64,000 bases of DNA from an uncultured Candidatus Saccharibacteria bacterium (GTDB lineage Bacteria; Patescibacteriota; Minisyncoccia; Phycocordibacterales; PALSA-1337). The translations under genes and the position numbers were made by a program. Shown here one piece after another: positions 1 to 64,000 of the stretch; position 1 is the first letter of the stretch; each line of letters opens with the position of its first letter. The notes below the pieces were generated by a model. It had not been told where the DNA came from. It did not search any database and saw nothing but the letters and a program-made list of their open reading frames with translations. The stretch spans positions 1,081 to 65,080 of the forward strand of contig CAYHLX010000004.1 in assembly GCA_964357605.1 (NCBI GenBank), given 5' to 3'.

Positions 1-1
1 C

Positions 2-187
2 ATTTCAGCCGAGTTGAAAGTTACCGAAGCCCCTCCTAACGTTAAAGGTGATAGTGCCACCAGTGGAGGTAAGGTGATTACTTTAGAGACTGGTGCTACC
101 ATCACTGCTCCCCTATTCGTAAACGTTGGAGACATAATCAGGATCAATACCGAGACTGGAGAGTATCGAGAAAGAGTTGGAAAGTAA
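2..187 (+). CDS. efp: Elongation factor P, C-terminal fragment (5' end lies outside the window)
   Basis: Frame-2 translation ...[22 protein letters not shown] matches the EF-P C-terminus. Stop TAA at 185-187. Confidence 0.75.
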
Positions 188-191
188 TAAC

Positions 192-222
192 AAAAAAAGC
201 CACCCTCGGGTGGCTTTTTTTG
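192..222. terminator. Rho-independent terminator, probably bidirectional between efp (+) and rpsR (-)
   Basis: GCCACCC-tcg-GGGTGGC hairpin flanked by an A-run upstream and a T7 run downstream. Confidence 0.6.
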
Positions 223-223
223 T

Positions 224-427
224 TTATCTGGCTACATATGGAAGTAATCCCATAAATCTAGCTCTTTTGACAGCTACTGCCAACTGTCTTTGGCTTTTAG
301 CACAGACACCAGTCTTCTTGCGACTGATCATACGACCATGAGGATTGAGAAACTTTTTCAAGATTTCGGTGTCCTTATAGTCTATCTGCTTAATATTGTT
401 TTGTGAAAAATAACACTGTTTGATCAT
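224..427 (-). CDS. rpsR: 30S ribosomal protein S18
   Basis: 67 aa with TGVCAKSQRQLAVAVKRARFMGLLPY, the S18 signature. Last gene of the rpsF-ssb-rpsR operon. Confidence 0.9.
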   Translation of the reverse strand: MIKQCYFSQNNIKQIDYKDTEILKKFLNPHGRMISRKKTGVCAKSQRQLAVAVKRARFMGLLPYVAR

Positions 428-444
428 AATAATTTTTAATTAAT

Positions 445-894
445 TTAGAATGGTATATCGTCTGGATTAATTTCCTCTTCTGGATACTCTATAGTATCAG
501 CTGGGACATCTTTACTATCATCTGCTGGGATTTCTCCCTTTGGAGCAGATGAGCCTCCGCTCGCTCCGGATCGAGGACCAAACTGGACTCTATCGGCGAC
601 GATTTCAGTTCTGTATTTTTTCTGTCCGTCCTTAGCATCCCAAGATCTAGTCTGCATTCTACCTTCTACTAACACGCTGGCTCCCTTTTTTAGATATTGA
701 GCTGCGGTCTCTGCCTGACGACCAAAAACAACTATATTGTGATAATCAGCTGCCTCCTGTTTGGCCCCGCTCTTATCTTTCCAAACACGATTGGTGGCTA
801 CCGCCATACTACAAACCTTGATTCCAGAAGGAAGAGCTTTGATCTCTGGATCTCTAGTAAGATTTCCTATAATGATTGCTTTGTTTAAATACAT
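445..894 (-). CDS. ssb: Single-stranded DNA-binding protein
   Basis: OB-fold N-terminus and an acidic C-terminal tail ending DDIPF. Confidence 0.9.
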   Translation of the reverse strand: MYLNKAIIIGNLTRDPEIKALPSGIKVCSMAVATNRVWKDKSGAKQEAADYHNIVVFGRQAETAAQYLKKGASVLVEGRMQTRSWDAKDGQKKYRTEIVADRVQFGPRSGASGGSSAPKGEIPADDSKDVPADTIEYPEEEINPDDIPF

Positions 895-923
895 AGTGAT
901 ATAAGGTTATGGATAATATAATA

Positions 924-1418
924 TTACGCCCCTTTCACCATGTCGTCTATGCTCTTGTCCATTTCTTCAATAGTCGCAGGAGTTGCAACCACTGCATCCA
1001 CAACTGGTACTCCTTCTGCAACAGCTTCTTCTCCTTTTACTAGAACTGCTGGGGCTTTCTTTCCGAGGTAAGTATTTTCCTTAACGGTATTGATGAGAAG
1101 CATTCGGAGCATGTCTTTGTTGAGTTCAAAAGACTTCTTTATTGCCTCTATATCACCTGATGGTAACTCAAACTTAAACCAACCAAAATACGCCTGATCA
1201 AATCGATGATTCTGTGAACCGATCTTTTTAACCATTGTGTAGGCCAGCGGTCTAAGCTCAGGTGCTTCTTCAGCAATAAAACTGGCTCCCTTCTTAGAAA
1301 GAACATCCTTAAGTAGAGTAACTGTTTCCGTTACTTTATCTAAAGGTATTGAAGATACTAGCAGATACCCTATTTCATATATCTTAAGGTCTGCCTCTCT
1401 TGATATGGTCTCTGTCAT
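924..1418 (-). CDS. rpsF: 30S ribosomal protein S6 with an extended C-terminus
   Basis: Position upstream of ssb-rpsR fits the canonical operon. The N-terminal ~100 aa are S6-like. Confidence 0.75.
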   Translation of the reverse strand: MTETISREADLKIYEIGYLLVSSIPLDKVTETVTLLKDVLSKKGASFIAEEAPELRPLAYTMVKKIGSQNHRFDQAYFGWFKFELPSGDIEAIKKSFELNKDMLRMLLINTVKENTYLGKKAPAVLVKGEEAVAEGVPVVDAVVATPATIEEMDKSIDDMVKGA

Positions 1419-1602
1419 TGTTATTTGATGAGCAGTAATCCGTTATGATCCTCTAGAAGGGACGAACGGAGCATGGCCGTGCAAGCCAGGACTACTCATT
1501 TATTAATTTGGTAAAATGCACGTGCACGTACATTATCACAATGACAGAAAAATACAAGTTGACGCCATGGTAAGTGGCATAGAAAACTGTAGCAGATCGG
1601 TG

Positions 1603-1644
1603 ATGAAGAAATACCTAAGAAATAATAAAATTTTGATAAAATTT
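1603..1644. repeat. Left arm of a perfect 42-bp inverted repeat bracketing tatD
   Basis: atgaagaaatacctaagaaataataaaattttgataaaattt is the exact reverse complement of 2482..2523. Confidence 0.9.
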
Positions 1645-1707
1645 GTAGTTGCACAACATAAATAGATACCGCGTCAATACCACTTTGGATGTGATATTAT
1701 GTTGTTT

Positions 1708-2481
1708 ATGAAATACATAGATATTCACTGCCACCTAAACTTTGAGGCTTTTGATATAGACCGAACTGAAGTTATTGCTCGCGCTCAGGAAAAAGAAGTG
1801 GGGATGATTGTGGTTGGTACAAACCTGGCCACCTCAGAAAAGGCTATGAAAATTGCAGAAGAAAATGAAAACGTCTGGGCGATTGTAGGATTACACCCCG
1901 TAGAAGTTCCTTGTGAAGTTTTTGATATTGAAAATTATAGAAAATTAACCAAAAGTAAAAAAGTTGTGGGTATCGGAGAATGTGGTTTTGACTATTTTAG
2001 ACAAGGGTATGAGTTGAGGGATAAACAAAGAGAAATATTTGAAGCTCATATCGCTCTAGCCAATGAAATTAGAAAACCTCTCATGCTTCATCTACGTAAT
2101 GGTCTTAACCCAGGAGAAAATGCTTACAAGGATGCTCTGGAAGTTTTGAAGCAACATGCTAAGGTGCCTGGCGACGCCCACTTCTTTGCGGGAAATTGGG
2201 AGGAAGGAAAACAATTTTTAGATCTCGGCTTCAGACTGTCTTTTACCGGAGTCATTACTTTTGCCAGAGATTATGATGAAGTAATCAGAAATACTCCTTT
2301 AAACATGATTATATCTGAGACTGATGCCCCTTACGTAACTCCAGCACCTCATCGTGGAGAAAGAAATGAACCGTCCTTTGTTATGGAAGTCGCCCACACA
2401 ATTTCTGCCATAAGGGGTGAATCTCAAGAAAAAATACTCCCTCATCTTATTGACAACGCCAAGAAACTATTTTCCATATAG
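1708..2481 (+). CDS. TatD-family metal-dependent DNase/hydrolase
   Basis: MKYIDIHCHLNF..., GECGFDY, and ETDAPY motifs. I chose the internal Met (MKYID) as the start. Confidence 0.85.
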   Translation: MKYIDIHCHLNFEAFDIDRTEVIARAQEKEVGMIVVGTNLATSEKAMKIAEENENVWAIVGLHPVEVPCEVFDIENYRKLTKSKKVVGIGECGFDYFRQGYELRDKQREIFEAHIALANEIRKPLMLHLRNGLNPGENAYKDALEVLKQHAKVPGDAHFFAGNWEEGKQFLDLGFRLSFTGVITFARDYDEVIRNTPLNMIISETDAPYVTPAPHRGERNEPSFVMEVAHTISAIRGESQEKILPHLIDNAKKLFSI

Positions 2482-2523
2482 AAATTTTATCAAAATTTTA
2501 TTATTTCTTAGGTATTTCTTCAT
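2482..2523. repeat. Right arm of the perfect 42-bp inverted repeat bracketing tatD
   Basis: Reverse complement of 1603..1644. Begins 1 nt after the tatD stop codon. Confidence 0.9.
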
Positions 2524-2548
2524 AACCACTATGCTATCTTCATTTATA

Positions 2549-2617
2549 GCCACCGATTCGGCATGTGACTGGACTTGTTATTCCAACTTCACGAGGGTTC
2601 GATTCCCTCCGGTGGCT
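2549..2617 (+). ncRNA. tRNA-like element (acceptor stem plus a canonical T-arm) with no recognisable D or anticodon arm
   Basis: GCCACCG (2549-2555) pairs with CGGTGGC (2610-2616). T-arm is GAGGG-TTCGATT-CCCTC, discriminator U. The central 37 nt form a GTGA/TCAC + TGGA/TCCA hairpin rather than a cloverleaf. Confidence 0.35.
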
Positions 2618-2712
2618 TATTTGACCAATATTTAAATTTTGTTATACTGACCGAGATGTAGGAATCTGCATCTGGAGCCCGCGGAAGTGATTAAACACTC
2701 CTCGGTGGCAAC

Positions 2713-2745
2713 AAAACACCGCTTCATGCGGTGTTTTGTTTTACT
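2713..2745. terminator. Rho-independent terminator (bidirectional)
   Basis: AAAACACCGC-ttcat-GCGGTGTTTT followed by a T-rich tail. Abuts the stop of the minus-strand methyltransferase. Confidence 0.6.
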
Positions 2746-3556
2746 TTTCCAAAATATAAAAGAAATATTTCCACTCTCTATTTTTAAAGGAATTATATAG
2801 GTCAGAACCCTTAATTCCTGAAAAATCTACGGAGACTTTCTGAAATATTTTTGGTACTAGTTTTTTAATTGTATTCATCCTACGTTCACTATCTTTATCA
2901 AGAGCACTTACAACATTCATCGTTATGTCCTCATCTTTCACAATCCTCATGCCAGAATTAAGCAAATCTGATTTAAGTTGCTCCATTTTTTCTACCACAC
3001 GATAATCTGTAATAAGTAAACATCCTTTAGGGCGAAGGACTCTTCTAACCTCCTTAAGAAATTGAGGAAAATCCTCATAATGATGGGAAGTTTCAACATT
3101 TATTACAACATCAAATGAATTATCTAGGAAAGGAAGATTATGTGCATCAGCAACAATGAAAGATAGATTTTGAATTGATTTATATTTATCCTTGTTAAAA
3201 GTAATGGATCTTTTTGTAATATCACTTCCAACAACTTTTTTAGGTGACAAATATCTAGCAATGTAAGAAGCCCCCCCACCGCGACCACACCCAATCTCAA
3301 GTATATCCTTACCATACACATCAATACTTGAGGCAATGTGATTATATAACTGTAACGAATACCTATCATTTTCATCTATAGTTTCTAGTGGTAAATTACT
3401 ACCATCGTCATAACCATAATTCATAGTCATGATTTCATTATTTTTATCAAGAACACCTACTATTGAATACCAGCTATTTGATAAAAGTTTATTTAGTGGT
3501 TTGTATTCATAAATACTCATGAATAAACTATCCAAAAAAGAAGTGATTATTTTCAT
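2741..3556 (-). CDS. Class I SAM-dependent methyltransferase
   Basis: Motif I LEIGCGRGGGASY, acidic DI post-motif, DVVINVETSHH. AT-rich relative to its neighbours. Confidence 0.7.
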   Translation of the reverse strand: MKIITSFLDSLFMSIYEYKPLNKLLSNSWYSIVGVLDKNNEIMTMNYGYDDGSNLPLETIDENDRYSLQLYNHIASSIDVYGKDILEIGCGRGGGASYIARYLSPKKVVGSDITKRSITFNKDKYKSIQNLSFIVADAHNLPFLDNSFDVVINVETSHHYEDFPQFLKEVRRVLRPKGCLLITDYRVVEKMEQLKSDLLNSGMRIVKDEDITMNVVSALDKDSERRMNTIKKLVPKIFQKVSVDFSGIKGSDLYNSFKNREWKYFFYILEK

Positions 3557-3570
3557 ATAATTATTATAAC

Positions 3571-5013
3571 TTACTTCCTCATAAACAAAGCCTCGGCAAT
3601 CTTGTTATCCTTCAAAGCCTGCGCTATTTTTTCTGAGGTTTGTGGCAAAATTGGTCTCAAGAGAAACTCTATTTCTGCAATCTGTGTTAGTAAATATGAG
3701 ATCTGCTCTTTCCCCTTCTGTTCATCTGTTTTAATAACTTTGAATGGTTGGTTATCCTGGATAAATTTATCCGCATGTTGAATACGCAACCAGATATCAT
3801 CACAAACTCTATTGATCTCAAATGAGGCATAAAACTCTTCATGGCGGGGATCTTTTTGTGGCACAAAGTTGTGATCAAGCCTGATCTCATTCGTCTCAGC
3901 CATTTTCATCACCCGACTCACGAGATTTCCAAGACCATTCGCGAGGTGCGCATTGTAGGATTCCTTAAACTTCTCCATCGTAAAGGGACTATCTTCGAAG
4001 GGGTGAACTTCTCGGAGAACAAAGTAGCGTAAGGCATCCGTACCGTATTCTTTGATGATCTCTAGGGGGTCCACGGTGTTCCCTATTGATTTGCTCATCT
4101 TGATACCACCTTCACCAGTCACAAAGCCATTAATTACTATTTGCCTTGAATTAGGTAGTCCAACAGACATAAGCATCGCTTGCCACATGGCTGACTGCTG
4201 TCTAAGATTGTCTTTACCGCAGTACTGAATCACTCCTCCAGTCTTTATCCACCATTTTTCAAATGATTTTTCATCCTTGGGCCAACCAATGTTAGAGATG
4301 TAGCTCACCAAAGCATCGAACCAAACATACATCACATGATTTGAGTCATCTGGAACTTCCACACCCCAAGACATTTTACTTTTCAAACGAGAGATACTAA
4401 AGTCGTTAAGCCCACCCTTTACAAAGGATTTTATTTCATTAAATCTAAAAGAAGGTACAACAAAATCAGGATTCTTTTCATAAAAATCTAGGAGAGGTTT
4501 TTGAAATTCACTAAATTTAAAAAAGTAATTTTCCTCCTCAATTTCCTCAATTACCAAGGATGGATGGATCGGACACTTTCCATCCACCAGTTCCGAATCA
4601 GTTTTTTCTAGCTCACACCCCACACAGTATTTGATTTTGTAATTTTTCTTGTAGATATAGCCGTTTTTCTTGCAGATCTTCCAAAACCCTTGAGCTGATT
4701 CTATATGTTTGGGGTCTGTAGTACGATGGAAGTGTACGTCAGAAGAAATACCGAGTAGATTCATCAAATTTTTAAATGTCAAAGAAACTTTATCTACAAA
4801 CTCTTGGGGTGGCAGACTGAGAGCTTTAGCATTTCTTTCAATCTTTGCCCCATGTTCGTCAGTGCCCATACCCAAAAACACTTCGTAACCATCTATTTTC
4901 TTTACTCGCGCGATCACGTCTGCTCTGATAAATTCCAAAGCATGGCCAATATGAGCCTCTGCATTCACATAAGGTAAAGTCGTGGTGATGTAAAAACTCT
5001 TATTTTCTGTCAT
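3571..5013 (-). CDS. metG: Methionyl-tRNA synthetase, minimal form without a C-terminal tRNA-binding domain
   Basis: HIGH motif (AHIGHALE), KMSKS, and Zn-knuckle cysteines CVGC...C. Confidence 0.9.
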   Translation of the reverse strand: MTENKSFYITTTLPYVNAEAHIGHALEFIRADVIARVKKIDGYEVFLGMGTDEHGAKIERNAKALSLPPQEFVDKVSLTFKNLMNLLGISSDVHFHRTTDPKHIESAQGFWKICKKNGYIYKKNYKIKYCVGCELEKTDSELVDGKCPIHPSLVIEEIEEENYFFKFSEFQKPLLDFYEKNPDFVVPSFRFNEIKSFVKGGLNDFSISRLKSKMSWGVEVPDDSNHVMYVWFDALVSYISNIGWPKDEKSFEKWWIKTGGVIQYCGKDNLRQQSAMWQAMLMSVGLPNSRQIVINGFVTGEGGIKMSKSIGNTVDPLEIIKEYGTDALRYFVLREVHPFEDSPFTMEKFKESYNAHLANGLGNLVSRVMKMAETNEIRLDHNFVPQKDPRHEEFYASFEINRVCDDIWLRIQHADKFIQDNQPFKVIKTDEQKGKEQISYLLTQIAEIEFLLRPILPQTSEKIAQALKDNKIAEALFMRK

Positions 5014-5034
5014 GGACTAAGTATATCATCAGGC

Positions 5035-6309
5035 CTATTTTTTAAAAGTTAAAAGAGATTTCAACTTTTTTTCATCTTTATTGGGACCAATCACCGCCAA
5101 ATTTAGATTTTTATCAACAAATATTTCCTGAGCTAATTTTTGTATTTCGCGAGCGGTCACCTTCTCTGTTTCGGTGATCACCTCTTCGGGCAACCTAATC
5201 TTTCCCTTGAGAATCTCTTGGAATCCGGCAAATTCGGCCTGAGCATCAGAGGTTTCCAGATCCAACATTGTCGTACCAGCCAGATAATCTTTGGCTTTTC
5301 TCAACTCTTTTTCAGAAATTATTTCTTCTTTAAGTCTATTCAACTCTGACAGAATCGTAGAGATTGCGATTTCCAATCTCTTGTTATCAACTCCCGCAGA
5401 AATAGTTAGATCACCATGATCGGTATTAGGATTATGCGAAGCTCTGATGTAATAGCAGATTCCTAGCTCATCTCTCATTTTTGAGAAAAGACGTGAGCTC
5501 ATCCCCTTTCCCAAGATCGTCGTCAACATCCTCATGGTCGGAATTCTCGGATCGAGAATGGGAAAAGTTCGGAGGCCAATCACCAAATGGCTTTGATCGG
5601 TCTCTTTATAAACCACCTTTAGTTCTGGTTTCGTTTGAGATTCTTGAACGGCGACTTTTTTAGCTTTTGGCTGACGAGGAATATCCTTGAAAATTTGTTC
5701 TACCTTCTTTGTGACTTCTTTTTCGTCAATAGAACCAGAGACAATGACCGTCGTAGCTTCGGCCACATAATGTTGGTCTTTATAAGCTACAAAATGCTCT
5801 CGACCAAATTTCCTAATATTTTCTTCTGGACCAGTCACACTCCAACCGGCTGGTTGGTCTGGGAACATAAGTTCACCTAGCACATCCTGAACATGTTGCT
5901 GAGGTAGATCATTGTACATTTTTATTTCTTCAATAATCACTCCCTTTTCTTTATTTATTTCTGCTTCATCAAAAAGAGGGTTCTGATACATGTCAGAAAC
6001 AATATCCAAAGCTGTATCTAAATGCTTAGGATCCACTTTAGCATAATAGCCAGTATATTCCTGTGAGGTGAAAGCATTGTATTGGGCCCCGAGACTATCC
6101 AATTCTCTGGAAAGATCACTCGCTTTTGGTCTTCTGGGAGTGCCTTTAAATATGACGTGCTCTAGAAAATGCGACAGGCCATTGATCTCTTTCGTCTCGT
6201 ACTTTGAGCCCGCTTCAACCATGACCAAAACGGTCACGGCGGGATTATCCTGCATGGGTACGGTAATAACTCTTAGGCCATTTTTTAGAACGGTTTTGGT
6301 AAATTTCAT
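5035..6309 (-). CDS. M16-family zinc peptidase (insulinase-like)
   Basis: Inverted zinc motif HFLEH...E. Confidence 0.8.
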   Translation of the reverse strand: MKFTKTVLKNGLRVITVPMQDNPAVTVLVMVEAGSKYETKEINGLSHFLEHVIFKGTPRRPKASDLSRELDSLGAQYNAFTSQEYTGYYAKVDPKHLDTALDIVSDMYQNPLFDEAEINKEKGVIIEEIKMYNDLPQQHVQDVLGELMFPDQPAGWSVTGPEENIRKFGREHFVAYKDQHYVAEATTVIVSGSIDEKEVTKKVEQIFKDIPRQPKAKKVAVQESQTKPELKVVYKETDQSHLVIGLRTFPILDPRIPTMRMLTTILGKGMSSRLFSKMRDELGICYYIRASHNPNTDHGDLTISAGVDNKRLEIAISTILSELNRLKEEIISEKELRKAKDYLAGTTMLDLETSDAQAEFAGFQEILKGKIRLPEEVITETEKVTAREIQKLAQEIFVDKNLNLAVIGPNKDEKKLKSLLTFKK

Positions 6310-7635
6310 TTAGTTTATTTTTGCTTTCAAAAATTGAACTAGATTATCTAGAGAGATTCTTTCCTGTTTTCCTGTATCTCGATCACGGACAGTCACGCCC
6401 TCACCTTTTTCTACGGTCTCAAAATCAATAGTCACACAGAATGGTGTACCAATCTCGTCCTGTCGGCGATAGCGCTTGCCAATGTTACCGTTGTCGTCGA
6501 AAGTTACGGCACCAAATTCTTTCTTTAGTAGTAGATAAATCTCTTTAGCTTTTTCTACAAGTTGAGGTTTATTTTTAAGCAGAGGAAATACAGAGATCTT
6601 TGTCGGAGCTACTTTTGGTGAAAGTTTAAGATAAACTCTCTTTTCTCCATCTACCTCATCTTCGGTGTAGGCATCGGAAAGTACAGCCAGGATAGTACGA
6701 TCAAGACCGAAAGACGGCTCTATACAGTGAGGAATGAATCTTTCTTTGGTTTCTTCATCATAATATGAAAGGTCTACTTTGCTAAATTCAGAATGCTGTT
6801 TTAGATCAAAGTCTGTTCTGTAGGCTAGGCCGTAGAGCTCTTTTCTGCCAAATGGGAAATCAAATTCAAAATCAATCGTCCTTTTTGAGTAGTGAGCCAA
6901 TGAATCAGCCTCAATTTCTAATTCATGAACGTGTTTTTTATTTAACCCAATGTCTGCTGTATAGTTGTGCACTTCTTTTACAAAATGCTCAAATGTTTCC
7001 TTCCAATCTTTTGGATTTACAAAATATTCAATTTCCATTTGCTCAAACTCTCTCGCACGAAATAGAAAATCTCGTGGAGCAATCTCGTTCCTAAAAGCCT
7101 TCCCTATTTGGGCCATGCCAAACGGAAGTTTAGGATGAAATGTATCTAGAATGTTTTTAAAATTTACAAACATGCCCTGGGCCGTTTCCGGTCGAAGATA
7201 TGATACGGATGCAGAGTCAGTACTTGCTCCCACATGAGTTTTGAACATCATGTTGAATTGCTGTGCTTCACCAAGTTGTCCTCCACAATCTAGACATTTT
7301 TTTGTATCAACGAGTTGATCTGCACGAAAACGATGTTTACACTTTTTGCATTCAATCATCGGGTCAGCAAATCCGCCTACATGTCCACTTGCCTCCCATG
7401 TTTTTTGATTCATGAGTATGGCCGCATCAACGGCATACATATCGTCGCGATCATCTACAAAACGCTTCCACCACAATTTCCTGACATTATTTTTTAGCGC
7501 AACACCTAGAGGACCGTAGTCCCAAGTCCCAGCTAATCCGCCGTAAATCTCCGAACCCTGGAAAATAAAGCCGCGACGCTTGCATAGAGTTATGATGTTT
7601 TCCATCACCTTTGAGTTTTCCTCACTTTTTGACAT
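6310..7635 (-). CDS. glyQS: Glycyl-tRNA synthetase (class II, alpha2 type)
   Basis: 441 aa. N-terminus ...CKRRGFIFQGSEIYGG... and class II motifs. Confidence 0.9.
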   Translation of the reverse strand: MSKSEENSKVMENIITLCKRRGFIFQGSEIYGGLAGTWDYGPLGVALKNNVRKLWWKRFVDDRDDMYAVDAAILMNQKTWEASGHVGGFADPMIECKKCKHRFRADQLVDTKKCLDCGGQLGEAQQFNMMFKTHVGASTDSASVSYLRPETAQGMFVNFKNILDTFHPKLPFGMAQIGKAFRNEIAPRDFLFRAREFEQMEIEYFVNPKDWKETFEHFVKEVHNYTADIGLNKKHVHELEIEADSLAHYSKRTIDFEFDFPFGRKELYGLAYRTDFDLKQHSEFSKVDLSYYDEETKERFIPHCIEPSFGLDRTILAVLSDAYTEDEVDGEKRVYLKLSPKVAPTKISVFPLLKNKPQLVEKAKEIYLLLKKEFGAVTFDDNGNIGKRYRRQDEIGTPFCVTIDFETVEKGEGVTVRDRDTGKQERISLDNLVQFLKAKIN

Positions 7636-7822
7636 GAGATGATTCTACACCGAATGCACTAAAGTTGGAAGGACTTGACGAGATATGCATTTCCTTGACT
7701 TTTCAGAAATAGATTTGCTACAATGATCGCATTGACAAAGAGGAGCGAGATCGTGATATTAAGCTCAAGAAAAAAGATCGGTTGACCCGGTCTTTTTTCT
7801 TTTATATTTTTATAGAAAATAC

Positions 7823-9766
7823 CTACTGCCTCACCACCTCATCTCCATCTCTAAATGTAGAATCTGCAGAAAATCTAGTATTCAAAGCACCTTGAGCTCT
7901 GGTCAAATTTTGTTCTGTGAAATCATCATGCGCAGTGAGAGTACTCTGTCCCATAATCACCGGTGTCTGCCCGATTTGAGCGACACTTGGTTTAAAGGCC
8001 ACCTGAAAAGCGACTTGTCTTCGGCGTTTATTGTTTATGGTATAAGTATCAACACTACCCACTTTCCAAGTGATCTCCCCAGTCCCCTTATCGTAAACAA
8101 TACTTTCATCCGTAGGATTAGCCTGTCCACGCCATGTCACATAGGCCGGCAAAGAAGATTTAACCTCTACACCAGAAAGAGTGCTTGACGTATTATCTAC
8201 TGTCCACACAATGGTATAGGTAGTCTCTTGCTCTGCTCTAGGAGGTACAGGACCAATATTAGTAAAGGGGCTTCCAGTACGGATAATCTGAGCGGAGACA
8301 GAAGGATTTGAAGAAATTTTTATAACCCTAGTTGCACTTGATATTAACTGTTCTGGAACATTGCTTTCGGACACTCGTTTACCCCTTACATCTACAATTA
8401 ATGACAGGGTCGGATTCGCGACCGTCTTAAAGGTCGTGCTCGTATCTCTAGGAGTAAGATTGAATGTTACTTTCCCCTCTTCTCCAGCACCTACATTTCC
8501 CAGATTAGGAGTGGTAATTCTATTCCAAACTATGGTGTTATCCGCTGATTGGTACAATCCTTGGCCAGGAGACACGGAAAACTTATCGAAAGCATTGCCA
8601 GATAATTTGATATAGACTTCCCCATCGGTAATCGCCGTCGGCAGATTATTGAACCATGATATGTCAGTCTTTATAGATTCATTAAACTCTCCAATAAATT
8701 CTTTAATGCCCATAGAATCTTCCAAAGCAATACCAACGGTGATGAATGGTTTCTTGATAGTCAATTCCTGTATATGTGAAATAAACTCGGTACCAATGAT
8801 CGGTATTTGTGATCCTTGACCACTTTCTGAGCCCACAATAAACCTGAAAGCTCTCGTTTCATCATCTTGACCTTCGAGTTTACCATTCACGATGATAGAC
8901 CTCTTTCCTCCAGGAGGAATATCCCCTATTCTCCAAGATGAATTGTTTCCTGATGTCTTAACGTCTGACGAAAGGTAAGTAAAACCAAATGGATAAATAG
9001 CCTTTAGAGTAATATTTTTTAATGTTTCCTGTGAATTAGAAATTAGGGTAATCTTGGTATCAAAAGTTTGTCCAGAAGTAATCTCCTTAAAAGACTCGAC
9101 AGAAAGTGAAAGAGGAGATGAGCTCAAGAGAACATCAAAAGATTTTTGTTTCTGAAAAATAGCGTTGGAACCTTTTACCTTATAGGAAGTAGTGATGATG
9201 ATGGTCTTTTTACTATTCTCTTGTCCATAGACGATAGCTTGAACAGTCTTTTGAGCAACACCACCCGCTTCTATATCATTCATAAGTTCACGAAACTGTT
9301 TTAATTCCTTCGTATCATCAGCAGGATCTACGGTACCGGAAGGAAAATCCACCACAAAATCTACGTTCTCTAACTTGATGTTATTTTTATTGATCACCTG
9401 CACATCAAAGGTCACAGGCGTACCACCAGAAACAGACACGGGGCCACTCACCGTGATATCGATATTATTTGTAGAAACGATATTTGAACCATTGAAAACA
9501 AGGTAAGTGCCTATTCCAACAGCTAACACAAAAAAGACAGTTGATGCAATAAAAAGTTTAGTCAAAAATGACATGGAATGATCTTCATATCTCTTATTAA
9601 GTAGAATGTCCTCATCATTTTCTGGTGGATGCTCCCAATCTGTTTGTATTCCTTCCGTATCTGGTTTTTCAAAGTGAAGCCTACGCTTAGTCCTCACGAG
9701 AGGAGCATTGCGAGAATAGAGAGATTTTTTAAGTTCTTCAATTTGACTTCGATCCTGCTCTGACAT
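7823..9766 (-). CDS. Hypothetical membrane-anchored extracytoplasmic protein
   Basis: 647 aa. One N-terminal TM helix (LFIASTVFFVLAVGIGTYLVF) and a long beta-rich ectodomain. Confidence 0.45.
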   Translation of the reverse strand: MSEQDRSQIEELKKSLYSRNAPLVRTKRRLHFEKPDTEGIQTDWEHPPENDEDILLNKRYEDHSMSFLTKLFIASTVFFVLAVGIGTYLVFNGSNIVSTNNIDITVSGPVSVSGGTPVTFDVQVINKNNIKLENVDFVVDFPSGTVDPADDTKELKQFRELMNDIEAGGVAQKTVQAIVYGQENSKKTIIITTSYKVKGSNAIFQKQKSFDVLLSSSPLSLSVESFKEITSGQTFDTKITLISNSQETLKNITLKAIYPFGFTYLSSDVKTSGNNSSWRIGDIPPGGKRSIIVNGKLEGQDDETRAFRFIVGSESGQGSQIPIIGTEFISHIQELTIKKPFITVGIALEDSMGIKEFIGEFNESIKTDISWFNNLPTAITDGEVYIKLSGNAFDKFSVSPGQGLYQSADNTIVWNRITTPNLGNVGAGEEGKVTFNLTPRDTSTTFKTVANPTLSLIVDVRGKRVSESNVPEQLISSATRVIKISSNPSVSAQIIRTGSPFTNIGPVPPRAEQETTYTIVWTVDNTSSTLSGVEVKSSLPAYVTWRGQANPTDESIVYDKGTGEITWKVGSVDTYTINNKRRRQVAFQVAFKPSVAQIGQTPVIMGQSTLTAHDDFTEQNLTRAQGALNTRFSADSTFRDGDEVVRQ

Positions 9767-9781
9767 AGCTATATCATTATA

Positions 9782-10339
9782 TCATAGGTGGCTTTCCTTT
9801 AACGCATTGTTAATCTCCTTTATCGCAATTGTCTTAATCTTTCTCATTTCTCCAATGACCTCTTTGGTAAAATCATTATTAAGGAGAAATATTTCCAGTA
9901 AATTACTTTTAGAGATATAACCGAGAGAATGGAGTAGTCTAAGCATTATGATACACTCTACAATTTCAGCTTCTTCTTCAGCAAAAGGCAAGTTGTACAA
10001 AGCCTCTACTATTTCAAACAATTTTTCATTCTTTTCTTCACCAGTGAGCATTCTTTTAAGGACCTGGAGCACTCTCACAAAAAGAGGTGTTGGGGTTCTT
10101 TTTCTATCTCCCTCCACCGCCCCGGTCAACCTCCACATCTCTTTGCCACGAACCAAGGAAACATTGACGAAAGCATAATCTTGCAAATGATACCTTAGTT
10201 TTGAGCTAGACAGACGTACCCCCTGTGCCGTGGCCCAGAGCATGCCAAAATCTCGAGTAAAAAGTAGGAGTGATTTACCCGCTTCCCCATTGGCTGTGCT
10301 ATGGATAACAAAGGCAGGTGTAGTGTAGATATGATGCAT
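9782..10339 (-). CDS. recO: DNA repair protein RecO (short form)
   Basis: The N-terminal OB-fold pattern AFVIHS..GE..K.LLLFT...G.LWA.AQG matches RecO. Confidence 0.55.
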   Translation of the reverse strand: MHHIYTTPAFVIHSTANGEAGKSLLLFTRDFGMLWATAQGVRLSSSKLRYHLQDYAFVNVSLVRGKEMWRLTGAVEGDRKRTPTPLFVRVLQVLKRMLTGEEKNEKLFEIVEALYNLPFAEEEAEIVECIIMLRLLHSLGYISKSNLLEIFLLNNDFTKEVIGEMRKIKTIAIKEINNALKESHL

Positions 10340-10344
10340 GAGAT

Positions 10345-13300
10345 CTACTTATCAATACTCATTTTGAGAGCAAATTCTCCGATCGTCATAATTTCCCCTT
10401 CTAGATTTTCAAACTTTAAATCTTTCAGGAGAGTAGTTGAGAAAATGGAATTTTTATTTTTCATGATTAACTCTTGGGCTTTTGAATCTGCATCGATCTT
10501 AAGTATGATCTTATCTTGTATTGTAAAACCTTTCTCTTTTCTAAGGTCCTGAATAGTTCTAGTAAGTTCGCGAACAACTCCTTCTTCCTTCAATTCTGCA
10601 GTCAAAACTATGTCTAGCACAACCTCCTCCAAGATCGCTACGTCTGTGACCACCTCTTTAACATTTACCTCATCTTGAATAATCTTGACAAGATGAGCTG
10701 GAAATAAACCTTTGACAGTAAGTTTAGCCAATGGCTGTCTAACATTTATTTTAGCTTTCATACGGGCCTCGAGTCCTGTAGACGCTATCTGCCTTACTTC
10801 TTTCATATCAGAAAGAATTTTTTCATCTGGCTTTTTTAACTCTGGCCATTCCTCTAAATGAACACTTTCTTTTTCCCCTTTTACTCTCTGGTAGACATCT
10901 TCTGCTAGAAAAGGCATGAAAGGAGCTAACAGTTTAGAGAGATCCAAAAGAATCTTTCTTGTTGTAGAAAGAGCAGATCCCCTTTCATTGGCATCATCAT
11001 TCTTAAATCTATCCCGTGATCGACGAACATACCAAGTAGAAAGATCATCAATAAACTCGGCAAATGGTCTGGTCGCCCGATCTACTTCGTATTTTTCAAG
11101 GTTATCAGTCACCTCTTTACTCAACTCAGAAAGTCTCGCCGTAATCCATAAATCCAGAGGATCAACACTTTCAACTTCACTGGGAACATTTTTTGAGTAC
11201 ATCTCGTAGAAAGTCACGACGTTGTTCAAACGTCCAATATGTTTTTTAACAACCTCATCGACTCCCCGTTCGGAAAAACAAACATCTTGACTTCTCACCA
11301 CCGGAGATGACATCAGGAAATAACGCAGAGCATCCGCTCCATACTTATTTATCACCAAATTCAAATCAGGATAGTTTTTCTCCCTTTTCGACATCTTCCT
11401 ACCATCTTCTGCTAATACGAGACCATTGACCACCACTTTCTTGTATGGTGCTCTGCCAAACAAAGCCACTCCCAAAACCATCATAGAGTAGAACCATCCT
11501 CTGGTCTGATCCAAACCTTCGGCAATGAAATCGGCTGGATATCCCTTGGTCTTACCTAAAATCTTAGTAAATGGACCTGGTTTGGGGTTAAAATCACATT
11601 TTTCAAATGGATAGTGAGCTTCTCCAAAAGGCATGGAGCCAGATTCAAACCAGCAATCAAAAACTTCTGGAATTCTCGTAAGCTTATTTCCTTTTTCAGA
11701 AACAAGTTTCAGGTCATCAATGTATGGACGGTGGAGATCTGTTTCATATTCAGCATTATGTGGAAGCGGGTGAAAATCAAGCTTTCGGGGTTTGGCATTT
11801 TCATTGTAGTGATCACTGTGTCCCCTAAATAGAATAGATTCTATTCTATCCAAACCCCTCACCACAGTCTCCAAGAGAAAAAGGGGGGTGTCATGAGAAA
11901 TAATCAAGATATTTTTTCCTACATATTTCTTTTCTAGATCATAGAGCACCTCGCCCATTCTTTTTTTTATTTCTGTATAGTTCTCTCCGCCTTCAGGGAC
12001 ATCTATAAACCGATCTGCTTCTTTAAAGTGTGTCACAAAATCATGAAAGTTTTTGCCATTCCAGATTCCCGCATTTAATTCCTTCAATCTTTCATCAGTC
12101 AAAATATTTTTTCCATCAAGCCCTATTTCTCTGGCCACAATTTCTGAGGTCTGTTGTGTCCTCGGAAAAGGAGAGGTTACGATGAGATCTATTTTTTTAT
12201 CTTTCAGCCACTTTCCAGCTTCCTTGGCTTGTTTTTTTCCTTTTTCAGTTAGGTTGTGAGGATTGCTGGCGAGCGAACTGATCATAGAGGTGACGTTGTT
12301 GTCTGCTTCCCCATGGCGACTGACATAATAAGTATTTTTCGCATGGCTGTATTTTTTTAAGTCGGCAATGGAAGAGAGGATGTGACATGTGTCAGTTTTC
12401 TCTTCTCTCCAGACTGGCAATGGTGCTCCCCAGAAACGAGACCGCGAAATCGCCCAATCACGAGCACCCAAAAGCCAATTACCAAACCTCCCCTCTCCGA
12501 CTTCAGCTGGTGTCCATTTTACTTTTTTATTTTCTTTAACTAATTTATCTTTTAGATCTGTCACTTTTACAAACCAGGATGAAGAAGCATAATTTAAAAG
12601 TGGAGTATCACAACGCCAACAGTGTGGGTATGAGTGGATTAGTTTTTCTTTGGCAAAAAGAGTACCGTGAGCGGCAAGGTATTTGATGATCTCGATATCG
12701 GCTTTTTGATGTTTGTCTTTTTCTTCTTCGGTGGATTTCGGTTTGACATCAAGACCTACAAAATCCGTCACTTCTGATTTAAATTTACCATTTGTTCCAA
12801 CATGTTGAACAAAGGGTAAATTGTGTTTAAGAGATAACTCGTAGTCATCCGCCCCAAAGGCCGGAGCAATGTGCACGATCCCTGTTCCGTCCTCTGTCGT
12901 GACAAAATCACCCCCATAAACTTTCCAACCATTTTCCTTATTTTTTAATTTTGTATCTTTAGAATAGTAATCAAAAACTGGTTTGTATGATTTTCCAATA
13001 AGATCTTTTCCCTTGATTTCAGAGATTTGAGTATGATCAATTTTTATGGCAGATAGTCTAGATTTAGCGACATAGAAAAAATCGTTGTTTATTTTTATTT
13101 TGACATACTCAACCTCTGGACTAACGGCGAGAGCCACATTTCCAGGCAAGGTCCACGGTGTGGTTGTCCAGGCCAGAAAATAAGTACCCGGTTCATCAAC
13201 AAGCTCAAACTTCACATAGACAGAAATATCGGTGATGTCTTTATATCCTTGGCTCACCTCAAAATTGGAAAGAGTGGTCTCGCAACGCGGGCAGAGATTC

Positions 13301-13833
13301 ATAGACTTGAACCCTTCGTAAACCAAACCTTTCTTGTGTAATTCAGCAAAAGCCCACCAAACCGATTCTGTATACGTCGTATCCATGGTTCGATAATCAT
13401 TTTCCATATCTACAAAACGGCCAAGTCTGGGAATGATTCTTCTCCAATCATCGGCATATCTCATGACACTAGCTCGAGCTTTTTCATTAAATTTTTCTAT
13501 GCCATACTCAACGATATCTTTTTTTGAGGCGAGATTTAATTCTTTTTCTACAATATTTTCCACTGGCAAACCGTGACAATCCCAACCCCATCTACGACGT
13601 ACACGATAACCCTTCATCGTCTTGTATCGTGGAATCAGATCCTTTACCGTCCCCGGTACGACATGACCATAATGCGGTTCCCCAGTGGCAAAAGGAGGAC
13701 CGTCATAAAAGATAAAATCACCCTTGGGAGATTCTTTCTCAAGAGTTTTTTTGAAAATACCCTTTGCTTGCCAAAATTCCAGGATTTTCTCTTCAGTTAG
13801 GGCAACTTTACTTTTTTCCATATTAAATGCCAT
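10345..13833 (-). CDS. ileS: Isoleucyl-tRNA synthetase (type 2, eukaryote-like) with an inserted histidine-phosphatase (PGAM-like) domain
   Basis: DGPPFATGEPHYGH, zinc knuckles CPRC/CWRC around the CP1 editing domain, and KMSKR. About 200 aa (aa 495-690, nt 11764..12351) with RHGEADNN...LTEKGKKQA...ISHD lie between WGAPLPVW and TDLHRPY. One continuous frame. Confidence 0.85.
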   Translation of the reverse strand: MAFNMEKSKVALTEEKILEFWQAKGIFKKTLEKESPKGDFIFYDGPPFATGEPHYGHVVPGTVKDLIPRYKTMKGYRVRRRWGWDCHGLPVENIVEKELNLASKKDIVEYGIEKFNEKARASVMRYADDWRRIIPRLGRFVDMENDYRTMDTTYTESVWWAFAELHKKGLVYEGFKSMNLCPRCETTLSNFEVSQGYKDITDISVYVKFELVDEPGTYFLAWTTTPWTLPGNVALAVSPEVEYVKIKINNDFFYVAKSRLSAIKIDHTQISEIKGKDLIGKSYKPVFDYYSKDTKLKNKENGWKVYGGDFVTTEDGTGIVHIAPAFGADDYELSLKHNLPFVQHVGTNGKFKSEVTDFVGLDVKPKSTEEEKDKHQKADIEIIKYLAAHGTLFAKEKLIHSYPHCWRCDTPLLNYASSSWFVKVTDLKDKLVKENKKVKWTPAEVGEGRFGNWLLGARDWAISRSRFWGAPLPVWREEKTDTCHILSSIADLKKYSHAKNTYYVSRHGEADNNVTSMISSLASNPHNLTEKGKKQAKEAGKWLKDKKIDLIVTSPFPRTQQTSEIVAREIGLDGKNILTDERLKELNAGIWNGKNFHDFVTHFKEADRFIDVPEGGENYTEIKKRMGEVLYDLEKKYVGKNILIISHDTPLFLLETVVRGLDRIESILFRGHSDHYNENAKPRKLDFHPLPHNAEYETDLHRPYIDDLKLVSEKGNKLTRIPEVFDCWFESGSMPFGEAHYPFEKCDFNPKPGPFTKILGKTKGYPADFIAEGLDQTRGWFYSMMVLGVALFGRAPYKKVVVNGLVLAEDGRKMSKREKNYPDLNLVINKYGADALRYFLMSSPVVRSQDVCFSERGVDEVVKKHIGRLNNVVTFYEMYSKNVPSEVESVDPLDLWITARLSELSKEVTDNLEKYEVDRATRPFAEFIDDLSTWYVRRSRDRFKNDDANERGSALSTTRKILLDLSKLLAPFMPFLAEDVYQRVKGEKESVHLEEWPELKKPDEKILSDMKEVRQIASTGLEARMKAKINVRQPLAKLTVKGLFPAHLVKIIQDEVNVKEVVTDVAILEEVVLDIVLTAELKEEGVVRELTRTIQDLRKEKGFTIQDKIILKIDADSKAQELIMKNKNSIFSTTLLKDLKFENLEGEIMTIGEFALKMSIDK

Positions 13834-13843
13834 TTTAGCATTT

Positions 13844-15556
13844 TTACATCTTTTCTGGAACTTTTATGCCGAGAACCCAGAGACCATTCGTGAGGACATG
13901 AACAAAAGCTTTGGTCAGAGCAACTCTATAAGGTGAGAATGGGTCTGTCTCATCAATGATCTTGTTCGTTGCGTAATATGAGTTAAAAGCCGAAGACAGC
14001 TCCACCAGGTAGGTCACAGTGTGATGTGGGGCATATTCCAAACGAGATCGCTCTATGACTTCAGGAAAACGTACCAACATCCTTTCTAACAACTCTACTT
14101 TTTCCGGCATATTTTTTATTTTTGTAGAGATATCTGCCTCTAGAGCTTTCCTTATCACCGCTTCTGCTCTGACGCAAGCATACTGAAGATATGGTCCAGA
14201 ATCTCCCTCAAAAGAAACTGTTTTATCGGGATCATAAGTGATGTCGCCACCAATCGCCTGTCGCAAGACTACATATTTGAGAGCAGCCATTGCTACAATC
14301 TCCGCGACTACTTCTTTTTCATTTTCCTTCCACTCCCTATCTTTCATTTTTCCCATAACCAAAGATTCGAACTCCTTAATCAGATTTTCTGCAGAAACAA
14401 TATTCCCTTTTCTCGATGACATCTTGCCAGAGGTAGGGCGAAGTAGACCATGACTTAAATGTTTCATTCTAGAAGCAATGTTCGGATAGAGACATTCCAC
14501 GGTTTTGATCAGAACCTTGAAATAGTCACTTTGCTCATTGGCGGTAATCACCACTGATTCTCTCAAGTCCGGGTGCAAATCAAATTTCTTCTTAGTTAGT
14601 CCTAGTTCTTTAGCTTCATAAGTTGGTAAGCCTTCTGAGTTAATAAAAACTCTGGTATGCAATCCATGTTTTTCTCCAGGAAAAACGATCGCTCCTTGGC
14701 TTTCTTCAAATACACCTTTTTTGATAAATTCTTTGACTATTTTTACACCATCGAGAGCCACTTCACTCTCTGGGAAATATTCGTCAAAACTGGTGCCTAA
14801 TTTTCGGTAGATAGTTTCAAAATACTCTAGACTCCAACTTTTGCCGAGATCATAAAAAGAATTTATTTCTGGGTCTGATTTTTCAAATATTTTCTTATTT
14901 ATTTCAACAATCTCCTTCTTGACTGATTCATTTTCATAACTATTTGCCCCAAGGACATACATTTCGCCTAAAAATTCTATCCTAGAGACTAACAATATTT
15001 TTTCACTGGGAAATTTTTCTTTGTTCTGCAAGAGAGCCCACATGGTCTTGGCCACATGTAAACCTACATCACCATAATAGTTGGCCCTTATCACTTCTGC
15101 TCCAGAAAATTCGATGAAACGAGAAATCGATTCTCCGATTGTGTTGGACATGAGATGACCGATATGAAAAATCTTGAAGGGATTAGGGTCGGTATACTCA
15201 ACCATCACTTTTTTCCCCTTATCACAATTCCCTTTTCCAAAATCTCCATCAATCTTTAAAACTTCTTTAGAAAAGTATGAATCAACTATTTTAAAATTTA
15301 TAAATCCGGGACCGGCAATCTCCACCACACAAACTTCAGCTGGTAAATTTTTCTTGAGCTCAACCATGATATTTTCGGCTAAAGCTTTTGGACTGCTCTT
15401 GACTATTTTGGAATATACTAGGGCGATGTTTGAGGAAAAATCACCATGATTAATATCATCTGGATGTTCCAAATTGATCTCCGGATCAATGATTCCAACC
15501 TTATCTGAAGCCGCCTTTAAGCTATTCTTTATTTTCTGTTCTATATTTTGTCTCAC
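13844..15556 (-). CDS. argS: Arginyl-tRNA synthetase
   Basis: FHIGHLMSNTIG (HIGH region) and the C-terminal DALR-domain motif GPYLQYACVRA. Confidence 0.9.
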   Translation of the reverse strand: MRQNIEQKIKNSLKAASDKVGIIDPEINLEHPDDINHGDFSSNIALVYSKIVKSSPKALAENIMVELKKNLPAEVCVVEIAGPGFINFKIVDSYFSKEVLKIDGDFGKGNCDKGKKVMVEYTDPNPFKIFHIGHLMSNTIGESISRFIEFSGAEVIRANYYGDVGLHVAKTMWALLQNKEKFPSEKILLVSRIEFLGEMYVLGANSYENESVKKEIVEINKKIFEKSDPEINSFYDLGKSWSLEYFETIYRKLGTSFDEYFPESEVALDGVKIVKEFIKKGVFEESQGAIVFPGEKHGLHTRVFINSEGLPTYEAKELGLTKKKFDLHPDLRESVVITANEQSDYFKVLIKTVECLYPNIASRMKHLSHGLLRPTSGKMSSRKGNIVSAENLIKEFESLVMGKMKDREWKENEKEVVAEIVAMAALKYVVLRQAIGGDITYDPDKTVSFEGDSGPYLQYACVRAEAVIRKALEADISTKIKNMPEKVELLERMLVRFPEVIERSRLEYAPHHTVTYLVELSSAFNSYYATNKIIDETDPFSPYRVALTKAFVHVLTNGLWVLGIKVPEKM

Positions 15557-15794
15557 TCAATCATTCTAACATTAAAACTGTTATTTGCGTCAAAATTTGA
15601 CTTTTTTAGAAATTCTGTTATCTTACAGAAAGTGATTTGAACCTTCCGGTGAGATCAGAGACAAGTGATGTGCGTTGCCAAACCTCCATCACCAAAGCAA
15701 TGGCACGCTGTTCGTGCCTAAAAGTCTCTTCGATCTCCCACCCTTCCTTGTTCCGTTCTGCCGACGGATTGAGGAAGGGTTAATTTTTTATGTA

Positions 15795-16997
15795 CTATTT
15801 CTTTCGCAAGATCTGATCTATCCTCTCCGCAATCTTTTTCATGTCTTTTTCTTTTTTCCCACGAGTAGTTTCCGCCGCGGTTCCTAAGCGGATACCAGAG
15901 GGATCAAGTGGCGATCGTGTATCAAAAGGGATAGTATTTTCATTTACAATGATTCCCGCCGCCTCGAGTCTGTCGGCGGCCTCTCTTCCGCCCATTCCTT
16001 TTCCATTTTCCCAAACATCAACTCGAAGAAGATGGGTCTCGGTTCCTCCTTCCACTATTCTCCAACCTAGACGAGACAGTTCGTCGGAGAGAGCTTTGGC
16101 ATTCTTCTTGACCTGAGCTGTATATTTTCTGAAAGCAGGAGTCATTGCTTCCTTGAGAGCTATTGCCACAGCCGCAATCTGATTGAAGTGAGGGCCTCCC
16201 TGAAGACCGGGAATTATAGCCTTGTCAATGAGCGTAGTAAATGAAATTTCCTTTCCCTTTGAATTGGTCCTGGTCTTATTCTTTCTTGAAAAAATGATAG
16301 CCGAACGGGGTCCACGAAGAGTCTTGTGAGTGGTAGTCGTCACGATATCGGCATAAGGAAAAGGAGACGGATACGCTTTGCCCGCGACAAGTCCCCCGAA
16401 ATGAGACATGTCGATCATCAGAATTGCTCCGCAGGCATCTGCTATTTCCCTGAATTTACTGAAATCAATGATGTGGGCGTACGCAGTAAATCCGGCGACA
16501 ATAAGTTTCGGATTTTCAGCCAGGGCCATCTGCTTGATTTCTTCATAATCCAAGAGTTCGGTGTCCTTGTTCACTCCGTAGAGAACTGAATTCCAAAACT
16601 TTCCTGTCATGGAGACTTTTTGCCCATGAGTAAGGTGCCCTCCATGACTGAGTGTCATTCCCATAATTTTTTCTCCTGGCGGCACAAGAGCAGAATATAC
16701 TGCAAGATTTGCAGGAGAGCCGGAGAGCGGCTGAACATTCACCCCCCACTCGCTTTCTTTGAGGTCGAATAACTGTCGCGCTCTTTCCTGAGCGATTGTT
16801 TCTATTTTATCAACTATTACTGTTCCCCTATAATAACGCTGGCCCGGATAGCCTTCTCCATATTTATTGGTAAGTTCAGACCCAAGAGCTTCGAGAACAT
16901 CCTTAGAAACATAGTTTTCTGATGCAACAAGGTTCACCACACTCTTCTGGCGCTTTTTTTCAATGTCTATTAATTTTTTAATTTGAATATCTTTCAT
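15795..16997 (-). CDS. glyA: Serine hydroxymethyltransferase
   Basis: LVASENY, PLP-lysine region TTTTHKTLRGPR. Confidence 0.95.
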   Translation of the reverse strand: MKDIQIKKLIDIEKKRQKSVVNLVASENYVSKDVLEALGSELTNKYGEGYPGQRYYRGTVIVDKIETIAQERARQLFDLKESEWGVNVQPLSGSPANLAVYSALVPPGEKIMGMTLSHGGHLTHGQKVSMTGKFWNSVLYGVNKDTELLDYEEIKQMALAENPKLIVAGFTAYAHIIDFSKFREIADACGAILMIDMSHFGGLVAGKAYPSPFPYADIVTTTTHKTLRGPRSAIIFSRKNKTRTNSKGKEISFTTLIDKAIIPGLQGGPHFNQIAAVAIALKEAMTPAFRKYTAQVKKNAKALSDELSRLGWRIVEGGTETHLLRVDVWENGKGMGGREAADRLEAAGIIVNENTIPFDTRSPLDPSGIRLGTAAETTRGKKEKDMKKIAERIDQILRKK

Positions 16998-17085
16998 AGA
17001 TAATTAGAGATTAAGGGAATAATATCTGCTGATTGAAAGATAGGGAGTTAAATCATGGCAATTATTTAATACCGATAGTCTAGCA

Positions 17086-17508
17086 CTATTTCCCAGTGCT
17101 TCCAAATCCCCCCTTACCCCTCGCCGTCTCTGAAAGTTCCTCTACTTCTTCAAGTTCAACATATTCAATCTTTTGAATAAGCAGTTGAGCTATCTTGTGT
17201 CCTTTCTCAAAAGTAAAAGGGGTGTTTGATAAGTTCATCAACCCGATACTTATTTCACCACGATACCCAGCATCAATCACTCCCCAAAAAGCCTTCAGAC
17301 CATATTTTTGCGACAATCCGCTTTTGTCCCAAACAAGTCCTACATACCCTTGAGGAATTTCCATGGAGAGGCCAGTGGGTATAGATTTTCTCTCCATGGG
17401 AGCCAGTTCAAAAGATTCTAGACAATATAGATCCAGCCCGGCATCTCCTGGATGCGCATAGTTTGGTATCTTGGCTTCTGGATGGACTTTCTTTACTTTA
17501 ATTTTCAT
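17086..17508 (-). CDS. dut: dUTP diphosphatase
   Basis: GVIDAGYRGEI and RGKGGFGSTG motifs. Start taken at MKIKVKK. Confidence 0.85.
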   Translation of the reverse strand: MKIKVKKVHPEAKIPNYAHPGDAGLDLYCLESFELAPMERKSIPTGLSMEIPQGYVGLVWDKSGLSQKYGLKAFWGVIDAGYRGEISIGLMNLSNTPFTFEKGHKIAQLLIQKIEYVELEEVEELSETARGKGGFGSTGK

Positions 17509-17537
17509 GTGAAAGTAATTATAGTACAATAGCCAGT

Positions 17538-18449
17538 ATGAAACCATACAATGAACGAACACCGGATAATCAATACAAAAGATTACTCAAAGATATTCTA
17601 GAAAAAGGAGAACGCTCCAATAGTCAACAGGGGGTTGATACTATTAGCCTCATCGGTCCGGCCCCACTGCGCTTTAGATTTGATAACGGCTTTCCCATGA
17701 TCACAGAAAGAAATATGGCTCCCAAGGAAAATGAAAATCTAAAGGTCACTATTTGGAAACAAGCCATCGGAGAAATCTGCGCCTTTGCAAATGGAGTGCG
17801 AACACAAAAAGGACTGGAGGAATTTGGCTGTTCATGGTGGGCCTCATGGCTCACCGAAGAAAAATGTAAGAAAAGAGGATTAGAAACGGGAGACCTTGGA
17901 CCTGGATCATACGGAGCCGCTTTTCACGACTTTCCCACGGCAGAAGGTGGAACTTACAATCAATTCAAAAATATCATTGAACAGATGAAAGAATTTCCTC
18001 ATCTCAAAACTCATTTCATTAGTCCTTGGATTCCGCAGTATACTATTCGAGGGACCGGTAAGCAGCAGAAGGTGGTGGTCTGTCCTTGTCATGGCTGGAT
18101 TCATTTCAGAATTCTTGATAACAAATTAACCCTTCACCACTTCCAGCGTTCCGGGGATGTTCCTGTTGGCGTCCCTGCCAATATGGTCCAGTATGGTTCC
18201 CTCCTCATGATGGTGGCCCAGATTACTGGTACTATTCCTTATGAATACATCCATAGTTTTTCTGATGCACATATTTTTATTGATCAGGTTCCGGCCGTGG
18301 AGACCATGCTCACTCGAGAATCACGACCATTCCCAACTATGAAAATTGATACTTCCATAAAAGACTTTTTTGATTTTCGCAAAGACCATTTTACTCTAGA
18401 GGATTACAACCCTCACCCGGGAATAAAAGGAATTCCAGTAGCTATATAA
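17538..18449 (+). CDS. thyA: Thymidylate synthase (ThyA type)
   Basis: Catalytic CPCHGW, FQRSGDVPVGVPANM, and C-terminal YNPHPGIKGIPVAI matching E. coli ThyA ...YDPHPGIKAPVAI. Confidence 0.9.
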   Translation: MKPYNERTPDNQYKRLLKDILEKGERSNSQQGVDTISLIGPAPLRFRFDNGFPMITERNMAPKENENLKVTIWKQAIGEICAFANGVRTQKGLEEFGCSWWASWLTEEKCKKRGLETGDLGPGSYGAAFHDFPTAEGGTYNQFKNIIEQMKEFPHLKTHFISPWIPQYTIRGTGKQQKVVVCPCHGWIHFRILDNKLTLHHFQRSGDVPVGVPANMVQYGSLLMMVAQITGTIPYEYIHSFSDAHIFIDQVPAVETMLTRESRPFPTMKIDTSIKDFFDFRKDHFTLEDYNPHPGIKGIPVAI

Positions 18450-18451
18450 TT

Positions 18452-18955
18452 ATGGATCCACGCCAAGAAAATCGTTTTATAAATACAAAAGTTATTCGAC
18501 GAGAAGACCAGCGAGTTGTTATGGAAGAAATCCAGAAACAAGGTCATTGTCCTTTTTGTCGGGAAAATCTAGAAAAATATCACAAAAAACCTATCCTCAA
18601 GGAAGGAAAATTCTGGCTCCTGACCGACAATCAATGGCCGTATGAAAAAGTGAAATACCAGATGCTAGCTATCTACAAAGAACATGTAGAACATCTCAAA
18701 GATCTAGACCCCGAGGCAGGCAAAGAGCTTTTTGAAATATTTGCGGAAGCGACTAAAGAAAGAAATATTGAGGGGGGAGGCATCGCCATGCGTTTTGGAT
18801 CTTCTATTCATGGAAATTATGGTTCAAGCGTACTTCATATTCACGCTCATCTGGTAGAACCAAACCTGGAGGCACTGGAAGAAACGGAGGCCTGGAGATT
18901 TAAGTTTGGTCAACCAAAAAACTATAGAAAGGACGAAAAAAACAAATATAGTTGA
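18452..18955 (+). CDS. HIT-like (histidine triad) protein with an N-terminal CPFC motif
   Basis: GHCPFC ... GGIAMRFGS ... VLHIHAHLV (HxHxH). Confidence 0.55.
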   Translation: MDPRQENRFINTKVIRREDQRVVMEEIQKQGHCPFCRENLEKYHKKPILKEGKFWLLTDNQWPYEKVKYQMLAIYKEHVEHLKDLDPEAGKELFEIFAEATKERNIEGGGIAMRFGSSIHGNYGSSVLHIHAHLVEPNLEALEETEAWRFKFGQPKNYRKDEKNKYS

Positions 18956-19019
18956 CTTTCTTTCTCTGATAAGTAGAGTTACAGAGAAACCGTAGTAAAC
19001 TCAGCAACCAGTTCTTCTT

Positions 19020-19592
19020 ATGATAGAGATTCCAACGATTGATGGCCTCAGTCGAGACCAAGTCCTAACGCTCATGAACTGCCGTTCTTACAAGCAGTAC
19101 TTGAGCATGATCAGTGATTACGAAGCGGGCCGATGCCCGTTTTGCGACCCACTCGATGAAAAAAACAAGGTTCTACACAGCGCCCTTGGTTGGAGGGTTT
19201 GGGAAAATCCCTACTCCCTCACGCACACTTCCCTCCACCTCATCATGGCGCCACAACAACACACGACATCGATAGAAGACATCTCACCATCCGATTTTGA
19301 AGCGATGGGAAGGATCTTCAAATGGGTACGATACCAATTCAACCTGCAGGGAGGAGCATTCGCCATGCGATTCGGCTCCCCGCAATTCAATGCTGGCAGT
19401 GTCCTACATCTCCACGCCAACATCATCGTTCCGGACCACTCTGGCGCCGTCCAAATCACCCTCGCCAAAGATACGGCAAAGGTTGAGGAGACCATTGCCC
19501 GGATGAAGGTTTTCGAGAAACTCCGTGGGAATACCGCCCCTGTTGGCCTTTCCGACAAAGAAGCGGCCCTAATCGAAGGTCGACTGACTTAA
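19020..19592 (+). CDS. HIT-like paralog of the preceding gene. GC-rich (about 50%).
   Basis: GRCPFC ... GGAFAMRFGS ... VLHLHANIIV. Same architecture as 18452..18955. Followed by a GC hairpin terminator at about 19615-19650. Confidence 0.55.
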   Translation: MIEIPTIDGLSRDQVLTLMNCRSYKQYLSMISDYEAGRCPFCDPLDEKNKVLHSALGWRVWENPYSLTHTSLHLIMAPQQHTTSIEDISPSDFEAMGRIFKWVRYQFNLQGGAFAMRFGSPQFNAGSVLHLHANIIVPDHSGAVQITLAKDTAKVEETIARMKVFEKLRGNTAPVGLSDKEAALIEGRLT

Positions 19593-19643
19593 CCGTCTTC
19601 GTCAGATTCAACCGAGCGCAGTCATCATGGCTGCGCTTGTTTT

Positions 19644-20501
19644 CTATTTAACAAAAATAATTTCCACTCCCTGGCTTTTAAGTATTCTTTCTGCATCAAG
19701 AACTCGATACCCTGTTCGATAGTACAATTTGATAATCCCCGAATACGCCAACTGTTTTGCACATGGTGGACAGGGAAATGTTTCTGCATAAATTTCCGCT
19801 CCTTTAAGTGAAATCCCCTCTCTAGCCGCCCAGGCCACACAACTCGCCTCAGCATGAAAAGCCAAGGATGACTCCAGATGAACACCGCTTTTAAAATTCC
19901 CTCGTGGATCCCCTTCTGCATTTGCAATCTGATCAGAAGGAACGTAGACATTGTGCTCTTTGTGAATAATTTTTCCATCTTTCATGAGGATGACTCCAAT
20001 TCTGCGCCACCAATCTTTTGATTTCTTAGCTTCTTCTTTACAAAGAGCAATCATTTTTTTATCAAATTCATTTGTAGTAACTTTACCGTGAGGATTTATG
20101 GGAGCCTCAATAATAGAAGTTTTCTTGTCCCAGCGTAGGAAAATGGTGTCTTTTTCTATAGGATTTTTTGAAAAGTATTTTGAAATCAGTTCTTGAGTCA
20201 AATCATCATCAGAAACAACCAAGGGTGTTTTATCTTTTGAGAGATCTTTAATTTTCTCTGGAGTAAGAATTTCAACCGTCTCAAATATCTCCCAAGCTTC
20301 AATCGCCTTTTTGACCAAAATAGGTGAGATGCGTCGAATATCTCTATCGAGATGAGCAAATTCTCCAATTACATCATCCCCAAAAATATAGAGGGTGCGG
20401 GCATCGAGATGATTTTTGAAAAGCTGATAGTAGCCTTCGTGCAGTACAGGTACGTAGGCGACGACAGCTTTGTTAGATTTATTTTTCATTTTTCGCACCA
20501 T
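19644..20501 (-). CDS. dCMP/cytidine deaminase-family protein with an uncharacterised ~130-aa N-terminal extension
   Basis: Zinc motifs HAEASCVAWA ... PCPPCAKQL in the C-terminal half. The N-terminal half has no recognisable motif. Confidence 0.7.
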   Translation of the reverse strand: MVRKMKNKSNKAVVAYVPVLHEGYYQLFKNHLDARTLYIFGDDVIGEFAHLDRDIRRISPILVKKAIEAWEIFETVEILTPEKIKDLSKDKTPLVVSDDDLTQELISKYFSKNPIEKDTIFLRWDKKTSIIEAPINPHGKVTTNEFDKKMIALCKEEAKKSKDWWRRIGVILMKDGKIIHKEHNVYVPSDQIANAEGDPRGNFKSGVHLESSLAFHAEASCVAWAAREGISLKGAEIYAETFPCPPCAKQLAYSGIIKLYYRTGYRVLDAERILKSQGVEIIFVK

Positions 20502-21096
20502 TCAAAACGTCTTGGATTGTTTTTAGAAGTTTAGGGGTCAGAGCTTGTTCAAGTTTCTTGGCGTGACCGATCTGTAACAATCTAATCTTAGCACTGGTAG
20601 ATGTTGTAGCTTGAGGCTCTAGAACCACTACCTCCTTACAGTATTTTTTCAGTTCCTTAATCTCCATTTTGCTATATGTCTTCCTAGTAGCAATCAAAAC
20701 ATCCGGTCTCACTAATTTTATAAGATGCCAACGTGGTGCTCTGAGTTTTTTCAAGTAAACAACATCAACTGATCTTAAATGGACAACCATTTCTAGTCTT
20801 TCTTCTTCAGGAACAACTGGTCTTTCTGGACCTTTTCTAGCTCTGACTTTTTCATCAGAATCCACACCTACCACTAGCAAATCCCCATGTTTCTTGGCCA
20901 TTTCAAAATAACGAGCATGACCCACATGAACCATATCATAAGTACCTTGAGTGAGTACTATCTTTAAACCCAAACCTTTACAATTTTCTACAAACTTTTT
21001 GACTTTTTCATCATCTTTTATAAATCTTTCCTTGAAGTTTGAACCAGCTCCAAATATTCCTATGCCGATATGAGTATTAAAATTTAATTCTTTCAT
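20479..21096 (-). CDS. Cytidylyltransferase-like nucleotidyltransferase (RfaE domain II / PPAT-like fold)
   Basis: GTYDMVHVGHARYFEMAKKHGDLLVVGVDSDEKV (the [TH]xGH NTase motif). An alternative upstream start exists at 21159. Confidence 0.6.
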   Translation of the reverse strand: MKELNFNTHIGIGIFGAGSNFKERFIKDDEKVKKFVENCKGLGLKIVLTQGTYDMVHVGHARYFEMAKKHGDLLVVGVDSDEKVRARKGPERPVVPEEERLEMVVHLRSVDVVYLKKLRAPRWHLIKLVRPDVLIATRKTYSKMEIKELKKYCKEVVVLEPQATTSTSAKIRLLQIGHAKKLEQALTPKLLKTIQDVLNGAKNEK

Positions 21097-21176
21097 ATAA
21101 TTTCTCTTTAATCTGTATCTGAAGTATAATCCTAATAAAGAAATTGTCATAGATGACAACTTCTTAAATCTAATTT

Positions 21177-21701
21177 ATGATTAAATGCTTTATCATCGCT
21201 GCGGTTTCAGCTGACGGCTTCATCGCCAAAGACGCCAAACACGCTTCTATCGAATGGACCAGTAAGGCCGACAAAAAACGCTTTGTAGAGCTTACCAAGC
21301 GCGCCGGTGTCGTGGTGATGGGAGGTGCAACCTATAGAACCATTGGCCGACCCCTTCCCAACCGAAAAACTATTGTATATTCACGTACAGGTCAATTTGA
21401 AGGATCAGAAGTCACCCAGAAGCCTCCCCTAGAGCTCTTAACCGAACTCGAAGCTCTCGGCCACAAAGAAGTCGCCATCTGTGGAGGCGCTCAGATCTAT
21501 ACCCTGTTCATGCAAGCCGGAGTCGTCGATGAAATCTATCTCACCCTTGAACCAATTATGTTTGGAAAAGGAATAAATCTTTTCAATGAAGATCTCAAAT
21601 ATCACCTCAAACTCATCGAGGCGCAAACGTCAGAAGAAACAGGAACACTGCTTCTACACTACAAAGTAGACTACGTAGGAAATATAAAAAGGAAGGACTA
21701 G
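21177..21701 (+). CDS. folA: Dihydrofolate reductase
   Basis: [14 protein letters not shown] ... [26 protein letters not shown]. Confidence 0.8.
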
Positions 21702-22123
21702 TTTTTAACATCAATCCCCAGCGACCTACATGAACCCTCAATAATCTTCATCGCGGCATTTACATCTCCAGCATTTAGATCTGGCATTTTCTTTTCCGCA
21801 ATAGCTTTGACCTGAGCGCGAGTGATGGTTCCAGCTTTCTTTACCGCATGTTTACCTGATCCCTTCTCTACACCGGCTGCTTTTAAAATAAGTGAACTAG
21901 CGGGAGGAGTTTTGAGTACAAAACTATATGTTCTATCTTCATAAACAGTAATCACAACAGGAACAATGTCTCCCATCATGTTCTTGGTCGCATCGTTAAA
22001 TTTCTTGGTAAAATCACCGATGTTAACCCCAGCCTGACCAAGAGTTGGACCAAGTGGAGGAGCTGGTGTTGCCTTTCCTGCTGGAGCACTGACTTTTACT
22101 TTTTTGATTATCTTTTTAGCCAT
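21698..22123 (-). CDS. rplK: 50S ribosomal protein L11
   Basis: [14 protein letters not shown] motif. Confidence 0.9.
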
Positions 22124-22149
22124 AAAATGTTTAGTGGATGTAGATTACC

Positions 22150-22695
22150 TTATATCTTCTTAACTTGCAAGAAATCTAGCTCAACCGGAGTTTCTCGTCC
22201 AAACATAGAAACTAGAACCTTGATTTTTCCTCGATTATCGTCAACTTCACTCACCTTCCCTTCTAGATCCTTGAAAGGACCGTCCACAATCTTCACCATC
22301 TCATCGATCGCGAGATCTATTGTGTGTTTAACCTCTCCCTTGTTCATTCGAGCAAAAAGAGCGTCAACTTCCTTTGTCTCAAGAGGAACTGGATAGACTC
22401 CAGAACCCACGAAGCCGGTCACTCGAGGAGTATTGCGAACCACAAACCAAGAATCGTCGGAAACGATCATATCTACCAACACGTATCCTGGGTAGATTTT
22501 TTCCTCTTCCTCTACTCTCTTTCCTCCCTTAATCTTGATTTTCTTTTCTGTCGGCACAAGCACGTTAAAAATTCTCTCTTCCATTCCAAGAGATTCAATT
22601 CTCTGTTTTAGATTTCTAGCTACGGCATTTTCATAACCAGCATAGGTATGAATCGCGTACCAATTTCTTTGTCCACCAACTTGCTGTTTGCTCAT
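22150..22695 (-). CDS. nusG: Transcription antitermination factor NusG
   Basis: NGN domain (WYAIHTYAGYE) plus a C-terminal KOW. Confidence 0.9.
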   Translation of the reverse strand: MSKQQVGGQRNWYAIHTYAGYENAVARNLKQRIESLGMEERIFNVLVPTEKKIKIKGGKRVEEEEKIYPGYVLVDMIVSDDSWFVVRNTPRVTGFVGSGVYPVPLETKEVDALFARMNKGEVKHTIDLAIDEMVKIVDGPFKDLEGKVSEVDDNRGKIKVLVSMFGRETPVELDFLQVKKI

Positions 22696-22714
22696 ACGAA
22701 TTTATTTAAAATTA

Positions 22715-22891
22715 TTAAACCAAAAGAGTTAGAAGTCTGGAGAAGATATAGTCAAAGAAAGACAAGAAAAGTGCTGTTACAATAGACACTACAATAACCG
22801 CGATCGCATAGCTTATCGCTTGTTTTCTACTTGGCCAACTTACATGGGCCATTTCTGCTCGTGTTTCTTTTACATATTCAGCTATTTTCAT
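22715..22891 (-). CDS. secE: Preprotein translocase subunit SecE (58 aa, below the ORF-track cutoff)
   Basis: My translation: MKIAEYVKETRAEMAHVSWPSRKQAISYAIAVIVVSIVTALFLSFFDYIFSRLLTLLV. It lies immediately upstream of nusG. Confidence 0.7.
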   Translation of the reverse strand: MKIAEYVKETRAEMAHVSWPSRKQAISYAIAVIVVSIVTALFLSFFDYIFSRLLTLLV

Positions 22892-22994
22892 ATCTTTTTA
22901 TCTTTAATATAACCTTCCTCTAGTAAAAAACCCCTCCCTGGGGTGATAGGGATATACTACTCTTTTGGGGCTTTTTAGTCAATCTTCGAGACAA

Positions 22995-23795
22995 CTATCT
23001 GATCTCGTAAGTGATCGTAACTATAGATGTAACCTTCTGCTCTCCAGTAGGAATTGAGGGAGCCGCTTGTGGAGCCACAGCCGATCTCACCATCATATCT
23101 CCACCCATTCCTTTTTCTGCGTAGCCATAATATGGCTGATTGTCACTGGAATCATAAAAACTAGTAATCTTGACCAAACGAACTCCGAGTTGCTTTGAGA
23201 GCACTTTGGCTTTAGCTTGAGCATCATCTATCGCCGTTGTTCTGGCCTTAGCTTTGACTGTCTCTATATCATCGATAGAAAAAGTCAGACCATTGACATT
23301 TTGCACACCGAGAGAGCCGACCGTTTCAAAAAGGGCTCCGGCCTTATCTATGTCTCTCACTTTAACCTCTATCGTCTGGCTCACTTCGTAGCCAGTCAGA
23401 ACTTGTTTACCAGATCGACAAACACTGTTTGCGGTACAAAGTGTTTGCACATACTCGTATTTTGGATTGATATTGTAAGCAAGGGTCTTTATATCCTTCT
23501 TTTCAATTTTATTATCTTCAAGAGCTTTGAGGGCGGCGTTGGTCTTATTTGTGGCTTTTGTCTGAGCTTCACCTACAGTCTTGGCTTCTTCTGTAATGCT
23601 AAATGAGAAAGTGGCGATATCTGGAATAATAACCTCTTCTCCTTTTCCAGTGACACTAATCGCATTCATAATCGGTACGTCCTTGCCAACATAGCCAATT
23701 TCTCTGATGCCTTTTATAGAAATGATGGCCAAAAACACGGCCAAAAGCACTCCAACCCAAACCCCAACTTTCCACACTTTTTCTTGATAATTCAT
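22995..23795 (-). CDS. SIMPL/DUF541-family periplasmic protein (YggE-like)
   Basis: Signal anchor followed by ISVTGKGEEVIIPDIATFSF...GYEVSQTIEVKVRD pattern. Confidence 0.65.
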   Translation of the reverse strand: MNYQEKVWKVGVWVGVLLAVFLAIISIKGIREIGYVGKDVPIMNAISVTGKGEEVIIPDIATFSFSITEEAKTVGEAQTKATNKTNAALKALEDNKIEKKDIKTLAYNINPKYEYVQTLCTANSVCRSGKQVLTGYEVSQTIEVKVRDIDKAGALFETVGSLGVQNVNGLTFSIDDIETVKAKARTTAIDDAQAKAKVLSKQLGVRLVKITSFYDSSDNQPYYGYAEKGMGGDMMVRSAVAPQAAPSIPTGEQKVTSIVTITYEIR

Positions 23796-23811
23796 AATTT
23801 TATATTATTTA

Positions 23812-24651
23812 TTAATTTTTTCCATTATAACATGCGTCTACAAGGTTTTCAAAAAGAGCCAAAACCGTCATCTGTCCAACTCCTCCAGGAACGGGAGTGA
23901 GGCTGCCAACAATACTTTTCGCCTCTTCAAAATTTACATCTCCTGATAATTTTCCATTTGATAATCTCGTAATACCAACGTCTATCACAACTTGTCCCTT
24001 ACTCACAAAGGTTTTGCCAATAAAACTTGGCTTACCGATAGCCACAATCAAGACATCAGCTTTTTTAGTCTCATTCTCTAGACCGACCGTCTTGCTATGA
24101 CAAATAGTTACGGTCGCATTCTGATTAAGACACATTAACGCTGTAGGCTTCCCTACCAATGAAGACCTTCCGACTATTGTCACTTTTTTACCAAAAAGAT
24201 CTATAGAATAGTGCTCAAGTAATTCTTTAATACCTCTCGTGGTTGCGGGCATAAAGGCATTCTCGTGTCCATTCATCCACCTCTTCACATTATAAGACGT
24301 CAGTCCGTCAATATCCTTACTGGGCAAGATCGCATCAATGACTTCGTCTGAATCTATATGTATAGGCAATGGAAGTTGTAAAATGATGCCTTGGACCTCT
24401 TTATCTCCATTATATTTCTGGATAACAGAAATTATTTCTTTTCCAGTTACTTTTTCTTCTAGCTGGATATGTATTTCTTTGACTCCCAGTTTTTTGGCAA
24501 AAGCTTTCTTGGCAGCAATGAAAGCTGTGGAATCTTCTCTGTTACCGATTTGAATAATCACAAAACCCGGCACAAAGGATAATGCTTTCAATCTTTCCAC
24601 CAAAACAGGAGTCCTCTCCTCTCTAACTTTTTTACCATCTAGAAGTTGCAT
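23812..24651 (-). CDS. folD: Bifunctional methylene-THF dehydrogenase / methenyl-THF cyclohydrolase
   Basis: N-terminal LLDGK and the conserved central and C-terminal FolD blocks. Confidence 0.9.
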   Translation of the reverse strand: MQLLDGKKVREERTPVLVERLKALSFVPGFVIIQIGNREDSTAFIAAKKAFAKKLGVKEIHIQLEEKVTGKEIISVIQKYNGDKEVQGIILQLPLPIHIDSDEVIDAILPSKDIDGLTSYNVKRWMNGHENAFMPATTRGIKELLEHYSIDLFGKKVTIVGRSSLVGKPTALMCLNQNATVTICHSKTVGLENETKKADVLIVAIGKPSFIGKTFVSKGQVVIDVGITRLSNGKLSGDVNFEEAKSIVGSLTPVPGGVGQMTVLALFENLVDACYNGKN

Positions 24652-24661
24652 GAAACCTACA

Positions 24662-25324
24662 TTACCACGATTTCTTGGGAATTTCTATAGAAACGGTCTT
24701 TTTCCCACTACTTCCTTCTATCCTTGTAGCTGGCTCAAAAGAAATTGAGGTGGCGGTGAGCATCACTCGCTGATCTGGTAATTTTACCTTTGAACCGTAC
24801 TTGGTATCACCAACTATCGGATGTCCGATATGTGACAATTGGGCTCGTATCTGGTGATGTCGACCGGTTTTTAGAATTATTTTTAAAAGAGAAAATCCCC
24901 CTTCGCTTTGTACGACCTCATATGAGAGTTCAGCCAAATCTGCATTTTTCTTTTCTTGTTCTTTGATTGTTGAGACATTTTTTACTTCGTCGTGATAGAG
25001 ATAGTGAACTAAGGTATCTTTGCTTTTTCTAGGTATTCCTTCCACCCACGCATGGTAAATCTTTTGGACGGTATGCAATCTGAATTGTTCAGATATTCGT
25101 GAGGCTCCTTTTGACGTCTTGGCAAAAATCACGACCCCATCTACATTCCTATCCAGTCTATGAACTAATCCCAGGAAAACATTACCTGGTTTTTTGTAGG
25201 TATTTTTGAGATATTCTTTGACTTCATCCATAAATGAGGCTACTCCACTCTTGTCCCCTTGAATGAGAACTCCGGCTGGTTTGTAGACTCCGATTAGGTG
25301 ATTATCTTCATAAAGCACTTTCAT
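24662..25324 (-). CDS. RluA-family pseudouridine synthase
   Basis: HRLDRNVDGVVIFAKT catalytic Asp motif. Confidence 0.8.
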   Translation of the reverse strand: MKVLYEDNHLIGVYKPAGVLIQGDKSGVASFMDEVKEYLKNTYKKPGNVFLGLVHRLDRNVDGVVIFAKTSKGASRISEQFRLHTVQKIYHAWVEGIPRKSKDTLVHYLYHDEVKNVSTIKEQEKKNADLAELSYEVVQSEGGFSLLKIILKTGRHHQIRAQLSHIGHPIVGDTKYGSKVKLPDQRVMLTATSISFEPATRIEGSSGKKTVSIEIPKKSW

Positions 25325-25405
25325 AGAGGCTATACTAGCACAGAAGAGCGAAGATATTCACATATTTTATTGCTCAGAGTTTCATTAGAGACTATAATAT
25401 CTGCT

Positions 25406-25708
25406 ATGGACGGTATCTTGCCAAATTTTCCACAGGAACAAAAACACTCTCATTTTGTAGTCATTCTTTCAATCTTTGTAGTGATTGTTCTGGCTTTTCT
25501 CGCCTACGTGATTTATATGTATCGTTCTACTCCCTCTTTTGTGGTAGAGCAAGAGATTCCTCTGATTCAGCAAAGAGTGACGCTCACCCCTGAGCAAGCG
25601 ATAGAAAAACAGAGGATTATAGAGGGTACGGATGATTCGAGGGTGACGTTAACAAAGAAAGAGGCAGAGATCAAAAAATTACAAATTAAGCAAGCTAGTG
25701 AAATTTAA
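25406..25708 (+). CDS. Hypothetical small membrane protein
   Basis: One TM helix followed by a charged C-terminus. Start taken at the internal Met. Confidence 0.35.
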   Translation: MDGILPNFPQEQKHSHFVVILSIFVVIVLAFLAYVIYMYRSTPSFVVEQEIPLIQQRVTLTPEQAIEKQRIIEGTDDSRVTLTKKEAEIKKLQIKQASEI

Positions 25709-25716
25709 ATAAAAAT

Positions 25717-26628
25717 ATGAAAAAATCAATAAAACAATACGTAGTCGCGGTAGTCCTTGGTTTAGGTATAGTTCTGGGTGTTGGTTCTCTACAAGCCCAG
25801 TGGACTGCTCCTAGTGCCACTCCTCCAGATGGAAATGTCCCCGCTCCTTTGAATACTGGGAATAGCAGTCAGAGCAAACTTGGACAATTAATCGTCAATA
25901 CTAATACTACTTCCAACGGCCCTGGTCCTTTTGCTGTTGGTCTTTCTGTTTTTGGTAAGACTATTTTAAATGGCGGAGTCCAGATCCCTGCTGGCGCGGG
26001 AGATAACAAGGTTTTGACAAGTGATGCTAGTGGAAATGGAACGTGGCAGGATGCAACGGGGGGTGTAGGTGGTGGCAGTGGAACTTGGGGGAGAATATAT
26101 ACCTATCGCACTGCTATTGATTTCAATAATGGAGTTTCTGATTGGATAACAATCAGTCTACCAAATGGAGATACAATGACCGCAGCATCTCTACGTTATG
26201 GCGGTAGAGATAATTACTTATATGATACTCCAACCCAACTTAGTTCATTTGACGATGCACAATCATACATTGAAATTAATACTGCAGAATCTAAATTAAG
26301 AGTACATTTGCTGAATACTGATCACGTCACTCCGAATACCACATATGATTCAGGTACGTATTTTAATTATGTATATCTAAATATTTACACCGGTAGTCCT
26401 GGGGGCAGTAGTGGAACTCCAACTGGTACAATCAGAGGATATGGCACTGGAGCTTACGCATACTCAACTCAAGCCAACACCTCTTGCACAGCAGTTTCTG
26501 CACCATTTTCATGTTCTGGCGTTTCTCCAGTATGTGAGTCCGGTTGGAGTGTGATCTCTGCTGGAAATCAATATGGAAGCTGTGCAGGATCCACTTGTTC
26601 CAAAATCTACATGTGCGTCAAAAACTAG
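25717..26628 (+). CDS. Hypothetical secreted protein, Gly/Thr-rich with a Cys-rich C-terminus
   Basis: Signal peptide MKKSIKQYVVAVVLGLGIVLGVGSLQA and 9 Cys in the last 60 aa. Confidence 0.45.
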   Translation: MKKSIKQYVVAVVLGLGIVLGVGSLQAQWTAPSATPPDGNVPAPLNTGNSSQSKLGQLIVNTNTTSNGPGPFAVGLSVFGKTILNGGVQIPAGAGDNKVLTSDASGNGTWQDATGGVGGGSGTWGRIYTYRTAIDFNNGVSDWITISLPNGDTMTAASLRYGGRDNYLYDTPTQLSSFDDAQSYIEINTAESKLRVHLLNTDHVTPNTTYDSGTYFNYVYLNIYTGSPGGSSGTPTGTIRGYGTGAYAYSTQANTSCTAVSAPFSCSGVSPVCESGWSVISAGNQYGSCAGSTCSKIYMCVKN

Positions 26629-26636
26629 CTGCACCC

Positions 26637-26685
26637 CTCCACCTCGCAAAGATTCCGCACGGTAAAAGCCGGGCGGTTTCTTTTT
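26637..26685. repeat. 49-bp direct repeat, copy 1 (terminator-like hairpin inside)
   Basis: ctccacctcgcaaagattccgcacggtaaaagccgggcggtttcttttt is identical to 27578..27626. Confidence 0.9.
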
Positions 26686-26726
26686 TCCCACTGGAAAAGA
26701 TAGAAAGCTTATGGTATAATACACCT

Positions 26727-26915
26727 ATGAAAAACTGGTCAACTGACACGAGAGAGCTAGAAAAAAACCATCAGCAGCTCGAGATATGGAAACTCGAACA
26801 ACTTATTAACTTTGGTCTAGACGGAAAAAAACTTAACAAAGAAACCCTAAAAAAGTATTGGGCTTCCCTCTCTCTAGATCCTTATAAAAAAAAGTTCTTA
26901 TCTCTTTTTCTTTAA
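26727..26915 (+). CDS. Small ORF (62 aa) translationally coupled to the AbiEii-like gene; possible cognate antitoxin
   Basis: TATAAT at 26715-26720. Its stop overlaps the next start (TAATG). Confidence 0.3.
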   Translation: MKNWSTDTRELEKNHQQLEIWKLEQLINFGLDGKKLNKETLKKYWASLSLDPYKKKFLSLFL

Positions 26916-27574
26916 TGAGTTCCATACTTTCAGAAAATCAGAAAAATTTGATCTCACTCATTGGAAAAGAATCTTCTCTGTGTAACGCTTTTTATTTAGG
27001 AGGAGGCACTGCACTCGCAGAATTTTATCTCCATCATAGATTATCTGAAGATCTTGATTTCTTTTCTGAGAATGAATTTGATCCTATGAGTATTACTGTC
27101 TTCTTCAAAAAAATCGAGAGAGAAGCGGGAATATTAAGAACTGAATATGAGCAGAGCTTTAACCGCAATCTTTTTTTTCTTGAACTCAAGAATGACAGAA
27201 TTAAGACTGAATTTACATATTTTCCCTTCCAGAGAGTTGAGAAAGACAATTATTTTAAAAATATCCAAATAGATAGTCTTCTAGATATAGCTATCAATAA
27301 AGTCTTTACCATTTATCAAAAACCTCGTTCGAGAGACTTCATCGATCTTTACTGTATATTACAAAAGGAAAAAGATTGGACTCTCGAAGAACTTGGAAAA
27401 AAAGCTCAGATCAAGTTCGACACGTATCTTGATCCGATCCAACTTGGCTCCCAACTTGTTAAGGTAACAGAATTAAAAGATTATCCACGAATGATCATTG
27501 AACTTAAGGAGAAAGACTGGCAAGATTTCTTTTTACATGAAGCAAGTAAATTGGAGAAAAGAATTCTGAGTTAA
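26915..27574 (+). CDS. AbiEii/AbiGii-family nucleotidyltransferase (type IV TA toxin / abortive-infection family)
   Basis: Motif LGGGTALAEFYLHHRLSEDLDFF. Confidence 0.75.
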   Translation: MSSILSENQKNLISLIGKESSLCNAFYLGGGTALAEFYLHHRLSEDLDFFSENEFDPMSITVFFKKIEREAGILRTEYEQSFNRNLFFLELKNDRIKTEFTYFPFQRVEKDNYFKNIQIDSLLDIAINKVFTIYQKPRSRDFIDLYCILQKEKDWTLEELGKKAQIKFDTYLDPIQLGSQLVKVTELKDYPRMIIELKEKDWQDFFLHEASKLEKRILS

Positions 27575-28473
27575 GCTCTCCACCTCGCAAAGATTCCGCA
27601 CGGTAAAAGCCGGGCGGTTTCTTTTTCTTCTATCGTCAACTCACCTTTTTCTATTGTTCCACCAAACTTTTCTTTCAAAAAGAGTAGGTTATTCTCATAT
27701 GCCACCGCTGAATAACCCGCAGAATATCCATTGATAATAAAAAATAGAGGTTTATCAGAGAGAAGTTGCAGACAATTCTCAACCAAAGGAAGAAAATGCT
27801 CCTCTATCTTCCACAACTCCTTGGATGGACCATGACCAAAAGCGGGAGGGTCCATCACAATACCGTCATATTTCCTTCCCCTCTTGATCTCCCTCTCTAC
27901 AAAAATCCTCACATCCTCAATAATCCATCTGATAGGTTTGTCCGTAAGACCCGAAAGTTCCGCATTCTCCCGCGCCCAAGACACCGCAGATTTTGAACTA
28001 TCCACATGAACAACTTTAGCCCCTACTTTGGCGCAAGAGAGGGTGGCTCCGCCAGTATAACCAAAAAGATTAAGAATTTCACACTCTCTTCTCTCAGAAA
28101 TAACTTTCCTCATCCATTCCCAATTCAGAGCTTGTTCCGGAAAAAGACCAGTGTGTTTGAAAGCGGTTGGTTTAATATGAAATTTCAAATCAGCAAATTC
28201 TATTTCCCATTTACTAGGAATATCCTTTTTCAAATTCCATTTACCATCCTTCCCTTCACGAGAAAAAATGGCGTGAGCTTTCTTCCACTCAGTGTCAGAC
28301 AAATGTTTCTTCCACAGAGTCTGCGGATCTGGTCTAGACAAAACAACATTTCCAAAACGTTCCAATTTCTCCCCCTCGCCAGAGTCTAGGAGTTCGTAGT
28401 CTTTGCTAGATTTTAGAATTAAAAGAGAATTATTATTCACGATATTTGGCAAAAGAATACATAGAAAAAACAA
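27571..28473 (-). CDS. Class I SAM-dependent RNA methyltransferase (RlmI/YccW-like); 3' end uncertain
   Basis: GYTGGATL ... DPPAFG motifs. The C-terminal ~17 aa are encoded by repeat copy 2. Confidence 0.6.
   Translation of the reverse strand: MFFLCILLPNIVNNNSLLILKSSKDYELLDSGEGEKLERFGNVVLSRPDPQTLWKKHLSDTEWKKAHAIFSREGKDGKWNLKKDIPSKWEIEFADLKFHIKPTAFKHTGLFPEQALNWEWMRKVISERRECEILNLFGYTGGATLSCAKVGAKVVHVDSSKSAVSWARENAELSGLTDKPIRWIIEDVRIFVEREIKRGRKYDGIVMDPPAFGHGPSKELWKIEEHFLPLVENCLQLLSDKPLFFIINGYSAGYSAVAYENNLLFLKEKFGGTIEKGELTIEEKETARLLPCGIFARWRA
27578..27626. repeat. 49-bp direct repeat, copy 2
   Basis: Identical to 26637..26685. Lies 3 nt after the AbiEii-like gene's stop codon and supplies the last ~17 codons of the minus-strand ORF 27571..28473. 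Confidence 0.9.
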
Positions 28474-28894
28474 AAAGAACGGTAGATGTTACAGCCGAAA
28501 CTAAACAGTACTGACAGAAGGCATTTATCACCGCCGCTTGAAGGATAAAGAAGTAAAGAGAAGCTAGAAAACCAAGAGGGGTCAGAAGCATGGTGAGCCT
28601 AAGTAAGATCTCTTTCTTAGAGTCAAAATAAGCGATTAGAAGAACGAGAATGGTAAAGTAGTAGATTGATCCCAGTAAAGCCACCGGAATGCCTATAACT
28701 TCAGAATAGCTACTGGTAAGTACCTTTTCACATCCATCAGTTGTACATGGAGGTATGTTATTTTGAAAATGCTCAATAGTTAGATACGTAGCATCAATAA
28801 ACCCTAGAAGGGCGACAATGAGCAGAGTAATGATAATCCATTTAGGGATTGACTCCTGCTGTAGCGGCTTTGTTAATAATATCTTTAAATTCAT
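28433..28894 (-). CDS. Vitamin K epoxide reductase (VKOR) family protein
   Basis: CTTDGCEKVLTSSYS ... CQYC. Overlaps dsbA by 53 nt, so its start is uncertain. Confidence 0.7.
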   Translation of the reverse strand: MNLKILLTKPLQQESIPKWIIITLLIVALLGFIDATYLTIEHFQNNIPPCTTDGCEKVLTSSYSEVIGIPVALLGSIYYFTILVLLIAYFDSKKEILLRLTMLLTPLGFLASLYFFILQAAVINAFCQYCLVSAVTSTVLFVFSMYSFAKYRE

Positions 28895-29501
28895 TTAGAC
28901 TCTTTGGGCTTGCTATTTGTTTTCCATTTACAAAGAATGTAGGGGTACCGACAATACCAGCCTTCACTCCACCTTTATAATCATTGATTATTCTCTCTTT
29001 TGCCTGCTCTGAAGTCAGATCAGTCTTGAATTTTTCAATATCAAGATTGATGTTTTGAGCATACTTTACAAAAATAGATGTTGGATCCTTTACATTTTCC
29101 CATTCCCTCTGCTCTTTGTACAAAATATCATACATTTCCCAGAATTTTCCCTGACTACCAGCCGCTTCTGCAGCGAGAGAGGAGATCATGGCATTTGCGT
29201 GTTGAGCTAGAGGAAAATGTCTGAACACAAATCTGACGGTACTTGAACCAAGTTCAGAGATCAATTGCTCTACCATAGAATGGTAAGTTTGGCAGGCCGG
29301 ACATTGGAAATCCCCGTATTCTACAAGCGTCACGGGTGCCATCTCACTTCCCTTGATATGGTCCGTGGCGACGATCTGTTCAGGTAAAGGAAGGAGTTCT
29401 TGTTCCTTATTACTCTTCATTTCTGCCGCGATCAAACCCCAGATAATAAGGCCAACAATAACGACAAAACCTCCCCAAGTAAATATTCTTTTTGATGTCA
29501 T
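28842..29501 (-). CDS. DsbA-family thiol:disulfide oxidoreductase
   Basis: CPAC active site inside a thioredoxin fold, with an N-terminal TM anchor. Confidence 0.8.
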   Translation of the reverse strand: MTSKRIFTWGGFVVIVGLIIWGLIAAEMKSNKEQELLPLPEQIVATDHIKGSEMAPVTLVEYGDFQCPACQTYHSMVEQLISELGSSTVRFVFRHFPLAQHANAMISSLAAEAAGSQGKFWEMYDILYKEQREWENVKDPTSIFVKYAQNINLDIEKFKTDLTSEQAKERIINDYKGGVKAGIVGTPTFFVNGKQIASPKSLNEFKDIINKAATAGVNP

Positions 29502-29516
29502 AGGGGCTATTATACT

Positions 29517-30134
29517 TTAAAAAAATACATTTACAAAGCCGAGAAGTAAGTATATCCCTAGAATATTCATGGCCAAAGATATGGGTATCAAAAAAGAAAG
29601 TTTGACCTTAGACATACCCAAAAGAGCAATTCCCAACTCATCTGGTAAAGGAGAAGCAATCACAGCCGCCCCAACCAATGGGGCCAGCCATTTCAAAAAA
29701 CCAAGATGAAATGATCGGAAAATGTGGTGCCGAATAGAAGGCTTGATAGCTTTGATTAGATCATTATAGAACCTATCTCTAATAAAAAAGAAGAGGATCA
29801 GATCACCACAGAGTGCGCCTAATCCACCCCAGAGAGCGATGGTCTCTACTGGCGCATATTCAGCAATCCTGACCAACGCCACTGATGCAGGGGCGAGAGT
29901 AAAAGCAGAAGTAAAGAAAATTCCAGCGACAAAACTCGCTAAAACATAATAATTACCGATAATCGAGATTAGATAGTCAATAAAACCGACCTTGGCTAAT
30001 ACCAGAGCCACAAAAATTCCCACCGCAATAATGATCAGATCATAAACCAAAGCATGAGCGCTTGTTTTACTATATTTCTTTCTTTTCGGCATGTATGTAT
30101 TTATTATACCCCAATAATCTGCTACTATGTACAC
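29517..30134 (-). CDS. Hypothetical integral membrane protein
   Basis: 4-5 predicted TM helices and no confident family call. Confidence 0.35.
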   Translation of the reverse strand: MYIVADYWGIINTYMPKRKKYSKTSAHALVYDLIIIAVGIFVALVLAKVGFIDYLISIIGNYYVLASFVAGIFFTSAFTLAPASVALVRIAEYAPVETIALWGGLGALCGDLILFFFIRDRFYNDLIKAIKPSIRHHIFRSFHLGFLKWLAPLVGAAVIASPLPDELGIALLGMSKVKLSFLIPISLAMNILGIYLLLGFVNVFF

Positions 30135-30689
30135 ATGTTAAAATCTTACGCTAGTAGAAATCACGAAGCCATGAAAGAGGTTCTCATGTCTCCAAATGAA
30201 AGTGGGCCAGAAATTCATTATTACATGATTCGAGGAGGAGATAGTAAAACAAATATCACCATTTGGGAAAGCGGTACTGTTGGAGAAGAATACATCAAAA
30301 CCTATGGTCACTACCACGTCGGAGATCTCGAGGAAGATTACACCGTCCTACAGGGAGAAGGAGTTATTATTCTCCAAGGGCAGATCGTAGACGATAGTAT
30401 TGAGACTTTTAGAGCCATCAAAGTCAAAGCTCACGACAAAGTCCATATCCCAAAAAATACCGGCCATTTAGCCATTAATACTGGAAATGTGTGGTTTGTC
30501 ACTTCAGACAATAGCCCCGTCAATTTTGAAGAAAAAGATGCCGTTTCCCTTCCGGGACATGCTGATTATAGCCAGTTCAAAAGACTACGCGGAGCAGCGT
30601 ACTATGTGGTAAAAAAAGATAACGAACCCACCTTGGTCAAGAATCCTTTATACAAAAAAGTACCCGAAGTAAAAATAGAAAATCTATGA
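30135..30689 (+). CDS. Cupin-type (archaeal-type) glucose-6-phosphate isomerase
   Basis: TYGHYHVGDLEEDYTVLQGEG metal-binding motif and a downstream His. Confidence 0.65.
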   Translation: MLKSYASRNHEAMKEVLMSPNESGPEIHYYMIRGGDSKTNITIWESGTVGEEYIKTYGHYHVGDLEEDYTVLQGEGVIILQGQIVDDSIETFRAIKVKAHDKVHIPKNTGHLAINTGNVWFVTSDNSPVNFEEKDAVSLPGHADYSQFKRLRGAAYYVVKKDNEPTLVKNPLYKKVPEVKIENL

Positions 30690-32177
30690 ACCCCTCTGTT
30701 CTGGTTGACCACCACGAATAGCGCGGTATTTGTCTTTATACTTTGCAATAGTCTGTTCCACCTCATCATTAGGAATTTCCACACGTAACAAGTCAATAGC
30801 GTTAATTGTATCGTAAATATCTAATTTATTCTCAAGCTTATACATTGCATCTCTCCACAAAATCGCTTTTTCATATTCACGGCTATCGATAGATTCTTTT
30901 TCCAGTCTTTTCATCATATCCATAAAAGCATGGTATACCCCTTCTTCCGCACCTCCAAGTCCTACTGTTCTTTCCTTAAAAGGAATCCTCAAAACAGATC
31001 TTTGTTCTGACATCATCTGCCTAATCTTTCCGGTCCTCTGCCAAGTAAACGCTGTGGAGATTATTTTTTCATACAGATCACTAGCCTTGGCAAGTTTTTC
31101 CCCTGAAACATCAGGAATCATGCGGATCGTATCCAGTAGTCTCCACGCGCCATCTTCTATCATCTCTAAACTCCACCAAGGTTTGGCCGACGCCCACCAA
31201 AAATGGTCGCTAGCTGTACCGATATCCATCCGATGTTTTACTTCTCGATATTTTGCATGGGTGTCATCCATCACACGAACCTCACCTCTCACCAGATGAA
31301 AAAGCTCCCACTGCCATTTATGAACACTATTTTCAGGATCTTTCCAAGATAGAAACTGCACTCCCCTTTCTATATCCTCTTTACTACTAGCCCAAGTAGA
31401 TTTGACCGGAGAAATTTCTACTTCTTCACGGTCCTCAGAAAGCAGATCTGATAAAGTAACTAAGTTAAAATCTTTTGTATCAAAAATATCAAAAAGAAAT
31501 TTCTCCAATCCAGGTCTATGATGTCCAAAAGTTTCTCCGTCCATCGCCGTTACGACATATCTAGAACTTGAGAGGTCTTCCTTCATCGCTTCTTTCAGGG
31601 TTTCTTTTGAACGAACTACGGCACTCATGATAAGATTGCTCAATCTTCTCTCTCTAAATAAAACTTTTAGTTTTGAATCCTTAATCTTGTAGATTTTTGT
31701 ATAGTCAACCTTTCCAGGTTCGCCGCATAGAGCAATTTCATCCAAGAGAATCCATTCCAATCCTAGAGATTCGACAATTGGTATTATCTTTGGATCATAG
31801 CCCATTTCCGGAGGAAAAAATCCCTTTGGTTTATAGGCTTTCCCTAAATAAAAAGAATTAGTTTCATCGTTGATCTTGATCTGACGAACGATATCTTCTT
31901 CGTCTAACAAAGGGAGGAATCCATGATACTTGAGAGAACTAGTGAATTCTATTTTTCCATCTTCGCCCGCCTGCTTTAACATACTAATAAGATCTTGATA
32001 TCCATGCTTATCAAAAAGTTCCAGAAGTGCTCCAGTAATATTGAACGTCACGCGAACATTAGAAGTATTGACGATATGAGAGATGATTGGTCGATAACTT
32101 TGAGTAACAATCGCTTCTAGAATATCTTTTTGTTGATCAGCCGGCTGATAAATGTGAAGAAAATTTCCCCAGTTCAT
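30684..32177 (-). CDS. Glycoside hydrolase family 57 protein (alpha-glucan branching/processing)
   Basis: N-terminal HIYQP (HQP-like) and DGETFGHH motifs. Confidence 0.65.
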   Translation of the reverse strand: MNWGNFLHIYQPADQQKDILEAIVTQSYRPIISHIVNTSNVRVTFNITGALLELFDKHGYQDLISMLKQAGEDGKIEFTSSLKYHGFLPLLDEEDIVRQIKINDETNSFYLGKAYKPKGFFPPEMGYDPKIIPIVESLGLEWILLDEIALCGEPGKVDYTKIYKIKDSKLKVLFRERRLSNLIMSAVVRSKETLKEAMKEDLSSSRYVVTAMDGETFGHHRPGLEKFLFDIFDTKDFNLVTLSDLLSEDREEVEISPVKSTWASSKEDIERGVQFLSWKDPENSVHKWQWELFHLVRGEVRVMDDTHAKYREVKHRMDIGTASDHFWWASAKPWWSLEMIEDGAWRLLDTIRMIPDVSGEKLAKASDLYEKIISTAFTWQRTGKIRQMMSEQRSVLRIPFKERTVGLGGAEEGVYHAFMDMMKRLEKESIDSREYEKAILWRDAMYKLENKLDIYDTINAIDLLRVEIPNDEVEQTIAKYKDKYRAIRGGQPEQRGS

Positions 32178-32178
32178 A

Positions 32179-33735
32179 TTATTTATTTGAATGAATTTCT
32201 ATGGCTCTAGTAAAAAGAGCCAAGTATTTCTTTGCTGAGCCTGTCCATGAAAAATCTTTAGACATCGCTCTTTTGATGAGCTCTTGCCATTTTTTCTGGT
32301 CTCTAAAATTTTCAAAAGCTCTAATGAGAGCAATCATAAGAGAAGATGAGTCAAATCTTTCAAAAACAAAGCCTGTGCCAGTCTGCTTGTCAGGATTATA
32401 ATCCTCCACACTATCGGCCAAGCCACCAGTCTTTCTCACAATAGGTATACAACCCATTCTCATGGCCTCCATTTGGACCAATCCACAAGGTTCAAAACGA
32501 GAAGGAACTAGAACGACATCGGCCCCAGAGAAAACTAAGTGGGGTAAGATCGCATCAAATTTTAAATGGTTTGCTACCCTACCAGGGTGACGACTCTCGA
32601 GATCATGCATGAAACCCATGATATCCGATTCGCCCTCACCGACCACCACCAGTTGAATAGGTAGTTCTTGGATGAGAAGATCGGCAATAGGCATGAGAAG
32701 ATCTAGACCTTTCTGTTTTGATAGGCGACCAACAATGGCAATCAAAAAAGTATCCTTTTTTACAGAGAGACCGAAACGTTCCTGCAAAATACCTTTATTC
32801 TTAATTCTTTCACTCAACTGCTTCACGTCATATGGAAAATTTATATATTTATCGGTCTCTGGATTCCAGTAATCATAATCAATACCGTTAAGAATGCCCG
32901 ACAAAACTGCTCTCCTTTCACGCAATAGATCGTCGAGGAGCTCCCCGTAGTCTTTGGTCATGATTTCTCTAGCATAATTTGTAGAAACAGTATTTATCGC
33001 ATCAGCATACATGATTCCTCTTCTCATATAGTTAATTTTTGACAACCTAGGGTTATCCAGACTTGGGATTGGAGAGTGTCCATCATCAAAATCCATCTCC
33101 GAAACAAAGTGATGATCAAAGGTTCCTTGGAAAAATAAATTGTGTATAGAAAAGACTGTAGCAATTTTAGAAAGTACTGGATCAGTAGAATATACAGTTT
33201 TTAGATAATTAGGAATCAAGCCAAGTTGCCAGTCCAAAGAAACAATCACGTCTGGTACCCACTCACTTTTTTTCAAAAACTCCAAAGTCCCTCTACAAAG
33301 CAGAGCCCACCTTATAGCATCATCAGCATACCCGTAGACATTGGCTCTCTGTTCATAATACTCCTGATTTTCTAGAAAATAACTAGTTACCCCCGCTCCA
33401 GAACCATTTGGTTCGCACTTTTTGATGTTGCAAATGAGCGTTTTTGGACCATTTTCATTCTCTGTTGGTACATTCAAACCCTCATGTTCCATACTCAAGT
33501 GAAAAACCCTATCATCGATAGATAAGTATCTAGGCAACATCACTCTTGCATCACATCCAAGTTCAGAAAGAGCTTTGGGTAATGAATACATAACTGACGA
33601 GAGACCACCAACTTTCACAAAAGGAGCTGCTTCTGTACCAACAAGTAGAATTTTCAGCCCCTTTTTACCCCTCAGACTGCTTGTAAATATAGACATGTAG
33701 GAGAAAATTATAGCAAAATAATCACCACTTATCAA
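32179..33735 (-). CDS. glgA: Glycogen/starch synthase (GT5)
   Basis: KILLVGTEAAPFVKVGGLSSVMYSLPKAL N-terminal ADP-glucose binding motif. Confidence 0.85.
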   Translation of the reverse strand: MISGDYFAIIFSYMSIFTSSLRGKKGLKILLVGTEAAPFVKVGGLSSVMYSLPKALSELGCDARVMLPRYLSIDDRVFHLSMEHEGLNVPTENENGPKTLICNIKKCEPNGSGAGVTSYFLENQEYYEQRANVYGYADDAIRWALLCRGTLEFLKKSEWVPDVIVSLDWQLGLIPNYLKTVYSTDPVLSKIATVFSIHNLFFQGTFDHHFVSEMDFDDGHSPIPSLDNPRLSKINYMRRGIMYADAINTVSTNYAREIMTKDYGELLDDLLRERRAVLSGILNGIDYDYWNPETDKYINFPYDVKQLSERIKNKGILQERFGLSVKKDTFLIAIVGRLSKQKGLDLLMPIADLLIQELPIQLVVVGEGESDIMGFMHDLESRHPGRVANHLKFDAILPHLVFSGADVVLVPSRFEPCGLVQMEAMRMGCIPIVRKTGGLADSVEDYNPDKQTGTGFVFERFDSSSLMIALIRAFENFRDQKKWQELIKRAMSKDFSWTGSAKKYLALFTRAIEIHSNK

Positions 33736-36053
33736 ATCTTGAGATTAATATACAACAACTTGAGATAATTATCTAACATTTTAGATGTCGTGTAAGATTT
33801 TTCTACAAGCTCCATAGTGCTTTGCATCTTTTCTGTCCAATTCTGCCTAGAACCCTCAGATGATTCGGCGTAAAAACAAGGTAAGATCTCATGTTCGAGA
33901 AGATCGTAGAGAACCTGAGCAGTGTTTTCTTCTGGCAAGATCCAACCACGATTGGCCCAATTTACCTCATCCACCCAGCCATCAGAGATACTGCATTGCA
34001 AAGCTCCATTGAGACTGGCCTTCATGCCACTAGTCCCGCAAGCCTCTTTACCTCTTTCTGGAGTATTAAGCCACACGTCTGCACCTTTCACTAATTCATG
34101 CGAAATTGCCACGGAATAATTTGGAATATAGATTACCCTTCCCATCGTCTCTGGATCCTCTGAAATCTCCATGATCTTTTTTATGATTTCTTGACCCTCA
34201 CCATCTGCCTCATGAGCTTTTCCAGCAATCACAAACTGGACTGGATTTTCTTGGTTTCTAATGATTTTTTTAACTCTTTCATAATCAGAAAAAAGTAGGA
34301 ATGGCCTTTTATACGCAGCAAATCTTCTAGCCCAAACCACCGTACATACATCCGGATTGAGTTTTTTACCAAGACTCTCTCTAATATAATCCGCTAGACC
34401 GATTCTTAGTTTTTTCTTGATCTCCCAGATCTCTTTACTGGAAACATCGTGGTTCCGGGTAATAAATTCTTTCACTTGCCAACGCTTTCGGTAAACTCCA
34501 TTGGTAATAGAAATCAGTTCACTATGTGGATGTCGAATCTTTTCAAAGACAGCATGGAGAGCGCTCACGCTATTTTTGATTTTAGAAGTAGTCATGACCA
34601 ATTTGGTAGTGGAAAAAGTATCTGGATCTAGTTCGTATTTACCTTTCTCAAATATTTCGTTAATATCTACTCCAAATTCTTTACAGTATGTGTTAAGTAA
34701 GACAAAGAAGTCTTTTTTTGGAATATAAAGTCCAGCGGCAGACAAAATAGTATGCTTTGTACCGACAATCTTCCCGATATCTTCATTTCTCTCCACCAAC
34801 ACCCCTACCCCAGCAAAAGCCGTGTGTCCCTCATTTAAATGATAAACACTTGGATGAATATCTAACAGCTTCAAAAATTTTATTCCGCCAATACCAAGTA
34901 CAATCTGTTGTTTAACACGTGTGTAAAAATGTGGATCGTATAGATGAGAGGTAATATTTCTATGCTTATCATCATTTTTTTCAAAGTTTGTATCCAAGAG
35001 AAAAACATGAGTATTCTCGGCAAACCTCCTGTGCCAGATTTGAGCATATATCAGATGTTCACCTATCGGTATTGAGACTACCGCTGACTTACCTTGATGA
35101 CTAAAAATAGCAAAATCCTTTAGATTACCTGGATCATAATTAAGTCCTATGGCAATAAACGGCATGTTTTTATCTGCCATCTCCATCAAGTAGTCCCCGG
35201 CGAGAATACCCAATCCACCCGCATACATGAGAGTATTTTCCTCTATCGCATATTCGGCACAAAAATAAGCTATAGGGTTCTGTGGGATAGAAATGGTGGG
35301 ATTATTTTTCTCACCAAACCAACTCCTAATGACACCTTCAGTGTGAGTTGGACCGTCTACTTTTACCGTCTTAATTCCATCTTCCATAACCGAGTAATCA
35401 TTGCCTCCAGGAAAAACTGCGTCTCCCAAAAAAATCACGTCTTTTTTATCTATCTTTATTTTTTCCAACAAAATCCCCAATCCATAAGCCTTATCAAAAC
35501 CCTTTGGTAAAATATCGACCGAGGTCGTGCCGGCCACCGTCGCATCTACCTCAGGAATTTTTCTTTCAATTTCCTTTTCTATTTTTCTTCTCTTTTTCTG
35601 ATCTGGATCCCATTTTTCTTTAATTTCTAGTGGGGCATCTTGTCCCATGGCAGAAAGATTGATCTCAGTATCACGATCTTCAACATATTTTCCTTGATGT
35701 TCTTTTGGTATTTCAAACAGACCAGAATCGATAATCTCACCCAAAGCCTTTATCACTTTTTCCTTGATTGATTTTTTAAATTCATGTTTATCCGTTAACT
35801 GCCATTTTTTTGACTCTGAATTATATTCAAATCGCTCACTGCCATCCACCGGCAAGAGAATGATATTTTTAGATGGTTTGATAAAAGGTAAAAGCTGTTT
35901 TTCAAACTGCACAATAGAACCTCCAGAAATTATTGCAACTTTTGTTGTTTCGGAAAGTTTCTGCAAAAGACCTGCCATCTCTGGAGTAATCGGTGTTTTG
36001 CTACGAGTCAAAGTACCATCAAGATCAAAAGCTGTTAGTTTATAGGGGAACAT
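33732..36053 (-). CDS. Fusion protein: N-terminal eukaryotic-type phosphomannomutase (HAD-IIB, PMM family) and C-terminal alpha-glucan phosphorylase (GT35)
   Basis: N-terminal domain (nt 35304..36053): FDLDGTLT, IISGGS, TSVDILPKGFDK, FLGDAVFPGGNDYSV, matching human PMM2 blocks. C-terminal domain: AYFCAEYAI...YAGGLGILAGDYL and TSGMKASLNGAL (PLP lysine region). Confidence 0.8.
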   Translation of the reverse strand: MFPYKLTAFDLDGTLTRSKTPITPEMAGLLQKLSETTKVAIISGGSIVQFEKQLLPFIKPSKNIILLPVDGSERFEYNSESKKWQLTDKHEFKKSIKEKVIKALGEIIDSGLFEIPKEHQGKYVEDRDTEINLSAMGQDAPLEIKEKWDPDQKKRRKIEKEIERKIPEVDATVAGTTSVDILPKGFDKAYGLGILLEKIKIDKKDVIFLGDAVFPGGNDYSVMEDGIKTVKVDGPTHTEGVIRSWFGEKNNPTISIPQNPIAYFCAEYAIEENTLMYAGGLGILAGDYLMEMADKNMPFIAIGLNYDPGNLKDFAIFSHQGKSAVVSIPIGEHLIYAQIWHRRFAENTHVFLLDTNFEKNDDKHRNITSHLYDPHFYTRVKQQIVLGIGGIKFLKLLDIHPSVYHLNEGHTAFAGVGVLVERNEDIGKIVGTKHTILSAAGLYIPKKDFFVLLNTYCKEFGVDINEIFEKGKYELDPDTFSTTKLVMTTSKIKNSVSALHAVFEKIRHPHSELISITNGVYRKRWQVKEFITRNHDVSSKEIWEIKKKLRIGLADYIRESLGKKLNPDVCTVVWARRFAAYKRPFLLFSDYERVKKIIRNQENPVQFVIAGKAHEADGEGQEIIKKIMEISEDPETMGRVIYIPNYSVAISHELVKGADVWLNTPERGKEACGTSGMKASLNGALQCSISDGWVDEVNWANRGWILPEENTAQVLYDLLEHEILPCFYAESSEGSRQNWTEKMQSTMELVEKSYTTSKMLDNYLKLLYINLKI

Positions 36054-36122
36054 GTATTATATATTAACATGTGTTAGTGGTGATGTTCAAAACTAGGGAG
36101 AAGTGATAGAATCAAAAAACAC

Positions 36123-36872
36123 ATGATAACATATCTACCAATCCTGAGTGTAATTGTAGTAAGCTTGATCTCACTCGTCGGAGCTTTTTTGATTTCCATT
36201 AAAGAGGATTTTATCAAGAAGTATATTTTTCTTTTTGTTTCTCTAGCCGTGGGGGCTCTTTTAGGAGATGCCTTCATCCACCTCATCCCAGAAGGTTTGG
36301 AAAAATTCAGCAACCCCACCATCTTCTCTCTACTTCTTATTGTGGGTATTTTAATTTTTTTTACCATAGAAAAATACCTCCACTGGCATCATCACAGTGA
36401 AGCAGAGGACTTGGAACACACCGTTCACCCTATCGGGAAGATGATTCTTTTATCAGACGGGGTTCACAATTTTATCGATGGATTGATCATCGGTTCTAGC
36501 TACATAGTGAGTATTGAGCTAGGAATCGCCACAACTATCGCTGTCATCTTGCACGAAATACCACAGGAAATTGGTGATTTTGGCGTCTTGCTCCATGCCG
36601 GGTTCTCCAGAATGAGGGCTCTATGGTTCAATTTTCTTTCCGCTCTAAGTTCTGTACTAGGAGTCATTGTGGTACTTCTACTGGGACAAATGTCTGAAAC
36701 CCTTTCAATTTGGCTCATTCCTTTCGCCGCTGGAGGATTTATCTACATTGCCTTATCCGATCTTATACCCGAACTTCACAAAAAATCAGACAAAAAAATA
36801 TATTTCTTTATACAAATAGTGATGATCGTGGTGGGAGTACTAGCGATGTTCCTGCTCACTACTCTAGAGTAA
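36123..36872 (+). CDS. ZIP-family metal transporter (ZupT-like)
   Basis: HEIPQEIGDFGVL signature and a His-rich loop. Confidence 0.85.
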   Translation: MITYLPILSVIVVSLISLVGAFLISIKEDFIKKYIFLFVSLAVGALLGDAFIHLIPEGLEKFSNPTIFSLLLIVGILIFFTIEKYLHWHHHSEAEDLEHTVHPIGKMILLSDGVHNFIDGLIIGSSYIVSIELGIATTIAVILHEIPQEIGDFGVLLHAGFSRMRALWFNFLSALSSVLGVIVVLLLGQMSETLSIWLIPFAAGGFIYIALSDLIPELHKKSDKKIYFFIQIVMIVVGVLAMFLLTTLE

Positions 36873-37752
36873 AAAATTTCAAAAATGTCAGCGGATCAAT
36901 GGAAATCCCATTTACTCTCACACTTATATGTAAGTGTGGAGCACCCGCATAACCCGTCTCTCCGCTAAGTCCTAAAATATCTCCTTTCTTTACTCTCTCT
37001 CCTTTTTTGACATTTATTTTTGATAAATGCATATACATAGTATGAATGCCAGAACCGTGATCAACAACTACTGTATTTCCATAAACTGTATACTTGGTGG
37101 CAATTTCAACCACCCCACTGTTCATGACCATTACCTCTATGCCTGTCAGTGCTCTAAAATCAGTGCCTTTGTGGACGATAGTCTGTCCTACCGTCTTTCG
37201 ATCATAGCCATAATTATCAGTCACAAAAATATAGGACAGAGGATAGGAAAAATTTTCTGTCCACAGAGTTGTGGAGGCGGTTTTTATGCTATTTAAAGTA
37301 AAATTTTCAGCTGCGAGATTTTTGACCAAAGCTTTGCTGGCCTCCGGAGTATTCCCTCCCAACTTGGCAGGAATGCCTAGGGGCTTCTCTATTTTTTCTC
37401 TGGGTGTAATAGTGATAGATGTCGTAGCAATCATCTTATTTGAAAGAGTAGCAGCAATAGTATGTTTGAAAACTTTTGTAGAAAAATCTATTGGAACAAC
37501 AGCATGACTCTTGCCATCATACTGAAACGTTTTGAGAGGCTTTTTATCAAATAAAACAACCGTTGGGGTAGAACTAGAGTTGATAGTGATGAAAACCGGA
37601 TCTCCAGGGTAAATAACAGCTGGGTAGATTGAAATGGTGGGTAGAGATGATTCTTTTTTAGAAATAACAGAATTTGAAAAGTCAGGCTTGAGAATAAAAA
37701 TTCCTAAAACAACAACCAAAATAATTGTGGTGATTGAGAGAAATATTTTCAT
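36859..37752 (-). CDS. M23-family peptidase (LytM-like), membrane anchored
   Basis: HKGTDF ... GYAGAPHLHISV zinc-binding motifs. Confidence 0.8.
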   Translation of the reverse strand: MKIFLSITTIILVVVLGIFILKPDFSNSVISKKESSLPTISIYPAVIYPGDPVFITINSSSTPTVVLFDKKPLKTFQYDGKSHAVVPIDFSTKVFKHTIAATLSNKMIATTSITITPREKIEKPLGIPAKLGGNTPEASKALVKNLAAENFTLNSIKTASTTLWTENFSYPLSYIFVTDNYGYDRKTVGQTIVHKGTDFRALTGIEVMVMNSGVVEIATKYTVYGNTVVVDHGSGIHTMYMHLSKINVKKGERVKKGDILGLSGETGYAGAPHLHISVRVNGISIDPLTFLKFFTLE

Positions 37753-37764
37753 AAATAAGAAAAA

Positions 37765-38076
37765 TTACAGAAACTTTTCTATGCCAATAACTACGATATA
37801 GTGCACCACCTCTATGACCAGCAAAAATAAAATAGCACCAGTCATTGATTGTCCTGTAGTTTTAGAAATCAAGATCATAGTGACAACGAGCGACACCGCC
37901 CACCCCATCCATCCTATATAATCTGGGAGAGTATTGAGTAAAGGAATCGCCACAGCGAGAACTAAAGCTCTTAGCCAATCTCGACCATCACCAAAATTAG
38001 ATGCTGTAAAATACAGCATCAACAGAACAAAAATAACAACGATTTCTGCTATAAGATGAGAATTAAATATCTCCAC
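37765..38076 (-). CDS. Hypothetical small membrane protein
   Basis: 3 hydrophobic helices. Confidence 0.3.
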   Translation of the reverse strand: MEIFNSHLIAEIVVIFVLLMLYFTASNFGDGRDWLRALVLAVAIPLLNTLPDYIGWMGWAVSLVVTMILISKTTGQSMTGAILFLLVIEVVHYIVVIGIEKFL

Positions 38077-38080
38077 TACT

Positions 38081-38401
38081 CTATTCTACCACTACCGCCG
38101 TCCCAGAGATACTGATCATGAGCATAGAGCCTTTTGACCCCACTGTTTCAAAATCAAAGTCTATCCCGACAATGGCATTGGCACCCTTCTGACTAGCCTC
38201 TTCTTCTAGTTCGGCTAGAGCCATGACCTTCCCTTCGGCTAGCTTTTTTTCGTAAGTAGCAGAACGACCACCGACGATATCACGCACACTCGCAAAAATA
38301 TCACTGAAAATATTGGCCCCAATGATGACATCGGCACTGATAACGCCTAAATATGTTTTAATTTTCTTACCCTCTATGGAGGGTGTGGTTGTGTGGATCA
38401 T
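38081..38401 (-). CDS. YbjQ/UPF0145-family protein
   Basis: GANAIVGIDFDFETVGSKGSMLMISISGTAVV. Confidence 0.65.
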   Translation of the reverse strand: MIHTTTPSIEGKKIKTYLGVISADVIIGANIFSDIFASVRDIVGGRSATYEKKLAEGKVMALAELEEEASQKGANAIVGIDFDFETVGSKGSMLMISISGTAVVVE

Positions 38402-38411
38402 GGTTATTTAT

Positions 38412-38957
38412 TTAATTTAATAATTGTCTCTCAAGTGCCATAATATCATATCCTTTATGAACTTCATCATCCGTAGAAACACCGAGTGATAAGAGAAACT
38501 TTTGCAATTCTTTTCTCACAAGAATAGGGTCCTCATCCGACATTTTTTCTATTTCAATAAAAGCACCGATTTTCTCTACTTCATCAATACAGATTTCAAA
38601 TCTACCAAAGTAAGTGGTACGTCTAAGTTTGGTGACTTTATTGGCAATTTGGTATCCCATGAGAAAAAGGGCTCGTTCGAGAGCTCCAGCATCCTTCACT
38701 TCAGTTTCATATTCGGTCTTGGTCAAGGCCACTTTAGGATGAGGTTGCTTGACGGTAAAAATAAAGCGGCCGTCACTCTTTTCTCTGATGCGTAAAAAAT
38801 GGTCGTTTGTTAGATACTCTTCAATTGTGCCCAGAACTTTCGTATACACCGTATCTACTTGCCGAACCGGTTCCGACAAAACACACCCAAGTTCTAGGAG
38901 TTTCTTGATAACCTGATCCTCATTTTTAAGATGGGCTTTAACTTCGATTTCTTTCAT
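38412..38957 (-). CDS. CYTH-domain protein (CyaB/thiamine-triphosphatase-like)
   Basis: N-terminal EIEVKA motif and a C-terminal acidic patch. Confidence 0.55.
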   Translation of the reverse strand: MKEIEVKAHLKNEDQVIKKLLELGCVLSEPVRQVDTVYTKVLGTIEEYLTNDHFLRIREKSDGRFIFTVKQPHPKVALTKTEYETEVKDAGALERALFLMGYQIANKVTKLRRTTYFGRFEICIDEVEKIGAFIEIEKMSDEDPILVRKELQKFLLSLGVSTDDEVHKGYDIMALERQLLN

Positions 38958-39002
38958 CCTAAAAGTATATCAGATCAGAAATAAATAGCCCATCAGTAAA
39001 TA

Positions 39003-39155
39003 CTACTTAAGCGGATTCTCTCCTCGAATAACTCTAATAAGAATCATGATTATCGCGATTACGAGCAAGATATGGATAAACCACCCGATGGTATAGGTAC
39101 CAACTACCCCAAGAAACCACAAGATCAAAAGTATGACAGCGATTGTGATAAGCAT
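39003..39155 (-). CDS. lmo0937-family tiny membrane protein (50 aa, below the ORF-track cutoff)
   Basis: My translation: MLITIAVILLILWFLGVVGTYTIGWFIHILLVIAIIMILIRVIRGENPLK. Confidence 0.45.
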   Translation of the reverse strand: MLITIAVILLILWFLGVVGTYTIGWFIHILLVIAIIMILIRVIRGENPLK

Positions 39156-39241
39156 ATAATTAAAGACGAGTTGGGAATGATAATATTACAGGTTTTTGTA
39201 TTGGGGTCGCGTAGTGGATAGATTTAGAACCTGTTCACAGT

Positions 39242-40609
39242 TTAGTTTGAAAAACCAACATTGACCTCCAATTCCCTTTTGAAAATATTCCCTGCAGTAT
39301 CTTTTACGAAGAAAACAGGAGTCCACGTAGTTCCAGTAGTGGAAACCTTAAAATATTTATGAGTAAAACTTGCACTACTCTGATACTTAACTGCAGAAAG
39401 CGGCATACCACCGTACATGTTTTTATATTCAGGCTCATCGCCCCACATTACTCCATAGGTGAGCATATTTTTTTGTGGATTGATAACTTCAACACTCCAA
39501 ACGCCCGTTTCTCCATCATTTAATTTTTGAGGTCCTGAAATCTTTGAAATATCAACTTGATTTGTTGCCGTCTTATCAGTTGTATTGCTTTGCTTAGTGG
39601 TCGCAGGTACAGAACTTGTAGAGTTACAAGTGAATCCTTTCGGCTCATTGGTGACTATCCCATACCAATCTTTGTCCGCACAAACATATCCATAACGATT
39701 GTTCATCTTGTAATAACCAATGAATTCAGTCTTGCTTTCGCGACAGGTAATATTGGGCATAGTACCGACAAGCGCTGCATCAGTACACGTACCGATATAG
39801 GACTTGGTGTTGAGGGGACTCTTCTCTGGTCCGTAGGTATATATACGCGAAGCAACATATCGTACACCCTGTATTGAGGTCAACTCCATCGAAAGCGCAT
39901 AACGACTTTCCCCAGTATACATTGTATTCGCATCACCTGTATCTTTCACGTCCGTGTCCATTGATCCTATGATGGATTCAATTATTTCAAACATGGGTTT
40001 GAAATCCACAGTTGATAAATCTTTACCAGCCTGACCTCCATATGCATATGACACATGTGCAACCTTACAAAATGGTTGTTTTTCAATATACACAAAATTC
40101 TTCAACGAACTATATGACGTCACGAGATCATTTGATCCGATTAAGAACACTCTTCCATTTATTGTTTTTGTGTCTGTATATGAACTCAGTTGTGAATAAG
40201 TGTCACTCTGTACCAAATCCGAACATTTAGTTTGATCTGGCGTTGAAGAAATACTCAAAGAAAACTCAGTATTATCCGTAGTAGTTCCTACTATACTGAC
40301 CGCGTAAATATCGTCAAAACCCCACGCATCGGGAGATTCATCTAATGTCATTGTCGGAGGATACCTGAGTGATAAATCAAATTTTTCATTTAAATACGTT
40401 TTCCACGATAAAGGGGCTGCCACGTAATTATCCTCTGCAATAAAAGCTGCATCCTTTTTAAAAAAGATTTCTGGGTATGACAATAAAATTCCGATAAATC
40501 CTACGATAATCAAGATAGGAAAAGCAATAAACCACGTAACACGATGAGTATTTTTTTCGAGAGTGTTTGGCCGTAAAGGTGGAGAAGGTATGACTTGGTC
40601 AGGTTGCAT
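39242..40609 (-). CDS. Hypothetical membrane-anchored secreted protein
   Basis: N-terminal TM helix and a Ser/Thr-rich ectodomain. Confidence 0.45.
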   Translation of the reverse strand: MQPDQVIPSPPLRPNTLEKNTHRVTWFIAFPILIIVGFIGILLSYPEIFFKKDAAFIAEDNYVAAPLSWKTYLNEKFDLSLRYPPTMTLDESPDAWGFDDIYAVSIVGTTTDNTEFSLSISSTPDQTKCSDLVQSDTYSQLSSYTDTKTINGRVFLIGSNDLVTSYSSLKNFVYIEKQPFCKVAHVSYAYGGQAGKDLSTVDFKPMFEIIESIIGSMDTDVKDTGDANTMYTGESRYALSMELTSIQGVRYVASRIYTYGPEKSPLNTKSYIGTCTDAALVGTMPNITCRESKTEFIGYYKMNNRYGYVCADKDWYGIVTNEPKGFTCNSTSSVPATTKQSNTTDKTATNQVDISKISGPQKLNDGETGVWSVEVINPQKNMLTYGVMWGDEPEYKNMYGGMPLSAVKYQSSASFTHKYFKVSTTGTTWTPVFFVKDTAGNIFKRELEVNVGFSN

Positions 40610-40790
40610 ATAATTGTCAATAATAGCATGGGATTTTTCAAAAGAAAAATACCACTTACGTATAACTTTTTCTCGTGGATACCGTCGTAGAGGAAGTTAG
40701 AACTGTTTTTGAGAAAAAGACAAACCACAGATTTCTTTGCGGCTGTTTGAATAACCTTACATTTCGAGAGTTCTGATATTCTAAAAATAT

Positions 40791-41567
40791 TTACAGGATC
40801 TGCAACGTCTTCAAAATTTCTGCGTTAACAATATCGATCTCTGCAACACTTCGACGATAACCATGCCCTATACCCCTAAGAAAAAGGTATCTCTTAGGTT
40901 CATTTGCGTTATCAAAGAGAATCTTCACCTCTTCTGGTAAGCAAACTTTGTCTAATTCTCCAGCAACAAATATTATTGGGGTGTGAATTTTCTTGACTGC
41001 TTGAATTGAATTAAATTTTAGACGATCAGTTAAATGATCATAAGGCAATTTAAAACTCTTGGTTTCACTACTACCTGGAATATCTCGAGTGGAAAGATAG
41101 AAGCCTTGCTTTTTCCAATTTGTGTATTTATCTCCCTTTAATTCTTCTGCTGAAATAGGGGTTGGTGGCATAATTGGTACGACTATGGAAATTCTTGGAT
41201 CTTGGGCTGCGTACAAAATAGAAATTTCCCCTCCCCGACTATGTCCACCAAGCAAGATAGTTTTGTAAGATTTTCTAGATAGCATGAAATCTAAAACACT
41301 CGCTACGTCTTTCAAATATCGAGAAACTGAATAATCAGCATCCTGACCATCACTTTCCCATGTTCCCAAAGGATCAAATCTTACCGTAGTGTAACCCTCT
41401 TTCGACAAAGTTTCAGCTAGTTTTATAAGATGATTATAATCTTTTGTATCTAGATTCCCTGGACACAAAACAGCAAGTTTATCTGTCTCAATTTCAGGAT
41501 AGTGAATAGCTGCTGCAATATTTTTCTTTGTCTTGATCGGAATTTTTACTTTTTCAGTTTTCATCAT
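40791..41567 (-). CDS. Alpha/beta hydrolase
   Basis: GGHSRGG nucleophile elbow. Confidence 0.6.
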   Translation of the reverse strand: MMKTEKVKIPIKTKKNIAAAIHYPEIETDKLAVLCPGNLDTKDYNHLIKLAETLSKEGYTTVRFDPLGTWESDGQDADYSVSRYLKDVASVLDFMLSRKSYKTILLGGHSRGGEISILYAAQDPRISIVVPIMPPTPISAEELKGDKYTNWKKQGFYLSTRDIPGSSETKSFKLPYDHLTDRLKFNSIQAVKKIHTPIIFVAGELDKVCLPEEVKILFDNANEPKRYLFLRGIGHGYRRSVAEIDIVNAEILKTLQIL

Positions 41568-41569
41568 CG

Positions 41570-41644
41570 TGGGGTGACTAGAGGGAATCGAACCCTCGAC
41601 GCCGCTGCCACAGAGCGGAGTTTTACCATTAAACTATAGCCACC
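41570..41644 (-). tRNA. tRNA-His (anticodon GTG) with encoded G-1 and CCA
   Basis: Cloverleaf folded by hand. Anticodon loop CTGTGGC. The extra 5' G pairs with discriminator C. Confidence 0.85.
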
Positions 41645-41694
41645 ATATACCGCGCACCACCAATTTATAACACACCTATCACTTCTTAGCGAGT

Positions 41695-42021
41695 CTAGGC
41701 CTGCACCTTATCTATCTTCGTTGCTAGAATAAAATCATTCTCTGTAAGCCCTGAGACAGCATGCGTCTGAAGCTCGATCGTCACTTTATTAAAATAAATG
41801 TGCAAATCAGGATGATGCCCTTCTGCCTCCGCAATGCCGGCCACTTTATTTACAAAAACCATGGCTTCAGTAAAATTGCCAAAAACAAATTCTTTTTTAA
41901 TCTTGATATCTCCTTCTACTTTCCAACCAGAGAGACCTTGCATAAAAATACTAATCTCTTCTGGAGTAAGAGCTTTGCCACCAACCTCACAGGGAATACA
42001 TTTTTTATTTGAGAGATCCAT
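41695..42021 (-). CDS. Pterin-4a-carbinolamine dehydratase
   Basis: EAEGHHPDL ... THAVSGLTEND. The start was moved to MDLSNKK so the gene clears tRNA-Leu. Confidence 0.75.
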   Translation of the reverse strand: MDLSNKKCIPCEVGGKALTPEEISIFMQGLSGWKVEGDIKIKKEFVFGNFTEAMVFVNKVAGIAEAEGHHPDLHIYFNKVTIELQTHAVSGLTENDFILATKIDKVQA

Positions 42022-42025
42022 AATA

Positions 42026-42109
42026 TGGTGCCCAGGAGAGGATTCGCACCTCCACGCCTTACGGCACACGCACCTCAAGCGTGCTTGGCTACTGTTACAA
42101 CACCTGGGC
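42026..42109 (-). tRNA. tRNA-Leu (anticodon GAG), type II with a long variable arm, CCA encoded
   Basis: Acceptor GCCCAGG/CCTGGGC and anticodon stem CACGC/GCGTG with loop TTGAGGT. Confidence 0.8.
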
Positions 42110-42784
42110 ATTAATGCTTTCTTGTTTCTTCACTATACCCAAACTTTTCTTTATTTTCAAGTACTTTCTAGTTAAAAATAGGCTCTCTTTATTTTTATAC
42201 ATATATTTGAAAAGTATGACTGACTCATTTTTTGCATATTTTAACTGAAAACAAGACTGATTTTTTGATTTGGTAATATGCCCTTTTATTTCAATTTCTT
42301 TACGTAGAGTATCTTGTAACCAGGTAATATGCTTTTTACTTGCAGATATAAATTCCAAATACAACATAAAACTTGATTTCCATCTTTTATCCCAATAGGA
42401 GTATGAGCATCCATCTCCATCAAAACTTCCTCTTATGAAGTCTCTCATGTATTTTTGTGGAACATCTATCTTTCCTATAGTTTTTGATTTATTAGATGTC
42501 AAACCAATCGACTGAAGAAATTTGTAAAATAAAACATCACCTATTTGAATAACATAGTATTTCTTTTCAGACCCTGATCCACTTCCTTTCATACAGTAAT
42601 CGTATGAAATACTTAGAGCTTTCTGAAAATTATCGACCATTTCTTTATCTATAGATGTAAAAGAGATATGCCTATTATCTGGTGATAAGTTCCCATCAGT
42701 TGCAATAAGCCCGATCGCATACGCAAAATTAGCTGACCATTTGATCTTCACTTTACCTCTTGGTTTTGGTCCTCTCTTCCCCAT
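42095..42784 (-). CDS. LAGLIDADG-family homing endonuclease (two-motif, free-standing)
   Basis: AYAIGLIATDGNLS and FIRGSFDGDGCSY motifs. The 3' end overlaps the 5' end of tRNA-Leu by 15 nt. Confidence 0.65.
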   Translation of the reverse strand: MGKRGPKPRGKVKIKWSANFAYAIGLIATDGNLSPDNRHISFTSIDKEMVDNFQKALSISYDYCMKGSGSGSEKKYYVIQIGDVLFYKFLQSIGLTSNKSKTIGKIDVPQKYMRDFIRGSFDGDGCSYSYWDKRWKSSFMLYLEFISASKKHITWLQDTLRKEIEIKGHITKSKNQSCFQLKYAKNESVILFKYMYKNKESLFLTRKYLKIKKSLGIVKKQESINAQVL

Positions 42785-42900
42785 CAGTTAATAATACTAG
42801 ATATTAAAAACTACTCAAGGTGATAGCATCTACCTATTTATAAATAAATATAGGCCGTGGGTATTTCCCACGGCCTTCGTAAACACAAGGCGCAAACAAG

Positions 42901-43746
42901 TCAGAACTGCTCCGTAAGTTTGGCGATGGTTTTGTAGCGTTCGAAAAGAAGCTGTTTGATCGCTTCACCATCCTTCTCCTGGCTCTTCCGAAATGGGTCC
43001 TTGTCAAACGCCTCTGCCTTGTTCCCACCCTTCCACAGCCGCCACTCATCCGGCGTGATTGCATCAATCACCACCGTCCTCCCCGTCAAAGGACAGATGC
43101 CAACCTCAATCTTGAGATCCACCAGGGTGTACCCAAGTTTCGCCCACGATTTGGCCAGAATCCGATAAGTATTGAGGACAAGCACGTTAACTTCCAGGAA
43201 GAAATCACTGATTTCCTCACAGGAAGGTGCATGCCCCCACAGATCCCACCTTTCATCCTTGAAATCCAGGAACCCAAGTCCTGAACCAGTCGCTGTGAGT
43301 GGCAAAGCCGGCTTGTGAAGTGTGTATAGACCCTCCATGGAATCAGCCGTCTGAATAAACGGGTCATGCCGAGCGTCATCCTTTAAGAACATTTCGGTGA
43401 TGGGGCTCCCGAAAACCTCGCCCTCTTTCGCATCAGGATTGCGTTTGAGGTATGAGCCGGTAGCAATACCACGGCAAACGACTTCCACCGGCGCTGGGTA
43501 TGCATACAAAGCCATGAAAGAATCACGCCCCGAGGCCTCGATGAAAGTGGTAGATATACCACTCTTGTGAAGAAGGCGGAAGCAGTTGCCAGCAATGGCA
43601 GAGGATAGTGCCCCTTTGCCCGGCACCCGGATCAATGAGGCGCCATCGCCAGCAGTCACGTTGTCAGAAAAATGCACCTGCACAACCTGAGAAGGAAAAC
43701 CTCTGATTGTCTTGGTTTTTCCTTGATGGAATTTGATCGTCTTCAT
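42901..43746 (-). CDS. purC: SAICAR synthetase (PurC, short bacterial type). GC-rich (about 50%).
   Basis: Blocks HQGKTKTIRG, FSDNVTAGDGAS, VEVVCRGIATGSYLKR, LVDLKIEVG, and RLWKGGNK match E. coli PurC. Confidence 0.85.
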   Translation of the reverse strand: MKTIKFHQGKTKTIRGFPSQVVQVHFSDNVTAGDGASLIRVPGKGALSSAIAGNCFRLLHKSGISTTFIEASGRDSFMALYAYPAPVEVVCRGIATGSYLKRNPDAKEGEVFGSPITEMFLKDDARHDPFIQTADSMEGLYTLHKPALPLTATGSGLGFLDFKDERWDLWGHAPSCEEISDFFLEVNVLVLNTYRILAKSWAKLGYTLVDLKIEVGICPLTGRTVVIDAITPDEWRLWKGGNKAEAFDKDPFRKSQEKDGEAIKQLLFERYKTIAKLTEQF

Positions 43747-43890
43747 GAGATGAACTTTCTTTTCTGTATCTAGCCTTAGCTAGGAGTTTATGGTTTACCG
43801 CATTTACATCCTGATGCTATCATTTGAATATGCTCTGTCAAGAAAAAGAAAAAACCGCTTTCGCGGGTCTTTCTTTTTGTATTTTGTAAC

Positions 43891-44343
43891 TTAAGCCGCC
43901 ACCTCTTCTTTCTTTTCTCCTGCTACAACTGCAATCTTGGTGTCCGTGTTCTGTTCAGGGTCAATCGCTAGCAAACGTCTCATTTGTTTTCTAATCTCCT
44001 TTGTAGCTTTTTCACGAACGAAATATAGCTTAGCTCGGCGCACCTTTGAGCGGCGAAGTAGTTCAATCTTATCAATCATGGGAGAATAGAGAGGAAAAAT
44101 CTTTTCTACACCCACCCCGTCAATCACCTTTCTAACAGTAAAAGTCGCTCCGGCTTCTGTACCATGCTTTCGAGAAAGAACTAGGCCTTCAAAAGCTTGA
44201 AGACGTGTCTTATCCTTTTCCTTAACCTTTTGCCAAACACGCACATTGTCACCAGAACGAAGACTCAGAGCCTTGCGTTCCTCTACATTTATCGGAGAAT
44301 TTATATTTTTATTTGTAGCCATACGTAGGGACAAATCTATCAC
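43891..44343 (-). CDS. rplS: 50S ribosomal protein L19
   Basis: Typical L19 core ...[12 protein letters not shown]... Confidence 0.9.
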
Positions 44344-45122
44344 ACGAGCCTTTTTTTGGCAAATTCCTCCATCCCTAGCTCCTTCATCGCCTCTTTAAAA
44401 TCTTTAGGTAAAGGAGCGGTCACCATTATCTCTTTCCCCTTACGATTTTTGAAGGAAATAAAGAAAGCGTGCAAAGCGGTTCTTTGAAACCCCAGAGCCA
44501 CTGGTTTATCACTAGCATAAAGCCTGTCACAGACCACTGGGTGATTAATTGCCTTAAAATGCACTCTGATCTGGTGTGTCCTACCAGTCTTCGGTTCTAT
44601 CTCCACCAAAGAAAATCCAGACTTAAAAGCCATCATCGTCCACCAAGTTTCCGCCTCTCTCATCTCTCCCTTTGCTCCACGAGTCGCCGAAAATCTTCTA
44701 AAATCACTAGGACTTTTGCCGATTGGACGATTGATAATTCCGTACTTCTCTTTCATATCACCGTAAACAAAAGCAAAATATTTCTTGGATACGATTCTAT
44801 TTTGAAATTGCTCTTTCAAGTGAGCGTAGCCTTTTTTGGTCTTAGCAATGAGCATCACGCCTGAGGTTCCTCTATCTAGTCTATGTACAATTCCTGGACG
44901 CTCTATAGTCTTCCCCTCTCCTGTAACAATAGGTTCTCCCACCCCCTTAGTCTTGGGGTACTTTTTTATAATCCAATCTACCAGAGTCGGTTCTTCCGTT
45001 CTACCATCAGAATGCACCACCAAACCAGCCGGCTTGTTAATGGCCAAAATGTCCGGATCTTCATATAAAATTGTAATGGTATTGTTTTTCAAATTAATTG
45101 TTTCTTTAGACCCTCTATCCAT
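44340..45122 (-). CDS. RluA-family pseudouridine synthase (second copy)
   Basis: [16 protein letters not shown]. Confidence 0.8.
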
Positions 45123-45751
45123 CCGAGTATCCTAAGCAAGAGCTTTGTATCGCCAACTCCGACGTCAAGAGTACCATATTTTAAAGTTTTACGAAGATTT
45201 TTTGAACTTTTACTTTTAATTGCATATGTTTTAAAAAACTGAGAGAGTGGTATCTTAGTAATTTCTGACCAATATTTCTCTGCTTCTTTTACTATTTGAG
45301 TAGAGTGAACATGGATATGAGCGCGGAATCTACTTTCCTCAACCTTACATATTTCCCTAAAAAATCTCATTCCCATCATTATCATGAACGGATCGCTATT
45401 ACTAATACGAGCCATACCTTTTGATGTCTTAGCTCCTTCACCCCAATACAAACCGAGACCTAATATTTTAAGAGATTCGTGATCTATTTTTCTAATCTCT
45501 CTAGATGCCAAATCAATAATTTGACTCTTTTTATAAGATTCGTTTTTCAATCTACTCTGACGCCTCTTTTCAACCACCTCAGGAGAATGGCTTCTTCTTT
45601 TTAAATTTAGTTTTTGCTGTGAAGTTAGGGTAATATCTCTAACCCAAGTACTCACACTTCCCTTAGCGACAGACAACTCTTCAGAAATATCTTTTACAGA
45701 GTATCCTTTACTTCTCATTTCTACAGCTTTTTGTTTTATTTTAGGCTTCAT
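45089..45751 (-). CDS. HTH-domain protein with one LAGLIDADG-like motif (homing-endonuclease-like)
   Basis: N-terminal HTH (YSVKDISEELSVAKGSVSTWV) and ILGLGLYWGEGAK. Confidence 0.4.
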   Translation of the reverse strand: MKPKIKQKAVEMRSKGYSVKDISEELSVAKGSVSTWVRDITLTSQQKLNLKRRSHSPEVVEKRRQSRLKNESYKKSQIIDLASREIRKIDHESLKILGLGLYWGEGAKTSKGMARISNSDPFMIMMGMRFFREICKVEESRFRAHIHVHSTQIVKEAEKYWSEITKIPLSQFFKTYAIKSKSSKNLRKTLKYGTLDVGVGDTKLLLRILGWIEGLKKQLI

Positions 45752-45838
45752 GACTATTATAGTATATCGCTATAACACAAGAAGTCAAGACTGGAATGAT
45801 TGAAAATTTATCTTTTTTAGTCTATGCTACCTACTATT

Positions 45839-45914
45839 GCGCGATTAGCTCAGTTGGTAGAGCAACATGCTTACACCATGAAGGTCGCAGGTTCAAGTCC
45901 TGCATCGCGCACCA
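45839..45914 (+). tRNA. tRNA-Val (anticodon TAC), CCA encoded
   Basis: GCGCGAT acceptor, anticodon loop CTTACAC, T-arm GCAGG-TTCAAGT-CCTGC. Confidence 0.85.
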
Positions 45915-45920
45915 TAAAAA

Positions 45921-45952
45921 CAAAAAATACCCCGAAGGGTATTTTTTGTTTC
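45921..45952 (+). terminator. Rho-independent terminator after tRNA-Val
   Basis: AAAAATACCC-gaag-GGTATTTTTTG. Confidence 0.6.
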
Positions 45953-45967
45953 AAAGAAAATCTCAAA

Positions 45968-46348
45968 CTACATATTCATTGAAGACGAAGAATTTTTTGC
46001 AGAAAAACCAGCGATGAGCATAACTAGACCCAACACTATGTGTAACCAAGCATCAGCTCCATTGTAAGCGATAAAGCCTAGAAGTTGACCCTCACCAACA
46101 TAGAATCCTAGGATTGCAATGATAATAAAGATCACACCAAAGATCTTCAAAGCTAGAGGTGCCTTTGAAGGAGATCGTGATGCAATAAGTAGGAAGATCA
46201 AACCAGTAACTAGGCTCACAAGATTGTGGGCTAGGTTAACCATAAATATCGATTCTCCACTTGCACCCACTATCGGATTTGGGAAAAGCCCTAAGATACC
46301 TACTAATAGAAATATTACACCAAAGATCGTTGCTAATGTTTTAGCCAT
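45968..46348 (-). CDS. Hypothetical membrane protein (4 TM)
   Basis: Hydrophobicity pattern only. Confidence 0.4.
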   Translation of the reverse strand: MAKTLATIFGVIFLLVGILGLFPNPIVGASGESIFMVNLAHNLVSLVTGLIFLLIASRSPSKAPLALKIFGVIFIIIAILGFYVGEGQLLGFIAYNGADAWLHIVLGLVMLIAGFSAKNSSSSMNM

Positions 46349-46460
46349 ATAAATACTAATTTAAATTAATAATAACCCTTAAAAGCTACTAGAATATTAT
46401 ATCACGAAAATATTACTGTTATCTACAACTTATTAACAAGTTATACACAGATAGCCATTG

Positions 46461-46532
46461 TGCCTTCGGTAGGAATCGAACCTACATCAAGACCTTAGAA
46501 GAGTCCTGTTCTATCCATTGAACTACGAAGGC
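46461..46532 (-). tRNA. tRNA-Arg (anticodon TCT)
   Basis: Acceptor GCCTTCG/CGAAGGC, anticodon loop CTTCTAA. No encoded CCA. Confidence 0.8.
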
Positions 46533-46561
46533 GAACCTTAGGAATATACCAGAAATATGAC

Positions 46562-46894
46562 CTATTGCGAAGGGTCAGTGATTCCAGAGAAGCCTCTTGC
46601 AGCTTGTTCAGACTTTGAAGCCTTCGCATCAAAAATCTTAATAGTCTCAGCAAGAGCCTTGCTATCAAAAGAAATCGCATCTCCAGATGAAGTAGAAATG
46701 GTATATTGTATTCTACCTTGAGTCACCGCAAAATATAGGTAGGTACTCCCTATTGCCAAAACGACAATCACAATTACAGTTATAGAGATAATCATCAACC
46801 AGTCAATGTATGAATTTCGCCCAACCTCTTTCATAGCTCGAGAAAAGGATAGGCTAGAAGTTGCAAGATGATTTTTTGAAAGATGATTATCCAT
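46562..46894 (-). CDS. Hypothetical membrane-anchored protein, last gene of the pilMNO operon
   Basis: One TM helix. Operon position only. Confidence 0.3.
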   Translation of the reverse strand: MDNHLSKNHLATSSLSFSRAMKEVGRNSYIDWLMIISITVIVIVVLAIGSTYLYFAVTQGRIQYTISTSSGDAISFDSKALAETIKIFDAKASKSEQAARGFSGITDPSQ

Positions 46895-46900
46895 ATTAAT

Positions 46901-47473
46901 TTAAATAGTTTGCTTAGCCAACACTCTAATTGTCATGGACATACCCCACGATTTCACTGATGCACCTTTTTTTGAGGGAGCAATCAGATCGTCTCCCAGT
47001 GTAGATAATTTTAAGTTATTAATCTCCAAACTGTATGGTAGGTTTTCAATTAAAATCAAAGCTCTCATAATGTTGATCCAAGAACCCTTAACTGCCAGAG
47101 TGGCGTTTATATGAGTCAGTCCATTGGTTTCATCTTCTTTTGGTTTTTCTGTATTTATAGCAGATATTTCAAGATCTGTGGCTGAATTCTCACCAGCTTT
47201 TTCTATAGCCTCAATAAGACCTACAATCTTCTCTTCCGGTACAATAAAAGAATTAATCCTTGCACGGGCATTCAATGAATCAGCATACAGGGCAGTCAGT
47301 TCTCTTTCTACTAACTTTTTATTATTCTCAAGTGTAAATTCAGCTAAAGCTTGAGAGGATTCTCTAGCTTGAGACACTACCTGTCTATAGAGTAATAAAT
47401 AACTAGCCGCCGAAACAACTAAGGCAACAAGGGCAATGGTAATGAGAATGTAATGTTTATAATTTACTTTCAT
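46901..47473 (-). CDS. pilO: PilO-like type IV pilus assembly protein
   Basis: N-terminal TM, coiled coil, and order after pilM-pilN. Confidence 0.5.
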   Translation of the reverse strand: MKVNYKHYILITIALVALVVSAASYLLLYRQVVSQARESSQALAEFTLENNKKLVERELTALYADSLNARARINSFIVPEEKIVGLIEAIEKAGENSATDLEISAINTEKPKEDETNGLTHINATLAVKGSWINIMRALILIENLPYSLEINNLKLSTLGDDLIAPSKKGASVKSWGMSMTIRVLAKQTI

Positions 47474-47474
47474 A

Positions 47475-48029
47475 TTATTTGAGTACTATGAGGCGCATGG
47501 CAAAATTTATGTTCTTACTTTTGGCCAGATCAGATATCGGTAGCTCAATCCCAGCAAATTTACTATCATTTTCCAAACTATCCTTAAAAGCAATCAGGGC
47601 TTCCCTGGTAAGAGCCTTTCCTTGAATCACTGCGCTAATAGTGGTAGTACTTTTTGTCTGAAAACCAGAAAGTTCGAATGCCGACAAAGTGACCTGACCA
47701 GAGCGATGCTTAGAAATACTTTGGATAATATCAGAAAACATAATTTCTTTATTCTCCAAATTTAATTCCCTGGTAAGCATTTGGTTTTGCGCTAATTCTT
47801 TCTCTACCTGATCAATACCTCTCGCCTGTCTACTTTTTTGTAACTCTTCAGCATTTTTTACAGCCTGGATGCCTTGGGTATCAGAAAGTATATATGAAGG
47901 AATAAGAGAAAACGTGCCGATCACCATTGCACAAGAAACAAAAAACAAAAGAATGATGGAGAGACGTATCCGATATTCCCATCGTAATTTTTTTATTTCG
48001 TCATCTGGTAAAAGAGTGTAGTGAATCAT
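47475..48029 (-). CDS. pilN: PilN-like type IV pilus assembly protein
   Basis: TM anchor plus periplasmic domain. Overlaps pilM by 4 nt. Confidence 0.5.
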   Translation of the reverse strand: MIHYTLLPDDEIKKLRWEYRIRLSIILLFFVSCAMVIGTFSLIPSYILSDTQGIQAVKNAEELQKSRQARGIDQVEKELAQNQMLTRELNLENKEIMFSDIIQSISKHRSGQVTLSAFELSGFQTKSTTTISAVIQGKALTREALIAFKDSLENDSKFAGIELPISDLAKSKNINFAMRLIVLK

Positions 48030-49006
48030 GATGGTAAAGCTAAACCAGCTGCCACAGCATAATCTAGGGAATCTTCATAAGAAATGGGTGGTATATAATT
48101 TTCTCCAGAAAAAGCATTCTGCCAGATTTGTCCAATCTCTACTGGAATTCTAGGGTCGGGAGAACAATGAGAAGCCAGTCCGGCTGATAAAGATCCTTTA
48201 CCAACAAGAATAATGCGGGAAATGTTTGTACCGCCACCGTGCTCAACCCAATATCCATAAACTTTACTAATCTCTTTTTTTAAGTCTGATGCCGTATTTA
48301 CCATGTCTTTGGATTCTAAAATCGTAGAATGACCCCACGCCACAGTAGAGGTAAAACAGACCACTCCCCCACAAACTATATATATTCCCGTCTTTTTCTT
48401 CATGATATAAGTAATAATCTGTGTTTCAGTAGAATTTGGAGAAACCAATGCTCTAGCAATAGCTTTGGCCTGAATCTCAAAAGATAAGACAGTAATTCCA
48501 GCTTTCTGGATCACAGATAGATAAGTAGAAATTAAGTCATGTGGAGCTACAGAGACACTGGCAAACTTGGTATTCTTAGTTTCTATAGATAAAGCATTGT
48601 GAGGAATCAGATCAAAAAAGAAAACTGATTCTGATGCTGGCAGAGGGACATTTTCTTCTAATTTAAATTCAATATTTTGTCTAATATCCTCTTCATAAGC
48701 ATCCGGTACCTCTGTTTTAAAAAGATACATTCTTTCTTCTGGTAAAGAAGCTTTAGCTACTGAAATTTTTAATTCACCGGCAACTTTTTTAATCGTTTCA
48801 ACTAACACTTTTTCATCTTTGATATGTCCAGATTCTATAATTCCTGGTGGTAAAACTTTTGTAATGTACCGATTAATAGTGAGTCCTTTACGACCATGTG
48901 AATATTCTATACAGCGAACTGCGTCTTCACAAATATCCAAACCAGCATAAGGAATATTTAAAAATTTAGGCGGAGGAAATAATTTGAAAAATGATTGGGT
49001 AAGCAT
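48026..49006 (-). CDS. pilM: PilM, actin-like type IV pilus assembly ATPase
   Basis: AGLDICEDAVRCIE (phosphate-1-like) and VGKGSLSAGLA. Confidence 0.7.
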   Translation of the reverse strand: MLTQSFFKLFPPPKFLNIPYAGLDICEDAVRCIEYSHGRKGLTINRYITKVLPPGIIESGHIKDEKVLVETIKKVAGELKISVAKASLPEERMYLFKTEVPDAYEEDIRQNIEFKLEENVPLPASESVFFFDLIPHNALSIETKNTKFASVSVAPHDLISTYLSVIQKAGITVLSFEIQAKAIARALVSPNSTETQIITYIMKKKTGIYIVCGGVVCFTSTVAWGHSTILESKDMVNTASDLKKEISKVYGYWVEHGGGTNISRIILVGKGSLSAGLASHCSPDPRIPVEIGQIWQNAFSGENYIPPISYEDSLDYAVAAGLALPS

Positions 49007-49028
49007 AATGTACTTCCCCTTTATTGTA

Positions 49029-49658
49029 CTACACTATCTCTTTTCTTTCCTGTTTTTGAACTTTCTTGCTCTTAAAATAGTGGAAAATGGGGGGTATAAA
49101 TGAAGTAAGAATTATAAGAATAACAATAGGAAGCATATAGCGGTCCGCGTTTGGCACAACTTTTCCTAGGAAATATCCGGCCAAAGTCAGGCCGACAGAC
49201 CAGATGAAAGCCCCTATAACGTTGTAACTTAAAAATGTCCGGTAGTGCATGTTACCAACTCCAGCCACAATTGGTGCAAAAGTACGAACAATTGGCATAA
49301 ATCTAGCTAAGATTAGGGTTTTCTTTCCATGTTTCTCATAAAAGAGGGCGGCTTGGAGAGCATACTTCTTTTTAAAAAAGAATGAATTGTCTTTGGTAAA
49401 TAGTCTTGGCCCGGTTTTTTTACCAAACCAATAACCCACACTATCCCCCGCCACCGCCGCCACAAAAACACCGATGAGTAGTGCTTCTATTGGCAATAAA
49501 CCTTGTGAAGCTAGAAAGCCTGCTGTAAATAGTAGTGAGTCACCAGGAAAAAAGAAACCAAAGAAAACTCCTGATTCCAGAAAAATTATCACAATGACAC
49601 CTACCAAACCAAACATGGCTATAAGTTGTTGTGGATCTAGTACAGCGGAGATGGACAT
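49029..49658 (-). CDS. DedA-family membrane protein
   Basis: FFPGDSLLFTAG and ARFMPIVRTFAPIVAG motifs. Confidence 0.75.
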   Translation of the reverse strand: MSISAVLDPQQLIAMFGLVGVIVIIFLESGVFFGFFFPGDSLLFTAGFLASQGLLPIEALLIGVFVAAVAGDSVGYWFGKKTGPRLFTKDNSFFFKKKYALQAALFYEKHGKKTLILARFMPIVRTFAPIVAGVGNMHYRTFLSYNVIGAFIWSVGLTLAGYFLGKVVPNADRYMLPIVILIILTSFIPPIFHYFKSKKVQKQERKEIV

Positions 49659-49667
49659 TTTATTTTA

Positions 49668-50012
49668 TTATTTAGCTTTAGTCCCTGGAGGGATGGATGA
49701 ATTTGGCTCAAGTAAAGAAAAAGCCCCTTCGGCCGTAGAAACAGCAAAAAGCATGCCGTTACTTTCATGATCCTTGATGATTCTAGGTTCAAGATTTGTG
49801 ACAAACATGGCGGTTCGTCCTACCAGCACAGTAGGGTCTGGAAAATAAAAAGAAATCCCAGAAACAATTTGACGAGGTTTTTCCTCGGCAAAATCAACCA
49901 TAAGCTTCAGGAGCTTATCGGTATCAGGAATTTTCTCTGCAGACAGGATCTTCCCTGCTCTTATTTCTACCTTGGCAAAATCTTCGTACGAGATCATGAC
50001 TTTATTATGCAC
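49668..50012 (-). CDS. Standalone tRNA-binding protein (CsaA/Trbp111-like EMAP fold)
   Basis: VGKIL...PDTDKLLKLMVDFAEE...QIVSG. Confidence 0.7.
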   Translation of the reverse strand: MHNKVMISYEDFAKVEIRAGKILSAEKIPDTDKLLKLMVDFAEEKPRQIVSGISFYFPDPTVLVGRTAMFVTNLEPRIIKDHESNGMLFAVSTAEGAFSLLEPNSSIPPGTKAK

Positions 50013-50391
50013 TATTTTTCCTTTTATCCAAGAAGCTTTGGAGAATGAGGGCGGCAGCCGATTCGTCTGTGGTTTTTGTCTTACCTTGTAGTTTTTCTAC
50101 ATGAGCACTAGTCATGAATTCCGGCTCAAGGTGTACGGTAAATCCAGATGATTCAAGATTTTTTTTGAATTCTAAACTCTTTTCCAAGATAGCATTGGCC
50201 TCACCTTTATAATTCCTTGATTCTCCAAGAATGATCTCTTTTATTTCATTCTTTTTGGCTAGATCAATGACTTCTTGGAGAAGTGTTTTGGAGTTTGAGA
50301 AAGTCATAAAAGGCATGGCAAACTGACACTCTGGGTCAGATAGAGCAATCCCCACCCTCTTTGTGCCATAGTCTATACCGAGAAGTCGCAT
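50005..50391 (-). CDS. ruvX: Holliday junction resolvase-like YqgF/RuvX
   Basis: MRLLGIDYGTKRVGIALSD. Confidence 0.85.
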   Translation of the reverse strand: MRLLGIDYGTKRVGIALSDPECQFAMPFMTFSNSKTLLQEVIDLAKKNEIKEIILGESRNYKGEANAILEKSLEFKKNLESSGFTVHLEPEFMTSAHVEKLQGKTKTTDESAAALILQSFLDKRKNSA

Positions 50392-50449
50392 GTGGTCAGT
50401 CTACTCTAAGTTGAAAGTTAGAGCAAAATATGAGAGGATCTTCTTACAG

Positions 50450-50536
50450 GGATGGGTGGCTGAGTGGTTTAAGGCAACAGTCTTGAAAACTGTCGTCCTC
50501 GCAAGGGGACCGTGAGTTCAAATCTCACCCCATCCG
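50450..50536 (+). tRNA. tRNA-Ser (anticodon TGA), type II
   Basis: Anticodon stem ACAGT/ACTGT with loop CTTGAAA, long variable arm, discriminator G. Confidence 0.8.
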
Positions 50537-50570
50537 CAATATTCGCAAAAGCCATGTTATAATATTCTCC

Positions 50571-51029
50571 ATGAAACCCCTCATGGAATGGGATGCTCCC
50601 GATCATCTTCATATAGAAAAAAATAGTGATTGGTACTGGGCAGTCGGTATTGTCACTATTACTGCCGTAACCCTAACTTTTATGTTTGGTAATGTCATCT
50701 TTGGCATCCTTATCTTAATTGGGGTCTTTTCTCTACTTGTTCATGCAGGCAAAAAACCAAAAATCATTCATGTAGAAATAAACGACAGAGGACTGGTGGT
50801 AGATGATATCCTTTATCCTTTTATTACCTTGGAATCATTTTGGATTGACGCTCATGAACGTCCTGGCAAAATACTTTTGAAATCTCTCAAAACTTTCATG
50901 CCCTATATAATTGTCTATATTGATGAAGTAGATTCAGAAGAGGTGAGAGATGTATTGCTAAACTACATTGCCGAAACAGAGCATCACGAACCATTATCTC
51001 AAAAGATCATGGAGAGGTTTGGATTTTAG
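50571..51029 (+). CDS. Hypothetical membrane protein
   Basis: Two TM helices. Confidence 0.4.
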   Translation: MKPLMEWDAPDHLHIEKNSDWYWAVGIVTITAVTLTFMFGNVIFGILILIGVFSLLVHAGKKPKIIHVEINDRGLVVDDILYPFITLESFWIDAHERPGKILLKSLKTFMPYIIVYIDEVDSEEVRDVLLNYIAETEHHEPLSQKIMERFGF

Positions 51030-51054
51030 GTCAAATATGCTACCCTACTTTTAC

Positions 51055-51126
51055 GCCCTCATCGTTCAATGGATAGGACGCAACTTTGCGGAAGTTGCGA
51101 TGTAGGTTCGATTCCTACTGAGGGCA
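51055..51126 (+). tRNA. tRNA-Arg (anticodon GCG)
   Basis: Acceptor GCCCTCA/TGAGGGC and anticodon stem CAACT/AGTTG with loop TTGCGGA. Confidence 0.75.
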
Positions 51127-51132
51127 CCCCCA

Positions 51133-51447
51133 TTAGAGCAATGTAACCTTAAGTTTAGCATCCAGTGCTTTTGCTACGCGCTTCAAAAACTTAATGGAGG
51201 GATTGTAATTCCCTGCCTCTAGGCGAGAGATGACGGATTGGTCACTACCAATCTTTTTGGCGAGCTGTTTTTGGCTCATGTCTTTTTCGATACGTCTGCG
51301 AATGATCGAGAATTCTAATTCGAGAGCATCATAAGCCGCTTTGACTCCAGGTCTTTTCATAACCTCACGAGACCAGTCTTCATAACGAATAAATTTTAAC
51401 TTTGGATTTAATTTTATCATAGGATGATTATATGCTATATAAGTCAT
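51133..51447 (-). CDS. XRE-family HTH antitoxin (HigA-like)
   Basis: C-terminal MSQKQLAKKIGSDQSVISRLEAG HTH. ATGA overlap with the upstream toxin. Confidence 0.65.
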   Translation of the reverse strand: MTYIAYNHPMIKLNPKLKFIRYEDWSREVMKRPGVKAAYDALELEFSIIRRRIEKDMSQKQLAKKIGSDQSVISRLEAGNYNPSIKFLKRVAKALDAKLKVTLL

Positions 51448-51752
51448 ATTTGCAACCACTTATATTTTATTTTTATAAGATCTAATTCCCTTCTTGTTAT
51501 CTTTTCAGTCTTTTTTTCGAATCCGTGAAAAATAATAGCAGCTTCATGCGAGAATATATAGATAAGACGAATATTATGTACTCCGCCAACCCGCAACTCA
51601 AAAATACCCGGCAATATGTTTTTGCTATACGGCATTCTAATATTGTAGCCATATTTTTTTAAGAGATCAAAATATCCTCGACAGCGTCCAACTGCTCCAT
51701 CTCCAAGATTATCCATAAAATTTTGCACTTCCTCCATTACTATTATTTCCAT
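51444..51752 (-). CDS. RelE/ParE-superfamily toxin (HigB / Gp49-like)
   Basis: IRLIYIFSHEAAIIFHGFEKKTEKI. Toxin-first gene order. Confidence 0.6.
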   Translation of the reverse strand: MEIIVMEEVQNFMDNLGDGAVGRCRGYFDLLKKYGYNIRMPYSKNILPGIFELRVGGVHNIRLIYIFSHEAAIIFHGFEKKTEKITRRELDLIKIKYKWLQI

Positions 51753-51896
51753 CCCACCACCCTAGCACAATGAAATGAAGCCAAAATAAAAAAGTTCTAA
51801 AGAAACGATAAAGTTCGTAGTTGCTCAACAAAAAGTCCCATTGTGTGAATGGGTCATTTTGTGTCGTGGTAACTAAAATTATGATAGAATATAGGT

Positions 51897-52436
51897 ATGA
51901 AAAAAAATTTACCTTTAGTCATTGGGATAGTTTTGCCTATCATTTTTATCATTATAATCTCATTGGTCATTTTCCTACCAAAAGCTTCTTTGAAACCTCT
52001 GCATAACTTTATTTACTCAGCAGAAACCCCCTATTATTCATACAACAATGGACCGTACAAAAACACCTACAAAATAGAGAGCGGACGTCTCATAACCCAA
52101 GCCCTACCAATAAATCCAGAATATAATAAAAATATTGTCTTTAAAGCAGACAATCCCCCTCTTTACCTATACGATGTAAAAAACGAATCCGCCCATGAAA
52201 TTACTTTGGAAGAAGCTCAGAGATATATCCTAGATCCCGGACCATCTTCCCCAGATGGATATAGTGTCGGTTATAGTTATGGTCATGATGGGATTTTTGA
52301 GATATTTGGTTCTGATGGGAATGATAATGGTTACTATGTTTCAAAAGGAAATGCCAAGAGAAAACTACCTGGATTGACCAATGGCACTCGATATTCGTAT
52401 GATGGAAATTTCAAACTTATTGGTTGGGTAAAATAA
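51897..52436 (+). CDS. Hypothetical membrane-anchored secreted protein
   Basis: N-terminal TM helix. Confidence 0.4.
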   Translation: MKKNLPLVIGIVLPIIFIIIISLVIFLPKASLKPLHNFIYSAETPYYSYNNGPYKNTYKIESGRLITQALPINPEYNKNIVFKADNPPLYLYDVKNESAHEITLEEAQRYILDPGPSSPDGYSVGYSYGHDGIFEIFGSDGNDNGYYVSKGNAKRKLPGLTNGTRYSYDGNFKLIGWVK

Positions 52437-52443
52437 TAAATAT

Positions 52444-53433
52444 ATGAACAAAGAACAAATAATCTCTTTTATAAAGGAACAAGTGGCAGCGGGCAAAATC
52501 TCAAACGGTGATTTGTTAAACATGACTCAAAACACAGTTACAGAACACAAAGAAGAAGCTCCCACCAGAAACCTCACTAGTGTTTTCTATGCCATAGGAG
52601 GAGTCATCGCCGTTATCGGAGTAGCCATACTAGTGGCCCAGAACTGGGAAGAAATCGGTTTTGCTGGAAGAATCTTGGTGACCTTAGGCATTTCCCTGGT
52701 AGCCTACGTAGTTGGCCTCGTCATGAGAAGCCCTGAATCCCGAGTCCTTTCTCAGGTCATGTTTACAATCTCTGTAGCTCTAGCCCCAATGGGAACATTT
52801 ATCCTCCTACAAGAAGCTGATGTCAATTTTACCTTGAATGTGCAAATCTTGATTTCCCTGGTGTTAGCAGTCATCTACGGAGTAGCCCTGCTCATCAGCA
52901 AAAGAAATATTCTCTCCATCTTTACTCTCGCCTTCCTAACTTGGACATACTTCGCGGTCGTCTTAAAAATATTTGATATTGAAAATCTAAGGGACATGGA
53001 TATTCTAAAGTGGACAGTGATGATTCTCGGTTTTTCTTACCTACTCATCGCTTATGGATATGGAGTGCTAAGCAAGAGAGCAACCGACATGATAGACCGA
53101 AGAGAAAAATCCGGTATCAAAAGTATTTTATACGGCCTAGGCACCATCGGGGTTTTAGGAGCGGGAATATCTATCGGCGGTGCTTTTGACCTCATCTTTA
53201 TTGCCTTCATCTTTGCTTTCTTTTACGGAAGCGTCTACCTCAAGAGTACGGGTATACTCATTCTCGCCAGCTTATTCCTCATTGGACACATCATCAAACT
53301 AACAGCGAGATACTTCATTGACTCCATCAACTGGCCAGTCGCACTCATCATTACCGGTTTTGTAGTCATCGGTATAGGATATCTAACTTATTATTTAAAC
53401 AAGAAATTTATTTCTTCTCCTCGAGTCTCTTAA
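52444..53433 (+). CDS. Hypothetical polytopic membrane protein
   Basis: About 8 TM helices. Confidence 0.4.
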   Translation: MNKEQIISFIKEQVAAGKISNGDLLNMTQNTVTEHKEEAPTRNLTSVFYAIGGVIAVIGVAILVAQNWEEIGFAGRILVTLGISLVAYVVGLVMRSPESRVLSQVMFTISVALAPMGTFILLQEADVNFTLNVQILISLVLAVIYGVALLISKRNILSIFTLAFLTWTYFAVVLKIFDIENLRDMDILKWTVMILGFSYLLIAYGYGVLSKRATDMIDRREKSGIKSILYGLGTIGVLGAGISIGGAFDLIFIAFIFAFFYGSVYLKSTGILILASLFLIGHIIKLTARYFIDSINWPVALIITGFVVIGIGYLTYYLNKKFISSPRVS

Positions 53434-53680
53434 GAGCGGACATGATTCTAGATTTGTAACGTCCAGCGGAGTTGGCTTTGATGTATTTTCTTTTTGCACC
53501 TTTGTCTAAAGCTTTATAAAGAGACGGGACGAGAGCTTTGGCTTCAGCAATCTTATTTTCTGACACGAGTTTCCTAAATTTCTTCATAGGAACGTCAATA
53601 GCGGCCTTGGTTCTAAGGTTATAAACTCTTTTTCTGGATGAGGCACGTAAAGCTTTGTGAGCTGATGATGTGATCGGCAT
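53408..53680 (-). CDS. rpsT: 30S ribosomal protein S20
   Basis: Basic helical protein ...SAHKALRASSRKRVYNLR... Start taken at the internal Met. Confidence 0.75.
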   Translation of the reverse strand: MPITSSAHKALRASSRKRVYNLRTKAAIDVPMKKFRKLVSENKIAEAKALVPSLYKALDKGAKRKYIKANSAGRYKSRIMSALKRLEEKK

Positions 53681-53749
53681 ATATTGTTTTTGTATCTCAA
53701 AACTATCATATACCTTTAAAAAAGACAAGGTTCAGGCTATGATAGAGTC

Positions 53750-54319
53750 ATGATCGCCAAACTAATAGGAAAAATTGCCCATATAGACCCCAAATACCTG
53801 GTTCTAGATGTTGGCGGGGTTGGATACAAAGTTTCAACCACCTCCGATATTATGACCAAGATAGGCCGTGAGGAGGAGCTGGTAACTCTCTGGACATATC
53901 TCGCTGTCCGTGAAAACGCTTTGGATTTATACGGATTTCTAACCCTCGCCGAGCTCGGTTTCTTTGAGTTACTTATCACCATCTCAGGTATCGGTCCAAA
54001 AACAGCCCTTGGAATACTCAACTCTGCTTCTGTGCATGCCTTAGAAACAGCCGTTCAGACTGGGGACACTTCCCATCTGACCAAGGTTTCGGGTATTGGT
54101 AAAAAGATTGCAGAGAAAATTGTGATGGAATTAAAAGATAAGGTGGAAAAGATGACAGGAACCATAAAAATGAATAATGACGATGGAGATGTTGTAGAGG
54201 CCCTAAAAACCCTGGGTTACAGCCCACAGGAAGATAGGGATGTGATGAAAAAATTACCTAAAGATTTAACCAAAACAGGCGATCGGGTAAAAGCAGCTTT
54301 AAAAATACTTGGAAAATAA
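53750..54319 (+). CDS. ruvA: Holliday junction helicase subunit RuvA
   Basis: MIAKLIGKI...LDVGGVGYKV and the HhH motifs GIGPKTA / SGIGKKIAEKI. Confidence 0.9.
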   Translation: MIAKLIGKIAHIDPKYLVLDVGGVGYKVSTTSDIMTKIGREEELVTLWTYLAVRENALDLYGFLTLAELGFFELLITISGIGPKTALGILNSASVHALETAVQTGDTSHLTKVSGIGKKIAEKIVMELKDKVEKMTGTIKMNNDDGDVVEALKTLGYSPQEDRDVMKKLPKDLTKTGDRVKAALKILGK

Positions 54320-55354
54320 TTAGTCATAAAAAAGCCTTGCTATAGAATCTTTAATTTTCTCACTTTTACAATGAGAGAGCATACCGAGATAAGATTGCAT
54401 TGATTGTTCAAGAAATTCTTTGGTGATTTTTCCTTCTTCGTATGAACATTTTAGTTTTCGTATTTTATTGAGCATCCTTCTCTTGGTTCTCGTCCTCAAA
54501 ACTTTGTGGTGTGGTAAGGATACATAGCCAAGAAAATCCGTCCCTGTGTTCAATTTTCTTATAGTTACCTTATTTGGATGAAGTTCCATCCGAAGATTAT
54601 CTGTTAAAAATGATTGGATTTTTAAAATACACTCTTGTAAAAAGTCTCTGGAGTTATGAACGATAACAAAATCATCACAGTAACGAATATAATATTTCGT
54701 TTTGAGTGTATGTTTGCAAAATTGATCTAGCTCATTGAGATAGATATTTGCGAATACCTGGCTAGTTACATTGCCCAAAGGCAAACCTTTTCCCTGCGTC
54801 ACCTTAAATGAATCTATGATTTTATTAAGAAGATCTAAAAGCTCCTCGTCATGTACCCTCTTTCCCACCAGAGATTTGAGAACTTGGTGATCAATTGAAT
54901 CAAAGAATTTTCTGATATCGCATTTAAGAACAAAAGCTTGCTGTGTATAATTTCTAGAAACCTTTCTTGAAAATTGTTCCAATCTCTCTACTCCCTTGTG
55001 AGTACCTTTGTCATCTCTTGACGCAAAAGAATCATGAATAAAAGTCTTATCAAAAACCTGATATAATGCCTGATACAGAGCTTGGTAAAGGACCCTATCA
55101 CGGACACTCGCTTTGTGAATTTTCCTCAATTTCGGATCTTGGACATAGAATGCCTTGTATGGATCAGGCTTCCACTTACCAATAATTAGTTCGTTGCAAA
55201 GACTAAAAAGATTTTCCTCCAAATTAAACTCAAATTCTGCAACTTCTTTTTTTGATCTTTTTCCTTTTCTAAATCTTTTCCACGCCCGAAACAGATTTTC
55301 AAGACTTATTACATCACAAAAATTCAAACTATGACGCCCCCCCCCCGAACACAC
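54320..55354 (-). CDS. Diversity-generating retroelement reverse transcriptase
   Basis: 344 aa with RT motifs, YCDD box, and the DGR-specific motif-4 signature LGNVTSQVFANIYLNELD. GTG start directly followed by a G10 tract. Confidence 0.85.
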   Translation of the reverse strand: MCSGGGRHSLNFCDVISLENLFRAWKRFRKGKRSKKEVAEFEFNLEENLFSLCNELIIGKWKPDPYKAFYVQDPKLRKIHKASVRDRVLYQALYQALYQVFDKTFIHDSFASRDDKGTHKGVERLEQFSRKVSRNYTQQAFVLKCDIRKFFDSIDHQVLKSLVGKRVHDEELLDLLNKIIDSFKVTQGKGLPLGNVTSQVFANIYLNELDQFCKHTLKTKYYIRYCDDFVIVHNSRDFLQECILKIQSFLTDNLRMELHPNKVTIRKLNTGTDFLGYVSLPHHKVLRTRTKRRMLNKIRKLKCSYEEGKITKEFLEQSMQSYLGMLSHCKSEKIKDSIARLFYD

Positions 55355-55475
55355 CCTCTCTATTATTGAAAAGATTCGCCTGCTTCATGCGGATATTTAT
55401 ATCATAGGACAGAGACTTCCTAAACAGCACAAACTTGGTATTCATCATGATTTAGAGAGAGCAATTGGAAAGATT

Positions 55476-55703
55476 ATGGAATTGACCATAGAAGCTAGAT
55501 TTCTAGTGGCCAAAAATAAGATTAGGGTATTAGAAATTACTCGAATCAAGAATGAAGTATTGAAACACACCATTCGTACAGAATACGAGTTTAAAATTAT
55601 AAATGAAAAGGAATACTTGAGGCTTGCTGGTCAAATTGTAGAAATCTCAAGAATGATTAACGGCTGGATAAGGTACCTAACAGAAAAAAGTCATGTTAGT
55701 TAG
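55476..55703 (+). CDS. Truncated Avd-like four-helix-bundle protein (75 aa), antisense to the RT/TR transcript
   Basis: C-terminus LAGQIVEISRMINGWIRYL resembles the Avd / S23-IVS family C-terminal helix (bAvd ...EVGRILGSWIARV). Confidence 0.4.
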   Translation: MELTIEARFLVAKNKIRVLEITRIKNEVLKHTIRTEYEFKIINEKEYLRLAGQIVEISRMINGWIRYLTEKSHVS

Positions 55704-55728
55704 ACAATGACTTTTTCTGCAAAAACTT

Positions 55729-55841
55729 CCAAGCGAGCCCCGATGTTCGGATTGCAATTGTCACGATAGTTCCAGTTGAAGTTGGCCTGGGCGTTGTTGA
55801 CGTTCCAGTTGCCGTTAGCCACCTTCTTGTCACCAGGCAAC
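55729..55841 (-). repeat. DGR template repeat (TR)
   Basis: 113 bp homologous to 56122..56234. 22 of its 31 minus-strand adenines are substituted in the other copy. Confidence 0.8.
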
Positions 55842-56092
55842 GCACTAGTATCACCTCTTTTCCCTATCACCAAAAATCATTTTCATAATTTTTTGTGTTT
55901 TGTGTATCCATTTGTATTCAATGGCATTGTATAAAAGATGACACGCAGTTTTTATATTATGGCAAATTGCTATTCTCTGTATATAGGGAACCAATTTTAC
56001 AACCACCATCATCAGTATAAATAAAAGAAAAGTGGCGTGCAATATTTCAGCACACCACTTTATTGAATTCCCCAAGCCCAAGGGAAAAAGAG

Positions 56093-56953
56093 TTAGGACT
56101 TGCGAAGGGCAAAGAACTCTACCAAGCGAGCCCCGAGGCTCGGAGAGCAAAGGCCACGAGAGTGCCAGCGGAAATCGGCCTGAGCGCTGTCGACGACCCA
56201 GTAGCCGTGCGCCACCCGCTCGCCACCAGGCAACCGATCATCAGGAAACCATGTGAGCGTTTCCCCAGAATCAAGATGCTCGTCGGTGATTAGGAAGTGG
56301 AGATTATCCGCATCTGACCAACCAAACAGGTTAATCCAGTTCTGATTCTTCTCAACCTTGACTTCGAGGAGTCCGTCCGGCGACTTGGCATTTTTGCCCA
56401 AGGTATCTGCATCAGGCCGAATAGATCGCTTGATGAAACCGAGTTGAGAAATATCTAAACCCCTAGAGTTCTTGTATTTCATCACGTCTGCTTCCTCGTA
56501 AGAGGCGTTCATGCCGAGCTTCATCTTCCAGTCAAGCGCCATCCTATTGGTGGCACCGGCGGGACGAAAAACTGGCATGATGTCGGTCCGGGCCAAGACT
56601 CGGTCATCCATCATGAACATGTCCCGGAAGATGACTGTCTCGCCCGTGAGGAACTTGTGAAGTTTCTCTCGAGCTTCCAGCCATTCTGCGAAGGTCTCGC
56701 CGGTGGCGGTGAGAATGAGTGGTTCGGGAGTTGGGACCTTTGCAGATTCCACGACCTCAACCCTGCTCACCTCTCCTGGAAGGACGAAACCTCGACGCAA
56801 CACTTCCTGCAGTTGAGGCAGGTTTTGTTCGTAGTGTTCCAATTGCTCAATCGTGAGAACTTGAGGCATATTGGAGACCAGTTTTAGGCCGAGGTTAAAT
56901 CCACGCACAATGAGTGCTGGATCCTGTGTTTCAATCAAGGGTATACCTTTCAT
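56093..56953 (-). CDS. DGR target (variable) protein with VR at the C-terminus. GC-rich (about 50%).
   Basis: 286 aa. The last ~38 codons are the VR. C-terminus WSDADN...GYWVVDSAQADFRWH resembles C-type-lectin-fold DGR variable domains (inference). Confidence 0.7.
   Translation of the reverse strand: MKGIPLIETQDPALIVRGFNLGLKLVSNMPQVLTIEQLEHYEQNLPQLQEVLRRGFVLPGEVSRVEVVESAKVPTPEPLILTATGETFAEWLEAREKLHKFLTGETVIFRDMFMMDDRVLARTDIMPVFRPAGATNRMALDWKMKLGMNASYEEADVMKYKNSRGLDISQLGFIKRSIRPDADTLGKNAKSPDGLLEVKVEKNQNWINLFGWSDADNLHFLITDEHLDSGETLTWFPDDRLPGGERVAHGYWVVDSAQADFRWHSRGLCSPSLGARLVEFFALRKS
56122..56234 (-). repeat. DGR variable repeat (VR)
   Basis: 25 mismatches to TR, 22 of them at TR adenine positions. 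The shared 3' end CCAAGCGAGCCCCGA is an IMH-like GC-rich segment. Confidence 0.8.
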
Positions 56954-57094
56954 AGGTGTTTCCTTTCACTTTTCATGACCGACTGCGAGCTTAGACGGTA
57001 GTCGTTTTATTTATTGCCATGAATTCCACCCTAGATATTATCACAAATCTACACATAAGTCAATGGTAATAAAACCCTTGAAATAGGGCATAAT

Positions 57095-58360
57095 ATGGCC
57101 ATGGAACGCATTCTTTTTAGTATTAAAAAACTCATCCCTTCCCGCCTTTTTACCCTCTTTCAACCTGCTTACCACTATTCCCTCGCCTTTCTCGCCGCTC
57201 TCATCTATCGTTTTCCATCTAGGAAAATAAAAGTCATCGGAGTTACTGGAACAAAGGGAAAAAGTTCAACGACAGAAATTATCAATGCCATCATAGAAGA
57301 AGCTGGGTACAAGACCGCCCTTTCAAACACCATCAGGTTTAAGATTGCCGAACACTCTACAAACAATCTCTATAAAATGTCTATGCCCGGCAGATTCTTT
57401 GTTCAACGATTTTTACGACAAGCGGTGCAGGCCAAATGTGACTATGTGATCCTAGAAATGACTTCTCAGGGCACGCTTCAATACCGCCACAAGTTCATAG
57501 ATCTAGATACTTTTGTCTTTACCAATCTTTCGCCTGAACACCTAGATTCTCACGGCTCATATGAAAAATATATAGAAGCAAAAGTAAAGATCGCCTGCGA
57601 AATGATCAAATCAAAAAAACAAAATAAAACTATTATCGCCAATAGTGATGACAAAGAAGCTCAGAGATTCCTAGATTGTGAAGCAGATAAAAAAGCCACT
57701 TATTCAGCAAAAGATGTAGAGCCTTACGAAATTCTTTCTAGTGGTATAAATTTCACCTTCGCCGGACACAAAGTTCATTCGGAACTTTCTGGACTATTTA
57801 ATCTATACAATTTAGTGGCAGGAATTACTTGTGCTAAAAATTTAGGCATCGCTGATGAAATAATCGTGAGGGCGGTGGAAAAATTTAGCGACATAAAAGG
57901 CCGGGTAGAAAAAATAGACGCTGGACAAGATTTTACCGTGGTCGTTGATTACGCCCACACTCCCGATTCTCTAGAGAAGTTCTACCAAGTCTTTGAAAAA
58001 ACTAGAAACATTTGCGTACTAGGAGGCACGGGAGGTGGCAGAGATAACTGGAAAAGAAAGGAAATGGGTAGGATCGCTGATAATTATTGTAAAGAAATTA
58101 TTCTCACCGATGAGGATCCGTACGACGAGGATCCAAATAAGATCGTTAGTGATGTCGCAGAAGGTATCAAGAGTCAAACCCCCACGATTATCATGGATAG
58201 AAGAGCGGCAATCAAAGAAGCTTTGAGACGGGCTAAGACGGGTGATTCTGTGCTGATCACTGGCAAAGGAACTGACCCATATATCATGGGGCCAAACGGG
58301 ACAAAAACACCCTGGAGTGATGCTCAAATCGCCAAAGAAGAGTTAGAGCGTCTTGCCTGA
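57095..58360 (+). CDS. murE: Mur ligase family protein (MurE-like)
   Basis: GVTGTKGKSS P-loop, DYAHTPDSL, and GGTGGGRDNWKR. Confidence 0.6.
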   Translation: MAMERILFSIKKLIPSRLFTLFQPAYHYSLAFLAALIYRFPSRKIKVIGVTGTKGKSSTTEIINAIIEEAGYKTALSNTIRFKIAEHSTNNLYKMSMPGRFFVQRFLRQAVQAKCDYVILEMTSQGTLQYRHKFIDLDTFVFTNLSPEHLDSHGSYEKYIEAKVKIACEMIKSKKQNKTIIANSDDKEAQRFLDCEADKKATYSAKDVEPYEILSSGINFTFAGHKVHSELSGLFNLYNLVAGITCAKNLGIADEIIVRAVEKFSDIKGRVEKIDAGQDFTVVVDYAHTPDSLEKFYQVFEKTRNICVLGGTGGGRDNWKRKEMGRIADNYCKEIILTDEDPYDEDPNKIVSDVAEGIKSQTPTIIMDRRAAIKEALRRAKTGDSVLITGKGTDPYIMGPNGTKTPWSDAQIAKEELERLA

Positions 58361-59590
58361 ATATCTTTCATTCAAAACTTTTTTGGTTTTGTCCCCAACC
58401 ATTCCCTCTTCCCCATTGATTTTATATTTTTTCTGGAAAACATTTAGAGCCTCACGAGTACAAGGACCAAAACGACCTGTTCGAGGGCAATCATTTTTAG
58501 TTTTACCCTGACCAGGATAGACTCCATCGATAAGCAAGGCTGTTTGGAGAGCGAGAACATCCTTTGTATTTGAATCTGAGACTGTCAAATCATTGTTCCA
58601 GATATGTGGCAACATGAGAGTATCGTAAGCAAAAGAAACATCATTGCCACTACCAAAAAAGTCCTGGAGTCCGAGATAAGTTTGAAAAGCAAAGTCTTTC
58701 AGGGTACTTTCTCTAACCCTCTCATCCACGATCTGTGGTTCATAAATATATCCATACTCAATGAGCATACTAGCAGCGTCAGAGGTGTTGTAAGCTCCAA
58801 TCGCGATGAGATCAGGTTCATCTATCACTCCCGCATTTTCATTTGGCAAATTACTCACGGGATTATACTTAGCAATACGCTTAAAAACGGCTTCCGCTAT
58901 GGCTCTAGTGGTAGTGCTATTGGCATAAATCCTTTCTGGTACATAAATAGCAAAACCAGAATACTCTCCCGGAGAAGAAATATCTCTTCTAGCATAATCA
59001 TTAAAATGAATGTGAATGGCAATATCTACCGCATTTTCATTTCCCCATTTATTGATACCATAAAGACGATATGCCACATTTTGCGGAGCATCATTATGAG
59101 AAATTTTAGCATTTGGTTTAGTAATCTTACCAATACTGATGAAATGCAGTGTATCTTGCTTACTTTCCTTAAAAAAAGAGATTATCGATTCCCAATTATT
59201 CTTAAAATATTCAGTAAAAATAGGATTCCATGATTTGTAATCGCGCGTCATGACCACTTCATAGTGTCCATTATTTTGAAGAAAAAAACGTAAATTATTT
59301 GCCAGTTCGACATTGAGATCTCTTTCTTTTAACTTATTGAATACCGTACCACCAAAATCAGGCTCATGTCCTGGGACAATTAGTACACGAATTTTCTTTT
59401 TTGGGGCTTCATCATAACGAGCTTTTAGTTCAGAAATCGTCACTGGTTTATGTAACAAAGCGGCTACCAAATGATCTCCTACGTATCCATAGAGATTATC
59501 TATATAGGCAACACCCTGAGGAAAATTTTGGACCATCCACGGTGTAATAAGAAGAACAACGGCAAAAAATGAGATAGCAATGTATTTCAT
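58343..59590 (-). CDS. N-acetylmuramoyl-L-alanine amidase (Amidase_3-like) with a C-terminal peptidoglycan-binding domain
   Basis: VLIVPGHEPDFGG...VVMTRD and a C-terminal PG_binding_1-like LALQTALLIDGVY...GRFGPCTREAL. Confidence 0.65.
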   Translation of the reverse strand: MKYIAISFFAVVLLITPWMVQNFPQGVAYIDNLYGYVGDHLVAALLHKPVTISELKARYDEAPKKKIRVLIVPGHEPDFGGTVFNKLKERDLNVELANNLRFFLQNNGHYEVVMTRDYKSWNPIFTEYFKNNWESIISFFKESKQDTLHFISIGKITKPNAKISHNDAPQNVAYRLYGINKWGNENAVDIAIHIHFNDYARRDISSPGEYSGFAIYVPERIYANSTTTRAIAEAVFKRIAKYNPVSNLPNENAGVIDEPDLIAIGAYNTSDAASMLIEYGYIYEPQIVDERVRESTLKDFAFQTYLGLQDFFGSGNDVSFAYDTLMLPHIWNNDLTVSDSNTKDVLALQTALLIDGVYPGQGKTKNDCPRTGRFGPCTREALNVFQKKYKINGEEGMVGDKTKKVLNERYSGKTL

Positions 59591-59615
59591 GAACAAAATA
59601 TGATATAAGAATTGT

Positions 59616-60488
59616 ATGCCAGAATTGCCAGAAGTACAAACCACCGCTTCCGGACTTCATAGTTTTGTCCAGAAATTGAAAATCAAAGATGTATGGACTG
59701 ACTATAATAGTCCTTATTTCAAGGGCTCGGAAACCATAAAAGATCCTAGATACTTTCAATATTTCAAAAAAGGAGTAGTAGGTAAAAAGATTTTACATGT
59801 CTCTAGACGAGCCAAAAATATCCTGATCAACCTCTCCGGTAATCTGACAATTATCATTCACATGAAAATGACCGGGCACTTACTCTACGGAGACTATAAT
59901 AAAAGTGATCCTTACAACCGCTTTATTCATTTCATTATCTACCTTTCAAATGGAAAAAACATTGAGCTCTCCGATGTTAGAAAGTTTGCCAAGGTAGCTC
60001 TTGTCCCCACCGACACCATCCATGATTCTATTCATTTAAAAGGAATCGGTCCAGAACCATTGGAAAAATCTTTCACCTTTGAGAAATTCTTAGCAAGGAT
60101 CTACACAAAAAGAAATGGGAAAATAAAACCAACCCTAATGGATCAGTCTATTGTGGCTGGTATTGGAAATATCTATGCTGATGAAAGTCTGTGGAAGGCA
60201 GGAATCCATCCCGAGTCACTAGTCAAAGATGTTTCTTGTGTAGTCCTTAAAAAACTTTTTGATTCTATAAAAATCACTCTTTCAAAAGGAATTGATTTAG
60301 GAGGAGCTTCTATGTCTGATTACAGGAACATCCACGGAGAAAAAGGTAGGTTTCAAGAACAGCACAAAGTCTATCAAAGGAAGGGTGAGAGATGCTCAAA
60401 AAAGGGTTGCGGCGGAATTATTGTGAGAAGTGTGGTTGCTGGTAGAGGGACACATTTTTGCAATGGACATCAGAAATTATTTAAATAA
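59616..60488 (+). CDS. mutM: Formamidopyrimidine-DNA glycosylase (Fpg/MutM)
   Basis: N-terminal MPELPEV and a C-terminal zinc finger C..C...C..C. Confidence 0.85.
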   Translation: MPELPEVQTTASGLHSFVQKLKIKDVWTDYNSPYFKGSETIKDPRYFQYFKKGVVGKKILHVSRRAKNILINLSGNLTIIIHMKMTGHLLYGDYNKSDPYNRFIHFIIYLSNGKNIELSDVRKFAKVALVPTDTIHDSIHLKGIGPEPLEKSFTFEKFLARIYTKRNGKIKPTLMDQSIVAGIGNIYADESLWKAGIHPESLVKDVSCVVLKKLFDSIKITLSKGIDLGGASMSDYRNIHGEKGRFQEQHKVYQRKGERCSKKGCGGIIVRSVVAGRGTHFCNGHQKLFK

Positions 60489-60947
60489 GACTATCCCTGC
60501 AGCCACAGAAACGTTGAGAGATTCTTTCTTTCCCTTCATGGGGATTTCTAAAATCTGATGGCACAGATCTAATAAACCATTTTCTATTCCTCCAACCTCA
60601 CTTCCAAGAATAAAAACTGATTTGGAATTGATTTTTATTTTCTTGTAATTAATAGAGTTTTTGCTCTGTTCTATTGCATACACCTTCCAATCTTTTCTTT
60701 TTAAAAATTTTACAAGCTTAACTGTCTCAGTTACGCCCTCCCACTCCACTGTCTTCTCTGCCCCTAGAGCAGACTTGGCGATATCTTTTCTTATGCGTCC
60801 GAAACGATCGATAGGTGCTGGGGTTATGCCACAAAGATAGATTTTGGAGACCCCGGCCGCGTCTGCTGTACGAAAAATAGACCCAACATTATGGGTACTA
60901 CGGATATTATGGAGTGCCAAGCAGATCTTGGGTTCTTGTGATATCAT
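60477..60947 (-). CDS. SpoU/TrmH-family RNA 2'-O-methyltransferase (TrmL-like)
   Basis: NVGSIFRTADAAG and the knotted SPOUT C-terminal motifs. Confidence 0.8.
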   Translation of the reverse strand: MISQEPKICLALHNIRSTHNVGSIFRTADAAGVSKIYLCGITPAPIDRFGRIRKDIAKSALGAEKTVEWEGVTETVKLVKFLKRKDWKVYAIEQSKNSINYKKIKINSKSVFILGSEVGGIENGLLDLCHQILEIPMKGKKESLNVSVAAGIVLFK

Positions 60948-60982
60948 AGTGACACTATATAAGAGTTTAATTAAATATCAAC

Positions 60983-61342
60983 ATGCTTTCAATTTTCCCC
61001 TGGCTTTTAACTTACGAACAATTTGCTCCCCTACTCTTAAGACTCACCCTGGGAATTATCTTCCTCTTCTGGGCCTATAGAAGATTTTTACAAAAAAAAT
61101 CAACAAAAGATATTATTTATCTAGTCATTGATGCCTTGGTTGGTATTCTTTTGGTGATCGGACTCTTCACCCAACTCGCCGCCCTGGCCGCCAGCCTACT
61201 CTTCTTGATTCATCTTATAAACAAGATAAAAGATAGGGCTTTCCTCACAAACGGCATTAACTACTATTTTATTCTTCTTATTATCTCTCTCTGTATCCTT
61301 CTTACTGGTCCAGGACGTCTGGCAATAGATATACCGTTATAG
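60983..61342 (+). CDS. DoxX-family membrane protein
   Basis: LLRLTLGIIFLFWAYRRF plus 3 further TM helices. Confidence 0.65.
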   Translation: MLSIFPWLLTYEQFAPLLLRLTLGIIFLFWAYRRFLQKKSTKDIIYLVIDALVGILLVIGLFTQLAALAASLLFLIHLINKIKDRAFLTNGINYYFILLIISLCILLTGPGRLAIDIPL

Positions 61343-61364
61343 TTTTTGATAATCAGGCTAAAAA

Positions 61365-61392
61365 TTGAACTTTAGCGTAATTGTGCTATAGT
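61365..61392 (+). promoter_or_regulatory. Sigma70-like promoter for tRNA-Lys
   Basis: TTGAAC, 16-nt spacer, TATAGT. About 20 nt upstream of the tRNA 5' end. Confidence 0.5.
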
Positions 61393-61412
61393 TTTTGGAC
61401 CTTCGTGTATAT

Positions 61413-61488
61413 GCGCCCATAGCTCAGTTGGTAGAGCATCTCCCTTTTAAGGAGTGGGTCGTAGGTTCGATTCCTACTGGGCGCACCA
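61413..61488 (+). tRNA. tRNA-Lys (anticodon TTT), CCA encoded
   Basis: GCGCCCA acceptor, anticodon loop CTTTTAA, T-arm GTAGG-TTCGATT-CCTAC. Confidence 0.85.
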
Positions 61489-62721
61489 ATGGATACCAAG
61501 AAAAATATTTCCCTTTGGGCCCTGTACGATTTTGCGAACTCTATAGTTTCTATCGTCTTTTTCTTCTACTTTGCTCAATGGATTGTAGTGGATAAAGGTA
61601 TCCCCGACATTTATCTCAATCTAACTTTTACGATATCGGCTGTTCTACTTCTTTTTACCGTGCCAATTACCGGGCTTCTTTTAGATAGATTTTTCCGCAG
61701 AATCACTGGGTTGAGAGTCACCACAATCCTAGCTGTTATTTTCTATGCCATTTGTGCCCTCTTGGCGATCTATGACAAGGAAATTATGTCTTTGGTCTTT
61801 TTCACTCTAGCGGCCTATTTTTACCTACTCACTTTTACCTTCTATACTCCTCTTTTAAAAGATATAACTTCGGCTGACAAAACTGGTAGAACCTCTGGGA
61901 TTGGTATCGCTGCCAACTATCTAGGTCAGTTTGCCGGACTTTTGTTAGTCCTCCCCTTCTCCAATGGATCATGGAATCTGTTTGGAGCAGAACCTAGAGC
62001 CGAAACTCTTTTACCTGCCGTCATCATCTTTGCTATCCTGACCTTACCCATGCTAATTTATTTCCACGAACCAAAGAAAATTAAACCGGAACTGAAAATT
62101 GGTGATGAAATAAAAAACCTAGTCTCGCAGACAAAATCCCTTCTCTTCTATCCTGGCATTGCCCTCTTTATGCTCTCTTATTTCTTTTTCAATGATGCTG
62201 TGCTCACCGCCGCCAACAACTTTCCAATTTTCATGGAGCAAGTTTGGGGAGTCTCAGATACGGTCAAAACATATATTCTCATTGGCATTCTCCTCACTTC
62301 CGCTGTTGGCGGACTCACTGCAGGACTAGTGGCTGACAAAGTTGGTCACAAGAAAACCCTACTATTTTTGGTAGGAGGTTGGCTTTTTATCCTACCCTTC
62401 ATCGCTTTTATTGAAAATTTCACTCTTTTTGTGATCGCGACAACAGTTATGGGCTTGTGGTTTGGCGCCAACTGGGCTGTCTCACGATCCGTAATGTCCT
62501 ACCTCGCCCCTCCACAAGGACACAATCTAGCCTTTGCGTACTTTGGACTAGTGGAAAGGGCTTCTTCTTTTGTAGGACCGATAGTCTGGGGACTCATCGT
62601 TTCAGGATTTGTTTCAATCGGTAGTGATCGATATAGATTTGCCACACTAGCCGTTACAGCTTTTATTGTCTTTGGTTTTATTTCTCTTTGGAAAGTGAGA
62701 AGTGATCGGTCTTATCTTTAA
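61489..62721 (+). CDS. MFS transporter
   Basis: 12 TM helices. The ATG directly abuts the tRNA-Lys CCA (ccaATGg). Confidence 0.7.
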   Translation: MDTKKNISLWALYDFANSIVSIVFFFYFAQWIVVDKGIPDIYLNLTFTISAVLLLFTVPITGLLLDRFFRRITGLRVTTILAVIFYAICALLAIYDKEIMSLVFFTLAAYFYLLTFTFYTPLLKDITSADKTGRTSGIGIAANYLGQFAGLLLVLPFSNGSWNLFGAEPRAETLLPAVIIFAILTLPMLIYFHEPKKIKPELKIGDEIKNLVSQTKSLLFYPGIALFMLSYFFFNDAVLTAANNFPIFMEQVWGVSDTVKTYILIGILLTSAVGGLTAGLVADKVGHKKTLLFLVGGWLFILPFIAFIENFTLFVIATTVMGLWFGANWAVSRSVMSYLAPPQGHNLAFAYFGLVERASSFVGPIVWGLIVSGFVSIGSDRYRFATLAVTAFIVFGFISLWKVRSDRSYL

Positions 62722-64000
62722 CCATCACCAAATAAAACGCTGGAACTAAGAATAGAGTAAGGAATGAGGATAGAGCTAGACCAAAGATAATGGCACTTCC
62801 TAGGGCCATCCAGAACTCATTTGAGAGGGTTACGGGCAGGATACCGATGATGGTACAAATGGAAGTGATAAAGATAGCTTCTAGACGTGACTTCCCCGCA
62901 TCTGCCACCGCATCTTCAAAAGGAATACCACTTTTCACATTGAGATTTATTTTATCCACTAGGATAATAGAATTTTTAACCACAATACCAAACAAAGCTA
63001 GGACTCCAATAAGAGCTGGGAAACTGAGAGGTGTATCAAAGATCGCCATCCCCAAAAAGACCCCGGTCAAGGCCATCGGTATCGGCACAAGCACGATGAG
63101 CGCTTTCCTAAAGGAGTTAAACTGAATCACTAGAGTTGCCACAATGAGGATCAGGGCGATGATCATGGCTCTGACGATAGAGAGAACAGATTCAGCATTC
63201 TGTTCATTTTCACCTCCGTACACAATAGAATATCCTTGAGGCATATTGTAATCTGCTATCAACTTTTCAAATTCTACTAAAACTGCCTGTCCATTGGTCG
63301 TAGTGTCTACCCCCGCCGAAAGAAGGATGGTTCGTTTTTGATCGATACGTGTAATCACGTTAACAGCTGGTTCAAGTCTCACTTCGGCCACGTCTTTCAA
63401 AAAGACTGGTTGTTTTTGCAGATTCAGTATTTGCATATTCTGCAAAGAATTTAAATCAGGAATTGAGGATTGATCAAATGTGGCAATCAATCTTATTTCT
63501 TTCTCATCTCTAATGATTTTGGTAAGCTCTATACCTTCTACAGCCGTTCTAAGTACGGAGCCAACATAAGCCGCACTTAGATAATTCTCTTCCATCCTGG
63601 TTGGATTTAAAGAAAATGTATACTGTGGCACAGAATCCTTCTGTGAGACACTAACATTTACAACTCCAGGAATAGAGGCGAGCTTTGGCCGTAGATCTGA
63701 AACTACTCTTGTCAAAACATCCAAATTATCTCCGATCACTCTTCCCTCAAAAGCGGCTCCGGCTGGCGGACCTCCCGCTAAAGATGAAACTTCTATACTC
63801 AAACTTTGATTCTCAAGTGCACCAAGATCTTTTCTTACCATGTCGGCAAATTCATAAGATTTAATATCCCTCTCTTTCTTTTTCTTTAGAGTAATAGTGA
63901 TAGAGGCGACATTAGCGAAGCTATTCCCTCCTGTAAATGATCCGGAGTTGGCACTAGGACGTCCGACGATTGTAGAGAAGTTGGCAATGTCTTTGTATTC
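62678..64000 (-). CDS. RND-family efflux transporter (AcrB-like), 3' part; gene continues beyond the window end
   Basis: The frame stays open to nt 64000. C-terminal TM bundle with the AcrB pattern ...GGENEQ... Confidence 0.65.
   Translation of the reverse strand, partial: EYKDIANFSTIVGRPSANSGSFTGGNSFANVASITITLKKKKERDIKSYEFADMVRKDLGALENQSLSIEVSSLAGGPPAGAAFEGRVIGDNLDVLTRVVSDLRPKLASIPGVVNVSVSQKDSVPQYTFSLNPTRMEENYLSAAYVGSVLRTAVEGIELTKIIRDEKEIRLIATFDQSSIPDLNSLQNMQILNLQKQPVFLKDVAEVRLEPAVNVITRIDQKRTILLSAGVDTTTNGQAVLVEFEKLIADYNMPQGYSIVYGGENEQNAESVLSIVRAMIIALILIVATLVIQFNSFRKALIVLVPIPMALTGVFLGMAIFDTPLSFPALIGVLALFGIVVKNSIILVDKINLNVKSGIPFEDAVADAGKSRLEAIFITSICTIIGILPVTLSNEFWMALGSAIIFGLALSSFLTLFLVPAFYLVMVKDKTDHFSLSKEK

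Follow-up and report, generated by a model that had tools for sequence, protein, structure and literature searches.

The plus-strand interval 55331..55703 of the 64,000-nucleotide stretch of DNA analysed here (the window) is an avd gene of full length that belongs to a chromosomal DGR of the CPR/Patescibacteria, and this gene is frameshifted in the assembly. The frameshift lies in a run of ten cytosines (C10, 55337..55346, plus strand; G10 in the sense of the reverse transcriptase, RT) that occupies avd codons 3-5. Comparison of the window with related loci suggests that this run is probably a selected, hypermutable tract that makes avd, and hence DGR mutagenesis, phase-variable, the window holding the OFF state. 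The wider proposition, that in most CPR/Patescibacteria DGRs the first avd codons contain a dedicated hypermutable repeat and that their hypermutation machine is phase-variable as a consequence, stands about evenly balanced.

The identity of the element was established from its repeats and its RT. The TR (55729..55841, minus strand) pairs without gaps with a VR (56122..56234, minus strand) that is located at the 3' end of the target, or variable protein, gene (56093..56953, minus strand, 286 aa in the ORF list). Minus-strand alignment of 55700-55880 with 56085-56270 gives an ungapped repeat of 113 nt with 25 mismatches, 22 of which fall at TR adenines, which is the signature of a DGR. The 3' end of the TR, TCGGGGCTCGCTTGG, is GC-rich, identical in the VR and IMH-like. 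Pfam and NCBIfam profile searches with the target gene gave no match. The RT (54320..55354, minus strand, 344 aa when counted from a GTG at 55354) matches RVT_1 (PF00078) with an E-value of 5.3e-24 in a profile search, and the sequence LGNVTSQ, read from its translation, conforms to the DGR-type motif [I/L/V]GxxxSQ. Its best NCBIfam match is a group II intron RT model, below the cutoff, the libraries used containing no DGR-specific RT model. The TR and the RT are separated by a spacer of 374 nt (55355..55728), inside which avd lies on the plus strand.

An earlier note on this DNA, made from the sequence alone, had rightly placed the TR and the RT on the minus strand (running from 55841 to 55729 and from 55354 to 54320, respectively) and an Avd-like ORF of 75 aa (55476..55703) on the plus strand inside the spacer. 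It had also judged this layout to be atypical, and in this it was mistaken: the layout is B3, the type characteristic of the lineage, with the target gene and its VR, the TR, an opposite-strand avd converging on the TR, and the RT head-to-head with avd. In the searchable part of the article by Wu et al. (2018, PMC5758913), B3 is written TR-(avd)-RT, the parentheses indicating that avd is on the reverse strand, and makes up 90% of their CPR DGR set. Order and orientation are identical in the window, with the target and VR upstream, and the host lineage, as judged from the relatives, is CPR/Patescibacteria like that of the B3 DGRs. The searchable text of the same article (PMC5758913) mentions neither a repeat tract, nor a frameshifted avd, nor a shared hairpin. 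The relatives compared here comprise 80 species-representative genome loci, all of them from CPR/Patescibacteria MAGs with RT identities of 45-65%, and 80 metagenome loci; the RT family of this CPR clade has more than 7,500 homologues. An opposite-strand Avd-homologous ORF, head-to-head with the RT, is present in 130 of the 131 loci that have at least 450 nt upstream of the RT. The earlier note would have abandoned its reading if relatives had carried a canonical avd elsewhere and lacked this ORF, which is the reverse of what these loci contain.

In the window, the DGR adjoins ruvA (53750..54319), rpsT (53408..53728) and a small two-gene module (51133-51752, minus strand) that resembles a toxin-antitoxin pair, the homologous ORFs in locus L169 being annotated Gp49 and HTH_3. 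The RT-ruvA-rpsT-HTH/Gp49 neighbourhood is the same in a relative with 69% RT identity, which indicates that the DGR is chromosomal and vertically kept.

The 75-aa ORF, the form in which the NCBI record annotates the gene (P0001), corresponds to the C-terminal 60-61% or so of Avd. The profile search that the earlier note had proposed does connect it to the Avd family, through the C-terminal part only: it matches positions 42-104 of NF033474 (E = 3.7e-7) and positions 50-106 of PF22296 (E = 2.6e-5). Taken alone, it falls below the cutoffs of all the Avd models (PF22296, NF033474, TIGR02436). The ORF had been described as truncated, but the avd frame is open from 55335, just after a stop at 55332-55334, over 122 codons, and matches the Avd profile from end to end. 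The extended frame covers positions 1-104 of the 104 of NF033474 (E = 6.6e-15; 55.3 bits, for an equivalog cutoff of 80) and positions 3-106 of the 107 of PF22296 (bAvd; 42.1 bits, for a gathering score of 40), and scores 23.1 bits against TIGR02436, whose cutoff is 24. The portion located 3' of the tract (55347..55703) consists of 118 codons and the stop. Between 55335 and 55476, the avd frame contains no ATG, GTG or TTG. The 5' end of the gene reads ATG (55331..55333), then ACG, then C10. With nine cytosines instead of ten, the ATG at 55331 is in frame with the Avd body and opens a 123-aa Avd; with ten, it is one base out, and the gene has no in-frame start codon of its own, in contrast to the C9 sister strain described below. 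Only a 75-aa ORF is called because the C10 run, one C too many, splits the ATG from the Avd body, and this ORF appears half-length because ORF calling begins at the first internal ATG after the +1 homopolymer frameshift. The finding as first stated is therefore a known architecture combined with an ORF-calling artefact, while the cause of the artefact is probably a new regulatory variant of a known system.

The product of the restored frame is, as Avd proteins are, a basic protein encoded next to a DGR RT and TR, here between the two. Its predicted pI is 9.69, and the accessible portion of Wu et al. (2018, PMC5758913) gives a pI of 9.5 ± 0.7 for Avd proteins. A single-sequence AF2 model comprises four helices (residues 2-22, 31-57, 61-81 and 87-115) with a low pLDDT of 57.5. 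The top PDB matches of this low-confidence model in Foldseek are 8ub7_B and 4dwl_D, with E-values of 0.2-0.3 and a TM-score of about 0.5; both are Avd chains of the Bordetella phage BPP-1 DGR, and the model lends the identification weak support. A single-sequence search of the PDB yielded only chance matches, and a profile search of the PDB returned 4dwl (Avd) and 2gsc at E-values of about 0.5, which are not significant; by sequence similarity alone, the resemblance of the window Avd to 4DWL (E = 0.65) is likewise not significant. The BPP-1 Avd (PDB 4DWL, 8UB7) is, like the window Avd, a basic protein of about 120 aa with four helices, these being predicted at low confidence in the present case. 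The BPP-1 element (mtd-VR, avd, TR, brt) also shares with the window the [I/L]GxxxSQ type of RT and an adenine-specific TR/VR pair.

The C10 run is the sole C or G run of at least 8 nt in the 64-kb window, whose GC content is 39.7%. If the limit is lowered to 7 nt, the window has just one further C or G run, a C7 at 3271-3277. A tract of 7 to 13 cytosines is found at the avd site in 99 of the 130 B3 loci, and it is always C in the avd sense. Among these 99 tracts, 7 have a length of 7, 11 of 8, 28 of 9, 27 of 10, 17 of 11, 6 of 12 and 3 of 13. C or G runs of at least 8 nt number 92 at the 130 junctions, as compared with 4 in 709 kb of flanking DNA from the same loci; the 5' coding region of avd is thus enriched over background in a repeat of mutable length, as expected of a contingency gene. 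Among the 31 loci that lack a C-run, 7 have a long repeat of another type in its position: (CA)13, (CA)14, (CA)16, (CT)10, (TC)9, (GA)18 and (GCCA)10. The loci with such replacement repeats are L109, L149, L115, L148, L039, L040 and L079, and in them the repeat lies just upstream of Avd helix 1.

Variation in tract length is observed between very close relatives. The closest relative of the window, L001 (78% RT identity), has the same flanks, the sequence ATG AAT C9 and an intact 123-aa ORF. By contrast, C10 and the frameshift of the window are found in L167 and L168, contigs of the L001 strain that come from different runs within one project; they are 99.87% identical to L001 and differ from it only by the C indel and one SNP over about 1.55 kb. 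Near-identical contigs of this strain thus show either a C9 ON allele or a C10 OFF allele with an intact downstream ORF, a length polymorphism of the kind expected of contingency genes. Three pairs of loci with flanks that are 96%, 94% and 87% identical have tracts of 11 and 10, 11 and 10, and 10 and 12 cytosines, respectively. When contigs with the same RT were compared, the P0021 and P0005 groups were monomorphic and the P0004/L001 group alone was informative.

A difference of one cytosine between assemblies could reflect a homopolymer consensus error, and some of the related MAGs may be long-read assemblies, which are prone to such errors; both points weigh against phase variation. In its strict form, this objection states that the organism is truly C9, that its avd is ordinary and intact, and that no switching takes place. 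Homopolymers of at least 10 nt are indeed error-prone, the nearest relative (L001) does have C9, and the scaffold of locus L012 (CAYTVT010000019.1) breaks into Ns directly after its C12 tract at the avd/RT junction, a break that is consistent with either length heterogeneity or poor coverage at this place. An error is nevertheless improbable: two runs of the sister strain independently gave C10, the same cause would require mistakes in two thirds of the 98 independent assemblies, and the conservation of the tract, or of another type of repeat, at this codon position would be left unexplained. Taken by itself, the window could be accounted for by a homopolymer error, but the pattern across the family could not. 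A different difficulty for phase variation comes from sets of identical strains that are all at one stable OFF length. Loci L162-L165, from four JGI samples, all have C7 and are out of frame, C8 being the length that would be ON; loci L169-L171 all have C11 and are also out of frame, C10 being the length that would be ON. Each set may consist of re-assemblies or of samples from one site. In both sets, gene callers give either no avd or just a 77-aa fragment.

The relation between tract and reading frame was analysed in 98 loci with a C-run. A canonical start codon located upstream of the tract is in frame with the Avd body in 33 of them (34%), a proportion that does not differ from one third (binomial test, p = 1.0). 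In 19 others the sole in-frame start lies at most 17 nt downstream of the tract, and the remaining 46, among which the window, have no usable in-frame avd start. In each of these 46 loci a start codon, which in most cases is ATG, lies a short way upstream in a different frame, and an upstream ATG is present in exactly one frame in 84 of the 98 loci. The ORF that follows the tract has a median length of 119 aa in the out-of-frame loci and 118 aa in the in-frame loci (minimum 111), and the Avd profile scores are 139.5 and 138.6 bits, respectively (p = 0.71). This equality of ORF length and profile score between OFF and ON loci indicates that avd is not decaying, contrary to one of the options considered in the earlier note. 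The repeat-less loci behave differently, as all 24 have an in-frame ATG and an Avd of 105-150 aa (Fisher's exact test, p = 4e-10). An ATG situated 4-20 codons upstream of helix 1 is used by these 24 loci and by all the in-frame relatives. The possibility that avd normally starts at a non-canonical codon (ATT at 55362 or 55365, CTG at 55380) was rejected since the starts of the relatives are ATG.

These data also bear on the possibility that the ORF is a pseudogene, left by an avd in decay, or has arisen by chance within a structured spacer RNA. The missing in-frame start codon in the window and the presence of a conserved hairpin in the spacer would fit such an origin. However, the 122 codons of open frame match the Avd profile from one end to the other, OFF loci equal ON loci in intactness and in score, and 130 of 131 relatives have the ORF. 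As to the RNA, folding of the whole spacer (55355-55728), which the earlier note had suggested for the minus strand, gave z-scores of -0.66 for that strand and -0.98 for the plus strand, neither of which is unusual, and the conserved hairpin amounts to just about 40 nt next to the TR, at the avd stop codon. A Rfam search of 54200-57100 gave no credible match. A pseudogene or a coincidental ORF is hence barely credible. The third option that had been offered, a genuinely rearranged accessory gene, comes closest; the arrangement, on the other hand, is not unusual.

Contingency loci of Neisseria, Haemophilus, Campylobacter and Helicobacter carry homopolymer or tetranucleotide tracts in their 5' coding region. 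The avd loci resemble them in several respects: the tract occupies the opening codons of the ORF, it has a length at which repeats are mutable, both ON and OFF alleles exist among close relatives, the ORF of the OFF alleles is intact, and different types of repeats are interchangeable at one site. They differ from them in that the gene is a retroelement accessory factor and not a surface or restriction-modification gene, and in that the tract is common to two head-to-head genes; moreover, switching of avd is here proposed from sequence comparison. The location of the tract in the early codons, its mutable length, the polymorphism between nearly identical genomes, an ON:OFF ratio of about 1:2, the intact OFF alleles and the interchangeable repeats together form the comparative pattern that is standard for simple-sequence contingency loci, and on this ground the run is read as a probable phase switch.

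Such a switch would operate as follows. Slipped-strand mispairing would alter the length of the C-run and thereby move avd in and out of frame, C9 being the presumed ON length and C10, as found in the window, the presumed OFF length. Wu et al. (2018, PMC5758913) state that, in the DGR that has been studied, the RT cannot do without Avd as its partner. If this applies here, switching of avd would switch mutagenic retrohoming, which would be active in one part of the population and inactive in the other. The RT itself would be buffered against the switch by start codons on both sides of the tract, namely a GTGTG that serves at G9 and G10 and a TTG downstream.

Little is known of how DGRs are regulated in nature, and a cost is to be expected if adenines in a host gene are mutagenized constitutively. 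If the phase-variation reading is true, the contingency tract conserved in avd would provide a simple answer to the question of DGR regulation for a large CPR clade. It would place a stochastic ON/OFF switch atop a targeted mutator, so that a subpopulation alone diversifies its surface or ligand-binding protein. Since the ON or OFF state can be read in metagenomic reads, it could be correlated with VR diversification across samples. There is also a practical consequence: gene callers and DGR pipelines report such an avd as missing, truncated (75-83 aa) or uncalled, and the counts of 'Avd-less' DGRs are inflated as a result. A full-text search of the DGR literature retrieved no report of a repeat-controlled avd or RT, an earlier description being nonetheless possible.

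Out-of-frame alleles could also be expressed through slippage at the level of the RNA, either because the polymerase stutters on the C/G run or because tRNA-Pro undergoes a +1 or -1 shift on CCC-C. Some messages or ribosomes would then always be in frame, the genomic length would drift, and Avd would be produced constitutively at a low, tuned level. This explanation, which I regard as unlikely, accounts for a frame that bears no relation to tract length (33 of 98) in an ORF that stays under selection. Polymerase slippage is established for A/T runs over a range of lengths within which tracts of 9-13 fall, and CCC-C is a known error-prone site for a +1 shift, exactly the shift that the window needs. 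Transcriptional or ribosomal slippage could give Avd at any DNA length, which is an argument against phase variation. Against slippage stand the DNA-level length differences between nearly identical contigs, as well as the dinucleotide and tetranucleotide repeats, which are of the type known to slip in DNA and are ill suited to slippage by ribosomes. Slippage fits most of the data, and it is compatible with phase variation, the two not being mutually exclusive. In endosymbionts, frameshifted genes are rescued by polymerase infidelity at homopolymers, for example poly(A) tracts. Those genes and the present loci have in common that they belong to small-genome, host-dependent bacteria and that conserved homopolymers are found in intact out-of-frame ORFs. 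However, the endosymbiont tracts are A/T and scattered over many genes, whereas a single C/G run or other repeat at a fixed position of one gene family is involved here.

Because avd and the RT are head-to-head, the tract also lies at the start of the RT gene. A GTGTG at 55350-55354 (minus strand), just 5' of the G-tract in the RT sense, contains overlapping GTG codons in two frames, one of which is in frame with the RT body at G9 and the other at G10; the same arrangement is found in L001 near positions 1258-1262. A TTG at 55327, 9 nt 3' of the G-tract, is an alternative RT start. Since the GTGTG keeps the RT startable at both G9 and G10, the tract would toggle avd and not the RT in this clade. 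In the wider set, the RT is less exposed to the tract than avd: start codons upstream of the G-run are available to the RT in two or three frames in 46 of 98 loci, a start downstream of it exists in 42, and in 29 the sole RT start is located 5-40 nt 3' of the tract. The distance between the tract and the conserved N-terminus of the RT is tight, about 22-29 nt in most loci.

This geometry raises the possibility that the tract is a functional nucleic-acid element, for instance a Shine-Dalgarno-like or 5'-UTR element for the RT, a promoter spacer serving the two head-to-head genes or a motif within the DGR RNA, the avd frameshifts being a tolerated by-product. Its fixed strand polarity, with C always in the avd sense, the tight distance to the RT N-terminus and the 29 loci whose sole RT start follows the tract all favour such an element, as does the window, in which the TTG comes 9 nt after G10. 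This is a Shine-Dalgarno-like spacing, and the G-tract could act on RT translation in addition to, or instead of, switching avd, which counts against phase variation. A cis-acting element of this kind is improbable all the same: the existence of (CA)n, (CT)n, (GA)n and (GCCA)n substitutes argues against a sequence-specific motif, lengths from 7 to 13 are more variable than a binding site would lead one to expect, and frequent knock-outs of avd as a by-product would be costly given that the gene is otherwise strongly conserved.

Dual coding, in which the run would encode Pro-Pro-Pro in Avd and Gly-Gly-Gly in the RT on opposite strands, was also considered as the cause of the run. It was rejected because it accounts neither for tract lengths indivisible by three, nor for the spread of lengths from 7 to 13, nor for the ATGs that are out of frame, nor for the other repeat types. 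When recoded as CCACCTCCG, the tract specifies the same Pro-Pro-Pro without a homopolymer. About half of the repeat-less loci (e.g. L025, L120 and L058) have a CAT at most 12 nt before the avd ATG, sometimes in the form CATATG, and this CAT is a candidate RT start on the other strand. In these CAT/ATG loci, avd and the RT are back-to-back with almost no intergenic DNA, which places the promoters and ribosome-binding sites of each gene inside the other. A promoter consensus scan found promoter-like sites to be no commoner than in shuffled sequences.

The part of the spacer that is conserved as a structure is located at the other end of avd. Folding of the window spacer predicts a hairpin at 55680-55720, composed of an A-tract, a stem and a U-tract, which straddles the avd stop codon and lies 8 nt downstream of the TR in the RT sense. 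RNAalifold predicted no base pairs from a MAFFT alignment of the hairpin that was ragged, and a simple terminator scan did not call it, the hairpin having too few G-C pairs and a weak T-run. Across the 130 loci, however, its mean z-score is -2.78, as compared with -0.11 for a control segment inside avd. In an explicit count of the structure across loci, 64 cells had changed on both sides of a pair, against 24.7 ± 5 after shuffling, and none of 500 shuffles reached as high a value; when the register was slid as a control, the covariation peaked at 0. By its composition and position, the hairpin resembles a bidirectional intrinsic terminator common to the converging TR and avd. The avd of BPP-1 lies upstream of the TR and runs in the same direction, and priming there requires the TR-brt spacer, which is a structured RNA, whereas in the window avd is antisense within the TR-RT interval and just the terminator-like hairpin adjacent to the TR is conserved. 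This hairpin may also correspond in function to the spacer structure next to the TR in the Bordetella element, and it suggests that the TR of B3 DGRs may be a short transcription unit of its own.
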